From positions 510,001 through 542,000 of the forward strand of contig NZ_CP006932.1 of NCBI RefSeq assembly GCF_000582535.1: DNA of 32,000 nucleotides. Direction: 5' to 3'. Below are positions 1 through 32,000 of this stretch, piece after piece. This stretch comes from Candidatus Saccharimonadota bacterium. GTDB lineage: Bacteria; Bacillota_I; Bacilli_A; Mycoplasmatales; Hepatoplasmataceae. Both the position numbers and the translations under genes were made by a program. The notes under the pieces are model-generated. The model was given only the letters and a program-made list of their open reading frames with translations. It ran no database searches and was not told the DNA's origin. Positions within the stretch are counted from its first letter, which is position 1; the number at the start of each line of letters is the position of its first letter.

Positions 1-980
1 TTTTTTAGTTTATTTTTAATATTTTCTAATAATTTATTTTCTAATAATTGTTTTCCTAAAATTAATGAATTTAGAAAATATTTTGTATCAGACCCTCCGT
101 GTACTTTAATAAGTAAATGATTTAACCCTAATACAATTGCTCCACCTATATCATCACCACTAAAAGCATTTTTAAATCTTTTTCGTAAATCTTTTGCAAA
201 TAACAAACCTATTTTTGTAAGGAATGATTTATTTGCACTTTCTTTCATAATTCCATAAACAAGATTAAATGATCCTTCATATGCTTTAATTGCAATATTT
301 CCACTAATTCCATCTGAAACTATTATATCTTCATCTCCATATAATAAACGATCAGATTCAATATTTCCTAAGAAATTAATTCTTTTCTCAGCTTTTAATT
401 TTTGATGAGTTTCTTTTAATAAATTATTCCCTTTGGATTCTTCTTCTCCAATATTAAGTAATTTAACACGTGGTCTATTTGAAATCCCTAGTGCTTTAAA
501 ATATTCTGTTCCCATAATTGCATAAGTTACTAAGGTATCAGAATCAGGATTTGCATTTGCTCCTCCATCTATTAAAATTTTTTTATCACCAAAAATATTT
601 TTAAAAATTGGTGAAAAAGCAGGTCTTAAATTTGCATTAATTGTCCGAAAATAAACATATCCGGCCGTAACTAAAGAACCAGAAGAAGCAGCTGAAACAA
701 CAAGATCAGCTTCTTTTGATAGAACACTTTTAATAGCTTTTATTAAAGTGGAATCCTCTTTTCTTTTAATTTGCATCGGTCCATCGGTTTGTGAAATTAT
801 ATCTTTACATATTACAAATTTAATATTTTGATTGTAAACAACTGGAATTTCGATTTCCCCTGTAACAAATGCGATTATTTTATAATCTTGATTTTTACTT
901 AAAAATTCTTCTGCTGCATTAAAAGCAGGTTCAAATCCTTTATCTCCCGACATTAAATCAAATGCGATTATTTTTTTCAT
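1..980 (-). CDS. plsX: Phosphate acyltransferase PlsX (C-terminal end runs off the window start)
   Basis: ATG is at 978-980 (minus strand). The translation starts MKKIIAFDLMSGDKGFEPAF and contains KILIDGGANANPDSD, which is PlsX-like. About 326 codons are present and no stop is reached before position 1. The start lies 2 nt downstream of the preceding gene's stop, which suggests an operon. Confidence 0.85.
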   Translation of the reverse strand, partial: MKKIIAFDLMSGDKGFEPAFNAAEEFLSKNQDYKIIAFVTGEIEIPVVYNQNIKFVICKDIISQTDGPMQIKRKEDSTLIKAIKSVLSKEADLVVSAASSGSLVTAGYVYFRTINANLRPAFSPIFKNIFGDKKILIDGGANANPDSDTLVTYAIMGTEYFKALGISNRPRVKLLNIGEEESKGNNLLKETHQKLKAEKRINFLGNIESDRLLYGDEDIIVSDGISGNIAIKAYEGSFNLVYGIMKESANKSFLTKIGLLFAKDLRKRFKNAFSGDDIGGAIVLGLNHLLIKVHGGSDTKYFLNSLILGKQLLENKLLENIKNKLK

Positions 981-982
981 AT

Positions 983-2644
983 TTACTCCATAAATAATAA
1001 GATATGATAAATATCTTGACCACCATAAGATAACTCAAATTCTACATCTTTAAATTTTTTAAAAATTGTCTTTTGCATTTTTTTAATATCTAATTTTGAA
1101 ATTTCATCATTATAAAAAATTGTTACAACTTCAATTTTTTTATCAATATATTTATTAAATACCTTTTCTAGTATTGTTAATAGGTTCTCTTCTGCAAAAA
1201 CGATCTTCTTTTCTGTAATTGCAATAAAATTATCTTTCTTAATATCTAGATCATTTTGCTTTGTATCTTTAATTGATTTTGTAATAGAAACTTCTTTTAA
1301 TTTATTTATTTTTGCTTTTAATTCTACTTGATGTTTCTTAAAATCAACCATATTTTCTTTATTAATATTATATAAAGCAAAAATTCCTTCTTGAATTGTT
1401 TTTGTTGGTAAAATATAAATGTTTTTATCATCAATATTATTTTTTACAGCCTCTACAGTAAGAATAATATTTCCATTATTTGGTAAAAGTAAAATATTAC
1501 GATAATTTAAATTATTAATCTCACTAATAAAATCATTTACTGAAGGATTAAATGATTGTCCTCCACTTATTACAGTATCAACTCCAAGATCACTAAATTC
1601 TTTATCTAATCCAATTCCATCTGAAACAGCAATAATTGCTAATCGATCATTAATTAAATCATTTTTAGGATTTTTTGGTTGATATTTAGTTACTCCTGAA
1701 AGAGTAACAACATGACCGGCCTCTTCCGCTTGTAAAGCCATATTATCAGCTTTTATTTTTGTAAATTCTCCATATTTTTGAGCGATATTAAAAATTTCTC
1801 CTGGCTCTTTTACATGGACATGAACTTTTAATATATCTTCTTCTTGAATCATAACTAAAGAATCACCAATTTTTTTCAATAAAGTCTTAAATCTATTATG
1901 AGGAAATTTGCTTGGTTGTTTTAAAGTTAAAATAAATTCAGTACAATAACCAATATTTTTATTAGGATCTGCTTTTAAATTAGTTTTTTTACTTGTTTTT
2001 TTTATATGTGCTGTTGGTTCTTTTGCTTGAATTGTAAGCGGTTTTCCAATTGCTGCCCGCAATACTCCTTCTAAAAACATTAAAACACCATATGCTCCAG
2101 AATCAACTACTCCTGCTTCTTTTAAAACCTTTAATTGATTAGGTGTATTATTTACTGCTTTTTTTGCTATATCTCTTAATTTCTGAATTGACTCAACAAA
2201 ATCTAATTCTTTTCCTTTAAATTCTTCTTCCATTGCTTTTGCAACAGAAAGAATTGTTCCTTCTACAGGATTAGAAACAGCCTTATATCCATATTCACAA
2301 ACAGATTTTAATATTTTTTTAAGATCTGAAACCGAAGTTGAAAATTTTCCAACTTTTTTAACTCCCTCTGCTAATCCTTTTATTAATTGTGAACTAATAA
2401 CTCCAGAATTACCTCTAGCTCCAAGTAATGCTCCTTTTGCAAAATCATTAAGTATCTCAATATCAGTTTCTGAATTTTCATTAATATTATTTCAAGCATT
2501 AACTAATGTGCCAGTCATATTTGATCCAGTATCACCATCAGGAACAGGAAAAACATTTAAATCATTTATTTTTTGTTCATTTTTTTGAATATTTGCTATT
2601 CCTGATTCAAGAACACTTAATATCGTCTCTTTATGTGATTTCAT
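983..2644 (-). CDS. yloV: DAK2-domain protein of the YloV / fatty-acid-kinase FakA type
   Basis: The track ORF 983-2233 extends in frame through one TGA to the ATG at 2642-2644, giving 553 aa. The N-terminus MKSHKETILSVLESGIANI...FPVPDGDTGSNMTGTL is the Dak2 phosphatase-domain signature. The position next to divergent rpmB and upstream of plsX matches Bacillus yloV. Confidence 0.8.
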
Positions 2645-2770
2645 TTATTTGCTATTTATCTCCCTGAAAAATTAATTTTATAATAAAATTATTAAATATA
2701 AAATAAATTATAACATTATTATAAAATTAATTTTTTAAGAGATAATTAACAAATTTGATATTATTTTATT

Positions 2771-2989
2771 ATGTCTAGAAAATGTGATATTTCAAATAAA
2801 GGTCCACAATACGGAAATAGCAGATCAAAATCATTAAATGCTAGAAGAAAAAAATGAGATGTGAACCTTCAAAAAACAACAATAATAATAAATGGAAAAA
2901 AAGAAAAATTAATGTTGTCTGCCAAGACAATTAAGACATTAAAAAATAGCAATAAAGGACAAGAAGTAAATTTAAACTTATCTCTTTAA
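2771..2989 (+). CDS. rpmB: 50S ribosomal protein L28
   Basis: The 72-aa product is MSRKCDISNKGPQYGNSRSKSLNARRKKWDVNLQK..., with one TGA=Trp. The conserved L28 N-terminal motif is present. The gene is too short for the ORF track. Confidence 0.9.
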
Positions 2990-2992
2990 AAA

Positions 2993-3019
2993 GCAAAATC
3001 AATTGATTTTGCTTTTTTT
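2993..3019. terminator. Bidirectional rho-independent terminator shared by rpmB and the convergent 602-aa gene
   Basis: The stem is gcaaaatc-aatt-gattttgc (8 bp). An A-run precedes it and T7 follows. It sits directly after the rpmB stop and overlaps the minus-strand stop at 3018-3020. Confidence 0.75.
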
Positions 3020-4826
3020 ATTCATCTCTTTGAATTTCTTGTGGTAATAATGAACTATATTGATCTTCTAGATCTCCTTGTAATACGATATAAAATCCCT
3101 TACTATTTCAATATCTATAAGCATCTGATAATAAATTATCTTTATTATTAGTATAAATTGAATAAACTATGTAATAAACAATCTCTTCTCTTCCATAATT
3201 TAAACTATTTGAACCTTCATTTTCATATTGATCAAAAAGAACATCAAATAAAAGAACTGATTGATCATCTTTTGCTGAATCATAAGGTGAATAAGTTCCA
3301 TCACCATTGTCAATTACTTTAATTTGATAAAAATACTGTTGAATATTTTGATTATCCTCATGATAGTTTTTTGCAAAAGGAAAAGGAAATATCGGATAGT
3401 ATATATATGAATATCCTGTATATTTTCCAATATCAGAAGGAAGAGCACTAAGATTTTGTGAAGAAACAGTATCTTCCCCATCATCAGGAACATCATCTTC
3501 TACTTTTATCTTAACAACTGTTCCATCTGCTGTTGTTTTTCAAGGTTCATCTTCTGCTGAATAAAAATAATTAGGATTATAAATATTAAGTTTTGCAAAT
3601 TGATTACCCTTATCTAAATCATCTGTAATAAGTGAAACTAATTCTTCTCCATTATTATCGTTTACATCATATTTATAATTGTAATATTGATTAAAATCTG
3701 TAAAAATAGAAGAAACAACTAATTCTGAATTAGCAACACTTACAACCCCATTAAATCCACGTAAAGCTTCTTCATCATTTGATAAATAGCTTTTTGCATA
3801 ATCTTTATTAATTTCATCTAAAAAATTTGTTTTAGTATTATCTTCATTTACATATGTTTTATCATATATTGAATTTCAATTATCTAATGTTATTTCTGTT
3901 GTCGGTTGATTTGCTTTTGAAATATTGTCGTATTCAATATTTCAAATAAACATTGGGCGATCAAAATACATTTCTTCTGTTAAATAATAATCAAAATCAG
4001 CTTTTGAATCTTTTTGTCAAAGGTAACTATAAACGAAAAGTGCTTTTGCAATTTCAGTTTGATATTCAATTGTATCATTTAAAAATGATAATAATTGTTG
4101 ATATGAGTCAGTATCGCCATTTTCAATATAATAATTTTCAACATCTCAAACATTTTTTGGAAATATAGTAGTTACAAAATCATTTATTCCACTTATTTTA
4201 ATCATGTCGCGATATTTTGTGCTAAATGCTTCTAAATATTGATACATATCTTCACTAGTCGGTAATGTTGTATCATTAAATAATTTAATTGCTGCAAATT
4301 TATCTGTTAATTGATAATAAGTATCATAGTTGTAGCCATTTGTATTTATATATTCTGATTCAATTCACTTATTATCTTCTGTAGGATTTAAAATTGATCC
4401 TTCATTTATTGTTGTAGTATCATCAGCTTCTTTTATAAAACTTTCTCCTGTAAGAGATGATTGTAAAAATGTTTTTAAGATAATAGCAGCATTTTCCTCA
4501 GCTGCGGTATTATATGTATAAACATCAGGAGAAGAAGTATCAGTATCATCACTTCCATCATCTTCTCCTTCTTCTAGTGTATTAAAATTTGGATAAATAG
4601 AAGAATAATCATTTTCTTTTTTATATTTAACTAAGAATGTATTTAATTCTTTTTCAGAATAAACATATTCCTTATTTCCAAGATGAATTATCATATTATT
4701 ATCATTTACATTTTTTCCAAAATAAAAAGTAAAAGAAAGAATGATACTAATTAAAATTGTAATTAATACGATAAGTGTAATAATAAATTTCTTTGTTCAA
4801 AATTGTTTTTTTTCTTCTTGCTTCAT
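3018..4826 (-). CDS. Hypothetical membrane-anchored acidic surface protein (602 aa)
   Basis: ATG is at 4824-4826. The N-terminus MKQEEKKQFWTKKFIITLIVLITILISIILSFTFYFGK gives a short tail and one TM helix with no lipobox Cys. I scanned the frame from 3021 to 4364 and found no TAA/TAG, only TGA codons. TAA is at 3018-3020. The ectodomain is rich in Asp, Glu, Asn and Tyr. I recognised no family. Confidence 0.7.
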
Positions 4827-4837
4827 AATTTATTCCT

Positions 4838-7168
4838 CTAATTACTTAAATTTCCTGACTGATAAATCTGATCAATTGTTTTTAATTCAAAATCATTTCC
4901 TTCGAATGAAAAATATGAAAGTAAATTATGTAAATTAGCATTTCAATTTGCTACATCAAAATCACCTAAGTAAATATCCCCATACTTATCAAAGAAATCA
5001 TTTGATCTTGCTACTTGTGTAGTTGTTTTAGAGATATCATTTCAAAAAACTTGATTATAAAATTGTCCTAAAATCTCATTTGGATCAGCTTTAAGCTCTC
5101 AATCCAAATCTTCGCCATTTTCAAGTGCACTTTTTTCTTGATCTGTAAATTCATTTCCATCAGGATTATAAGTTTGATCTAAATAATTTAAATACTGATT
5201 AAAAATAATATCTTTTGCATTTGTAGTTAATCAAGATTGATAGCTTTCAATAATATCATATTGATATTGATAAAGTTGACTAATTGAATCAGGATTATTT
5301 TGTAATAATTTTTGATCAAGTTGATAAGATAACATTACTTGAGCATCACTTATCCCTGATTCTTCTTGATCATTAAAAACATTATCATGAACTAAATGCA
5401 TTCCATCAATTGATTGAGTAAGATAATAATCTTCTTCAATGTTTGTACTATTATCAATCTTATCATTAGTAATATTAGATTTTACATTACTAAATGTAAA
5501 ACCAGTTGTTTGATCATAATTATAATGATTAATAGTCGGAATTTGTAAATGATAAAAAATCTGTCGATCAGTATTATCAACTAAATTTGAATAATCAAAA
5601 ACTTGTGCGTAAAATCCCTTATTTACTTGAGCAACAACTTGATTACCCCCTGTTTGTCCTGTTAAATTACTAATATAAACATCTGTATATTCACCATCAA
5701 AAGTTTGATTAATATAATCATATCTTTCTTGATCAGTAGTTGGTAAACTATCATAAGTTCAAATTACATTATCATTAGGATCAATTTCTGTAGTTGCTCC
5801 ATAACCAGGAATAAAATATTGATATTTATTTAAATTAGTAATTGGAAAAGTTTCAGCAGATGGAGCAAAAATATCTTTAAAAACATCACGATACTCAAGT
5901 CCTACTTCTTCAAAAAAAGCATAATATCTACTAAACATTAAAGATGAATTATATGTATCATTATCAAAATCTTCATTAGATTGATAATTTTCTGAAATTA
6001 AATTATCATAAACTTCCATTAAAACTAATGAAACTGTTGAATTTGCAGAAACACTATCAGATAAACTTGTAACACCAGAATCAGTAAAAGTTGGTGCACT
6101 AGAATAATCAGTATTATTAAAATCTAAAAATTCTCAATCATCAATTGATGTATTATAAATATTTTGATAAGAAATAACTGCAAGATCAGCTAAAAATACT
6201 CAAACATCATCGATATTTTCAGTAGTAAGAGCAAATGATTCTGTTTTACTTGTTAACCCCTCTCGATCAGGATTTTCAAAAGTAAAAGGAATTAAAATAT
6301 CTTCATAATTAATAGGTTTATAAATTTTTTGATATAAATCAAATAAAAATTGATGATTAATTACTGTTTTATTAAGAACAGGATCATCATAAAAAATTGT
6401 CTGTTGATTAAAATCACCATTAAATCCATAATATCTTGATGATGGAGTTTCTAAAGTTGAACGATATTTTTTTGTAAGTGGATCTGTCGAATCATCAAAA
6501 TAAATATAAGTGTCTTCTGAAAGAATAGTTGAAATAGAGGATAAAAGAGATTCAGAAATTAAATTATTACGATATTGATCTTCTGTATCAAATCCTAATG
6601 ATAAAAGATTTTTATTTCACTCTTTTTTTCAATCATTTCCATATTGGTCACGATAAGTATCTTTTTCATCACTTATCTGATTATCAGCTTTATTTTCAGC
6701 ACTATCTAAATCCTTTTTAGATCCTAATCCTTTATCTATTAAAACTTTATAACCCCAAACAACAGCATTGTCTTTCAGATAATTCGTTTCATATTGTGCA
6801 GGATCATTTTGATTATCAATAATAAGCTCTTCAATTTGTTCTAATGTATAATATTCATCACCAAATTTAATACCAGATTTTTCTTCTTTATTAGATAATC
6901 CTAAACCTAATCCTAAACCTAAAGCTAGCAAGATAATAAAAATTATTAAAATTATTATTAATAATTTTAAATGTCTTCTAAATCAATTTTTTTGTTCAGA
7001 ATGATCTTTTTTATCATAAAAAGAATGATCATCCTTTTTTTCACTTTCTTTTTTTGGTTCGATGTTCTCTTTTTTTGTATTATTCTTTACTTTTGCTTGC
7101 TCATCTTTATTTTTAGGATCACTATCCTTAAAAATAAGTGAATCTTTAACTTCTCTTTGCGGCGTCAT
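4838..7168 (-). CDS. Hypothetical membrane-anchored acidic surface protein (776 aa), probable paralogue of the downstream gene
   Basis: Track ORFs 6983-7168, 6629-6931 and 5759-6019 share one frame. I checked every codon between them and down to 4841, and only TGA interrupts the frame. TAG is at 4838-4840. A 60-aa Lys/Glu/Asp-rich N-terminal tail is followed by the TM segment LLIIILIIFIIILLALGLGLGLGLS and a large acidic domain. The stop lies 11 nt upstream of the next gene's ATG. Confidence 0.7.
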
Positions 7169-7315
7169 AATTATTATTATTATAATAAAAAGATTCTATA
7201 TTATTATTGATAATATAGATAAAAATAATTAATCGTAAAATTAAAATAGTAAAATTAATTTAATCTTGTTATTTATAAATGTATTAAAAATTAATATTAA
7301 AAAATAGGATATAAA

Positions 7316-8596
7316 ATGATAAAACTTAATCTCAAAAATTCAAAAATTGAAAAAAAAATATATAGTTATCAATCTAAAGTAAATACTATTCACCAAATGA
7401 TTATTAATAGAACAGGTCAAGGTAATGAAATGCTTGATTGATATAATTGAGCTAAAACAATTACAAATACTGAAATAAATGCAATTAATTTTAAAATTAA
7501 AAACTTAAAAACAATTAATAAAGTTGATACACTTTTAGTGCTAGGAATTGGTGGTTCTTATTTAGGAGCAAAAACAGGGATTGATTTTATAAATGGATCT
7601 TTAAGAGCAAATAATAAAGTTATTTTTGCAGGAATAAATCTTTCTAGTAATTACTATAAACAAATTGAAGAAAAATTAAAAAATAAAAATTGAGCAATTT
7701 GTGTTATTTCAAAATCAGGAAAAACAATTGAACCAGCAATTGCTTTTAGATATTTTCGAAATTTACTAGAGAAAAAAATTGGAAAAGCAAAAATGAAAGA
7801 TTTCATTGTTGTAATTACCGATCGTAAAAAAGGCTTATTAAATAATTTTGTTGAAAAATATAATTATCAAAAATTTATCATTCCAGATGGAATTGGTGGT
7901 CGTTTTTCAGGAATAACTTCTGTAGGTTTATTTCCAATGGCTTTTGCTGGAATTAATATTAAAGAATTATTAGAAGGTATAAAATTAGCAATGGATGATT
8001 TTAAGAATTCTAATTTAAAAGAAAATATTGCTTATCAATATGCTGTAGCAAGAAATATTCTTTATAAAAAGAGATTGACATCAGAAATATTTGTAACTTA
8101 TAATGAAGACTTTATAATGCTGGGAGAATGACTTAAACAATTATTTGGAGAATCTGAAGGAAAAGAAGGAAAAGGTTTGTTTCCAAATTCTGTAAATTAT
8201 ACAAGAGATCTTCATTCTCTTGGGCAATTTATTCAAGAAGGAAAAAGAACTTTTTTTGAAACAACAATTTGACAAGAATATGAAGATCAAGATGTTAAAA
8301 TCACAAAAGAAGATTTAGATTTAGATCAATTAAATTATCTTGAAGGAAAAACAATCGATTATATTAACAAACAAGTATTAAAAGGAGTTTTAAAAGCACA
8401 TACAAGAGATGGAAATATTGCAAATATTATAATTAGTTTTAATAAAAATGATGAAAAAACATTAGGTTATTTATGATATTTTTTCTTTATTGCGGTTACT
8501 TGTTCAGGATACTTATTAAAAATAAATCCTTTTAATCAACCAGGAGTGGAAATATATAAAAAGCATTTACTAGAAAATTTAAAATTTAAAAAATAA
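7316..8596 (+). CDS. pgi: Glucose-6-phosphate isomerase
   Basis: The gene encodes 426 aa once TGA is read as Trp. PGI signatures are present: [28 protein letters not shown] and FGESEGK. It merges the track ORF 7793-8131 with its flanks in the same frame. Confidence 0.92.
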
Positions 8597-8624
8597 AATA
8601 AAGATTTATTTTTTAAATTTATAA

Positions 8625-8633
8625 TGCTATAAT
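8625..8633 (+). promoter_or_regulatory. Candidate extended -10 promoter element (TGcTATAAT)
   Basis: tgctataat lies 35 nt upstream of the ATG at 8668, and aaaggac sits just before the ATG as a weak SD. AT-rich DNA produces many chance TATAAT matches. Confidence 0.4.
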
Positions 8634-8667
8634 TTTAATTAATTTTTTCAAAAAATAAAGGACTAGT

Positions 8668-10038
8668 ATGGATAAAAAATTAGAAAGTTTAACAGTTGCT
8701 CAACTTAAAAAAGAAGCTGACCAAAAAAACATAAAATATAAATCTTCTATAAGTAAAAAAGAATTAATAAAATTACTTGAAGATAAAAAAAGACCAATAA
8801 AAAGTGGAAAAACTATTTTACCTAGAGATAAAGCAGTTGAATTAATACAAGAAATATTTAAAGATAATAATTTTGCTCCTCTAAGCTTACAACAAATTTT
8901 TAATAGTAAAAGATTATTAAAATATAAAAAACAATATAAAAATGAAGAATCTTATGAAAGTGCAATTAAATGAAACTTAGAAGTAAATTCAAAAGATTCT
9001 AAATTATGAGATCAAAAAAACACTATTTTTGAAAATAGAAATATTGGAGAAGGAATATGAGGATTAGTAGGAGATACAGTTCATACATATCAAGAATCTT
9101 CATCTGCTAAAAAAATAGATAATTCTTCAAAAGAACCAAAAAAAATTGAAAAAACAGAAGAATCAAAAAAAAGCAAAAAACCAAAAAGATTGATTTCTAA
9201 AATTAAAGCAAAAAATGCAGCTCATCTTGATCAAGGTGAAAAATTAATTGAAGGAAAATATCAATTGGTAATTAAAAACCTTAGAAAAAAATATGGTAAA
9301 ACTGAAGTTCTAAATGGAATAGATCTTAAAGTTATGCCAGGAGAAAAAGTTGCTGTTGTTGGTGCAAATGGTGCTGGAAAAAGTACATTATCTGAAATAA
9401 TTGCGCAAGTAAAAGAACCAACAAGCGGAGAACTTCTTTATTCATTCGGACATACAAAAGAAAAAATTTCAGCAAAAATTGGAATTCAATTCCAAGATTC
9501 TTCTTATCCTGATTTTTATAAAGTTAGTGATATTGTTAGATTTATAATTGATGCTTCAGATATTAAAATTTCAAATGAAGATTTAGATCATCTTTATGAA
9601 ACTTTTGATGTTAAATATCTTAAAAAAGATGTAGCAAAAGGATTATCAGGAGGACAACAACAACGTCTAAATATTCTTCTTGCAATTGTAAATAATCCTA
9701 AAATTTTAATTTTAGATGAAGTAGGAACAGGTCTTGATGTTGAATCTAGAACAAAAATTAAATCATATATTAAATCATATATTCATGAAAATGATGCAAC
9801 ATTATTATTAGTATCACATAACTCTGATGAAGTTATCGAACTTGTAGATAGAGTTGTTGTTATCCACAGTGGAAAAATATATGAAGATAGACCTTTAAAA
9901 TCAATTTTAAAAGAATGAAAACATTTTGATGATTATATGAATAATCTTTATTTAAATGTCTTCAAGAAAAATCTTGATTTAAGAGTAAATAAATCAGGTC
10001 GTCAAAAAAGAAAAGAAAAAGAAGGAGAAAAAAATTAA
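8668..10038 (+). CDS. ABC transporter ATP-binding protein with a roughly 175-aa N-terminal extension (HeH/Rho_N-like motif plus winged-helix-like module)
   Basis: ORFs 8668-8973 and 9190-9918 are in the same frame. All codons between them were checked, and only TGA occurs. The product is 456 aa. The ABC core has Walker A GANGAGKST, signature LSGGQQQRL and Walker B ILILDE. There is no in-frame ATG near the start of the ABC domain; the track's start at 9190 is a TTG with no SD. Confidence 0.7.
8797..9108 (+). repeat. Direct repeat copy 1 (about 310 bp), paired with 18543-18856
   Basis: A gapless 303-nt alignment joins 8806-9108 to 18554-18856, with roughly 25 mismatches (about 92% identity by eye). 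It encodes GKTILPRDKAVELIQEIFKDNNFAPLSLQQIFNSKRLL...NIGEGIWGLVGDTVHTY. Confidence 0.9.
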
Positions 10039-10043
10039 CTAAA

Positions 10044-10880
10044 ATGTTTGCACTTTATAAAATGCAAGCCAGAGTCTGATTTAAGAACCCTTTTTCTTAT
10101 TTCAGTTTTATATTTGCTACCTTCTTCTTGGTTGTTTTAGGAGCAATTGCTAGTGTTACTGGTACTTCAGATCAACAAACGCAATTGCTTGTTCAAACTT
10201 CTTTTGGAATGGCAATATCTGCGATGATTATATCATCAGCAAATAACTTTGGTTTTACAATCTTTAATTTAAGAGACTCTATTCTTTTAAAAAGAATTGG
10301 AGCAACAAAAATAACAAAAACACAAGTTATCTCAGAAATCGTTCTTTGAGGTGTTACAACTTTACTATTTGTTATGGTTTGAATATTCTTCTTACAATGA
10401 TTATTAGGAGCTACAGGATTTTTCGGAACATATTCAACAGGAGAAAACATTGAAACAAATTGAGCAGGAATAAAATGAGCAGGACTTATTCTTGCAATTC
10501 TTATTGGAGCTATTGTTAGTTACATTATTTCTCTATTCTTTATTTCAATTTCTCCTAATACAGATACATATAATATAATTACATTATTTTATTTCTTCTT
10601 CGCAGTGTTTTTAGGTGGAGGAGTAACAATCGCAAATCAAAGAGATTGAATGAATATAGCAGGAAAACTAACACCAATAGGTTGAAATAGAGAATTCATC
10701 GTAAGTTCAGTAAATGGATTTGATGTATTTAATTTTACAGCAGATAATATAGCTACTGCACCATTTGATGGTTTTGAAACAATCGAAGGATATAGAAGCG
10801 CATTAGACTTCTTTATGCCATTTGTATTTATGATTATTGTAATGCCATTTACCGTGAAAGCATTCAAATGAGATCAATAG
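10044..10880 (+). CDS. ABC-2-type transporter permease (278 aa)
   Basis: ATG is 5 nt after the ATPase stop. The protein is a multi-pass hydrophobic one, MFALYKMQARVWFKNPFSYFSFIFATFF..., with the loop LLKRIGATKITKTQV. It contains several TGA=Trp codons and ends in TAG at 10878-10880. Confidence 0.75.
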
Positions 10881-10898
10881 AAGGAAAGGAACGAAAAA

Positions 10899-11657
10899 AT
10901 GACTGCGCTTTATAAATTAATTTTAAAAACAAATATAAAATCTCCATCATTGGCCTTTCCACTTGTTACACCAATTGTTTTTGTTTTAGTATTCATTAGT
11001 GGAACAAATGATGAAGAACTTACAACATCCTTTTTCAAGATTATTTCAATAATGTTGATGCAATCTGGAACATTTGGATTTGGATTTACAATGATTGCGC
11101 TTAAGAAATCGATTATGCTTAAGCGAATCGGAGCAACAAAAATAACAAAACCAGAAGTATTAACAGCAAGTATCCTTTATGGATTTACAATGCTTTTAAT
11201 AAGTTTAGTTTGAACAACTTCATTTACAATGATTCTTTCTGTTTCCGGATATTATCTTTCATCAACAACAGGAGAAACATTACATATTGATTTTGCTACT
11301 GTTGCTAACTGAGGATATATTGTTCTAGGAATAATTATTTCAATTTTTGTTAGTTACTCAATTGGAATGATGTTTGTTTCATTAGCAAGAACAGATGAAC
11401 AATTTGCAATGTCTGCAATGCTTTATTTCTTCTTTTCAATCTTACTTGCTGGATTATTAGTAAATAACGAAATAAGACAAGAAATTCCATTTATGGTCTG
11501 AACGGGATACTTTAATCCAACAGTATGAGCAAATCAAATTATTAACTTTGGAGTTTCAGGAGTAAACAACGAAGAATTATGATTAGAAATTGTCGTTCCA
11601 ATCTTAATGGCAATACTTGCAATCGGAGTTTCATTAAAAACATTTAAATGAGATTAA
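10899..11657 (+). CDS. ABC-2-type transporter permease, tandem paralogue (252 aa)
   Basis: The protein starts MTALYKLILKTNIKSPSLAFPLVTPIVFVL... and carries the same loop motif, MLKRIGATKITKPEV. That motif includes a 21-nt DNA identity (ggagcaacaaaaataacaaaa) with the upstream permease. TAA is at 11655-11657. Confidence 0.75.
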
Positions 11658-11671
11658 GATAAAATAATTTT

Positions 11672-11700
11672 AAGGTCAGAATTAAGTTCTGGCCTTTTTT
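11672..11700 (+). terminator. Rho-independent terminator of the ABC operon
   Basis: aaggtcagaa-ttaag-ttctggcctt forms a 10-bp stem with one G-U pair, followed by T6. It lies 15 nt after the permease stop. Confidence 0.75.
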
Positions 11701-11751
11701 ATTTTAATAAAATAAAATTTAAAATTTCCTTTCTTTTTTATTAAAAAAATG

Positions 11752-11757
11752 TATAAT
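11752..11757 (+). promoter_or_regulatory. Candidate -10 box (TATAAT) for the tRNA cluster
   Basis: A perfect tataat ends 25 nt upstream of the first tRNA. I saw no convincing -35 element. Confidence 0.35.
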
Positions 11758-11782
11758 AAATAAGGTGTAATTCCAACTATTT

Positions 11783-11869
11783 GGAGGGGTAGCGAAGTCT
11801 GGCTAAACGCGGGTGACTGTAGATCATTTCCCTTTGGGTTCGGGGGTTCGAATCCCTCCCCCTCCACCA
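11783..11869 (+). tRNA. tRNA-Tyr (GTA), class II with long variable arm, CCA encoded
   Basis: The acceptor is GGAGGGG/CCCTCCA. The anticodon stem-loop ggtga-ctGTAga-tcatt and the T-arm ggggg-ttcgaat-ccctc are present. Length is 87 nt. Confidence 0.9.
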
Positions 11870-11874
11870 TTAAA

Positions 11875-11949
11875 TGGTCTGTAGCCAAGCGGTAAGGCAC
11901 ATGGTTTTGGTCCATGTATGCGTAGGTTCGAATCCTGCCAGACCAGCCA
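11875..11949 (+). tRNA. tRNA-Gln (TTG), CCA encoded
   Basis: The acceptor is tggtctg/cagacca. The anticodon stem-loop is catgg-ttTTGgt-ccatg and a T-loop ttcgaat is present. Length is 75 nt. Confidence 0.9.
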
Positions 11950-11954
11950 TTTAT

Positions 11955-12030
<76 letters not shown>

Positions 12031-12031
12031 C

Positions 12032-12119
12032 GCCCAGGTGGTGGAATTTGGTAGACACGAGGGACTTAAGCTCCCTTGGTCATTAGACTGTGCGGGTTCA
12101 AGTCCCGCCCTGGGCACCA
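12032..12119 (+). tRNA. tRNA-Leu (TAA), class II, CCA encoded
   Basis: The acceptor is gcccagg/cctgggc. The anticodon stem-loop is aggga-ctTAAgc-tccct. A long variable arm and the T-arm gcggg-ttcaagt-cccgc are present. Length is 88 nt. Confidence 0.9.
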
Positions 12120-12122
12120 GAT

Positions 12123-12148
12123 AAGTAAGTTAATCTTACTTTTTTTTT
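12123..12148 (+). terminator. Rho-independent terminator after the tRNA cluster
   Basis: aagtaag-ttaat-cttactt forms a 7-bp stem followed by a T8-9 run. Confidence 0.7.
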
Positions 12149-12189
12149 AAGTTTTTTAATAAAGTTAAAATATTTAAAAAAAATGTAAA

Positions 12190-12198
12190 TGGTATAAT
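12190..12198 (+). promoter_or_regulatory. Candidate extended -10 promoter (TGgTATAAT), implying a leaderless or near-leaderless mRNA
   Basis: tggtataat ends 8 nt before the ATG at 12207. No SD could fit in that gap. Confidence 0.45.
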
Positions 12199-12206
12199 TT
12201 AACATT

Positions 12207-12845
12207 ATGAATAATAAAAATTTTAAATTTAGAATAGATGAAAGAAATATTCAACTAATATTAAATAGAATCAAAACAAATCCTAAATTAAAATGAATCT
12301 TAATTTTAGGATTTATAATTATTCCTTATACATTATTCTGAGTTCTATTTGGTGGAACAGGTGGTAGTAATTTCTTTCTTTGATTAAATGATCAGACAAG
12401 ATTATCTTATGTAATTATTGATTATGGAATTCAATGAGCAATTGCTTGTACTTGAGCAATTCTAGCTTTAATTATTATCCATTTTATGAGTAAAAAAAAT
12501 AAAGATATTAAAAAAGATGTTTATTTTCCAATCGTAGGATGAACTTTTGTAATGACAAATTTTTGATTAATTCCGATCGGACTTTGAACTTTATTATTAG
12601 CTGTCCCTTTTTATATTGCAGGGGTCGCAATTGTAATAATAGTCCAAATTTTTCTTTTTATGAAAAATTATCAAAAAAACCTCGAAAAAATGCAAAATGA
12701 TTTCCCAAATGTTTTCAATCAAAATGGATCAGATCAAAACAACAATGACCCAAACGAAATAAAAATTGAAGATAATAAGAAAGATAAAAAAAATTCAAAA
12801 GATAAGGAAGATACTAATCCAGACGAAACAATTGATATTAAATAA
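12207..12845 (+). CDS. Hypothetical membrane protein (212 aa) with a low-complexity Asn/Asp/Lys C-terminal tail
   Basis: I checked the frame across its full length and found six TGA codons and no TAA/TAG. There are about four hydrophobic segments (WILILGFIIIPYTLFWVLFGG, AIACTWAILALIIIHF, WTFVMTNFWLIPIGLW, AVPFYIAGVAIVIIVQIFLF). I recognised no family. Confidence 0.6.
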
Positions 12846-12850
12846 TAAAT

Positions 12851-13912
12851 ATGTTTACGATCTTAACAAATGAAACAGTAAAAAATTCTAAATCTATTTT
12901 TGCAAAAATTAGATTTTATATTTACAAAATAATTGAACCTTATCCAGAAAATAAGTTTTATGCTTATATTAGCTATTTTTATAATATCCTTACAATTATA
13001 TTTGCACTATTTGTTTTATTACCAGCATTATGATCAACAAGTGGAAATAATCCCTTTATTGATTGATTAGATGCTAATGCAATTGCTTTTTATATTGTTC
13101 TTACAATTGATTATATTCTAAGATGATTTATTTCTGATTATACACTTGGAAAAGGTTATAAATCATTTTTCTTATTTTTTGTTAGTTTTTGAGGAATAAT
13201 TGATTTTCTAGGAATTTTTCCTATTTGATTCGGAGCAAATGGATTTGCAATCTTTCTAATCTTCCGTTTATTTAAAATAATTCGTTTCTTTCCAAGAATA
13301 AACTCAGCTTTTATATTAATTAATAAAACATTATTTCGTAGATGAAAAGTCCTTACAATTGTCTTTATAAATTTTATTTTTATGATTTTTTTCGGAGCTA
13401 CATTAATCTGATTATTTGAAAATGAAACTAACCCTGATATTAATACTTTTTGAAATGCTGTATATATGATGTTTATTACGATGACGACAATCGGATTTGG
13501 TGATATTACTCCAATTACTACAGGAGGAAGAATTGTTGTTTCAATCTTCTCGTTAGTAGGTATTTCAATTATTGCAATTATTACTGCAATTGTAGTTACT
13601 AGTTTTACAGATGAATTAGAAGAAGTAAGAAGAAGAATTAATAAACAAAATAAATTATCACGAGAAAAATTATGAAAAAAATATCGTTCACTTACAAAAG
13701 AAGAAGTAATTGAATTACTTAAAAAATATAAAATCTCTTTCCCCGAAAGACAACGACATGATCAACTTGTAAATATATATATTACTTTTCTAATTAAAAA
13801 AGAAAATAAGAAAAATAAAACAGATCAAGTGGAATCAGTAAATGCTAATGAACTTCTAGATCAAGAACAAACAATTGAGATAAATAAATTAGATTCAAAT
13901 AAAGATAAATAA
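12851..13912 (+). CDS. Voltage-gated-type (6TM) potassium channel with a C-terminal HeH/Rho_N-like motif
   Basis: The gene encodes 353 aa and the frame was checked (TGA only). The selectivity filter is TTIGFGD. An S4-like segment FRLFKIIRFFPRIN has a basic residue at about every third position. The C-terminal tail is LTKEEVIELLKKYKISFPERQRHDQLVNIY. Confidence 0.8.
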
Positions 13913-13914
13913 AA

Positions 13915-14619
13915 TTAAAGAATTACAACTTTATTAGCTCTATTTTCAATTTTTATCTTTAAGTTAAATTTCTTAATAAGTCTATCTAATGTAAGGAAAA
14001 GAATAAAATTATCTTTGTATCTAAAGCAAATATCTCTTTCTCCTCGTAAAAGAATCACAAATCCATAATCATATAAAATTGCTTTTTTAATTTCATAAAA
14101 TTTTATTACTTCAATTATCTTATCTTTTTTTTGATCATAAAATACAATTTCAGAATTAGAAAAAATAAGTTCCCCTTTATTTTCTGATTGATAAATCTCA
14201 TTTTGATCTAACAAATATTTATTTACATTTTTATATAAAAAATAAGCAATTTTACTCAAGCTAATTCCTTGATAAGAAGAAGGATAAGGTGCTTCAATTG
14301 TTTTAAAAAATCTTCGATTTGTAAAATCTCTTGCAAGCATATATTGTAAATTTAAATCTTCGTAATTATAAAGTTTAAGATCTAATTTTATAATTATATG
14401 TTTCATCTTACTAAAAAAAACTTGATTATTATGATAATTTTTTTCTTTCCACTTACGAAAAAGAATTTTTTTATAACTCTCGAACAAATCATAATCAAAC
14501 TTAGATTGTATTTCTTTTATTTGCAATTTAGATAATTTATCTAAATTATCAAGATTCAATTTTTGATTAATTTTATAAAATTGATACTGAGTATTTACTT
14601 TTCCCTTAATTGTAGTCAT
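13915..14619 (-). CDS. Hypothetical protein (234 aa), last gene of the R-M operon
   Basis: This is an intact track ORF with no TGA codon. Its ATG is 13 nt downstream of the nuclease stop. I recognised no family. It contains IVFYD-x13-EIK, which resembles the nuclease's LLLYD-x9-EIK. Confidence 0.6.
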   Translation of the reverse strand: MTTIKGKVNTQYQFYKINQKLNLDNLDKLSKLQIKEIQSKFDYDLFESYKKILFRKWKEKNYHNNQVFFSKMKHIIIKLDLKLYNYEDLNLQYMLARDFTNRRFFKTIEAPYPSSYQGISLSKIAYFLYKNVNKYLLDQNEIYQSENKGELIFSNSEIVFYDQKKDKIIEVIKFYEIKKAILYDYGFVILLRGERDICFRYKDNFILFLTLDRLIKKFNLKIKIENRANKVVIL

Positions 14620-14632
14620 GTTTTTATTATAT

Positions 14633-15424
14633 TTAATTGAAGAAATTAGTTAATATATTTTCTATTTCATTTTTTAAATTATTTTTAATAATTTCATTAT
14701 TTGAAACCTTATTAAAAACTTCTTTTATATCACTAAATAAAATATTATTAGTAAATTTTATTCAAAATTCTTCTCCTCTAAGTAAATTTTTATTTTCTTC
14801 TAAATAATCATCTTTTCATCTTTTTTTATCATTAAAAAAATATAAAATTGGTTGAATTTTTTTATAATTTATTTTATTTTCTTCAAAATATCTTCTTAAA
14901 GCAAAAGTAGTTTCAAATAATTTTTTATAAATATTTTCATGCTTTCCAGTATCGTGATTATCTAAAAGTTTTATTTCAAATAAGTAATAATTGCTATTAT
15001 TATCGTACAATAGAAGATCAATATCTTTTTGTTTAATTTTTTTTGCTATATCTAATTTTTCATATTTAATATCATCTAAAAAACTTAAATTAAGATCTCT
15101 CTTATTTTTCATATAATCTTCAATCGAATCATTTTCTGCTTTTGAAATAATTCCATTTATTTTTTTACCTGATAATTTAGATAAATTATATTTTTTATCT
15201 TCTTTTACAATATCTCGTATTAATTTTTCAATAAAATTCCCAAAAGTAATACTTAAAGATTGTAAATAACTTATTAAATTTCTGTATTCAATTGGTAAAA
15301 AATGAACTTTTTCTTTATTATTTTTTATTTTTTTATTAAAATCTTTAGGATCTTTTTTTGATTTTATGATTTTATTTATATCACTTAAAATTATTTCTTC
15401 TAATTTTTCTTGATTTAAATTCAT
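14633..15424 (-). CDS. Type II restriction endonuclease candidate, PD-(D/E)xK type (263 aa), possibly R.HinfI-like
   Basis: The track ORF 14816-15424 extends through two TGA codons to TAA at 14633-14635; the frame was checked. The start lies 3 nt after the methyltransferase stop. The putative catalytic motif is DIDLLLYD...YYLFEIKLL. The 263-aa size is close to the 262 aa I recall for R.HinfI. Confidence 0.6.
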
Positions 15425-15427
15425 ATT

Positions 15428-16513
15428 TTATTTAACATCCTTTCTTATATCATCAATTGAAATATAATTATTCCCTTCCTTAATATATCAATATTTTCAA
15501 CCATTTAAATATCTACCATTTTCAAATATTTCAGTAGCTTTATGAATTGAATATTTAACATTATTTATTTTAATTTTTCCTTCTGAATTTAAATAAACTT
15601 TATCTTCTTTTAAATTGTATAAATATTTTGATTTAATTTTATTTTCTCTTATTAAATCTAAAATTTTGGGATATTTTATCTTTTCATCAAACTTCGCTTT
15701 AATATAATCAAAAAATGGGTCATTTTTTGAAATTTTATCAACATTTTTAATTCTATCATTAGCATAATTTATATATTTTTCATTATTTTCTATTCCTATA
15801 AAATTACGATGTAATTTTTTAGCAACAGCTCCTGTTGTTCCTGTTCCAAAAAAAGGATCTAAAATAACATCATTTATTTTTGTTGATGCTAAAATAATTC
15901 TTCTTAATAAATCTTCTGGTTTTTGTGTATTATGTAATTTATTACCATTATTATCTTTTAATCTTTCTTTTCCTGAACATATAGAAAATTTTCATACACT
16001 TCCCATTTGTTTTTTTTTATTTTCATTTTTCATTGTTTTATAATTAAAAGTAAATTTAGAATTTTGAGATTTTGTAAACCATATTAAATTTTCATTTGAA
16101 TTTACAAACTTTGTACCTCTAAAATTAGGAGTAGGATTCGTCTTTTCTCAAGTTATATCATTAATTATTCAAAAATTTAAATCTTGAATAATATAACCTA
16201 ATCTATAAATATTATGGAAAGTTCCCATTACTCATATTGAACCCTTATCTTTTAATATTCTTCTACATTGTGTTAATCATTTTCTAGTAAATTTATCATA
16301 TTCTTTATATGAATCAAATTTGTCCCATTCATCATCTACGCCATTATATTTATTACCATTAATTCTATAAAGAGTACCTGTTCCTGTTTGCATAAAATAA
16401 GGAGGATCAGCAAAAATTAAATCAATAGATTTAGAAGGTATTTTTTTTAATTCTTCTAAACAATTTCCTAATTTAATTTTATTTATAAATTTATCTAAAT
16501 TATCATTTTTCAT
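15428..16513 (-). CDS. Beta-class N6-adenine DNA methyltransferase of the CcrM / M.HinfI family (361 aa)
   Basis: I checked the frame from 15431 to 16276; only TGA occurs. Motif IV is IFADPPY near the N-terminus and motif I is [15 protein letters not shown] near the C-terminus, which is the beta order. Long stretches match my memory of Caulobacter CcrM: [40 protein letters not shown] and the C-terminal NGWKYWY. Confidence 0.85.
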
Positions 16514-16560
16514 CTTTTTAATTATAAAAAATAATTACTTTAAATAATTGTTTTTATATT

Positions 16561-17655
16561 TTAAATTAAATCCTTCAAATAATTATCTATTTCTATTATT
16601 TTATATGGTAACTGTTTTATTAATCCTTCTCTAAAATCTTCAATTATTTGACTTAATGAAGATTTTAAGTTATTAATTTGAAGTTCTCCGTTGGAGTAAA
16701 ATAATTTATATAAAGATTCTATTGATTCTCTTAATGAAGCATATTTTTGATTTAATCAATTTTTAAAAATAATTGTTTTATTATGATATATTCGATTTCT
16801 TAAAAATTTAATTTTTTCTAATTCATTTATAAATTCTTTTTTAATATTTACTAAATTTTTTGGATCTAATTCTTCAAAATTTAAAATTTTATTATTTACA
16901 ATTTCAAATTCTCAATGAATAATATTTTTAGTATTATTAAAAAATAGTCTCAATAAATTTGAAAAAGAAGTATCATCTAATTTTTCAATTAAATTAATAT
17001 AATCTTGAAAATTCATTTCTTCAAAAGTAATTTCTAAAAATTCATTAGATTCTTTCAAATCCTTTATAGTTGTTGGTATCATTTTTATTGATTCATGGAA
17101 AAGTGATTTTTCTTTATTCTTTTTTTCTTGCAAAATTCCAGGAAAAAAGAAAATTTTTTGGAAAGTTAAATTATTTTTTCTCATAATAGACATTAGCATA
17201 ACTCTTAAAAAATATTCAAAATTATAAATAACATCTCCTATTAATTTTCTAAAAATATCTTGCAATCTATAAAATGAATCAAAAATTTGAAAAGTTATAA
17301 TTTCTTTTTCTTCATAATTTATTTTTAAAATGTTTTCATAAATGTATTCAATAAATTTGAAACTATAAGTATTAGAAATTGCAAAAAATTGTTCTAAATA
17401 TCTATTTGTTGTGAAAGGGATATTATTTTTTAAGCAATTCAATATTTTATCTGAATTAATTTTTCTATTTTTATTAAAAAAATTTCAAATTTTTTTATAA
17501 TAAATGTTATTTTCTATATATTGAACATTTTTATTAATGTTTTTTATATTTTCTTCGTCAGCTTTTTTAAAATTATCAAAAAAAATTATTAATTCATCAA
17601 TTTTTTTTCTTTTTTTATTTGATCTAATTTCTCTATCATATCCGTTATTTTTCAT
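16561..17655 (-). CDS. Abi_2 (AbiD/AbiF-like) HEPN-type abortive-infection protein candidate (364 aa)
   Basis: ATG is at 17653-17655 and the frame was checked down to TAA at 16561-16563 (three TGA codons). The sequence KFLRNRIYHNKTI supplies an R-x4-H HEPN motif (codons 16783-16800) in the context typical of the Abi_2 family. Confidence 0.6.
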
Positions 17656-17703
17656 AAATTCATCTTTTTTTATTTATTTACAAATATTATAAATAAATAT
17701 TTA

Positions 17704-18354
17704 TTAATTATTATCTTTATATCTCCCTACCAAATAATCTATAAGTAAAATAATTATTAATAAAAATAAAAACAATCCTTCTGATCCAATTATTATATTT
17801 CGATACTGATAAAAAGTTGGATAAATTCCTGATCCTGAAATAAATATTAAAAGTAAAATAAAATAAATCGGAAATAAAAAAGCTGAATAAATTATTTTAA
17901 ATTTAAAACTAATAAGAATCGAAATAAAATATAAAAATGTGCAATTAATCATAAAATAATAAAATCATCTTTTTGTATAAGAAGTATTAAAATTAGATAA
18001 AACAAAATAAGCAACAAGATAATAAAAAATAATACTAATTAAAAGAATTACTAAACAAGAAATAATAATTGAATAATAATAACTATTTCTAAGTTTAAAA
18101 TTATTTAACTGAAACTTAAGTTTTTTTCATCTATCAATTAAAACAACTACAAAACTTATTGAAATTAAATTAATAAGCGAAAAATACATAATAATTCTTG
18201 GCGGATCTAATTTTCATGTTTCTAGATGATCTTTTACTACTTGAAAAACTGAATTTAATTCAATAAAAAAAGTAGATCATATTAAAAAAAATAAAATTAA
18301 AATTACTAGTGATTTTAAATTTCAAATTTTTCTAAGATAAAATAATAATTCCAT
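17704..18354 (-). CDS. Hypothetical multi-pass membrane protein (216 aa), first gene of the minus-strand island cluster
   Basis: ATG is at 18352-18354 and the frame was checked (TGA only). There are about six hydrophobic helices, for example LVILILFFLIWSTFFI, YFSLINLISISFVVVLI, IIISCLVILLISIIFYYLVAYFVL and FLFPIYFILLLIFISGSGI. It ends 48 nt upstream of the Abi-like gene. Confidence 0.6.
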
Positions 18355-18542
18355 AATTTATATTTTCATTTATAGTTTTATTATATTAATTACTAAAAAT
18401 ATAAATATTATTAACTATATTAGAATTATATATAATTAATTTTTTTCTTTCATTCTCAATATTTCTTATTTCCTAAAATTTGTAATATAATTAAATACAG
18501 ATAATTAAAGAGAGTAAACATAGGATTAATAAAAGGAAATTT

Positions 18543-18856
18543 AATAAAAAATGGGAAAAACTATCTTACCTAGGGATAAAGCGGTTGAATTAATACAAGA
18601 AACATTTAAGGATAACAATTTTGCTTCTCTAAGCTTACAACAAATTTTTAATAGTAAAAGATTATTACAATATAAAAGTCAATATAAAAATGAAGAATCT
18701 TACCAAAGTGCAATCAAATGAAATTTAGAAGTAAATTCAAAAGATTCTAAATTATGAGATAAAAAAAATAATATCTTTGAAAATAGAAATATTGGAGAAG
18801 GAATATGAGGAGTAGTAGGAGATACAGTTCATACATATAAGGAACCTTCATCTACT
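18543..18856 (+). repeat. Direct repeat copy 2, paired with 8797-9108
   Basis: See copy 1. Homology crosses the ATG of the HNH gene (aataaaaaATGGGaaaaact versus aataaaaAGTGGaaaaact) with a 1-nt indel just upstream. Confidence 0.9.
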
Positions 18857-19285
18857 TCTAAAACAATAACTTCTTTTAAAACAAAAAAAGCAAAAGTAAC
18901 AAAAGCAATAAAAGCAACAACAAAAATTAAAAAAGCAAAAAGCGGAAACAAAGAAACAGATCTATTAGATCTATTAAATAGTGAATTAGATGATGATTTA
19001 AAATTAATCATTACAAAAAAAATTAAATTAAATAAAGAATTAGCTTCTGAAATTAGAGCAAGAGCAAATCATAGATGTGAATATTGTGGACAAGAAACTT
19101 TTAAAAATGATCAAGATGAAGGATATCTTGAAGTTCATCATATTGATTTTCTATGTGAAGGTGGAAAAGATCAAAAAGATAATTTAATTGCTCTTTGTCC
19201 AACTTGTCACCGTAGAGCACACTCTTCTAAAGAAAGAGAAGAATTTAAAGAAGAATTAAAAAATATTGTAAATGATAAAAATTAA
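18551..19285 (+). CDS. HNH endonuclease with an N-terminal winged-helix-like (Mrr_N / HARE-HTH-like) module (244 aa)
   Basis: The full frame was checked. The C-terminus is HRCEYCGQETF...LEVHHIDFLCEGGKDQKDNLIALCPTCHRRAH, an HNH/CCHH motif. The first 101 aa are about 89% identical to residues 47-147 of the ABC ATPase. Confidence 0.8.
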
Positions 19286-19305
19286 ATTTTATTAATTAAC
19301 AAAAT

Positions 19306-19334
19306 AAAAAGCAACCCTTAAGGTTGCTTTTTTC
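19306..19334. terminator. Bidirectional rho-independent terminator between the HNH gene and rpoC
   Basis: aaaaa-gcaacc-cttaa-ggttgc-ttttttc has a G+C-containing stem flanked by A and T runs, between two convergent stops. Confidence 0.8.
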
Positions 19335-19342
19335 TTTTATTA

Positions 19343-23314
<3,972 letters not shown>

Positions 23315-23326
23315 ATTTATTCCTCT

Positions 23327-26300
23327 CTATAAAGAATTATCAATTTCAACTTCTTTATTATTTTCATCTAAGAATCTTAGATCCATTCCCAAACCACGCA
23401 ACTCATAAAATAAAACTCAGAATCCTTCAGGAATATTTGGTCTTGGTAATTTTTTCCCTTTTGCAATCGAATTATATAATTCATTTCTTCCTTTGATATC
23501 ATCTGATTTTAAAGTAAGCATTTCTTGTAAAAGATTTGATGCTCCATAAGCTTCAAAAGCTCAAGCTTCCATTTCACCAAATCTTTGTCCACCATTTTGT
23601 GCTTTTCCTCTCAATGGTTGTTGGGTAATAAGTGAATAAGGGCCAATTGAACGAGCATGCATTTTATCATCAACCATATGTGAAAGTTTTAGCATATACA
23701 TAATACCTACGGTAACTTTATCTTCATATCTTTTTCCTGTAATTCCATCGAAAAGATAAAATTTACCTGTTTGATCTAATTTCGCTTCTTTTAATGCATC
23801 TTGAATATCTTTTTCATTTGCTCCATTAAAAATTGGTGTTACAACTTTTAAACCAAGTTTTTTTGCAGCCATTCCTAAATGAACTTCAAGAATTTGTCCA
23901 ATATTCATTCTAGAAGGAACTCCTAATGGATTTAACATAACATCAACAGGAGTACCATCTTCAAGATAAGGCATATCTTCTTCTGGTAAGATTCGAGAAA
24001 CAACTCCCTTGTTTCCATGTCTTCCAGACATTTTATCCCCCTCTTTTAATTTTCTTTTCTGTACAATAAAGACTTTTACAATCTTTTCAATTCCATCATC
24101 TAAGCGGTCACCATTTTCTTTTGAAATAATTTGTACATCTTGAATTATTCCTTCTGCTCCATAAGGAACTCTTAATGATGAATCTTTTGTATTTTTTGAT
24201 TTGTTTCCTAAAATTGCATCTAATAATTTATCTTCAGGAGATAAATCATCTTCTCCTTTAGGTGTTACTTTACCAACTAAAACATCACCAACTTTTACTT
24301 CAGAACCAACAATTATGATTCCATCTTTACCTAAGTTTCGCATTGATTCTTTTGAAGAATTAGGAATATCAATTGTTATTTTTTCTTTTCCTAATTTTGT
24401 ATTTCTTTCTTCAATTTTATGCTCTTCAATATGAATTGAAGTAAAAGTATCATTTTTTATTAGTCTTGAAGAAATAATAATAGCATCTTCATAGTTATAC
24501 CCTCTTCAAGTTGTAAAAGATACTAATACATTTTTACCAATTGCAAGTTCACCATTATCAATTGAAGGACCATCAGCAATAATATCATCTATTTTTACTT
24601 TTTCATCTAGATTAACAATTGGTCTTTGATTAATAAGCGAAGCTTGATTTGAACGTAAGAATTTTTTAAGTTTATAAATATGCTCTTTTTTGCTATCATC
24701 AATAACTTTGATTATTTTTGAATTAACAAAACTAACTTTACCATTTACTTTTGTTTTTAAAACAGTAGGTGAATATTTTGCTGAAACTTCTTCAATTCCT
24801 GTTCCAACAATTGGTGCTTCTGTTTTAATTAAAGGAACAGCTTGTCTTTGCATATTTGCGCCCATTAAAGCTCTATTTGCATCATTATTTTCTAAGAATG
24901 GAATATGAGAAGTTGCAATTGAAACAATTTGTTTTGTTGAAACATCAATTAAAGTAATTTTTTCTTTTTTTGCAGATAAAAATTGCCCATCTTTTCTAGC
25001 AATTAAAGTATTAGGGATAATTTTATTATTTTTAATTTCGACATTTGCAGGAGCAATAACATGACCTTTTTCATCATCTACAGTCATATATGTAACACTA
25101 TTTGGATCAATTACACCATTAGTAACTTTAAAGTAAGGTGTTTCTAAAATTCCATATTCATTAATTTTGGCATAAATTGCTAAATTAAGAATAAGACCAA
25201 TATTAGGTCCTTCTGGTGTTTCAATTGGATCAATTCTTCCATAGTGAGTATCATGAATTCCTCGAACAATTAAAGAAGCAGTATCACGACTAAGACCTCC
25301 AGGTCCTAATGAAGTAATTCTTCTTTTATTTGATAACTCCGCAAGCGGATTTATTTGATCCATAAATTGGGAAAGTTGAGAAGAATTAAAAAATTCTTTG
25401 AATACAGATTCCATTAATTTATGATTTGTTGAATTTTTAATTGTTACATTTGATGTATCTTTTGCAGAAATTCGATCTTTTAAGTTTTTTTCAATTCTTA
25501 TTAAACCAATTCTAAATTGATTTTGTAATAATTCATTAATTGATTTAATTTTTCGATTAGAAAGAGAATCGATATCATCGTAATCACTAATTCCTTGCTC
25601 AAGATTAATAAAATGACCAACTGTAGCAATAATATCCGCAATTGTTAAAATTGTATTTTGATTATGAGAAGAAGATAAGATATTAATAATTTTATTATGA
25701 TCTGAAGGATCATAAATTTTAATTATATTAACTTGTGTAAAGTTTCTAATAATTTTATCTTCATTTAATTTTAATTCTTCGTTTGTTTGATATTTAGTAT
25801 TAGAAAAATTTAAAGGATTAAAATCACCAAAAATTTCATAATCAATCTGATAATTTGAATATTCTAAATTATTATCTTTTCAGTAATCATTAATTGTAAT
25901 TGCTTTTTCAAGATTAATTTTTGTATCTTTTTTAAAAATTACATTTCCTGAAGCATCTTTTAAATCAGTAGCAAGTGTTTGTCCTAAAATTCTATTTTTT
26001 GGTGCAAATTTTACATTTAATTTATATCTTCCTGTTTTTGAAAGATTATATCTTTTAGAATTAAAGATTAAATTAGCAATTGAATCATTTACTGCTTTTT
26101 TAGCAAAACGATCACCAGAATGGATTACTTTAAAAATTGCTCTTCTTGCTTTATAAGGTTCCATTTCTTCTTTTGTGATTTTTCTAAAAGATTCTTCGAT
26201 TAATTCATGATTTGAATAAATATCATAAATATTTTCTTGTGTAAGACCAAAAGCATTCAATAATGTAACTAATTTTAATTTTTTAGATTTATCAATTCTT

Positions 26301-26905
26301 AATTTAATATCACTAGGATTTATATTTAATAATTTATAATCACGATAATCAAACTCAATTCATGATCCTCTACTAGGAATAATTGAAGATAATTTATAAA
26401 CTGAAGAATCAGAAGTTGATTGTGCTCTTGATGCTTTTAATTTTTCAAAATAAACACCAGGAGAACGAACAATTTGACTAACAATTACTCTTTCTGAACC
26501 ATTAATAATAAATGATCCTCCTTCAGTCATTATTGGTAAATTTAAAATAAAAGCATCTTTATCATCGATTACAGTTCCTTCTTTTAAATTTATCATTTTA
26601 AAATGAGCTGAAATTGGAACAGAAAAATTAATTCCCTTTTCTTTTGCTTCATTTATAAGCTCATCATATTTAGATTTTTCTGGCATTTTTATTTTTAATC
26701 CAATATATTCAACACGAATTTTATCTTTTGCTGAATGAATTGGATAAATTTCACGAAAAATTTCATCAATTCCTGTTTTGATAAATTCTTCAAAACTTTT
26801 GTATTGAACATCCAATAAATTAAAAACAGGAAGATCAATTAGTTCGTTTTTTTGATAATTTCTTCTTTTTGTATTTTTACCATAAGTTTGAATTTTATAA
26901 TTCAT
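23327..26905 (-). CDS. rpoB: DNA-directed RNA polymerase subunit beta
   Basis: Pieces 23561-24343, 24506-25414, 25880-26260 and 26360-26917 are in one frame. I place the start at the ATG at 26903-26905 ([10 protein letters not shown]), 8 nt after a GGAG, rather than at the track's TTG. Hallmarks are [21 protein letters not shown] and FGEMEAWALEAYGA. TAG is at 23327-23329, 12 nt before rpoC. Confidence 0.95.
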
Positions 26906-27019
26906 ATATTTCTCCAATTAATAAATTTCAATCATTTTAGTTTTTCGATTCAAATTACCTTTTATAAAAGAGAAAAAAGAAGATAGCATTATCCTCTCCT
27001 TTCAATTTAGATAAAATTC

Positions 27020-27379
27020 TTATTTAATTTCAACGTCTGCACCAATTTCTTTAAATTGTGCGGCAACTTTTTCTGCTTCATCAGCACTGATGTTTTCTTT
27101 TATATTTCCACCATTGTCTACAAATTTTTTTGCTTCCATTAGTCCTAATCCTAATAGATCACGAACAAGTTTGATTACAGCTAATTTATTTTCGCCTGGA
27201 GATTTTAGTACAACAGTTTTTTCTGCATTTTCAGCACCATCTCCCATTTGTCCTTGTGCAGAAACTTGTAAAGCAGCTGATACATTAAATTTTTCTTCAA
27301 TTGCCTTGATTAATTTATTTAAATCAGCAACTTTCATTTCTTCTAAATCTTTAATAAAATTTTCTATATTTATTGCCAT
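27020..27379 (-). CDS. rplL: 50S ribosomal protein L7/L12
   Basis: This is an intact 119-aa ORF. It has the typical L12 N-terminal dimerisation helix, an Ala/Gly hinge, and the C-terminal KLVRDLLGLGLMEAKKFVD. Confidence 0.95.
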   Translation of the reverse strand: MAINIENFIKDLEEMKVADLNKLIKAIEEKFNVSAALQVSAQGQMGDGAENAEKTVVLKSPGENKLAVIKLVRDLLGLGLMEAKKFVDNGGNIKENISADEAEKVAAQFKEIGADVEIK

Positions 27380-27392
27380 TTTATACTCCTTA

Positions 27393-27896
27393 TTAATTTT
27401 TTTGCTTTGCTATTTCTGATAATACAAAAGCAAAATTTCTGATGTTTCCTTGTAAAGCTGATAGTAACATTGATAATAAAATATCTTTTCCTGGTAATGA
27501 AGCAATTTCTAAAATTTCCTTTGGACCATAAAAAATATTTTCAATATAACCAGCTTTTAATTTAATTTTTGAATCTTTTTTACCTTTTGTAAATTCTTTG
27601 ATCATTTTGTAAAGTTCAGCAAGTGCTTGAGAATTTTCATTTTTAAGAATAAGAAAAGATGATGAGTCAGTTAAATATTCAATAATCTCTGGTTTATTAG
27701 CATCTTTAAAAGCAATTTTTGCAAGACGATTTTTATAAACTTTATCTAATCCTTCTTGTTTAGATATTCTTGCTTTTATTTCTGTAATTTCTTTTGCTTT
27801 TAAACCATGATATCCTCAAACAATAATTGCATATGAATCATTTATTTTTTTAGTTAATTCTTCAATTTGTAACTTTTTATCTTTTTTTGTTAGCAT
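27393..27896 (-). CDS. rplJ: 50S ribosomal protein L10
   Basis: ATG is at 27894-27896, in frame with the track ORF 27393-27605 through TGA codons. The product is 167 aa. Its position between rplA and rplL is conserved. Confidence 0.88.
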
Positions 27897-27908
27897 ATCT
27901 TATTAGTC

Positions 27909-28598
27909 TTAATCCTTTGCAATTCTAATTCCAGGACCCATAGTTGTAGATAAAGATATATTTATAATATATTCTCCCTTTACTTCACTAGGTCTTTTTG
28001 CTTTAATTAAATTAAAAATTGCTTGATAGTTTTCCTTTAATTTTTGATCTGAAAAAGATAGTTTCCCAATTGAAAGATTAATTAAACCTTGATCATTAGT
28101 ACGATATTCAATTTGTCCTTTTTTAATATTTTCTACAGCAACTTTAACATCTTTAGTTACTGTTCCTAATTTAGGATTTGGCATTAATCCTTTAGGACCT
28201 AATAATTTTCCATATTTTGCAAATTTAGCCATATATTTTGGTGTAGTAACAATATAATTAAAATCAAATCAATTTTCACGCTGAATTTTTTCTAGTACTA
28301 ATTCATCATTTACATAATCAGCTCCAGCTTTTTTACCTTCATCTTGATCATTTTTATCACCAACTACCAAAACTTTTGCTATTTTACCTACTCCATGAGG
28401 TAAAACAATTGAACCACGTAATTGTTGTGAGGCTTTTTTTACATCTAAATTAAGATTAAAAGAAACTTCAACTGAAGGATCAAATTTTTCATAAGAAATT
28501 TTTCTAATAATAGTTAATCCTTCATCAATTGAATATAAATGGTCTCTATCAATTAAATCATTTGCTTTTTTCAATTGTTTTGATATTTTCTTAACCAT
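27909..28598 (-). CDS. rplA: 50S ribosomal protein L1
   Basis: ORFs 28269-28598 and 27909-28232 are in the same frame and are joined by TGA=Trp. The product is 229 aa and contains LGPKGLMPNPKLGTVT, the L1 signature. Confidence 0.93.
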
Positions 28599-29032
28599 TA
28601 TTTATTTTCTCCATCTTTTTCTGTTTCAACATCTACGCCCATATTTTTTGCTGTTCCAATTACCATACGCATTGCTGCTTTAAGATCTTTTGTATTTAAA
28701 TCTTGCATTTTATATTTTGCAATTTCTTTAATTTGATCAATTGTTAATTTTCCAACAATTTCCTTTTTTGATTTTTGAGAACCTGATTTTATTCCAAGCG
28801 CTTTTTTAATCATTACTGAAGTAGGGGTTGTTTTTAATTCAAATTCAAAAGAACGATCACTATAAGCTTTAATAATTACAGGAACAATATCACCATTACG
28901 ATCTTTTGTTGCATCATTAAAAGAACGTGTAAATCCTACCATGTCAATTCCAAGACCAGCTAATGAAGGGCCTGGTTTAGCTTGTCCAGCAGGAAATTGT
29001 AATTTAGCAACTCTTGTTAATTTTTTAGCCAT
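28598..29032 (-). CDS. rplK: 50S ribosomal protein L11
   Basis: This is an intact 144-aa ORF containing KLQFPAGQAKPGPSLAGLGI, the L11 signature. Its stop overlaps the rplA start by 1 nt (TAATG). Confidence 0.95.
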   Translation of the reverse strand: MAKKLTRVAKLQFPAGQAKPGPSLAGLGIDMVGFTRSFNDATKDRNGDIVPVIIKAYSDRSFEFELKTTPTSVMIKKALGIKSGSQKSKKEIVGKLTIDQIKEIAKYKMQDLNTKDLKAAMRMVIGTAKNMGVDVETEKDGENK

Positions 29033-29227
29033 TTCTTTTATTCTAACCTTTCAAAAGTTAACTTTAGTTTCACCAAGTAAGTTCTTTCTTACTAAAGTCT
29101 TATTAAATATAAAACTATTTAATAATAACCTCAGTAGCATATTTAAACATTTGTGTGGCTACTTTCTTTGGTTTAAATTATTTAAATAATTAAACACGAT
29201 AGTATTTTAACATAAAAAAGACCTTTT
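29033..29227 (-). promoter_or_regulatory. Long rplK leader: candidate internal promoter plus structured 5' UTR (possible L1 autoregulatory site)
   Basis: This 195-nt spacer is by far the longest in the operon. On the minus strand it has TGtTAAAAT (plus coordinates 29203-29211). It also has a hairpin agtagc-N19-gctact (about 29132-29162). A nested stem acttt/AGTAAG-aaagaa-CTTACT/...aaagt spans about 29060-29098. Confidence 0.3.
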
Positions 29228-29797
29228 TTATACTTTTTCAACATAATTTATTGGAAGATCAATTATTGTTTTACGATTAAACATTTCAATTTCAATTATT
29301 ACAATTTGTTTAATAATAGAAATATCTTTTACTTTTCCTTTTTTACCAACAAATTCTCCTTTTTTGATCTCCACTAAATCATCTACATTATAATTTACGG
29401 TTAATAGAGCATCTTTATTATCGGTAACTTTTTTTAGATCTTGATAATGTTGTTCTTCTTTTTTTTCTAAATTTTTAATTCTTGCAATTTGCTCTTCTGG
29501 AATTGGTGTTGGTTTTGTTCTTTGTCCACTTGAACCAATAATTCCTGTAACATATTGTGTATTTCGAATAATATATCAAGACTTATCTGTCATATCTAAT
29601 TTAACATAAATATAACCTGGAAAAAGTGGTTTTCTTTTGATTTTTTTTGTTTTTGTTTGATGATATTTAAAAGGAATATAAATTTCTGAAATTCCTGTAT
29701 CTTTATCTTCAAATTCACGATTATCAAGTGCTTCTTTTACTTTTTGTTCATAATTAGAAATAACTTGAACTATATATCACTTATCGTTTTTTTCCAT
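29228..29797 (-). CDS. nusG: Transcription termination/antitermination factor NusG
   Basis: ATG is at 29795-29797. The N-terminus is MEKNDKWYIVQVISNYEQKVKEAL (the NGN domain). FPGYIYVKL is present, as is the C-terminal KOW-like VGKKGKVKDIS. The product is 189 aa. Confidence 0.9.
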
Positions 29798-29818
29798 TAA
29801 ATTTCCTTTCAAGTTAAA

Positions 29819-29989
29819 TTATTGCGATAAAAAATCAATTAATGAAGTAACACCTCAAGAAAAAAGAACAATAATAACTGTAAGAATAATAATTACAAGT
29901 ATTGTAAGAAAAAATACTCTTAATACCTGTTTAAATTTTGCTCATCTAATTGTTCGCAACTGAAAACCAAGTCTTTTAAAAAAATTCAT
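29819..29989 (-). CDS. secE: Preprotein translocase subunit SecE
   Basis: The 56-aa product is MNFFKRLGFQLRTIRWAKFKQVLRVFFLTILVIIILTVIIVLFSW..., with a single TM helix. Its position between rpmG and nusG is conserved. Confidence 0.8.
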
Positions 29990-30002
29990 TATTTTATCTC
30001 GT

Positions 30003-30164
30003 TTATTTTGTTTCTTTATGTAAGGTTATTTTATTACAACTTTTGCAATATTTCTTAAGTTCTAGTTTTTCTGTAGTTCCTAAAGATTTATTAACAATAT
30101 AGTTTCTCGCAAAACATTCACTGCAGGCTAAAGTAACTTTATTTTTTCCTTTTTTATTTTTCAT
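30003..30164 (-). CDS. rpmG: 50S ribosomal protein L33
   Basis: The 53-aa product is [27 protein letters not shown]...[17 protein letters not shown], with the CxxC...CxxC L33 pattern. Confidence 0.88.
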
Positions 30165-30211
30165 CTATTTTTAAATTTAATACTTAAATTATATAAAATT
30201 TGAAACTTTTA

Positions 30212-30245
30212 TGAAAATAAAACAACATAGTTAGCCTATGTTGTT
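30212..30245 (-). terminator. Rho-independent terminator overlapping the 3' end of the sigma-factor gene
   Basis: A perfect 10-bp stem aacaacatag-(5 nt)-ctatgttgtt is followed on the minus strand by ttttattttc. The gene's stop codon sits in the loop. Confidence 0.7.
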
Positions 30246-30866
30246 AAAATTATTTAATTTTTTTGTAATTTTTTTGCGATAACGATAAATAGTTTTTTCT
30301 GGAATATTTAAATTCTCCGCAGTTTTCTTTACGCTTCCTTCTGTTTCTAGTAATTTTATTAAAATTTTACTTTCTTTTTCTGTAAAAATTTTAAAATCAA
30401 TTGTTTTAAATACTCATGTGATAAAATCTTCTTCATCTTTAAAAATTTTTTCTCCTATAGAAGATGAACTAGAATCAGTACTATCAATTGATATTGCATA
30501 ATTTAATAAAATATGATTTTTTGTTGTAAATTTCTTTGCATAATTTTTTAAGTCATATTCAATAAAAGTTTCAATATAACTTGCAAATCTTTTAGGTCCT
30601 TCCAACTTATAATTTATTGTTCTTTTATAAAAACAATAAATTCCATATTGATAGTAATCATCAAATTTTAAAGGTGAATTTTCAAATCTCGATGCCACTT
30701 TATTTGAAATTTTTTTAATAAAAGATTCATACTTAATTAGTAATATTCTAAAATTAATATCATTTCTATTATTCTTGTTATTTTGTATTTTTTCTATTAG
30801 TTTTTTCTGTTCTTCATAATCTATCTGTTGATAATTTGTTTTTTCAAAACTTTGTTTAATTATCAC
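30231..30866 (-). CDS. Alternative sigma-70-family factor, SigH-like by position (211 aa)
   Basis: The GTG start at 30864-30866 has an in-frame TAA two codons upstream. It is the region 2-like segment DDYYQYGIYCFYKRTINY...FASYIETFIEYDLKNY. The C-terminal HTH is GSVKKTAENLNIPEKTIYRYRKKI (region 4-like). The gene occupies the sigH slot between rlmB and rpmG. Confidence 0.65.
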
Positions 30867-31572
30867 TTGTTAGAGCGTAAAGAAAAATACCAACCGAAGA
30901 TGAAACATTAAGTGATTCAACTTTCGAGTCAATATTAATCTTTGATGTGTAATCAGATGAATTAATTAGTGATGAACGAATACCTTTGCCTTCATTTCCA
31001 AAAATTAAAACTAGTTTTTGTTTTAATTTTTTCAATTCACTTGGCTTATATTTTCCATCTAAAGTTGTTGAAACAATTCAAAAATTATTATTTTTCAATT
31101 TTTTAATTACGTTTGCAGATGAAGTTATTGTTAATATATCAATATCTAATCAAGTACCAGCAGATGCCTTCATTGCAATATTTGTTAGTTTTGCACTATT
31201 ATCTTTTGTAATTAAAATTCCATCAACATTAAAAGCAACAGCGTTTCGTATAATAGCTCCCAAATTTTGTGGATCTTGTATTCTATCTAAAAATAATAAA
31301 ATAGGATTTTTATTATTTTTTATTTTAGAAATTAATTGATCCAAATTAATTTGATTTGGAAGATCAATTTCAGCAATAATACTTTGAAAATTGCCTATTT
31401 CTGGAAATCTTTTTTTTCAATAATGAAAATCAAATTTAAGTACATTTATATCGTTTTGTTCTAATTCTTGATAAAAAGAAAAATGTTTATTTTTATCTAA
31501 ATAAACTTTTTTTATCAAATCTCGCCTTTTATAAAAAATTTCCTTTACGGAATTTATTCCATATATTTGCAT
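30856..31572 (-). CDS. rlmB: TrmH/SpoU-family 23S rRNA 2'-O-methyltransferase (RlmB/YacO-like)
   Basis: ATG is at 31570-31572, in frame with the track ORF 31150-31344. SpoU motifs are present: LFLDRIQDPQNLGAIIRNA, LIFGNEGKGI and SLNVSSSVGIFLY. The product is 238 aa. Its 3' end overlaps the sigma gene's start by 11 nt. Confidence 0.85.
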
Positions 31573-31576
31573 AACA

Positions 31577-32000
31577 CTATTTTTTCATTAAATATTTTAA
31601 ATCAAATCCAAGAATCTCTAAATTAAAAATTAATTTTTGATATTCAATTTGATTAAATTCTTTATTTAGTTTTTTAACCTGCAACATTAAGTATGAAACT
31701 GCATTTGCAGTATCTAAATCATTTTCTAAGATTTTAATAAAATTTTCATCTTGTATTGATTTTGGCATTTTTTTATCGAAGATTTTATCATCAAATTTTC
31801 TTAAACAATTTTTAATCTTTTGCATCTGTATCTTTGCATTTTCAATAACATTTCGATTTATATCAATTGGTTTGCGATAATGACTTAATAAAAAAAGCAT
31901 TCTTAAGATCATTGGAGAATAATTTTCAATAAAATCTTTTGCATATATAATATTACCCAAGGATTTTGACATTTTTTTTAAATTGAAATTTATATGACCT
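31577..32000 (-). CDS. cysS: Cysteinyl-tRNA synthetase, C-terminal part (N-terminus lies beyond the window end)
   Basis: The KMSKSLGN class-I motif lies at the window edge, followed by an anticodon-binding-type helical tail. The position upstream of rlmB matches Bacillus. Confidence 0.8.
   Translation of the reverse strand, partial: GHINFNLKKMSKSLGNIIYAKDFIENYSPMILRMLFLLSHYRKPIDINRNVIENAKIQMQKIKNCLRKFDDKIFDKKMPKSIQDENFIKILENDLDTANAVSYLMLQVKKLNKEFNQIEYQKLIFNLEILGFDLKYLMKK

What the first reader, a model, noticed from the sequence alone, without database searches (positions are those of the whole stretch)
8668..9240. ABC-transporter ATPase carries an N-terminal HeH plus winged-helix-like extension
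The reading frame runs without TAA/TAG from the ATG at 8668, which is preceded by TGcTATAAT and a weak SD, straight into the Walker A region. The ABC domain has no ATG of its own. Residues 8-38 (LTVAQLKKEADQKNIKYKSSISKKELIKLLE) match the Rho_N/HeH helix-extension-helix pattern. Residues 47-147 are the repeated module, whose ending G-x-W-G-L-V recalls the wing of Mrr_N or HARE-HTH domains. Nucleic-acid-binding-type domains on a transporter-class ATPase that has two cognate ABC-2 permeases are not an architecture I know. One caveat applies. The Lys-rich linker contains A8 and A6 runs (about 9160-9185), so a homopolymer sequencing error or slippage could create or break the fusion.
Basis: partly seen in the sequence, partly recalled or inferred. 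Interest (0 to 1): 0.58.

Follow-up and report, generated by a model that had tools for sequence, protein, structure and literature searches.

The report
ABC ATPase that captured nuclease DNA-binding domain
A transporter ATPase in an isopod gut symbiont (Candidatus Hepatoplasma crinochetorum) really is one continuous protein with two DNA-binding-type add-ons: an old, conserved SAP/HeH motif, and a ~100-residue domain copied fairly recently from a neighbouring nuclease gene, a tidy but modest case of domain capture.

Summary
Under the Mollicutes code (TGA = Trp), 8668-10038 is a single 456-aa ORF. It is 100% identical to AHK22590.1 of Ca. Hepatoplasma crinochetorum Av, which is already annotated as one CDS (misnamed SsuB). 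At least four other assemblies keep the same frame, so the A-run frameshift worry is refuted.

The extension has two parts with different histories.
- **HeH/SAP motif (res 5-39).** It is ancestral. Orthologues in the same ATPase + two ABC-2 permease operon carry it at the N-terminus (336-340 aa, Pfam up to 31.9 bits), at the C-terminus (323-329 aa, up to 40.6 bits), or as Rho_N. Most other orthologues have basic tails instead.
- **Residues ~40-170.** This is a lineage-specific in-frame insertion copied from the 5' end of the HNH nuclease gene at 18551-19285. The copy still contains that gene's Shine-Dalgarno sequence and a start codon disabled by a 1-nt deletion, all now read as linker codons. 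It arose once. It evolves under relaxed but apparently non-neutral constraint (dN/dS 0.31 vs 0.03 in the donor).

A winged-helix fold for the module is plausible but not proven. It is not a detectable Mrr_N or HARE-HTH member. Nucleic-acid binding is inferred, not shown. I rate this a new variant of a known kind, of moderate interest.

The parts
8625..8633 (+). Extended -10-like element TGCTATAAT upstream of the ATPase gene
   Evidence: Read. A TGn + -10-like element (TGCTATAAT here; TGTTAAAAT/TGGTAAAAT in the orthologues) is conserved at the same place upstream of the orthologues in L002-L005. The consensus promoter scan is uninformative in this AT-rich DNA.
8657..8662 (+). Shine-Dalgarno-like AAAGGA, 5 nt before the ATG at 8668
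   Evidence: conserved in the orthologues.
8668..10038 (+). Single 456-aa ORF under code 4: HeH + captured module + Lys-rich linker + ABC nucleotide-binding domain + basic C-tail. Equals AHK22590.1 / WP_025208878.1.
8680..8784 (+). HeH/SAP-type helix-extension-helix motif (res 5-39)
   Evidence: Pfam HeH 25.1-26.7 bits, below the gathering score of 28.9. Homologous motifs in orthologues score 31.9-40.6 bits. A profile of ten orthologue motifs hits PDB 2OUT at E 1.6e-8 and the Tho1 SAP domain at 1.7e-5.
8786..8805 (+). Former 5'UTR of the HNH gene (SD AAAGGA -> AAAAGA, spacer, ex-start codon ATG -> AGT after loss of 1 nt), now read as codons K-R-P-I-K-S
   Evidence: In L052/L053 the homology runs at least 17 nt upstream of the HNH ATG in the local alignment and about 20 nt in the upstream sequences printed, with a single 1-nt gap at ATGGGA.
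8806..9098 (+). Captured ~98-residue module (res 47-144), probably a winged-helix-like DNA-binding domain, 92% nt identical to the donor
   Evidence: AF2 model pLDDT 74, pTM 0.67. Foldseek top hits are winged helices but all have E>0.6. Pfam Forkhead E 0.013. PDB FOXO4 E 0.1.
9099..9261 (+). Lys-rich low-complexity linker. Its first part (to about 9150-9188) derives from the HNH linker, and the ancestral linker resumes near KKPKRLIS (about 9175). It contains the A8 and A6 runs.
   Evidence: and comparison with the orthologues. This is the fastest-evolving part: 10 of the 13 strain differences fall at res 151-186.
9262..9927 (+). ABC nucleotide-binding domain with Walker A GANGAGKST, Q-loop, LSGGQQQR signature, Walker B ILILDE and H-switch SHN
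   Evidence: Pfam ABC_tran 96 bits, res 215-351. Best NCBIfam match is the DrrA subfamily, below cutoff. Motifs read.
9928..10035 (+). Conserved C-terminal helix (WKHFDDYMNNLYLNVFKKNLDLRVNKSGR) plus basic tail
   Evidence: Conserved across the orthologues.
10044..10880 (+). ABC-2 permease 1 (278 aa)
   Evidence: Weak Pfam ABC2_membrane hit, E 1e-3. Synteny.
10899..11657 (+). ABC-2 permease 2 (252 aa)
   Evidence: Pfam ABC2_membrane 31.7 bits, above the gathering score of 26.9.
11672..11696 (+). Terminator-like hairpin + T-run closing the three-gene operon
18551..19285 (+). Donor gene: 244-aa protein made of the N-terminal module, a Lys-rich linker and a C-terminal HNH nuclease domain, lying at the rpoC-proximal edge of a variable defence island
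   Evidence: Pfam HNH 46.7 bits. PADLOC type IV methyl-directed restriction enzyme 5.8e-14. Orthologues P0001-P0004.
18534..18942 (+). Donor segment (5'UTR + module + start of linker) homologous to 8786-9188
   Evidence: The 18534 start is extrapolated from the L052/L053 pair; the Av-Av local alignment itself starts at 18543.

Best explanation
The gene encodes the ATPase subunit of a three-gene ABC-2-type (DrrA-like, exporter-class) transporter of Candidatus Hepatoplasma crinochetorum. It is translated from the ATG at 8668 as one 456-aa chimeric protein.

**Shown**
1. The N-terminal SAP/HeH motif is an ancestral, selected appendage of this orthologous ATPase in Hepatoplasma-like Mollicutes. 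Orthologues carry it on a Lys-rich tether at either the N- or the C-terminus. Where it is missing, most carry other basic tails (histone-H1-like AKK repeats, K/R/E tails), though a few instead have long acidic N-termini.
2. In the ancestor of the Av/HCTKY/L052 lineage, a segment of about 370-400 nt of the nearby HNH nuclease gene was duplicated into the A-rich linker between HeH and the ATPase domain. The segment comprised the last ~17-20 nt of the 5'UTR including the SD, the start codon, the ~100-residue N-terminal domain and the start of the linker. A 1-nt loss in ATGGGA put it in frame, so former UTR is now coding.
3. The event happened once, and the copies have since diverged independently.

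**Inferred**
- The captured module is a winged-helix-like DNA-recognition domain of a type IV-like HNH restriction nuclease.
- In the ATPase it sits next to HeH on a flexible basic tether and adds to a pre-existing capacity to bind nucleic acid (or another polyanion) at the cytoplasmic face of the transporter. That could tether the transporter to nucleoid DNA or RNA, or modulate it.
- The ATPase dimer itself drives the two-permease ABC-2 heterodimer in the usual way.
For: **ORF and identity**
-.
- Same frame in five other assemblies.

**Orthologue architectures**
- HeH at the N-terminus in P0014, P0015, L003-L005 (336-340 aa, no module).
- The same motif (LTVKEIKEVLTKKNIEFKSSARKQELIDLL) at the C-terminus in P0016, P0018, P0020, P0021, scoring 34-41 bits.
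- Rho_N at the N-terminus in P0078 and P0079 (30-36 bits).
- The operon of ATPase + two ABC-2 permeases, and the PGI neighbour, are kept.
- Basic N- or C-extensions occur in most of ~70 orthologues.
- The HeH profile matches solved SAP/HeH domains.

**Origin of the module**
- 300-nt repeat at 92% identity.
- The HNH gene with the module exists in genomes whose ATPase lacks it.
- UTR/SD remnant and 1-nt gap at the start codon.
- In the NJ tree the two ABC copies are sister to the three HNH copies of the same lineage, with other species' HNH as outgroup.

**Constraint**
- dN/dS of the module is 0.31 in the ATPase against 0.03 in HNH (Fisher p 0.038).
- Among three strains there are no amino-acid changes in the module but 10 in the adjacent 36-residue linker.

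**Fold**
- (H-S-H-H-S-S topology, pLDDT 74).

**Donor is restriction-like**
-.
Against: - No experiment or expression data exist, and the organism is uncultured.
- Nucleic-acid binding by HeH, by the module or by the basic tails is inferred from family resemblance only.
- The winged-helix assignment never reaches significance: Foldseek E>0.6, Pfam Forkhead E 0.013, PDB E 0.1.
- The module's dN/dS of 0.31 rests on 12 substitutions and is not significantly below 1 (binomial p 0.058). It is about ten times the donor's value, so much of the original constraint is gone.
- In-frame maintenance by itself says nothing. Any frameshift or stop in the insert would also destroy the downstream ATPase, which has no start codon of its own.
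- Lys-rich tails are common by-products of extreme AT bias (24% GC), so part of the 'basic appendage' pattern may be compositional.
Confidence: 0.75

Rival explanations
1. Neutral passenger. The captured module is a tolerated insertion in an already disordered linker. It has no function of its own in the ATPase and stays open only because a frameshift or stop would kill the essential downstream ATPase domain. The HeH is still ancestral.
For: - dN/dS rose about tenfold relative to the donor copy (0.31 vs 0.03).
- Neutrality is not formally rejected (p 0.058).
- The closest sister lineages function without the module.
- The start codon and SD are decaying.
- The ATPase has no in-frame ATG of its own.
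Against: - There are no indels and no loss of core or signature residues (three Trp, G-E-G-I-W-G) across Av/L052 divergence (dS ~0.1-0.25), while the adjoining linker changed by substitutions and a 2-residue length change.
- Three strains differ at 10 linker positions and at none in the module.
- dN/dS is still well below 1.
Confidence: 0.3
2. Artefact. The fusion is produced by a homopolymer sequencing error, by a chimeric assembly across the 300-nt repeat, or by use of the wrong genetic code. In reality there are two or more separate genes.
For: - Many A6-A8 runs lie in the linker.
- One metagenome contig (L001) breaks inside the repeat.
- Under table 11 the ORF is cut at TGA, and public gene calls of 101 aa and 56 aa exist (P0010, P0009).
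Against: - The 456-aa ORF is identical or near-identical in two complete genomes (Av 657,101 bp; HCTKY 643,039 bp) and on an ENA contig.
- L001 matches through all the A-runs.
- The 92%-identical L052 keeps the frame (454 aa) on a contig spanning PGI-ATPase-permeases.
- Insert-free orthologues have HeH fused directly.
- TGA aligns with conserved Trp.
Confidence: 0.02
3. The appendages are not nucleic-acid binders. The HeH, the basic tails and the module act as protein-protein or membrane (anionic lipid) interaction elements, or as regulatory or auto-inhibitory tails of the ATPase. This would be comparable to the C-terminal regulatory domains of MalK or MetN.
For: - Appendage type and position vary greatly among orthologues, and the only common denominator is net positive charge.
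- A few orthologues have long acidic N-termini instead (P0073, P0076, P0082, P0083).
- The ATPase sits at the anionic membrane surface (general knowledge).
Against: - The folded elements that recur (HeH/SAP, Rho_N, histone-H1-like repeats, an HhH-like GIGPK motif in P0022, and a nuclease's N-terminal domain) are all of types typically associated with nucleic acids.
- Nothing here tests lipid binding.
Confidence: 0.2

Closest known systems
ABC-2 / DrrA-type transporter ATPases (Pfam PF00005 with ABC2_membrane permeases)
   Same: The full set of nucleotide-binding-domain motifs is present. The best NCBIfam match is the DrrA subfamily. The operon holds two ABC-2 permeases and no solute-binding protein.
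   Different: Typical members are about 230-310 aa without nucleic-acid-type domains. This one has a 200-residue N-terminal extension with HeH + a captured nuclease domain. Scores are below every NCBIfam equivalog cutoff, including SsuB, the name it carries in GenBank (116.5 bits vs 395).
SAP / HeH / LEM / Rho_N helix-extension-helix motifs (PF02037, PF12949, PF07498), e.g. yeast Tho1 SAP, Mu-like prophage FluMu gp35 C-terminus (PDB 2OUT), Rho N-terminus, and the inner-nuclear-membrane HeH proteins Heh1/Heh2
   Same: A ~35-residue two-helix motif with the L-T-V-x-x-L-K...K-x-E-L-I-x-L-L pattern. There are significant profile matches to solved SAP/HeH domains. Like Heh1/Heh2 and LEM proteins, it is attached to a membrane-bound assembly by a basic linker (own knowledge).
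   Different: Here it is attached to a bacterial transporter ATPase, and it switches between the N- and C-terminus among orthologues. Binding to DNA or RNA is untested.
Type IV / McrA-like HNH restriction nucleases with an N-terminal DNA-recognition domain
   Same: The donor gene has this layout of N-terminal domain, linker and C-terminal HNH. It matches PADLOC type IV methyl-directed restriction enzyme models and lies at the edge of a variable defence island next to a HinfI-like R-M pair.
   Different: The N-terminal module matches no Pfam family. Its relatives are very few: four Hepatoplasma HNH proteins, small standalone proteins P0005/P0006/P0008 and P0011. In the ATPase gene only the recognition module was copied, without the nuclease.
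   Same: The predicted order is H1-strand-H2-H3-hairpin, ending in G-x-G-I-W-G. There is weak sequence similarity to forkhead H1-H3 (LI..A...L.L..IY...W.NSIRHNL). The top Foldseek hits are H1.0, Fkh1, DAF-16, FoxO1, Fur and Stn1 winged helices.
   Different: No match reaches significance. There is no Pfam hit to Mrr_N or HARE-HTH at E<=10. The wing region is modelled with low confidence.
ABC proteins that act on nucleic acids or carry regulatory domains (UvrA, ABC-F, MalK/MetN C-terminal domains)
   Same: All have an ABC ATPase core plus accessory domains (own knowledge).
   Different: UvrA and ABC-F lack permease partners and insert their domains within or between tandem nucleotide-binding domains. 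MalK and MetN domains bind small ligands or regulators. Here a transporter-class ATPase with cognate permeases carries terminal DNA-binding-type modules.

Membership tests
ABC transporter nucleotide-binding domain (PF00005) | Pfam ABC_tran above the gathering score, with Walker A, Q-loop, LSGGQ signature, Walker B and H-switch | tested here: met
   96 bits vs 25. GANGAGKST, GIQFQD, LSGGQQQR, ILILDE and VSHN read.
ABC-2 type transporter system | Adjacent ABC2_membrane permease gene(s) in the same operon | tested here: met
   Permease 2 scores 31.7 bits vs 26.9. Permease 1 is weak (E 1e-3). The same gene order occurs in the orthologous loci. A terminator follows permease 2.
SsuB, aliphatic sulfonate importer ATPase (the GenBank name) | NCBIfam equivalog score above cutoff, with SsuA/SsuC partners | tested here: not met
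   NF008420 scores 116.5 bits vs a cutoff of 395. The partners are ABC-2 permeases, and there is no binding-protein gene in the operon.
HeH/SAP/Rho_N helix-extension-helix motif | Pfam HeH (PF12949) or Rho_N (PF07498) at or above the gathering score | tested here: inconclusive
   The window protein scores 25.1-26.7 bits vs 28.9. Homologous motifs of orthologues pass: 31.9, 40.6, 37.0 and 34.4 bits for HeH, and 36.1 and 30.0 bits for Rho_N.
HeH/SAP/Rho_N helix-extension-helix motif | Sequence relationship to solved SAP/HeH domains | tested here: met
   The profile of 10 orthologue motifs (A5) hits 2OUT_A at E 1.6e-8, Tho1 SAP at 1.7e-5, Ku70 SAP at 0.023 and Rho at 0.33.
HeH/SAP/Rho_N helix-extension-helix motif | Binds DNA or RNA | not testable with these tools
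   Needs EMSA or a similar assay.
Mrr_N (PF14338) / HARE-HTH (PF05066) | Detectable sequence membership | tested here: not met
   No Pfam hit at E<=10 for any of 5 module sequences. hhalign of the module profile against E. coli Mrr N-terminus gives P 0.6, and against B. subtilis RpoE N-terminus P 0.04.
Winged helix fold (forkhead/H1-like) | H1-S1-H2-H3-S2-S3 topology with significant structural or profile match | tested here: inconclusive
HNH endonuclease (donor gene 18551-19285) | Pfam HNH above the gathering score with the Cys/His motif | tested here: met
   46.7 bits vs 21.4, res 176-225, CEYCG...HHIDF...CPTCHRRAH. PADLOC mREase_IV 5.8e-14.

The most novel reading that the evidence does not exclude
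The recurring HeH/SAP, Rho_N, histone-H1-like, HhH-like and (here) nuclease-derived winged-helix appendages mean that this ABC-2 transporter of Hepatoplasma-like Mollicutes is physically coupled to nucleic acid. It would either be a membrane anchor for the nucleoid, a bacterial analogue of HeH/LEM inner-nuclear-membrane proteins, or a transporter whose activity or substrate is linked to DNA/RNA. Either would be a functional class of transporter-type ABC system not described so far.
Probability: 0.15. Interest if true: 0.7.

Novelty: new variant of a known kind. Interest (0 to 1): 0.4.

Why it matters
There are three reasons, all modest.

1. **A dated example of bacterial domain accretion.** The donor gene, the recipient gene, the insert-free sister alleles and the junctions are all available. 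They show a 5'UTR with its Shine-Dalgarno sequence and a disabled start codon converted into coding linker. That is useful for understanding how multi-domain proteins arise in tiny, AT-rich genomes.

2. **An unnoticed conserved association.** A SAP/HeH motif, or other basic nucleic-acid-type tails, goes with one particular ABC-2 transporter ATPase across arthropod-associated Mollicutes, and the motif switches termini. That points to a selected, untested function at the membrane-nucleoid interface.

3. **Annotation corrections.** The GenBank name 'SsuB' is unsupported. Several public gene calls of this locus are truncated because TGA was read as stop.

Tried and rejected
- **Table-11 ORF list.** Misleading for this organism, so it was replaced by table-4 translation in Python.
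- **Word-indexed search with the N-terminal 193 aa.** It found only the four HNH proteins. It missed the fusion itself and the HeH orthologues, which appeared only with the full-length query.
- **Exhaustive HMMER search of 1.84 billion representatives with the module profile.** Only two further true relatives were found (P0005, P0006), plus one spurious repeat protein (P0007). The family is very small, so no deep alignment was possible.
- **Mrr_N and HARE-HTH membership.** Rejected.
- **Ongoing gene conversion between the two module copies.** Rejected, because each ABC copy is no closer to its own genome's HNH copy than to the other genome's (20-22 differences either way).
- **Internal translation start at the remnant SD.** Rejected, because there is no in-frame ATG/GTG/TTG after it. 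The GTG at 8804 is out of frame.
- **Promoter consensus scan.** No better than shuffles in this AT-rich DNA.
- **Literature searches for HeH + ABC transporter.** Nothing relevant was found. The Hepatoplasmataceae genome paper does not discuss this protein.
Full report
**Source and genetic code.** The window has 24% G+C. The gene order (PGI, ABC operon, tRNA cluster, rpoC/rpoB, L7/L12, L10, L1, L11, NusG) and the in-frame TGA codons show a Mollicute that reads TGA as Trp. The ORF tool works with table 11 and splits the gene. Translated with table 4, 8668-10038 is a single 456-aa ORF. All four of its Trp codons are TGA.

A database search returned a 100% identical 456-aa protein, AHK22590.1 / WP_025208878.1 of Candidatus Hepatoplasma crinochetorum Av (657,101-bp genome). 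It is annotated there as 'Aliphatic sulfonates import ATP-binding protein SsuB'. So the fused CDS is already in public annotation, under a name the evidence does not support. The SsuB equivalog scores 116.5 bits against a cutoff of 395, and the partner genes are ABC-2 permeases.

**Checking the observation.**
- TGCTATAAT lies at 8625-8633 and AAAGGA at 8657-8662. The TGn + -10-like element (TGCTATAAT here; TGTTAAAAT/TGGTAAAAT in the orthologues) and the AAAGGA are conserved upstream of four orthologues.
- There is no in-frame ATG between codons 2 and 219.
- Pfam HeH matches res 5-39 at 25.1 bits, just under the gathering score of 28.9.
- ABC_tran covers res 215-351 at 96 bits.
- A 300-nt direct repeat, 8799-9098 versus 18547-18846, is 92% identical.
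- The A8 and A6 runs are at 9165-9180.
- Two ABC-2 permease genes and a terminator-like hairpin follow.

**Is the fusion an artefact?** No.
- Two further 456-aa versions exist: BDV03173.1 from the complete HCTKY MAG, and an ENA contig.
- A metagenome contig of another strain (L001) differs at 3 of 1089 nt and is identical through all A-runs.
- A more divergent relative (L052, 92% protein identity) keeps the frame as a 454-aa ORF on a contig running from PGI through both permeases.
- L001 ends inside the repeat, which is what a short-read assembler does at a 300-nt repeat. It is not evidence against the structure.

**Two parts, two histories.** The orthologue survey separates the extension into two pieces.

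In the closest insert-free relatives the ATPase at the same position, between PGI and the two permeases, is 336-340 aa. These are Ca. H. scabrum, Ca. H. crinochetorum Ps and two metagenome contigs. Their layout is the same HeH motif, about 40 residues of basic linker, then the ATPase domain, with no ~100-residue module.

Further out, proteins of 323-329 aa with 72-75% identity in the ATPase domain start directly with the ATPase. They carry a very similar motif at the extreme C-terminus (LTVKEIKEVLTKKNIEFKSSARKQELIDLL, against LTVQQLKDELKKQNIKFKSSNNKKELISLL), scoring 34-41 bits for Pfam HeH. One of them sits in an ATPase + two ABC-2 permease operon.

At 53% identity, still next to PGI, the N-terminus is a Rho_N-type motif at 30-36 bits.

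Most other orthologues lack HeH but have strongly basic N- and/or C-terminal extensions. These include histone-H1-like AKK repeats and, in one case, an HhH-like GIGPK motif. A few have long acidic N-termini.

A profile of ten of the HeH motifs matches solved SAP/HeH domains: FluMu gp35 C-terminus (2OUT) at E 1.6e-8 and yeast Tho1 SAP at 1.7e-5. The HeH-ATPase association is therefore real, old within this clade, and positionally plastic. That argues for selection on having such a motif tethered to this ATPase.

**Origin of the module.** The module is the N-terminal domain of the 244-aa protein encoded at 18551-19285. That protein's C-terminus is an HNH nuclease (Pfam 46.7 bits), matching PADLOC type IV restriction models at 5.8e-14. 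The HNH gene, with the module, is present in genomes whose ATPase lacks the module (L002, L003). So the ATPase was the recipient.

The junction proves it. In the L052/L053 pair the homology continues about 20 nt upstream of the HNH start codon, through its Shine-Dalgarno AAAGGA and spacer. There is a single 1-nt gap at ATGGGA (AATGGA in L052, AGTGGA in the window). In the HNH frame this upstream stretch contains TAA TAA. The 1-nt loss shifts it into the frame of the HeH, so former UTR is now read as K-K-G/R-S/P-I-K-N/S.

On the 3' side, homology fades within the Lys-rich HNH linker (to about 9150-9188). The ancestral ATPase linker resumes at KKPKRLIS, compared with KKSPKRLIA and KKSSKRLF in the sister species. 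Both breakpoints lie in A-rich sequence. This fits illegitimate recombination at microhomology, which is my inference.

**Timing and number of events.** Over 297 nt, the two ABC copies (Av, L052) differ by 12 nt and form a clade. That clade is sister to the three HNH copies of the same lineage (20-22 differences). The HNH genes of the other species are the outgroup (40-45 differences). This indicates one event, after the split from the insert-free species and before the Av/L052 split, with no sign of later gene conversion.

**Is the captured module still constrained?** Nei-Gojobori estimates under code 4, Av versus L052, are:

| Region | dN/dS | Counts |
|---|---|---|
| Module in the ATPase | 0.31 | 7 nonsynonymous, 5 synonymous |
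| Same module in the HNH gene | 0.03 | 2 nonsynonymous, 12 synonymous |
| ATPase domain | 0.06 | |
| HeH | 0.23 | |

The two module values differ at Fisher p 0.038. Against strict neutrality the ATPase copy gives p 0.058.

Among the three 456-aa strains, all 13 amino-acid differences lie at the 5' junction (res 43-46) or in the linker (res 151-186). None falls in the HeH, the module or the ATPase domain.

So constraint is clearly relaxed relative to the donor, but the module is not decaying like the neighbouring linker. The open frame itself is uninformative, because the ATPase depends on the upstream ATG.

**Fold of the module.** It matches no Pfam family. Only Forkhead appears, at E 0.013 in four of five sequences.

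An exhaustive HMMER search of 1.84 billion representatives, plus a profile search of the 5.8-billion set, found only a handful of relatives. These are small standalone proteins of 86-92 aa and one 162-aa protein.

AlphaFold2 with 4 and then 10 sequences gave pLDDT 65 and 74 (pTM 0.61 and 0.67). The predicted order is helix, short strand, helix, long helix, then a poorly resolved hairpin.

Foldseek against the PDB lists linker histone H1.0, Fkh1, DAF-16, FoxO1, FOXN1, Fur and Stn1 winged helices at the top. All have E 0.66-5 and TM 0.4-0.5. A PDB sequence-profile search gives FOXO4 at E 0.1.

Verdict: winged-helix-like is the best guess, closest to forkhead/H1-type. It is not a demonstrable Mrr_N or HARE-HTH member.

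**How it most likely works.**
- *Shown:* the ATPase has all catalytic motifs and sits in a three-gene ABC-2 operon. It carries an ancestral HeH on a basic tether, and the Av lineage added a nuclease's N-terminal domain.
- *Inferred:* the ATPase dimer drives the permease heterodimer. The tethered HeH, and now the captured module, bind nucleic acid or another polyanion on the cytoplasmic side, localising or modulating the transporter.

The alternatives cannot be excluded with sequence data. One is that the module is a neutral passenger. The other is that the tails bind membrane or protein partners. Both are listed as rivals.

**Novelty.** The CDS is known, and its parts belong to known kinds. 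I found no description, in the papers searched, of a conserved HeH/SAP-ABC-2 ATPase association with terminal switching. The same holds for the documented capture of a nuclease DNA-binding domain together with its UTR. I rate it a new variant of a known kind, of moderate interest.

Noticed in passing
window 13915-19285, compared with L001 4969-9243, L002 6000-10756 and L003 10001-13895: The stretch between the ion-channel gene and rpoC is a strain-variable defence island. The window and L052 carry a HinfI-like restriction enzyme + N6/N4 methyltransferase pair (14633-16513). L001, the same species at ~99.7% identity in the ATPase/permease genes compared (4 differences in 2,708 nt), carries a GmrSD_N protein and a second HNH protein instead. 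L002 has both GmrSD_N and the HinfI-like pair. In L003 the module-HNH gene sits at a different position.
   Followed up: partly
window 12851-13912 (+), C-terminal tail about res 283-312: The voltage-gated-type K+ channel homologue (Pfam Ion_trans, Ion_trans_2) has a cytoplasmic tail, SLTKEEVIELLKKYKISFPERQRHDQLVN, that resembles the HeH motif of the ATPase. hhalign against the HeH profile gives P 1.8e-4 and probability 48%, but there is no Pfam hit. If real, a second membrane protein of this genome carries a HeH-type tail.
   Followed up: partly
window 8668-8973 and 18551-18721: Public protein sets contain truncated gene calls of both module genes that end at the first TGA: P0010 (101 aa, HeH + half module, from ERR1051325) and P0009 (56 aa, JGI). 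The wrong genetic code was applied to Hepatoplasma reads in some metagenome pipelines.
   Followed up: yes
window 8668-10038: The GenBank product name 'Aliphatic sulfonates import ATP-binding protein SsuB' is unsupported. The score is far below the equivalog cutoff, the partners are ABC-2 permeases, and there is no binding protein.
   Followed up: yes
window 11783-12119 (+): A cluster of four tRNA genes (Tyr-GTA, Gln-TTG, Lys-TTT, Leu-TAA) lies directly after the ABC operon terminator. The table-11 ORFs listed there are spurious.
   Followed up: yes
window 16561-17655 (-) and 17704-18354 (-): Two genes inside the defence island have no Pfam or PADLOC match. One is a 364-aa soluble protein containing KFLRNRIYHN, which is reminiscent of the Abi_2 RNxxxH motif from memory and was not tested further. 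The other is a 216-aa multi-pass membrane protein.
   Followed up: partly
window 3018-7168 (-): Two large adjacent genes (602 aa and 776 aa) each have one N-terminal transmembrane segment and D/N/E/Y-rich bodies. They were not run through Pfam here, but their L003 counterparts have no precomputed Pfam hit. They are conserved upstream of PGI in L003 and L052 and are presumably surface proteins.
   Followed up: no
P0011 (162 aa, Logan contig) and P0006/P0008 (92 aa; L051 5001-5279): Outside Hepatoplasma the module occurs as a small standalone protein, found on contigs in 132 index blocks of the collection (24 read, showing the same neighbourhood), next to tyrosyl-tRNA synthetase in the one place shown (L051). 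It also occurs once fused to a different C-terminal domain (...GTWGLQGII...). The family is unnamed and very sparsely populated.
   Followed up: partly

What the first reader, a model, noticed from the sequence alone, without database searches (positions are those of the whole stretch)
13913..19342. Defence-type accessory island between a K+ channel gene and rpoC
Everything to the right of 19343 is a Bacillus-like core operon, and the DNA to the left up to 13912 holds transport and tRNA genes. Six genes with no housekeeping signature sit between them. Five are co-directional on the minus strand with gaps of only 48, 47, 3 and 13 nt: a 6-TM protein, an Abi_2/HEPN-like protein, a CcrM/HinfI-like methyltransferase, a PD-(D/E)xK nuclease and an unknown 234-aa protein. 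The sixth is a divergent wH-HNH nuclease behind a 196-nt AT-rich spacer. By eye this is the most AT-rich coding DNA in the window. The left edge is a 2-nt tail-to-tail junction with no terminator. No integrase or transposase is present, so how the island arrived is unclear. A membrane protein, a HEPN protein, an R-M pair and two further nuclease-like genes packed into 5.4 kb is what a multi-layered anti-phage or anti-plasmid locus looks like. Only the methyltransferase belongs to a family I can name with confidence.
Basis: partly seen in the sequence, partly recalled or inferred. Interest (0 to 1): 0.78.

Follow-up and report, generated by a model that had tools for sequence, protein, structure and literature searches.

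The report
Swappable defence-gene slot beside rpoC
In this tiny-genome isopod gut symbiont (Candidatus Hepatoplasma), the DNA just downstream of rpoC is a slot where strains exchange anti-foreign-DNA gene cassettes; this strain holds an ordinary HinfI-type restriction-modification pair plus some lineage-specific genes of unproven function.

Summary
Read with genetic code 4, the six genes, their spacings and the low G+C are all as described. The window comes from Ca. Hepatoplasma crinochetorum.

The core of the block is a complete HinfI-family type II restriction-modification pair: M at 15428-16513 and R at 14633-15424. g6 is a nuclease whose HNH domain resembles McrA. g4, g5 and g1 are found only in Hepatoplasma.

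Seven related loci show that the rpoC-to-g1 interval is a recombination hotspot.
- In a sister strain with 99% identical flanks, exactly g4+M+R (14634-17644) is replaced by a putative HNH nuclease plus a C5/N6 fusion methyltransferase.
- A second pair of strains with 99% identical flanks swaps g4-M-R for a divergent g4 allele plus a GmrSD_N protein.
- The HNH gene moves as a self-contained unit.

g1 is present in 7 of 7 loci, so it is a conserved anchor, not cargo. M and R sit at this site across species, so the pair is old rather than newly arrived.

The low G+C lies only in codon positions 1 and 2 and is not evidence of foreign origin.

The "Abi_2" call for g4 fails every profile test. g4 does carry both HEPN motif hallmarks, invariant across the family.

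Verdict: a real but ordinary kind of feature, a defence hotspot with a known type of R-M system.

The parts
13915..14619 (-). g1, 234 aa. A conserved Hepatoplasma-specific anchor gene at the edge of the hotspot, not cargo. The N-terminal part is helical and the C-terminal ~80 aa look PH/PTB-like.
   Evidence: Present in 7 of 7 loci at 74-99% identity, tracking the flanking genes. Homologues occur only in Hepatoplasma. The AF2 model has mean pLDDT 47, but residues 149-226 reach 61-82. Foldseek against PDB returns consistent PH/PTB folds at rmsd ~2 A over 70-80 residues, E ~1e-3 to 1e-2.
14633..15424 (-). g2, a HinfI-family type II restriction endonuclease (PD-(D/E)xK type), 263 aa.
   Evidence: NCBIfam NF045831 restrict_HinfI: E 6.7e-35, 120.7 bits, residues 5-244 on profile 2-250 of 264; this is below the equivalog cutoff of 175. 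PADLOC REase_II: 5.3e-22. A precomputed Pfam PF09520 HinfI hit exists for the identical protein. The D134-x15-E150-I-K152 motif is conserved in the four orthologues matched (window, L083, L003, L004); the L084 copy did not match the search pattern and was not inspected.
15428..16513 (-). g3, a beta-class N6-adenine DNA methyltransferase of CcrM/HinfI type, 361 aa. Predicted target GANTC.
   Evidence: Pfam N6_N4_Mtase: 6.1e-67. PADLOC MTase_II PDLC03216: 7.7e-144, full length. NCBIfam CcrM model: 431 bits, below the equivalog cutoff of 830. DPPY at residue 36 precedes FxGxG at 221. A weak C-terminal RAMA match, E 0.027.
16561..17655 (-). g4, 364 aa. A fast-evolving all-alpha orphan protein with invariant E147-x3-R151 and R286-N-x3-H291. 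A candidate HEPN-like RNase.
   Evidence: Only 5 representatives among 1.84 billion proteins, all Hepatoplasma. Alleles are 37-61% identical even where flanks are 99% identical. Motifs are invariant and match the HEPN hallmarks in PMC3710099. No hit in Pfam, PADLOC, NCBIfam, PHROGs or a PDB profile search. The AF2 model is all-helical but has pLDDT 49.
14634..17644 (.). The 3,011-nt exchangeable cassette (g4 + M + R). It is replaced in sister strain AP027132.1 by a 3,110-nt cassette.
   Evidence: blastn of the window against L086: homology at 98.9% ends at 14633 and resumes at 17645 at 99.1%. The replacement is X426 (HNH_2, E 1.2e-3) plus a 589-aa C5+N6 fusion MTase (PADLOC 2.7e-202).
17704..18354 (-). 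g5, 216 aa. A polytopic membrane protein with about 6 TM segments, function unknown. Found only in the window strain and its sister strain.
   Evidence: Hydropathy profile. No family hit. A 98% identical copy is in L086. No copy is in L084, L085, L003 or L004; L083 is uninformative because its contig starts at M.
18475..18550 (+). Conserved upstream region of the HNH gene, with a TATAAT box near 18486-18491 and an RBS. It travels with the gene.
   Evidence: Alignment of HNH units from four lineages at two different positions in the locus.
18551..19285 (+). g6, 244 aa. A lineage-specific N-terminal domain, a Lys-rich linker, and a C-terminal HNH nuclease that is McrA-like. A candidate type IV restriction enzyme or selfish nuclease.
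   Evidence: Pfam HNH: 3.5e-12. PDB 6ghc, E. coli McrA: 2.7e-12 over residues 171-236. PADLOC mREase_IV: 5.8e-14. The N-terminal domain has no homologues. It sits next to rpoC in WIN, L086 and L084, and between g1 and the K channel in L003 and L085.
18547..18846 (+). One copy of a 300-nt direct repeat (92% identical). The other copy is at 8799-9098, inside the ABC-ATPase gene.
19306..19332 (.). A bidirectional terminator-like hairpin shared by the convergent g6 and rpoC genes.
   Evidence: 11-12 bp stem with T tracts on both strands; 2 sites found against 0.4 expected.

Best explanation
The interval between rpoC and the conserved gene g1 is a defence-gene hotspot in Candidatus Hepatoplasma. 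Its contents are exchanged by homologous recombination in the conserved flanks, without integrases.

In this strain it holds three independent modules and one unassigned gene.

(1) A HinfI-type type II R-M operon. The beta-class MTase is inferred to methylate the adenine of GANTC on host DNA. The PD-(D/E)xK REase is inferred to cut unmethylated GANTC in incoming DNA. M lies 3 nt upstream of R, so M is made first.

(2) g4 lies directly upstream and is swapped together with M and R as one 3-kb cassette. It is an all-alpha orphan protein with the two HEPN catalytic hallmarks. I infer, at about 50%, that it is a HEPN-type RNase acting as a second, abortive-infection-like layer, as described for HEPN genes embedded in R-M operons.

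(3) A free-standing HNH nuclease gene with its own promoter region and terminator. Its nuclease domain is McrA-like. I infer a type IV-like or otherwise DNA-targeting nuclease whose specificity is set by a novel N-terminal domain.

g5 is a small membrane protein of unknown role. g1 is not part of the island.

Shown: the gene calls, the family assignments of M, R and the HNH domain, the variable content, and the exact swap breakpoints.

Inferred: GANTC specificity, activity of the enzymes, an RNase function for g4, and the mode of DNA exchange.
For: Families:
- M.
- R.
- HNH.

Hotspot. Seven loci have seven different arrangements between the same flanks. The alternative occupants are also defence-type:
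- GmrSD_N proteins at 68.7-70.1 bits against a cutoff of 33.2;
- a C5+N6 MTase with PADLOC E 2.7e-202;
- a putative HNH_2 nuclease.

Strain-level swaps:
- Window vs AP027132.1: flanks are 98.9-99.1% identical at the nucleotide level. The breakpoints are at 14633/14634 and 17644/17645.
- L003 vs L085: rpoC, Kch and p212 are 99% identical, yet the content differs, g4 is 45% identical and g1 is 92%.

Recombination signature: the junctions fall at gene boundaries, and identity next to the right junction rises 93.5 > 97.5 > 98 > 100%.

g4: the family's only invariant His lies 5 residues after one of its two invariant Arg, with Asn following. The other invariant Arg is in E-x3-R. The chance estimate is about 0.016. 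The motif definitions, and the note that Abi2/AbiF/AbiD genes are 'embedded in R-M operons', come from PMC3710099.

HNH unit: about 75 nt of upstream sequence is conserved wherever the gene sits.

The exact cassette is seen in two independent sequencing runs.
Against: - No functional data exist. GANTC specificity is inferred from family membership only. Both M and R score below NCBIfam's equivalog cutoffs.
- GANTC is not depleted: 85 observed against about 66 expected in the window, and similar in every locus. A long-resident active REase often causes site avoidance.
- g4 has no statistically supported link to any HEPN or Abi family. Its structure model is too poor to test the fold.
- One g4 relative, P0009, sits in a non-defence context.
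- M and R at this site are old and mostly inherited vertically. 'Accessory' is therefore true only at the level of loss or replacement in some strains.
- Only seven loci were available. An anchor-based metagenome scan found no more.
Confidence: 0.75

Rival explanations
1. The block is ordinary, vertically inherited genus-core DNA rather than an accessory island. The methyltransferase is a CcrM-like housekeeping or regulatory enzyme, as proposed for the orphan GANTC methylase of Mycoplasma agalactiae.
For: M, R and g1 lie downstream of rpoC in lineages whose rpoC is only 85% identical. M's identity tracks the species divergence. GANTC is not avoided. A GANTC orphan MTase is universal in M. agalactiae and is suspected to be regulatory (PMC9465063). 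GC3 gives no foreign signature.
Against: M is always paired with an intact full-length HinfI-family REase, and the catalytic motif was found in the four orthologues matched. M and R are both missing from two lineages whose flanks are 99% identical to lineages that carry them, so they are dispensable. The slot holds other defence genes instead. This reading is correct only for g1.
Confidence: 0.12
2. The HNH gene g6 is a selfish homing-type nuclease rather than a host defence gene. Its mobility within the locus, and the copy of its N-terminal domain inside the ABC-ATPase gene, reflect its own spread.
For: g6 occupies two positions across lineages and moves with its own promoter region and terminator. 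Its N-terminal 100 codons were duplicated into another gene. It has many PHROGs hits to phage HNH endonucleases and a weak IscB-type match.
Against: The best nuclease-domain match is the type IV enzyme McrA, followed by PADLOC mREase_IV. There is no intron, intein or transposon context and no terminal repeats. Each genome locus has a single copy, and its divergence tracks the species. It is always inside the defence slot.
Confidence: 0.2
3. g4 is not a HEPN RNase. It is an unrelated lineage-specific protein, for example a regulator or accessory factor of the R-M system or an unrelated surface or structural gene, and its motifs are coincidental.
For: No profile, PDB or fold match was found. E-x3-[KR] is common in Lys/Glu-rich helical proteins. 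A relative lies in a non-defence context. g4 occurs without R-M in L085, and R-M occurs without g4 in L084.
Against: The only invariant His and both invariant Arg fall in the two HEPN hallmark motifs, with a chance estimate of about 0.016. The P0001 orthologue has a single His in the whole protein, and it is the motif His. The protein is predicted to be all-alpha. It shows the extreme allelic divergence typical of conflict genes. It is embedded in an R-M operon, as described for Abi2/AbiD/AbiF.
Confidence: 0.45

Closest known systems
HinfI restriction-modification system (R.HinfI / M.HinfI, GANTC) and the CcrM family of beta-class N6-adenine methyltransferases
   Same: The MTase has the beta-class motif order (DPPY before FxGxG) and matches the CcrM/HinfI-type models over its full length. 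The REase matches the HinfI family model end to end with a D...ExK motif. The two genes are adjacent and co-directional.
   Different: Both proteins score below NCBIfam's equivalog cutoffs, so they are divergent members. Specificity is untested. Unlike CcrM or the M. agalactiae GANTC methylase, the MTase is not an orphan and is dispensable between strains. GANTC is not avoided in the host DNA sampled.
Defence islands and hotspots: variable defence cargo between conserved core genes
   Same: The flanks are conserved (rpoC on one side; g1 and the K channel on the other). The content differs in every lineage and is drawn from defence families: type II R-M, GmrSD_N, HNH nucleases and a HEPN-like protein. 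Swaps occur between near-identical strains.
   Different: There is no integrase, transposase, tRNA attachment site or prophage. Exchange appears to be by plain homologous recombination. The host is a ~0.65-Mb reduced-genome symbiont. Part of the cargo (M and R) is old and mostly vertically inherited.
Abi2/AbiD/AbiF HEPN family (Pfam Abi_2), which is often embedded in R-M operons
   Same: The size is about 350 aa and the prediction is all-alpha. R-N-x3-H and an upstream E-x3-R are invariant. The gene lies directly upstream of, and is swapped together with, an R-M pair.
   Different: There is no detectable sequence-profile similarity to Abi_2 or to any PADLOC Abi model. The family is confined to Hepatoplasma. 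The fold is not established.
E. coli McrA (type IV, 5-methylcytosine-dependent HNH restriction enzyme; PDB 6ghc)
   Same: The C-terminal HNH domain is the best PDB match (E 2.7e-12). The overall plan is the same: an N-terminal DNA-recognition domain followed by a C-terminal HNH.
   Different: The N-terminal domain is unrelated to McrA's and has no known homologues. An identical g6 coexists with a C5 methyltransferase in the sister strain. Unrestricted 5mC-dependent cleavage is therefore unlikely.

Membership tests
HinfI-type type II R-M system | Beta-class N6_N4 methyltransferase with the catalytic DPPY motif N-terminal to the SAM-binding FxGxG motif | tested here: met
   Pfam N6_N4_Mtase at 6.1e-67. 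DPPY at residue 36 and FFGTGT at 221, in all orthologues.
HinfI-type type II R-M system | The methyltransferase belongs to the CcrM/HinfI (GANTC) clade | tested here: inconclusive
   The NCBIfam CcrM equivalog model aligns residues 10-359 at 431 bits, but the cutoff is 830. PADLOC MTase_II PDLC03216 gives 7.7e-144 over the full length.
HinfI-type type II R-M system | The restriction enzyme belongs to the HinfI family | tested here: inconclusive
   NF045831 gives E 6.7e-35 over the full length, but 120.7 bits is below the cutoff of 175. A precomputed Pfam PF09520 HinfI hit exists for the identical protein. PADLOC REase_II gives 5.3e-22. The D...ExK motif is conserved in the four orthologues matched.
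HinfI-type type II R-M system | Adjacent M and R genes forming one unit | tested here: met
   The gap is 3 nt and the strand is the same. M and R are present together or absent together in all 7 loci.
HinfI-type type II R-M system | m6A methylation of GANTC and cleavage of unmethylated GANTC | not testable with these tools
   This needs methylome data or enzymology. GANTC counts show no avoidance, which is neutral to mildly negative.
Abi_2 (AbiD/AbiF) / HEPN superfamily | A significant match to the Abi_2 or another HEPN profile | tested here: not met
   No Pfam hit at E<=1 for g4. Among 5 family members scanned at E<=10, only one showed HEPN_Swt1, at E=1. There is no PADLOC Abi hit and no PDB profile hit.
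Abi_2 (AbiD/AbiF) / HEPN superfamily | A conserved Rx4-6H motif with a polar residue after R, and a second conserved E-x3-[K/R] (as defined in PMC3710099) | tested here: met
   R286-N-x3-H291 and E147-x3-R151 are invariant in all 5 members. The definitions were read.
Abi_2 (AbiD/AbiF) / HEPN superfamily | An all-alpha, four-helix-bundle HEPN fold | tested here: inconclusive
McrA-like type IV restriction enzyme | A C-terminal HNH (beta-beta-alpha-Me) nuclease domain | tested here: met
   Pfam HNH at 3.5e-12. PDB 6ghc McrA at 2.7e-12. PADLOC mREase_IV at 5.8e-14.
McrA-like type IV restriction enzyme | An N-terminal domain that recognises modified DNA | tested here: not met
   The N-terminal 100 aa match no Pfam, PDB or database family. 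Modification dependence itself cannot be tested here.
Defence island / hotspot | Variable gene content between conserved flanks in closely related genomes | tested here: met
   Seven loci show seven arrangements. Two swaps occur between strains with 99% identical flanks.
Defence island / hotspot | Cargo enriched in known defence families | tested here: met
   HinfI R-M; a C5+N6 MTase with an HNH_2 protein; GmrSD_N proteins; a McrA-like HNH.

The most novel reading that the evidence does not exclude
g4 would define a new HEPN-type defence family confined to Hepatoplasma. X342 of L083 carries the same E-x3-K / R-D-x3-H pair and may be a second such family. Alleles would be exchanged between strains and evolve far faster than the rest of the genome, acting as an abortive-infection layer coupled to whichever restriction cassette occupies the rpoC hotspot. 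In addition, the N-terminal domain of the HNH nuclease would be a new DNA-recognition module that was co-opted into an ABC-transporter ATPase.
Probability: 0.25. Interest if true: 0.55.

Novelty: new member of a known kind. Interest (0 to 1): 0.38.

Why it matters
The locus shows that a ~0.65-Mb host-associated Mollicute still keeps an actively shuffled defence slot. Cassettes are exchanged between near-identical strains without any mobile-element machinery. This implies ongoing DNA exchange and ongoing pressure from phages or plasmids in the isopod hepatopancreas.

The published defence inventory for Hepatoplasmataceae (PMC10928387, Table 4) lists no type II restriction enzyme for H. crinochetorum or H. 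scabrum. This HinfI-type pair and the alternative cassettes therefore add to that inventory.

Practically, GANTC restriction and the HNH nuclease are barriers to consider in any attempt to transform these uncultured symbionts. The cassette content is also a ready strain marker.

The orphan g4 family is a reasonable candidate for experimental testing as a new HEPN-like defence gene.

Tried and rejected
- Table 11 ORF calling fragments every gene, so I switched to table 4.
I used orthologues P0001 and P0002 as proxies instead.
- Deep searches for g4, g1 and the g6 N-terminal domain found only Hepatoplasma proteins or fragments.
- Pfam, PADLOC, NCBIfam and PHROGs gave nothing for g1, g4 or g5. 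Scanning all five g4 family members at E<=10 added nothing, nor did a PDB profile search.
- The AF2 models of the g4 orthologue and of g1 were poor, at pLDDT 49 and 47.
- hhalign of g4 against X342 was not significant, at probability 0.15.
- tblastn of g4 against plasmids and phages, and of R against plasmids, gave no match.
- I tried to fetch a genuine AbiF plasmid (pNP40, accession recalled from memory) for a direct profile comparison. The record is not in the collection.
- A metagenome scan anchored on g1 found no relatives.
- Rfam found only the four tRNAs.
- The promoter scan is uninformative in this AT-rich DNA: 67 sites against 62 expected.
- I rejected low G+C as evidence of horizontal origin, because GC3 is unchanged.
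- I rejected recent gene conversion between the two repeat copies. They are equally diverged, at 85-86%, in both strains.

Full report
**Origin and genetic code**

Under table 11 the region breaks into short ORFs. With TGA read as Trp (table 4) the window resolves into long, tightly packed genes, and five of the six genes in the block contain in-frame TGA codons, 20 in all. G+C is about 25%.

A scan of species-representative genomes with the C-terminal third of RpoC found two close relatives. They are Ca. Hepatoplasma crinochetorum Ps (L003, 86%) and Ca. H. scabrum Ps-JP (L004, 82%). Everything else is at or below 49%.

The sister strain AP027132.1 is named Ca. H. crinochetorum Tokyo2021, from Armadillidium vulgare, in PMC10928387. 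Its flanks are 98.9-99.1% identical to the window at the nucleotide level. The window is therefore a Ca. H. crinochetorum strain of the A. vulgare lineage. The exact locus also occurs on contigs from two independent sequencing runs.

**Checking the observation**

G+C falls to 0.15-0.20 across the block. g2, g4 and g5 are the three most AT-rich genes in the window. The only terminator-like hairpin is at 19306-19332, between the convergent g6 and rpoC. No integrase or transposase family is hit.

There is one correction of meaning. The G+C dip lies entirely in codon positions 1 and 2. GC3 is 0.06-0.12 in the block and 0.05-0.17 elsewhere. Synonymous sites are already saturated with A+T genome-wide. 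The dip therefore reflects Lys/Asn/Ile/Phe-rich protein composition, meaning weak amino-acid constraint under AT pressure. It says nothing about foreign origin. The orthologous genes in the other species are just as AT-rich.

**What the genes are**

*g3 (methyltransferase).*
- It is a beta-class N6/N4 DNA methyltransferase: Pfam 6.1e-67.
- DPPY at residue 36 precedes FxGxG at 221.
- It aligns end to end with a PADLOC type II MTase model (7.7e-144).
- It also aligns with NCBIfam's CcrM model at 431 bits, below the equivalog cutoff of 830.

*g2 (restriction enzyme).*
- It aligns end to end with NCBIfam's HinfI-family model: E 6.7e-35, 120.7 bits, cutoff 175.
- It hits a PADLOC REase_II model (5.3e-22).
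- The identical protein carries a precomputed Pfam HinfI hit.
- Its D134...E150-x-K152 motif is conserved in the four orthologues that matched the search pattern.

Together, g3 and g2 form a divergent but complete HinfI-type type II R-M pair. GANTC specificity is inferred from family membership, not shown.

*g6 (HNH nuclease).* It has a C-terminal HNH domain (Pfam 3.5e-12). The best solved relative is E. coli McrA (6ghc, 2.7e-12), and the best PADLOC model is a type IV enzyme (5.8e-14). Its N-terminal ~100 residues match nothing.

*g5 (membrane protein).* It has about six hydrophobic segments and no family.

*g1 and g4 (orphans).*
- Homologues of both occur only in Hepatoplasma, among 5.8 billion clustered proteins.
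- An exhaustive profile search of 1.84 billion representatives found just five members of the g4 family.
- The g1 model is poor overall. Its C-terminal ~80 residues fold as a beta-sandwich plus helix that consistently matches PH/PTB domains.

**Comparative map**

I assembled seven loci, all oriented from rpoC onward.

| Locus | Order of genes |
|---|---|
| Window | rpoC, HNH, g5, g4, M, R, g1, K channel |
| L086 (AP027132.1) | rpoC, HNH, g5, X426, M589, g1, K channel |
| L083 | (contig starts) M, R, g1, X342, K channel |
| L084 | rpoC, HNH, M, R, GmrSD_N, g1, K channel |
| L085 | rpoC, g4', GmrSD_N, g1, HNH, K channel |
| L003 (Ps) | rpoC, g4, M, R, TM91, g1, HNH, K channel |
| L004 (H. scabrum) | rpoC, M, R, g4', g1, 207-aa gene (no K channel) |

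The alternative occupants are also defence-type.
- M589 is a C5 + N6 fusion methyltransferase (PADLOC 2.7e-202).
- X426 has a weak HNH_2 match (E 1.2e-3).
- The 401- and 411-aa proteins are GmrSD_N/DUF262 proteins, well above Pfam's cutoff.

g1 is present in 7 of 7 loci, and its identities track those of the flanking genes. It is a conserved anchor gene, not cargo.

**Strain-level swaps**

*Window vs L086.* Homology at 98.9% ends at window 14633, the stop codon of R. It resumes at 17645, inside the first ~4 codons of g4, at 99.1%. Exactly g4+M+R (3,011 nt) is exchanged for X426+M589 (3,110 nt). Identity next to the right junction climbs 93.5, 97.5, 98, 100% per 200 nt. That is what an imported recombination tract looks like.

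*L003 vs L085.* A second, independent pair has 99% identical RpoC, K channel and 212-aa protein, and 98% identical HNH. Yet one carries g4-M-R-TM91 and the other g4'-GmrSD_N. Their g4 alleles are 45% identical and g1 is 92%.

No integrase, transposase or terminal repeats are involved. Homologous recombination in the conserved flanks is the simplest mechanism, though this is inferred.

**Age of the R-M pair**

M and R occupy this site in five of seven lineages spanning at least three species. M's identity follows the species divergence: 90% to the close lineage and 76-78% to the distant ones, and 91% between L084 and L003, whose RpoC is 96% identical. The pair is therefore ancestral at this site and has been lost or replaced in some strains.

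R is odd. It is only 69% identical between L084 and L003. This suggests allele replacement or fast evolution of R alone.

GANTC is not depleted. The window has 85 sites against about 66 expected, and the ratio is similar in all loci. That is neutral to mildly negative for a long-resident, strongly active REase.

**The g4 question**

The structure model of the orthologue is all-helical but has mean pLDDT 49, and fold searches gave nothing.

At the motif level the case is better than a guess. Across five members sharing 36-62% identity there are only two invariant Arg and one invariant His.
- The His lies five residues after one Arg, with Asn following (L-R-N-x-I-x-H-x-K-T).
- The other Arg sits in an invariant E-x3-R.
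- One orthologue has a single His in the whole protein, and it is the motif His.
- A simple placement estimate gives a chance of about 0.016.

These are exactly the two hallmarks that the HEPN survey defines. The same paper notes that Abi2/AbiD/AbiF genes are embedded in R-M operons (PMC3710099).

Other observations:
- g4 alleles are extraordinarily divergent, at 37-61%, even between strains with 99% identical flanks. This is typical of conflict genes.
- g4 is separable from R-M. It is present without R-M in L085, and R-M is present without it in L084.
- One distant relative lies near an rRNA operon in H. vulgare, in a non-defence context.

I rate 'HEPN-like RNase' at about 50% and membership in Abi_2 as not established.

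**The HNH gene**

g6 sits next to rpoC in three lineages and between g1 and the K channel in two. Wherever it sits, about 75 nt of upstream sequence with a TATAAT box and RBS is conserved, and a hairpin follows it. It is a self-contained transcription unit that has relocated within the hotspot.

An identical g6 coexists with a C5 methyltransferase in the sister strain. It is therefore unlikely to be an unrestricted 5mC-dependent enzyme. A selfish, homing-type role is a live rival.

**Comparison with what is known**

The core is a new, divergent member of the HinfI/CcrM-type R-M kind. The locus as a whole is a defence hotspot of the familiar kind, but without mobility genes and in a very small genome.

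GANTC methylation is known in Mollicutes, but as an orphan methylase in M. agalactiae (PMC9465063). Here the methylase is paired with an REase and is dispensable.

The published Hepatoplasmataceae defence table lists no type II REase for H. crinochetorum or H. scabrum (PMC10928387). The locus has not been described, but it is not conceptually new.

**Verdict**

- g1 is not cargo.
- The R-M pair is old.
- AT-richness is not evidence of foreign origin.
- The Abi_2 label is unproven.

Novelty: new member of a known kind. Interest: 0.38.

Noticed in passing
window 8799-9098 and 18547-18846: A 300-nt direct repeat, 92% identical. The N-terminal ~100-aa domain of the HNH protein is also inserted into the linker of the ABC-transporter ATPase (8668-10038). 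It sits after a HeH/SAP-like motif there. The insert exists only in the window/L086/L083 clade (454-456 aa); L084, L085 and L004 have 336-340 aa. The two copies are 85-86% identical over 395 nt in both strains, so the duplication predates the strain split. The Logan assembly L001 breaks at both copies.
   Followed up: partly
window 13913-14619; L083 2758-3786; L003 15421-16152; L085 13164-13895: There is a second, smaller variable slot between g1 and the K-channel gene. It is empty (2 nt) in the window. L083 has a 342-aa orphan there (X342), which carries Y-E-x3-K at residue 146 and R-D-x3-H at 261, the same pair of HEPN-type motifs as g4. L003 and L085 have the HNH gene there.
   Followed up: partly
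window 1-32000 and loci L003, L004, L083-L086: GANTC sites are not avoided. The window has 85 against about 66 expected, and observed/expected is about 1.0-1.4 in all loci, whether or not the HinfI-type pair is present.
   Followed up: yes
L084 7945-8715 vs L003 13366-14151: The restriction enzyme is only 69% identical between two lineages whose RpoC is 96% and whose methyltransferase is 91% identical. R has been replaced, or evolves much faster than its partner M.
   Followed up: no
L004 14860-15500: The K+ channel gene (window 12851-13912) is absent from Ca. H. scabrum. There g1 abuts the 207-aa membrane protein gene directly.
   Followed up: no
L087 (AP027131.1, Ca. H. vulgare) 7898-8418 and 16177-16608: Near the distant g4 relative P0009 lies a family of small coiled-coil ORFs that share the start 'MWIKL(I/V)FKKE...' and heptad-like 'DVSELKTDVSVLKK' repeats, next to an apparent rRNA region. 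It looks like a repeat-variable gene family.
   Followed up: no
L003 14185-14460: A 91-aa two-TM protein gene lies between R and g1 in strain Ps only. It is another small membrane protein in the slot, unrelated in sequence to g5.
   Followed up: no
window 1-32000: GC skew changes sign near 7,000 and near 13,500, exactly where gene orientation flips. In this window the skew follows the direction of transcription, not a replication origin or terminus.
   Followed up: no

What the first reader, a model, noticed from the sequence alone, without database searches (positions are those of the whole stretch)
13915..14619. Unknown 234-aa gene translationally tied to the restriction gene
Its ATG lies 13 nt after the nuclease stop, and no promoter-like gap or terminator separates them. 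It therefore looks like a third cistron of the M-R operon. I could place it in no family. It contains IVFYD-x13-EIK, which is similar to the putative catalytic LLLYD-x9-EIK of the adjacent nuclease. It could be a second PD-(D/E)xK subunit or paralogue, a specificity or control factor, or an unrelated passenger. Its C-terminal third (short beta-strand-like runs followed by a helix, DRLIKKF) could also be a PH-like fold. Classical HinfI-type systems, as I recall them, have only two genes.
Basis: inference. Interest (0 to 1): 0.6.

Follow-up and report, generated by a model that had tools for sequence, protein, structure and literature searches.

The report
Core PH-domain gene beside swappable restriction cassette
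The 234-aa gene is real but is not part of the restriction system: it is a conserved, lineage-specific Mollicute gene (helical domain plus PH-like domain) that ancestrally follows rpoC, and restriction and other defence genes have been inserted and swapped just upstream of its own promoter.

Summary
The ORF (13915-14619, minus strand) is a genuine gene in a code-4 Mollicute, close to Candidatus Hepatoplasma crinochetorum. It starts 13 nt after the stop of a HinfI-family nuclease, as reported. It is not a third R-M subunit.

- A sister strain is 99% identical on both flanks but carries a different R-M cassette. The right breakpoint falls at the nuclease stop codon, upstream of this gene's start.
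- In three other relatives another gene lies between the nuclease gene and this one, so the order varies.
- In four more distant Mollicute genomes the homologue follows rpoC directly. None of eight distant contexts has adjacent R-M genes.
- An exact TATAAT fills the 13-nt gap, 6 nt before the ATG, and there is no Shine-Dalgarno. The same box recurs in distant homologues, which suggests an own, leaderless transcript.
- A confident AlphaFold model (pLDDT 89) shows five N-terminal helices plus a canonical PH-like domain. The best structural matches are SSRP1, Vps36-GLUE and ARAP3 PH; none of the 50 listed is a nuclease.
- The proposed D/E/K residues are not conserved across 29 family members. There is no similarity to the nuclease.

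Function is unknown, most likely a non-catalytic binding protein. This is an ordinary conserved hypothetical gene at the edge of a defence-gene hot spot.

The parts
13915..14619 (-). T234: 234-aa protein with no TGA codons. It belongs to an unnamed Mollicute family.
   Evidence: The ORF is listed. Orthologues are 74-99% identical. Exhaustive HMMER found 33 family representatives. dN/dS is 0.06-0.20.
14314..14619 (-). N-terminal five-helix domain (residues 1-102). It contains the invariant N25.
   Evidence: AF2 model m446880437230 predicts helices 4-20, 31-38, 43-61, 66-78 and 85-102. N25 is invariant in 29 of 29 members. The domain has no sequence match in PDB or Pfam.
14284..14325 (-). Most conserved motif of the family, FTxxRxFKTIExPY (residues 99-112). 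It lies at the junction of the two domains.
   Evidence: R103 and K106 are invariant. P111 is present in 25 of 29 members and Y/F112 in 27 of 29.
13960..14247 (-). PH-like (GRAM/GLUE-like) domain, residues about 125-220: seven strands followed by a C-terminal helix.
   Evidence: predicts strands 127-138, 141-153, 157-162, 167-173, 177-182, 187-191 and 196-200, then helix 204-218, with block pLDDT of 76-97 (mostly 88-97). Foldseek against PDB gives SSRP1 N-terminal domain (E 6e-5, TMt 0.71), Vps36 PH and ARAP3 PH. Weak profile hits go to Vps36, GRAM and BBS5.
14626..14631 (-). Exact TATAAT (-10 box) inside the 13-nt gap. It ends 6 nt before the ATG, and its first T is 12 nt upstream. This is the inferred promoter of a leaderless T234 transcript.
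   Evidence: The box is reported. The same box lies 5-9 nt before the ATG in L002, L003, L004, L013, L015, L016 and L017. A -10 signal at about 12 nt marks leaderless genes, which average 18% in Mycoplasma (PMC3160421). The transcription start site itself is not shown.
14633..15424 (-). R263: HinfI-family type II restriction endonuclease with two TGA=Trp codons. It is a neighbour, not a partner.
   Evidence: It matches NF045831 restrict_HinfI at E 6.7e-35 and PADLOC REase_II at 5e-22. Its orthologues carry PF09520.
15428..16513 (-). M361: CcrM/HinfI-like N6-adenine methyltransferase. A TATAAT lies 7 nt before its ATG.
   Evidence: It matches PF01555 at 6e-67 and NF050803 at 2e-129, below that model's cutoff.
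14634..17644 (-). 3.0-kb exchangeable cassette (X364 + M361 + R263). In sister strain AP027132 it is replaced by an HNH-like 426-aa gene plus a 589-aa fused C5/N6 methyltransferase.
   Evidence: In blastn, both flanks are 99% identical up to window 17645 and from window 14633 onward.
16561..17655 (-). X364: unassigned 364-aa protein that moves with the M-R genes. In H. scabrum it lies between R and T234. It contains RNRIYH, an Rx4H motif that looks HEPN-like by eye.
   Evidence: It has no family hit and only Hepatoplasma homologues. The scabrum 369-aa gene matches it at 66% nucleotide identity.
19306..19332 (.). Bidirectional intrinsic-terminator-like hairpin just after rpoC. It marks the left border of the inserted island (about 14620-19305).
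   Evidence: The scan found 2 terminator-like hits against 0.2 expected.
19343..23314 (-). rpoC, the ancestral upstream neighbour of the T234 family.
   Evidence: The gene order rpoB-rpoC-T234 homologue, with no intervening gene, is seen in L011, L012, L013 and L015.

Best explanation
T234 is a vertically inherited gene of Hepatoplasmataceae-type Mollicutes, not a component of the HinfI-type R-M system.

Locus history. Ancestrally the gene sat directly downstream of rpoB-rpoC. In the H. crinochetorum/scabrum clade, defence genes were inserted and repeatedly exchanged in the rpoC-T234 spacer. These include the HinfI-type M+R pair, an alternative HNH/C5+N6 R-M, a GmrSD-like gene, an HNH gene and X364-type genes. 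In this window the nuclease gene ends 13 nt from the T234 start because the insertions stop just upstream of T234's minimal promoter.

Expression. That promoter is an exact TATAAT 6 nt before the ATG, with no Shine-Dalgarno sequence. I infer that T234 is expressed from its own leaderless mRNA. Read-through from the M-R genes is possible but would be incidental.

Protein. T234 is a basic (pI 9.6), soluble protein with two domains. A five-helix N-terminal domain is joined to a canonical PH-like (GRAM/GLUE-type) beta-sandwich through the highly conserved linker FTxxRxFKTIExPY. I infer that it acts as a non-catalytic binding or adaptor protein for a peptide or an anionic ligand in core cell physiology. 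A possible but unproven link to transcription rests only on its conserved position after rpoBC.

Shown: the gene is real, the family exists, and the synteny, breakpoints, fold class and lack of conserved catalytic residues are as described. Inferred: promoter use, the leaderless mRNA, and the binding/adaptor function.
For: Cassette swap. Against sister strain AP027132 (L004), the window is 99% identical from 24000 to 17645 and from 14633 to 11501. The 3.0 kb in between (X364-M-R) is replaced by unrelated genes. T234 itself stays 99% identical.

Variable order within the clade. L002 has a GmrSD_N gene on the opposite strand between R and T234. L001 has the X364 homologue there. L018 (strain Ps) has 453 nt and a small opposite-strand ORF there. 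L003 has the same 13-nt junction as the window.

Outgroups.
- rpoC is followed directly by the T234 homologue in Ca. Tyloplasma litorale, Ca. H. vulgare, GCA_001641225 and GCA_030621645.
- Four further contexts were examined: one with fhs upstream, and three with a convergent HIT gene downstream.
- None of the eight distant contexts has an adjacent R-M gene.

Promoter. An exact TATAAT lies 5-9 nt before the ATG in the window and in L002, L003, L004, L013, L015, L016 and L017. In the window, genes split into a TATAAT/no-SD class (T234, M361, p212, the 776-aa gene) and an SD class (rpoB, rpoC, rplL, pgi and others). The literature links a -10 box at about 12 nt to leaderless genes.

Fold. The AF2 model has pLDDT 88.9 and pTM 0.70. 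All 50 top Foldseek PDB matches are PH/PTB/GRAM-like. Sub-threshold profile hits go to Vps36-GLUE, GRAM and BBS5.

Not a nuclease. D162 is conserved in 16 of 29 members. Position 176 is E in 5 and D in 10 of 29. K178 is conserved in 12 of 29. BLASTP against R263 gives a best E of 0.03 over 27 aa elsewhere in the protein.

Selection. dN/dS is 0.06-0.20.

Not mobile. There is no match in the phage or plasmid collections.
Against: - In every genome of the crinochetorum/scabrum clade examined, T234 lies within about 1.3 kb of an R-M gene and on the same strand. No terminator separates it from R263 in this window, so co-transcription by read-through cannot be excluded.
- No experimental transcription start site exists for this uncultured organism.
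- TATAAT-like strings are common in 24% GC DNA. The general promoter scan was not enriched over shuffles (67 hits against 63 expected).
- The biochemical function is not established. The N-terminal domain has no detectable relatives.
- Adjacency to rpoC holds only within one Mollicute family. A terminator-like hairpin often separates the two genes, so a transcription-related role is weakly supported.
Confidence: 0.8

Rival explanations
1. T234 is a third functional component of the HinfI-type R-M operon. It would be a second PD-(D/E)xK nuclease subunit or paralogue, or a specificity subunit, translated in coupling with R263.
For: The gene lies on the same strand with a 13-nt spacing and no terminator. 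A D-x13-ExK string is present. The same junction is kept in L003.
Against: - The cassette breakpoint lies between R and T234.
- A sister strain keeps T234 at 99% identity but lacks the HinfI genes.
- Other genes are inserted between R and T234 in L001, L002 and L018.
- Eight distant homologues have no R-M neighbour.
- The predicted fold is helical plus PH-like, not alpha-beta-beta-beta-alpha-beta.
- The D/E/K residues are not conserved.
- There is no similarity to R263.
- There is no SD sequence for coupled initiation.
Confidence: 0.02
2. T234 is a generic defence-associated accessory, such as a sensor, regulator or anti-toxin-like adaptor. It would serve whichever defence cassette sits next to it, which would explain why it stays while the cassettes change.
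For: In six genomes of the crinochetorum/scabrum clade it is always embedded among defence-type genes: R-M, GmrSD_N, HNH and X364-like genes with Rx4H motifs. PH-like domains are binding modules.
Against: - Outgroup genomes keep the gene under its own promoter between rpoC and housekeeping genes (HIT, sufS, pgi), with no defence gene beside it.
- One lineage places it between fhs and sugar-metabolism genes.
- It has no PADLOC hit.
- It has no homologues on phages or plasmids.
- It shows purifying selection typical of a core gene.
Confidence: 0.06
3. T234 is an RNA-polymerase or transcription-associated accessory factor specific to Hepatoplasmataceae. It would be encoded as the distal gene of the rplJL-rpoBC cluster. 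This is a more specific version of the best explanation.
For: The order rpoB-rpoC-T234 homologue on the same strand is seen in four divergent genomes, with a spacer of only 24 nt in H. vulgare. The protein is basic. PH-like domains act as protein-binding modules in eukaryotic transcription factors such as FACT, which gave the top structural matches.
Against: - A terminator-like hairpin and a separate -10 box lie between rpoC and the gene in L013. Weaker hairpins, seen by eye only, lie there in L011, L015 and L016.
- The synteny is lost in three other lineages (L005, L014, L017).
- The family is absent downstream of rpoC in Metamycoplasmataceae and other Bacilli.
- Structural matches to FACT reflect the generic PH fold.
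Confidence: 0.12

Closest known systems
PH-like superfamily, GRAM/GLUE-type domains (Vps36 GLUE, MTMR GRAM, SSRP1/Pob3 N-terminal PH)
   Same: T234 has a seven-stranded beta-sandwich closed by a C-terminal helix. Foldseek gives E 6e-5 to 2e-4 and target-normalised TM 0.5-0.7. Weak profile matches go to PF11605, PF02893 and PF21098 and to the Vps36 PDB chains.
   Different: T234 is bacterial (Mollicute). It is fused to an unrelated five-helix N-terminal domain. Sequence scores are below every Pfam threshold. Nothing is known about lipid, ubiquitin or histone binding.
Bacterial PH domains (Pfam bPH_1 to bPH_6, for example YdbS/YdbT-type)
   Same: They are a small bacterial PH-like module of unknown or binding function.
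   Different: No bPH family appeared among the Pfam matches listed for the 29 members. From general knowledge, many bPH proteins carry transmembrane helices, but T234's sequence shows no long hydrophobic stretch by eye; I ran no transmembrane predictor.
HinfI R-M system (hinfIM and hinfIR, recognising GANTC)
   Same: The neighbouring genes R263 and M361 belong to these families.
   Different: From general knowledge, the classical system has two genes. T234 is not conserved with them, lies outside the exchangeable cassette and has a non-nuclease fold.
Defence islands or integration hot spots flanked by core genes
   Same: The position between two core genes (rpoC and T234) is fixed, while its defence content varies between strains. 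Six different arrangements were seen in six genomes.
   Different: This is a very small genome. No integrase, tRNA or att-like repeats were identified at the borders. The right border coincides with the -10 box of a leaderless gene.

Membership tests
PD-(D/E)xK nuclease superfamily | Alpha-beta-beta-beta-alpha-beta core fold | tested here: not met
   The AF2 model (pLDDT 88.9) shows five helices plus a PH-like sandwich. None of the top 50 Foldseek PDB matches is a nuclease.
PD-(D/E)xK nuclease superfamily | Conserved catalytic D...(D/E)xK residues across homologues | tested here: not met
   D162 is conserved in 16 of 29 members. Position 176 is E in 5 and D in 10 of 29. K178 is conserved in 12 of 29. 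The only invariant residues are N25, R103 and K106, which lie elsewhere.
PD-(D/E)xK nuclease superfamily | Paralogy with the adjacent HinfI-family nuclease | tested here: not met
   The best BLASTP E-value is 0.03 over 27 low-complexity residues, and the two motifs do not align.
HinfI-type R-M system (as an additional subunit) | Conserved genetic linkage with the R and M genes across genomes | tested here: not met
   Sister strain L004 lacks the HinfI genes but keeps T234. Eight distant homologues have no adjacent R-M gene. T234 lies within 5 kb downstream of rpoC only in Hepatoplasma loci.
HinfI-type R-M system (as an additional subunit) | Physical or functional interaction with R or M | not testable with these tools
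   This needs biochemistry or a multimer structure prediction.
R-M controller (C) protein | Small (about 80-100 aa) Xre-type HTH protein, usually upstream of R | tested here: not met
   T234 is 234 aa, lies downstream of R, and has no HTH family hit in Pfam or NCBIfam at E <= 1.
PH-like domain superfamily | Seven-stranded antiparallel beta-sandwich capped by a C-terminal alpha-helix | tested here: met
   DSSP on the model gives strands 127-138, 141-153, 157-162, 167-173, 177-182, 187-191 and 196-200, then helix 204-218. This is a prediction, not a solved structure.
PH-like domain superfamily | Significant structural similarity to solved PH-like domains | tested here: met
   Foldseek gives 6l1r/5umr at E 6e-5 to 7e-5 with TMt 0.71, 2cay at 2e-4, and 7yis at 2.5e-4 with TMt 0.66. 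An independent low-depth model gave the same class of matches.
Pfam GRAM (PF02893) / Vps36 GLUE (PF11605) | Score above the family gathering threshold | tested here: not met
   Hits are sub-threshold only: 5, 3 and 2 of 29 members, with best E-values of 0.0024-0.0097. The profile against PDB Vps36 gives E 0.065. T234 has the same fold class but is not a member of these families.
Leaderless transcription unit | A -10 box about 12 nt upstream of the start codon and no Shine-Dalgarno sequence | tested here: met
   The sequence reads TATAAT-AAAAAC-ATG. The arrangement is conserved in seven other loci. The criterion is taken from PMC3160421.
Leaderless transcription unit | mRNA 5' end at the start codon | not testable with these tools
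   This needs 5'-RACE, dRNA-seq or a metatranscriptome.

The most novel reading that the evidence does not exclude
The T234 family is a previously undescribed RNA-polymerase-associated PH-like factor of Hepatoplasmataceae. It would be encoded as the last gene of the rpoBC cluster, and its -10-only leaderless promoter would form the fixed right border of a defence-cassette exchange site. A bacterial PH-like transcription accessory protein would have no described precedent that I know of.
Probability: 0.1. Interest if true: 0.5.

Novelty: new member of a known kind. Interest (0 to 1): 0.2.

Why it matters
The result removes a tempting but wrong annotation, a three-gene HinfI-type system or a second nuclease subunit. 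It shows how tight gene spacing in a compact, AT-rich, code-4 genome can mimic operon membership.

Two modest positive outcomes follow. First, it defines a small unnamed Mollicute protein family (five-helix domain plus PH-like domain, motif FTxxRxFKTIExPY) that could be deposited as a new family. Second, it documents a strain-variable defence hot spot between rpoC and this gene in Hepatoplasma. The published defence-gene table for these genomes does not list the HinfI-type system (PMC10928387).

Tried and rejected
- Pfam, NCBIfam, PADLOC and PHROGs on T234 gave no hit.
- The first AF2 run, with 5 close sequences, gave pLDDT 47. Only the C-terminal part was usable. It was superseded by the 29-sequence run.
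- The search for homologous proteins with the 29-sequence alignment returned only 7 proteins and missed sequences that are in the alignment itself.
- The search for related loci with that alignment failed because no stretch was conserved enough.
- Foldseek against viral structures gave only generic PH-like or uncharacterised matches.
- The profile search against PDB sequences gave only sub-threshold Vps36 and BBS5 hits.
- GANTC avoidance was checked as a sign of R-M activity. There is none: 85 sites against 93.5 expected.
- X364 was searched for a family. Only Hepatoplasma homologues were found, so the HEPN/Abi-like idea rests on an Rx4H motif seen by eye.
- The generic sigma-70 scan is uninformative in this 24% GC DNA: 67 hits against 63 expected.
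- Terminator-like hairpins after rpoC in L011, L015 and L016 were seen by eye. L011 and L015 were scanned and did not pass the 3-G:C-pair criterion; L016 was not scanned. Only L013 passed.
- tblastn against phages and plasmids gave no match.

Full report
**Observation**

The window has 24% G+C and uses genetic code 4. Long genes appear only when TGA is read as Trp. The reported ORF (13915-14619, minus strand, 234 aa, no TGA) is present.

The upstream 263-aa ORF (14633-15424) contains two TGA codons. It matches the NCBIfam HinfI-family model (E 6.7e-35) and a PADLOC type II REase model. The 361-aa ORF before it is a CcrM/HinfI-like N6_N4 methyltransferase.

Exactly 13 nt separate the nuclease stop from the ATG. 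No terminator-like site lies between them. IVFYD-x13-EIK is present. The nuclease motif is LLLYD-x8-EIK, not x9. T234 has no hit in Pfam, NCBIfam, PADLOC or PHROGs.

**The gene is real and belongs to a family**

The word-indexed search found only four relatives, 74-99% identical, all from Candidatus Hepatoplasma. Pairwise dN/dS among five orthologues is 0.06-0.20.

The exhaustive HMMER search found 33 representatives of 200-260 aa at 21-32% identity. The named ones come from Ca. Tyloplasma litorale, Ca. Hepatoplasma vulgare and Mycoplasmataceae MAGs.

In the 29-sequence alignment only N25, R103 and K106 are invariant. The strongest motif is FTxxRxFKTIExPY.

**Genomic context is decisive**

In all Hepatoplasma relatives the gene lies between rpoBC and a K+-channel/ABC/pgi block. 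What lies next to it varies:

| Genome | Gene order (< = opposite strand) |
|---|---|
| Window | rpoC, <HNH, Y216, X364, M, R, T234 |
| AP027132 (99% identical T234) | rpoC, <HNH, 217 aa, 426 aa (weak HNH_2), 589 aa fused C5+N6_N4 methyltransferase, T234 |
| L003 | M, R, T234, 342 aa |
| L002 | M, R, <GmrSD_N, T234 |
| H. scabrum | M, R, X364 homologue, T234 |
| Strain Ps | X365, M, R, <91 aa, T234, <HNH fragment |

blastn against AP027132 shows 99% identity from window 24000 to 17645 and again from 14633 to 11501. A 3.0-kb cassette (X364-M-R) has therefore been exchanged. Its right breakpoint sits at the nuclease stop codon, leaving T234 and its 13 upstream bases outside the cassette. L002 has its insertion at the same junction.

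In four more distant genomes the T234 homologue directly follows rpoC (L011, L012, L013, L015). Four other distant contexts were examined. One has fhs upstream and sugar-metabolism genes downstream. Three have a convergent HIT gene downstream. None of these eight contexts has an adjacent R-M gene.

I ran the family HMM over 80 loci downstream of rpoC from GTDB species. It hit only the Hepatoplasma loci. No relative occurs in the phage or plasmid collections.

The ancestral state is therefore rpoC-T234. The R-M genes are later insertions into that spacer.

**Expression signals**

The 13-nt gap reads A-TATAAT-AAAAAC-ATG. This is an exact -10 hexamer ending 6 nt before the ATG, with its first T 12 nt upstream. 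There is no Shine-Dalgarno sequence.

The same hexamer, 5-9 nt before the ATG, occurs in L002, L003, L004, L013, L015, L016 and L017. It persists even where the upstream DNA is unrelated.

Within the window, genes fall into two classes:
- TATAAT at 6-10 nt and no SD: T234, M361, p212 and the 776-aa gene.
- SD-bearing: rpoB, rpoC, rplL, pgi, ABC genes and others.

A -10-like signal about 12 nt upstream of the start codon has been described as the signature of leaderless genes. These average about 18% of genes in Mycoplasma genomes (PMC3160421).

I infer that T234 starts its own leaderless transcript. This would also explain why foreign DNA can be inserted right up to the -10 box without harming the gene. 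This is inference: no transcription start data exist, and read-through from M-R cannot be excluded.

After rpoC, a terminator-like hairpin is found in the window (19306-19332) and in L013. Weaker hairpins in L011 and L015 did not pass the scan. One in L016 was seen by eye only and not scanned.

**Protein**

With 29 sequences the AlphaFold model reaches pLDDT 88.9 and pTM 0.70. It shows:
- helices 4-20, 31-38, 43-61, 66-78 and 85-102;
- a conserved linker;
- seven strands (127-200) and a C-terminal helix (204-218), which is the canonical PH-like topology.

The best Foldseek matches against PDB are the SSRP1 N-terminal domain (E 6e-5, TMt 0.71), Vps36 PH/GLUE and ARAP3 PH. All 50 listed matches are PH/PTB/GRAM-like, and the earlier low-depth model gave the same class.

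D162 is kept in 16 of 29 members. Position 176 is E in 5 and D in 10 of 29. K178 is kept in 12 of 29. BLASTP against the nuclease finds nothing significant.

**Interpretation**

T234 is a conserved, lineage-specific core gene that encodes a basic two-domain protein with a PH-like module. It is most likely a non-catalytic binding or adaptor protein.

Its only functional hint is the conserved position after rpoBC. That hint is weak because of the intervening terminator and promoter and because the synteny is lost in other lineages.

T234 is not a subunit, paralogue or controller of the HinfI-type system. The tight spacing results from defence-cassette insertion next to a leaderless promoter in a compact genome.

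The finding is ordinary as regards R-M biology. The by-products are a new small protein family and a documented defence hot spot downstream of rpoC in Hepatoplasma. The HinfI-type system is not listed in the published defence table for these genomes (PMC10928387).

Noticed in passing
window 14634-17644 vs L004 6877-9986: A whole-cassette exchange separates two strains that are 99% identical. X364 plus HinfI-type M and R in the window is replaced in AP027132 by a 426-aa protein (weak HNH_2 hit) plus a 589-aa fused C5/N6_N4 methyltransferase. Across six Hepatoplasma genomes the rpoC-T234 spacer shows six different contents.
   Followed up: yes
window 16561-17655 (X364); L001 8859-9968; L018 5748-6845; L003 2758-3786: An unassigned 342-369-aa protein family travels with the M-R genes but changes position: upstream of M in the window and in strain Ps, between R and T234 in H. 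scabrum. It carries an Rx4H motif near the C-terminus (RNRIYH, RNKIYH; L003's 342-aa protein has RDDVMH). This looks HEPN/Abi-like by eye. There is no Pfam, PADLOC or PHROG hit, and only Hepatoplasma homologues were found.
   Followed up: partly
[not shown]
   Followed up: partly
window 15428-16513 (M361 start at 16513): M361 has an exact TATAAT 7 nt before its ATG and no SD. R263 has an AAGGA-type SD-like string 13-14 nt upstream, inside the end of M361. This suggests a leaderless M-R transcript with R as an internal cistron.
   Followed up: partly
window 19306-19332: A perfect bidirectional terminator-like hairpin lies between rpoC and the convergent HNH gene.
   Followed up: no
window 1-32000: GANTC sites are not depleted (85 observed against 93.5 +/- 8.7 expected). 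There is no sign of site avoidance despite the resident HinfI-type system.
   Followed up: yes
window 11783-12119: A cluster of four tRNA genes (Tyr, Gln, Lys, Leu) lies on the + strand between the ABC permease genes and the p212/K+-channel genes.
   Followed up: no
window 12851-13912 / 13915-14619: The K+-channel gene and T234 are convergent, with only 2 nt between their stop codons and no room for a terminator. Their transcripts probably overlap at the 3' ends.
   Followed up: no
L005/L008 1-5526; L014 1222-4965: Other Mollicute contigs that carry T234 homologues have large AAA_11/AAA_12 helicase genes a few kb away, and L005/L008 also have an AAA_5 gene. These may be defence genes, but they are separated from the T234 homologue by housekeeping or unknown genes.
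   Followed up: no

What the first reader, a model, noticed from the sequence alone, without database searches (positions are those of the whole stretch)
16561..18354. Two-gene module: multi-pass membrane protein followed by an Abi_2/HEPN protein
The 216-aa protein (about six TM helices, no recognisable catalytic motif) is followed after 48 nt by a 364-aa protein. Its C-terminal part carries KFLRNRIYH, the R-x4-H motif of HEPN RNases in the context typical of AbiD/AbiF (Abi_2). Abi_2 proteins are usually described as single-gene systems. A dedicated membrane partner encoded directly upstream would be a distinct architecture, with a membrane sensor or effector paired with a HEPN RNase. I do not recognise this arrangement as a named system.
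Basis: partly seen in the sequence, partly recalled or inferred. Interest (0 to 1): 0.62.

Follow-up and report, generated by a model that had tools for sequence, protein, structure and literature searches.

The report
Orphan membrane gene beside Abi-like gene
The two genes are real and adjacent, but they are not a conserved pair: the membrane gene is a strain-lineage orphan in the fixed flank, while the 364-aa gene is probably a very diverged AbiF-like HEPN toxin that is swapped in and out together with restriction systems.

Summary
The window is Ca. Hepatoplasma crinochetorum Av. A 216-aa protein with about six TM helices (17704-18354, minus strand) is followed after 48 nt by a 364-aa protein (16561-17655, minus strand) that carries an invariant R-N-x3-H motif.

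The proposed two-gene module is not supported.
- Four other Hepatoplasma lineages have the 364-aa homologue without the membrane gene.
- Two near-identical (99 %) sister strains keep the membrane gene, but a different restriction cassette replaces g364 plus its HinfI-like R-M system.
- g216 has no relatives outside the Av lineage. It lies in about 750 bp of unique DNA at a rearrangement junction.

The Abi_2/HEPN call is plausible but below every formal threshold.
- No member hits Pfam, PADLOC, NCBIfam or PHROGs.
- HMMER against an Abi_2 profile gives no signal, and no abiF antitoxin RNA is found.
- hhalign gives a weak local match (empirical P about 0.005) whose relaxed alignment places R-N-x3-H on AbiF's catalytic R202/H207.
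- An independent AF2 model (pLDDT 79) ranks PbAbiF, the only Abi_2 structure in the PDB, 6th of 350,542 chains.

Best reading: a stand-alone, fast-evolving AbiF-like toxin in a restriction-cassette hotspot downstream of rpoC. Interest is modest.

The parts
17704..18354 (-). g216 (X271_00498): orphan membrane protein of 216 aa with about six TM helices. It is restricted to Av-type H. crinochetorum strains.
   Evidence: Code-4 ORF. TM segments and positive-inside loop charges. No Pfam, PADLOC or NCBIfam hit. The only homologues are 98-100 % orthologues in Av-type assemblies. No trace in L001, L002, L005 or L006.
17668..18417 (.). About 750 bp of DNA with no counterpart in Ps-type or H. scabrum genomes. 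It holds g216 plus short flanks and lies at the junction between the translocated HNH block and the cassette.
   Evidence: blastn synteny map.
17656..17703 (-). 48-nt AT-rich spacer between g216 and g364. It has no terminator and no conserved RNA element.
16561..17655 (-). g364 (X271_00497): all-alpha protein, a candidate for a highly diverged AbiD/F (Abi_2)-like HEPN toxin. Its family has five members, all in Hepatoplasma.
   Evidence: Exhaustive profile search found 5 hits in 1.84e9 proteins. Family alignment A3. hhalign against Abi_2. AF2 model with pLDDT 78.7. Foldseek rank 6 is PbAbiF 8vz6_A.
16783..16800 (-). R286-N-R-I-Y-H291, the putative HEPN R-x4-H catalytic motif.
   Evidence: Invariant R, N and H in all 5 members. 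In the relaxed hhalign alignment it aligns with R202/N203/H207 of AbiF and with the RNSCCH of PbAbiF. R202 and H207 are required for AbiF toxicity (PMC12373285).
17203..17388 (-). N-terminal blocks resembling Abi_2: FFAISNTYSFKFIEYIY (17338-17388) and FYRLQDIFRKLIGDVIYNFEYFLR (17203-17274).
   Evidence: This is the only region picked up by the local hhalign Viterbi alignment (score 25.5). Coordinates verified.
14634..17644 (-). Exchangeable cassette: g364 plus the HinfI-like MTase (15428-16513) plus the HinfI-like REase (14633-15424). In strains that are 99 % identical in the flanks, other restriction cassettes replace it.
   Evidence: blastn window vs L034: 99.1 % identity down to window 17645 and 98.7 % from 14633 onward, with nothing between. 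L035 carries a GmrSD-type pair instead. MTase Pfam hit 6e-67. REase NCBIfam HinfI hit 6.7e-35, below the curated cutoff. PF09520 is precomputed on the orthologues.
18551..19285 (+). g244, an HNH nuclease resembling type IV restriction enzymes. It is divergent from g216 and is translocated relative to Ps-type genomes.
   Evidence: Pfam HNH 3.5e-12. PADLOC mREase_IV 5.8e-14. Synteny.
13915..14619 (-). g234, a conserved protein of unknown function that forms the right-hand fixed flank of the cassette slot.
   Evidence: 74-92 % identity across lineages, similar to core genes. It is present next to every cassette variant except in H. vulgare.

Best explanation
The two adjacent genes are two unrelated units, not one system.

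(1) g364 is a stand-alone, rapidly evolving all-alpha protein. It is most likely a very diverged relative of the AbiD/F (Abi_2) HEPN RNase toxins. Inferred mechanism: it dimerises to form an R-x4-H active site (R286/H291) and cleaves RNA when phage infection or loss of the linked restriction system releases it, acting as a second-line abortive or addiction function beside restriction. Unlike characterised AbiF systems, it has no detectable upstream antitoxin RNA, so how it is controlled is unknown. Candidates are low expression or the family-specific N-terminal helix of about 65 aa. It sits in a cassette hotspot downstream of rpoC in Hepatoplasma and is gained, lost or swapped together with restriction systems.

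(2) g216 is a lineage-specific orphan membrane protein with six TM helices. It belongs to the fixed left flank of that hotspot in Av-type strains. It was brought next to g364 by a rearrangement and insertion, and it persists when g364 is replaced.

Shown: the ORFs, the motif invariance, the separability of the two genes in both directions, and the cassette exchange. Inferred: HEPN homology, RNase activity and a defence role.
For: Separability:
- g364 homologues lie directly after rpoC with no membrane gene in L001 and L002.
- In H. scabrum the homologue follows the R-M pair, and in H. vulgare it stands alone at another locus.
- g216 orthologues (98 %) are followed by an HNH_2 nuclease plus a double MTase in HCTKY, and by a GmrSD_N plus HNH pair in ERZ27262795, with no g364.
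- The flanks are 99 % identical and the left junction lies 11 nt inside g364.
- g216 lies in about 750 bp of unique DNA at a rearrangement junction.

Fast evolution typical of defence genes: L001 and L002 share 99 % RpoC identity but only 45 % identity between their g364 homologues.

HEPN/Abi_2 likeness:
- R-N-x3-H is invariant.
- hhalign local score 25.5, P 0.015; 1/200 column shuffles and 0/200 block shuffles reach it.
- The relaxed alignment is co-linear over 251 columns. It puts LRNKIYH on the catalytic LRNxCAH of AbiF, E149/R153 on E87/R91, and FSELLKLLFSNL on FGxLSKLYSNL.
- An AF2 model built only from the Hepatoplasma family (pLDDT 78.7) ranks 8vz6_A PbAbiF 6th of 350,542 chains, with the highest probability and TM-score on the list. 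PbAbiF is the only Abi_2 entry in the PDB.

Known pattern: Abi2/AbiD/AbiF HEPN genes are embedded in R-M operons (PMC3710099).
Against: - No Abi_2 or HEPN hit reaches significance for any of the five members in Pfam, PADLOC, NCBIfam or PHROGs.
- The exhaustive HMMER profile search found no Abi_2 protein.
- HMMER scoring of the members against an Abi_2 profile is no better than scoring of shuffles.
- The hhalign global score is not above the null, and the reversed profile scores 23.1 against 25.5.
- hhalign probability is only 3 %.
- The Foldseek match has E = 2.9 and TM 0.30/0.36, and there are no Abi_2 hits in BFVD.
- No abiF RNA is found and the upstream regions are not conserved.
- Nothing here tests RNase activity, toxicity or defence.
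Confidence: 0.62

Rival explanations
1. One reading: g216 and g364 form a dedicated two-gene defence module, with a membrane sensor or effector paired with a HEPN RNase. This would be analogous to Cas13b-Csx28 or to membrane-tethered Abi2/Swt1 HEPN proteins.
For: The genes are on the same strand with a 48-nt gap and no terminator between them. Both have about 16-17 % GC and lie in a defence islet. Membrane-associated HEPN systems do exist (PMC3710099 section 15; bioRxiv 10.1101/2021.11.02.466367).
Against: None of four other lineages with a g364 homologue has g216. Two of the Av-type strains with g216 lack g364, and the cassette junction falls between the two genes. g216 has no homologues elsewhere, so there is no co-occurrence signal.
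Confidence: 0.06
2. g364 is not a HEPN/Abi_2 protein. It is an unrelated Hepatoplasma-specific alpha-helical protein, for example an accessory or regulatory factor of the restriction cassettes, and its R-N-x3-H motif is a coincidental conserved patch.
For: All curated profile libraries are negative. HMMER against an Abi_2 profile shows no signal. hhalign probability is 3 %, the global score is at null level and the reversed control is close. Foldseek TM is below 0.4. No abiF RNA is found.
Against: The single Abi_2 structure in the PDB ranks 6th of 350,542 chains with the best TM-score on the list, and it was a target named in advance. Several blocks align co-linearly, including the experimentally validated catalytic R and H. 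The gene is hypervariable and mobile like a defence gene.
Confidence: 0.22
3. g216 is not a functional gene. It would be a recently created or decaying ORF in T-rich junction DNA that merely looks like a membrane protein because T at the second codon position encodes hydrophobic residues.
For: It has no homologues outside one lineage. It lies in unique junction DNA. T is 51 % at the second codon position. The C-terminus varies among the four orthologues, and a neighbouring gene overlaps it in L035.
Against: A 216-codon stop-free frame in DNA of 17 % GC is far beyond chance (maximum 127 in 500 shuffles). It is intact in four assemblies. It has six regularly spaced TM segments that obey the positive-inside rule. 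Base composition differs by codon position.
Confidence: 0.1

Closest known systems
AbiD/F group (Pfam Abi_2, PF07751): type III toxin-antitoxin HEPN RNases, e.g. PbAbiF (PDB 8vz6) and C. difficile AbiF with its RNA RCd22
   Same: An all-alpha protein of similar core size. The R-N-x3-H motif aligns with catalytic R202/H207. There are co-linear N-terminal (SNxxYYRFxxY / FDxxLRx10ExxxR) and central (FGxLSKLYSN) blocks. PbAbiF is the best structural match in the PDB. The gene is located beside restriction systems.
   Different: It falls below every curated threshold, with no Pfam hit at E <= 10. It has an extra N-terminal helix of about 65 aa. No abiF RNA (RF03085) is detected, and no upstream region is conserved: the intergenic gap is only 43-48 nt in two loci. 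The family is confined to five Hepatoplasma lineages.
HEPN genes embedded in R-M operons (Anantharaman et al. 2013, PMC3710099)
   Same: g364 homologues sit next to a HinfI-like type II R-M system in three lineages and next to a GmrSD-type enzyme in one. In the Av versus HCTKY comparison, g364 is exchanged together with the R-M genes.
   Different: The gene order varies (before or after the R-M genes) and one homologue stands alone, so the linkage is by neighbourhood or hotspot rather than a fixed operon.
Cas13b-Csx28 and membrane-tethered Abi2/Swt1 HEPN proteins (a HEPN RNase with a membrane component)
   Same: In the Av strain a multi-pass membrane protein is encoded immediately upstream of a putative HEPN protein, on the same strand.
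   Different: The two genes do not co-occur in any other genome, and each occurs without the other. g216 has no detectable similarity to any family.
HinfI restriction-modification system (GANTC)
   Same: The downstream 361-aa N6_N4 MTase and 263-aa REase match the HinfI family.
   Different: The REase score (120.7 bits) is below the NCBIfam equivalog cutoff (175 bits). GANTC is not depleted in the window (85 observed vs 93.6 +/- 10 expected). Specificity was not determined.

Membership tests
AbiD/F (Abi_2, PF07751) | Significant match to the Pfam Abi_2 profile (gathering score 25.6 bits) | tested here: not met
   No Abi_2 hit for g364 at E <= 1 or for any of the five family members at E <= 10. 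The positive control, phiC2 AbiF, scores 166 bits. A local HMMER Abi_2 profile with filters off scores the members no better than shuffles.
AbiD/F (Abi_2, PF07751) | HEPN R-x4-6-H catalytic motif, with R-N-x3-H in Abi_2 | tested here: met
   R286-N-R-I-Y-H291 is present, and R, N and H are invariant in 5/5 members. In the relaxed hhalign alignment the motif aligns with AbiF R202/N203/H207.
AbiD/F (Abi_2, PF07751) | Remote homology by profile-profile comparison or fold similarity to a solved AbiF | tested here: inconclusive
AbiD/F (Abi_2, PF07751) | Upstream antitoxin ncRNA (abiF motif, RF03085), or an upstream region more conserved than the gene | tested here: not met
   No RF03085 hit in window 16400-19400 at E <= 10, nor in L001, L002, L005 or L006 at E <= 5. 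The control in phiC2 is found at 37.6 bits. The upstream 175 nt of the five genes are not alignable beyond AT-richness. Homology between the window and L001 starts only 12 nt upstream of the start codon.
AbiD/F (Abi_2, PF07751) | Toxicity and RNase activity that depend on the R and H residues; phage defence | not testable with these tools
   This needs an experiment.
Proposed two-gene TM + HEPN module | Conserved co-occurrence of the two genes across genomes | tested here: not met
   g364 homologues occur without g216 in L001, L002, L005 and L006. g216 orthologues occur without g364 in L034 and L035.
Proposed two-gene TM + HEPN module | Physical or functional interaction between the two proteins | not testable with these tools
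   No multimer prediction tool was available.
HinfI-family type II R-M (neighbouring genes) | N6/N4 DNA MTase plus HinfI-family endonuclease as adjacent genes | tested here: met
   Pfam N6_N4_Mtase 6.1e-67. NCBIfam restrict_HinfI 6.7e-35, below the equivalog cutoff. PF09520 HinfI is precomputed on the orthologues.
CPBP/'Abi' intramembrane protease (PF02517), considered for g216 | Pfam match and conserved EExxxR / FxxxH / HxxxN motifs | tested here: not met
   No Pfam hit at E <= 1 apart from a spurious DUF3976 match. The sequence contains a single His (H43) and no EExxxR.

The most novel reading that the evidence does not exclude
In the Av lineage, the newly juxtaposed g216 has been co-opted as a membrane partner (effector, sensor or restraint) of an AbiF-like HEPN toxin that lacks the usual RNA antitoxin. 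This would be a young, lineage-specific analogue of Cas13b-Csx28. A milder version is that the g364 family is a new branch of AbiD/F toxins without an RNA antitoxin, which travels with restriction cassettes.
Probability: 0.05. Interest if true: 0.6.

Novelty: new variant of a known kind. Interest (0 to 1): 0.27.

Why it matters
As proposed, a new architecture of membrane partner plus HEPN protein, the finding does not hold, so it should not be carried forward as a candidate new defence system. Three things remain.

- **A diverged toxin family.** A tiny Hepatoplasma-restricted family is probably an extremely diverged AbiF-like HEPN toxin without the hallmark antitoxin RNA. If confirmed, it would extend the AbiD/F group into minimal-genome Mollicutes and raise the question of how such a toxin is restrained without its RNA.
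- **A cassette hotspot.** There is a clear, previously unlisted restriction-cassette hotspot downstream of rpoC in roughly 0.6-Mb symbiont genomes. Near-identical strains carry different restriction cassettes there, sometimes with this gene.
- **A caution for scanning.** Code-4 genomes need code-4 translation, and adjacency in a single genome is weak evidence for a module.

Tried and rejected
- **Curated HMM libraries.** Pfam, PADLOC, NCBIfam and PHROGs gave nothing for g364, its four relatives or g216. One HEPN_Swt1 match at E = 1 covers the motif but is noise.
- **PDB sequence search with the family profile.** Nothing relevant.
- **First AF2 model (2 sequences).** pLDDT 49, and its BFVD search was meaningless.
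- **hhalign global mode and HMMER sequence-vs-profile tests.** No signal.
- **Adding PbAbiF to the Abi_2 profile.** No gain.
- **Viral-contig scan with AbiF.** Returned only near-identical copies, useless for diversity.
- **Metagenome and viral scans for the g364 family and g216.** Nothing found.
- **Repeats around the locus.** Only AT-rich chance matches.
- **Promoter scan.** Not above shuffles.
- **g216 as a diverged paralogue of the local ABC-2 permeases, ion channel or g212.** Rejected.
- **g216 as a CPBP 'Abi' protease.** Rejected: no motifs and no hit.
- **g234 as a conserved partner of g364.** Rejected, because it evolves like a core gene, is absent near the H. vulgare homologue, and stays in place when g364 is replaced.

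Full report
**Observation**

The window has 15-30 % GC, and rpoC is split into fragments under table 11. Under table 4 (TGA=Trp) everything reads cleanly. On the minus strand:
- g216 lies at 17704-18354 (216 aa, five in-frame TGA).
- A 48-nt spacer follows.
- g364 lies at 16561-17655 (364 aa, three in-frame TGA).
- Then come a 361-aa N6/N4 DNA methyltransferase (15428-16513; Pfam 6e-67), a 263-aa HinfI-family endonuclease (14633-15424; NCBIfam 6.7e-35) and a 234-aa protein of unknown function (13915-14619).

Upstream and divergent from g216 is a 244-aa HNH nuclease resembling type IV restriction enzymes (18551-19285). A bidirectional terminator (19306-19332) and rpoC follow.

Both ORFs are far longer than chance allows (maximum 127 codons in 500 shuffles). 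g216 has six hydrophobic segments whose loop charges fit the positive-inside rule. KFLRNRIYH is at residues 283-291. Exact look-up identifies the genes as X271_00498 and X271_00497 of Ca. Hepatoplasma crinochetorum Av, both annotated as hypothetical proteins.

**Is it a two-gene module?**

No. The g364 family is tiny. An exhaustive profile search of 1.84 billion representative proteins returned five entries, all from Hepatoplasma, one of which is a table-11 fragment of g364 itself.

The contexts of the g364 homologues are:
- In H. crinochetorum Ps (L001) and in a near-identical strain from SRR32609521 (L002), the homologue directly follows rpoC. The gap is 126-175 nt and holds no membrane ORF.
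- In Ca. H. scabrum (L005) it lies after the HinfI-like R-M pair.
- In Ca. H. vulgare (L006) it stands alone at another locus, between an intact gene and decayed copies of the same gene.

Conversely, g216 has no homologue anywhere except 98-100 % orthologues in Av-type assemblies. In two of those assemblies g364 is missing:
- In MAG HCTKY (L034) the DNA is 99.1 % identical to the window from rpoC through the HNH gene and g216, down to window position 17645, which is 11 nt inside g364. An unrelated cassette then follows: an HNH_2 nuclease and a 589-aa C5+N6 double methylase. Identity resumes at 98.7 % at window 14633.
- In ERZ27262795 (L035) the g216 orthologue is followed by a GmrSD_N plus HNH pair on the other strand.

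Compared with Ps-type genomes, g216 lies in about 750 bp of unique DNA (17668-18417), exactly at the junction created by translocation of the HNH block. So g216 belongs to the fixed flank, and g364 belongs to an exchangeable cassette together with the R-M genes. Each gene occurs without the other.

**What is g364?**

The negative evidence is substantial:
- All curated libraries are negative for all five members.
- The PDB sequence search is negative.
- HMMER scoring against a purpose-built Abi_2 profile is no better than scoring of shuffles.

To test the Abi_2 idea properly, I fetched a validated AbiF from phage phiC2 (Pfam Abi_2 1e-48) and collected 40 diverse Abi_2 proteins. I then ran profile-profile comparisons. 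The local hhalign score is 25.5 (P 0.015, probability 3 %). It covers the N-terminal Abi_2 blocks, SNxxYYRFxxY and FDxxLRx10ExxxR. Only 1/200 column shuffles and 0/200 block shuffles reach that score, but the reversed profile scores 23.1, and a global alignment is not above the null.

With a relaxed threshold the alignment becomes co-linear over 251 columns. It places LRNKIYH exactly on the Abi_2 LRNxCAH, which contains R202 and H207, the residues whose mutation abolishes AbiF toxicity (PMC12373285). It also places E149/R153 on E87/R91, and FSELLKLLFSNL on FGxLSKLYSNL.

I put the probability that g364 is an AbiD/F-like HEPN protein at about 0.7. It does not qualify as a formal member.

**The RNA component**

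AbiD/F systems are now understood as type III toxin-antitoxin pairs. An upstream ncRNA carrying abiF motifs blocks the HEPN site, and the upstream region is more conserved than the gene itself (PMC12373285, PMC13064643). Rfam finds the abiF RNA upstream of phiC2 abiF. It finds none in the window at E <= 10 or in the four homologous loci at E <= 5. The upstream regions are not alignable, and in two loci the intergenic gap is only 43-48 nt. This defining feature was tested and is not met.

**Evolutionary behaviour**

L001 and L002 have 99 % identical RpoC, 98-99 % identical HNH and channel proteins, and 92 % identical g234. Their g364 homologues are only 45 % identical, and one strain carries a HinfI-like R-M system where the other has a GmrSD-type enzyme.

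The slot between rpoC (or g216) and g234 is therefore a cassette hotspot with at least six configurations across seven assemblies. Abi2/AbiD/AbiF HEPN genes embedded in R-M operons are a known pattern (PMC3710099). The published defence inventory of Hepatoplasmataceae does not list this islet (PMC10928387).

**Mechanism (inferred)**

g364 most likely acts as a stand-alone HEPN RNase toxin alongside restriction systems. How it is restrained without the RNA antitoxin is unknown. g216 is a six-TM orphan of unknown role that may be co-transcribed with g364 in the Av strain. There is no terminator between them, but nothing indicates functional coupling.

**Verdict**

The HEPN call is plausible but sub-threshold. 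The novel two-gene architecture is refuted by comparative genomics. What remains is a new, very diverged variant of a known kind of gene in a restriction-cassette hotspot, and interest is modest.

Noticed in passing
window 8796-9188 vs 18543-18942: An in-frame copy of about 400 nt (86.5 % identity) of the 5' part of the HNH nuclease gene is inserted near the start of the ABC-transporter ATPase gene (8668-10038). It adds roughly 100 aa that the ATPases of L001, L002 and L005 lack.
   Followed up: partly
window 18418-19347; L001 12242-13158; L002 11143-12029: The HNH nuclease gene block lies next to rpoC in Av-type strains but between g234 and the ion-channel gene in Ps-type strains. It is missing from this region in H. 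scabrum, so it has been translocated.
   Followed up: partly
window 14634-17644; L034 5708-8817; L035 5611-7534; L001 8001-11332; L002 8001-10297; L005 6064-9107: The slot between rpoC (or g216) and g234 is a restriction-cassette hotspot. Its contents vary: HinfI-like R-M with the g364 homologue before or after it; an HNH_2 nuclease with a C5/N6 double MTase; GmrSD_N with HNH; or a g364 homologue with GmrSD_N. The flanks stay 99 % identical between some of these strains.
   Followed up: yes
L001 8001-9098 vs L002 8001-9065: Two strains with 99 % identical RpoC carry g364-family alleles that are only 45 % identical. This points to allelic replacement or extreme diversifying selection.
   Followed up: partly
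L034 5698-5717: In HCTKY, the start of g364 (ATGAAAAATAA...) survives as a 6-codon remnant ORF (MKNNKK*) at the left cassette junction. The recombination breakpoint therefore lies inside the first codons of g364.
   Followed up: partly
L006 6406-7210 and 9167-10096: In Ca. H. vulgare the g364 homologue (7884-8936) sits between an intact 309-aa gene and two decayed fragments of a near-identical copy of that gene.
   Followed up: no
window 13915-14619: g234 is a well-conserved protein (74-92 % identity) with no family match in Pfam, PADLOC or NCBIfam. It marks the right edge of the hotspot in every lineage except H. vulgare.
   Followed up: partly
whole window: GANTC, the HinfI site, is not depleted: 85 observed vs 93.6 +/- 10 expected under a first-order Markov model. 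So there is no sign of site avoidance despite the HinfI-like R-M system.
   Followed up: partly
L001 11057-11332 (-): A 91-aa ORF with a hydrophobic N-terminus lies between the REase and g234 in the Ps strain. It is absent from the window and unrelated to g216.
   Followed up: no
window 11783-12116: A cluster of four tRNA genes lies between the ABC-2 permease genes and g212. It is conserved in the related loci.
   Followed up: no
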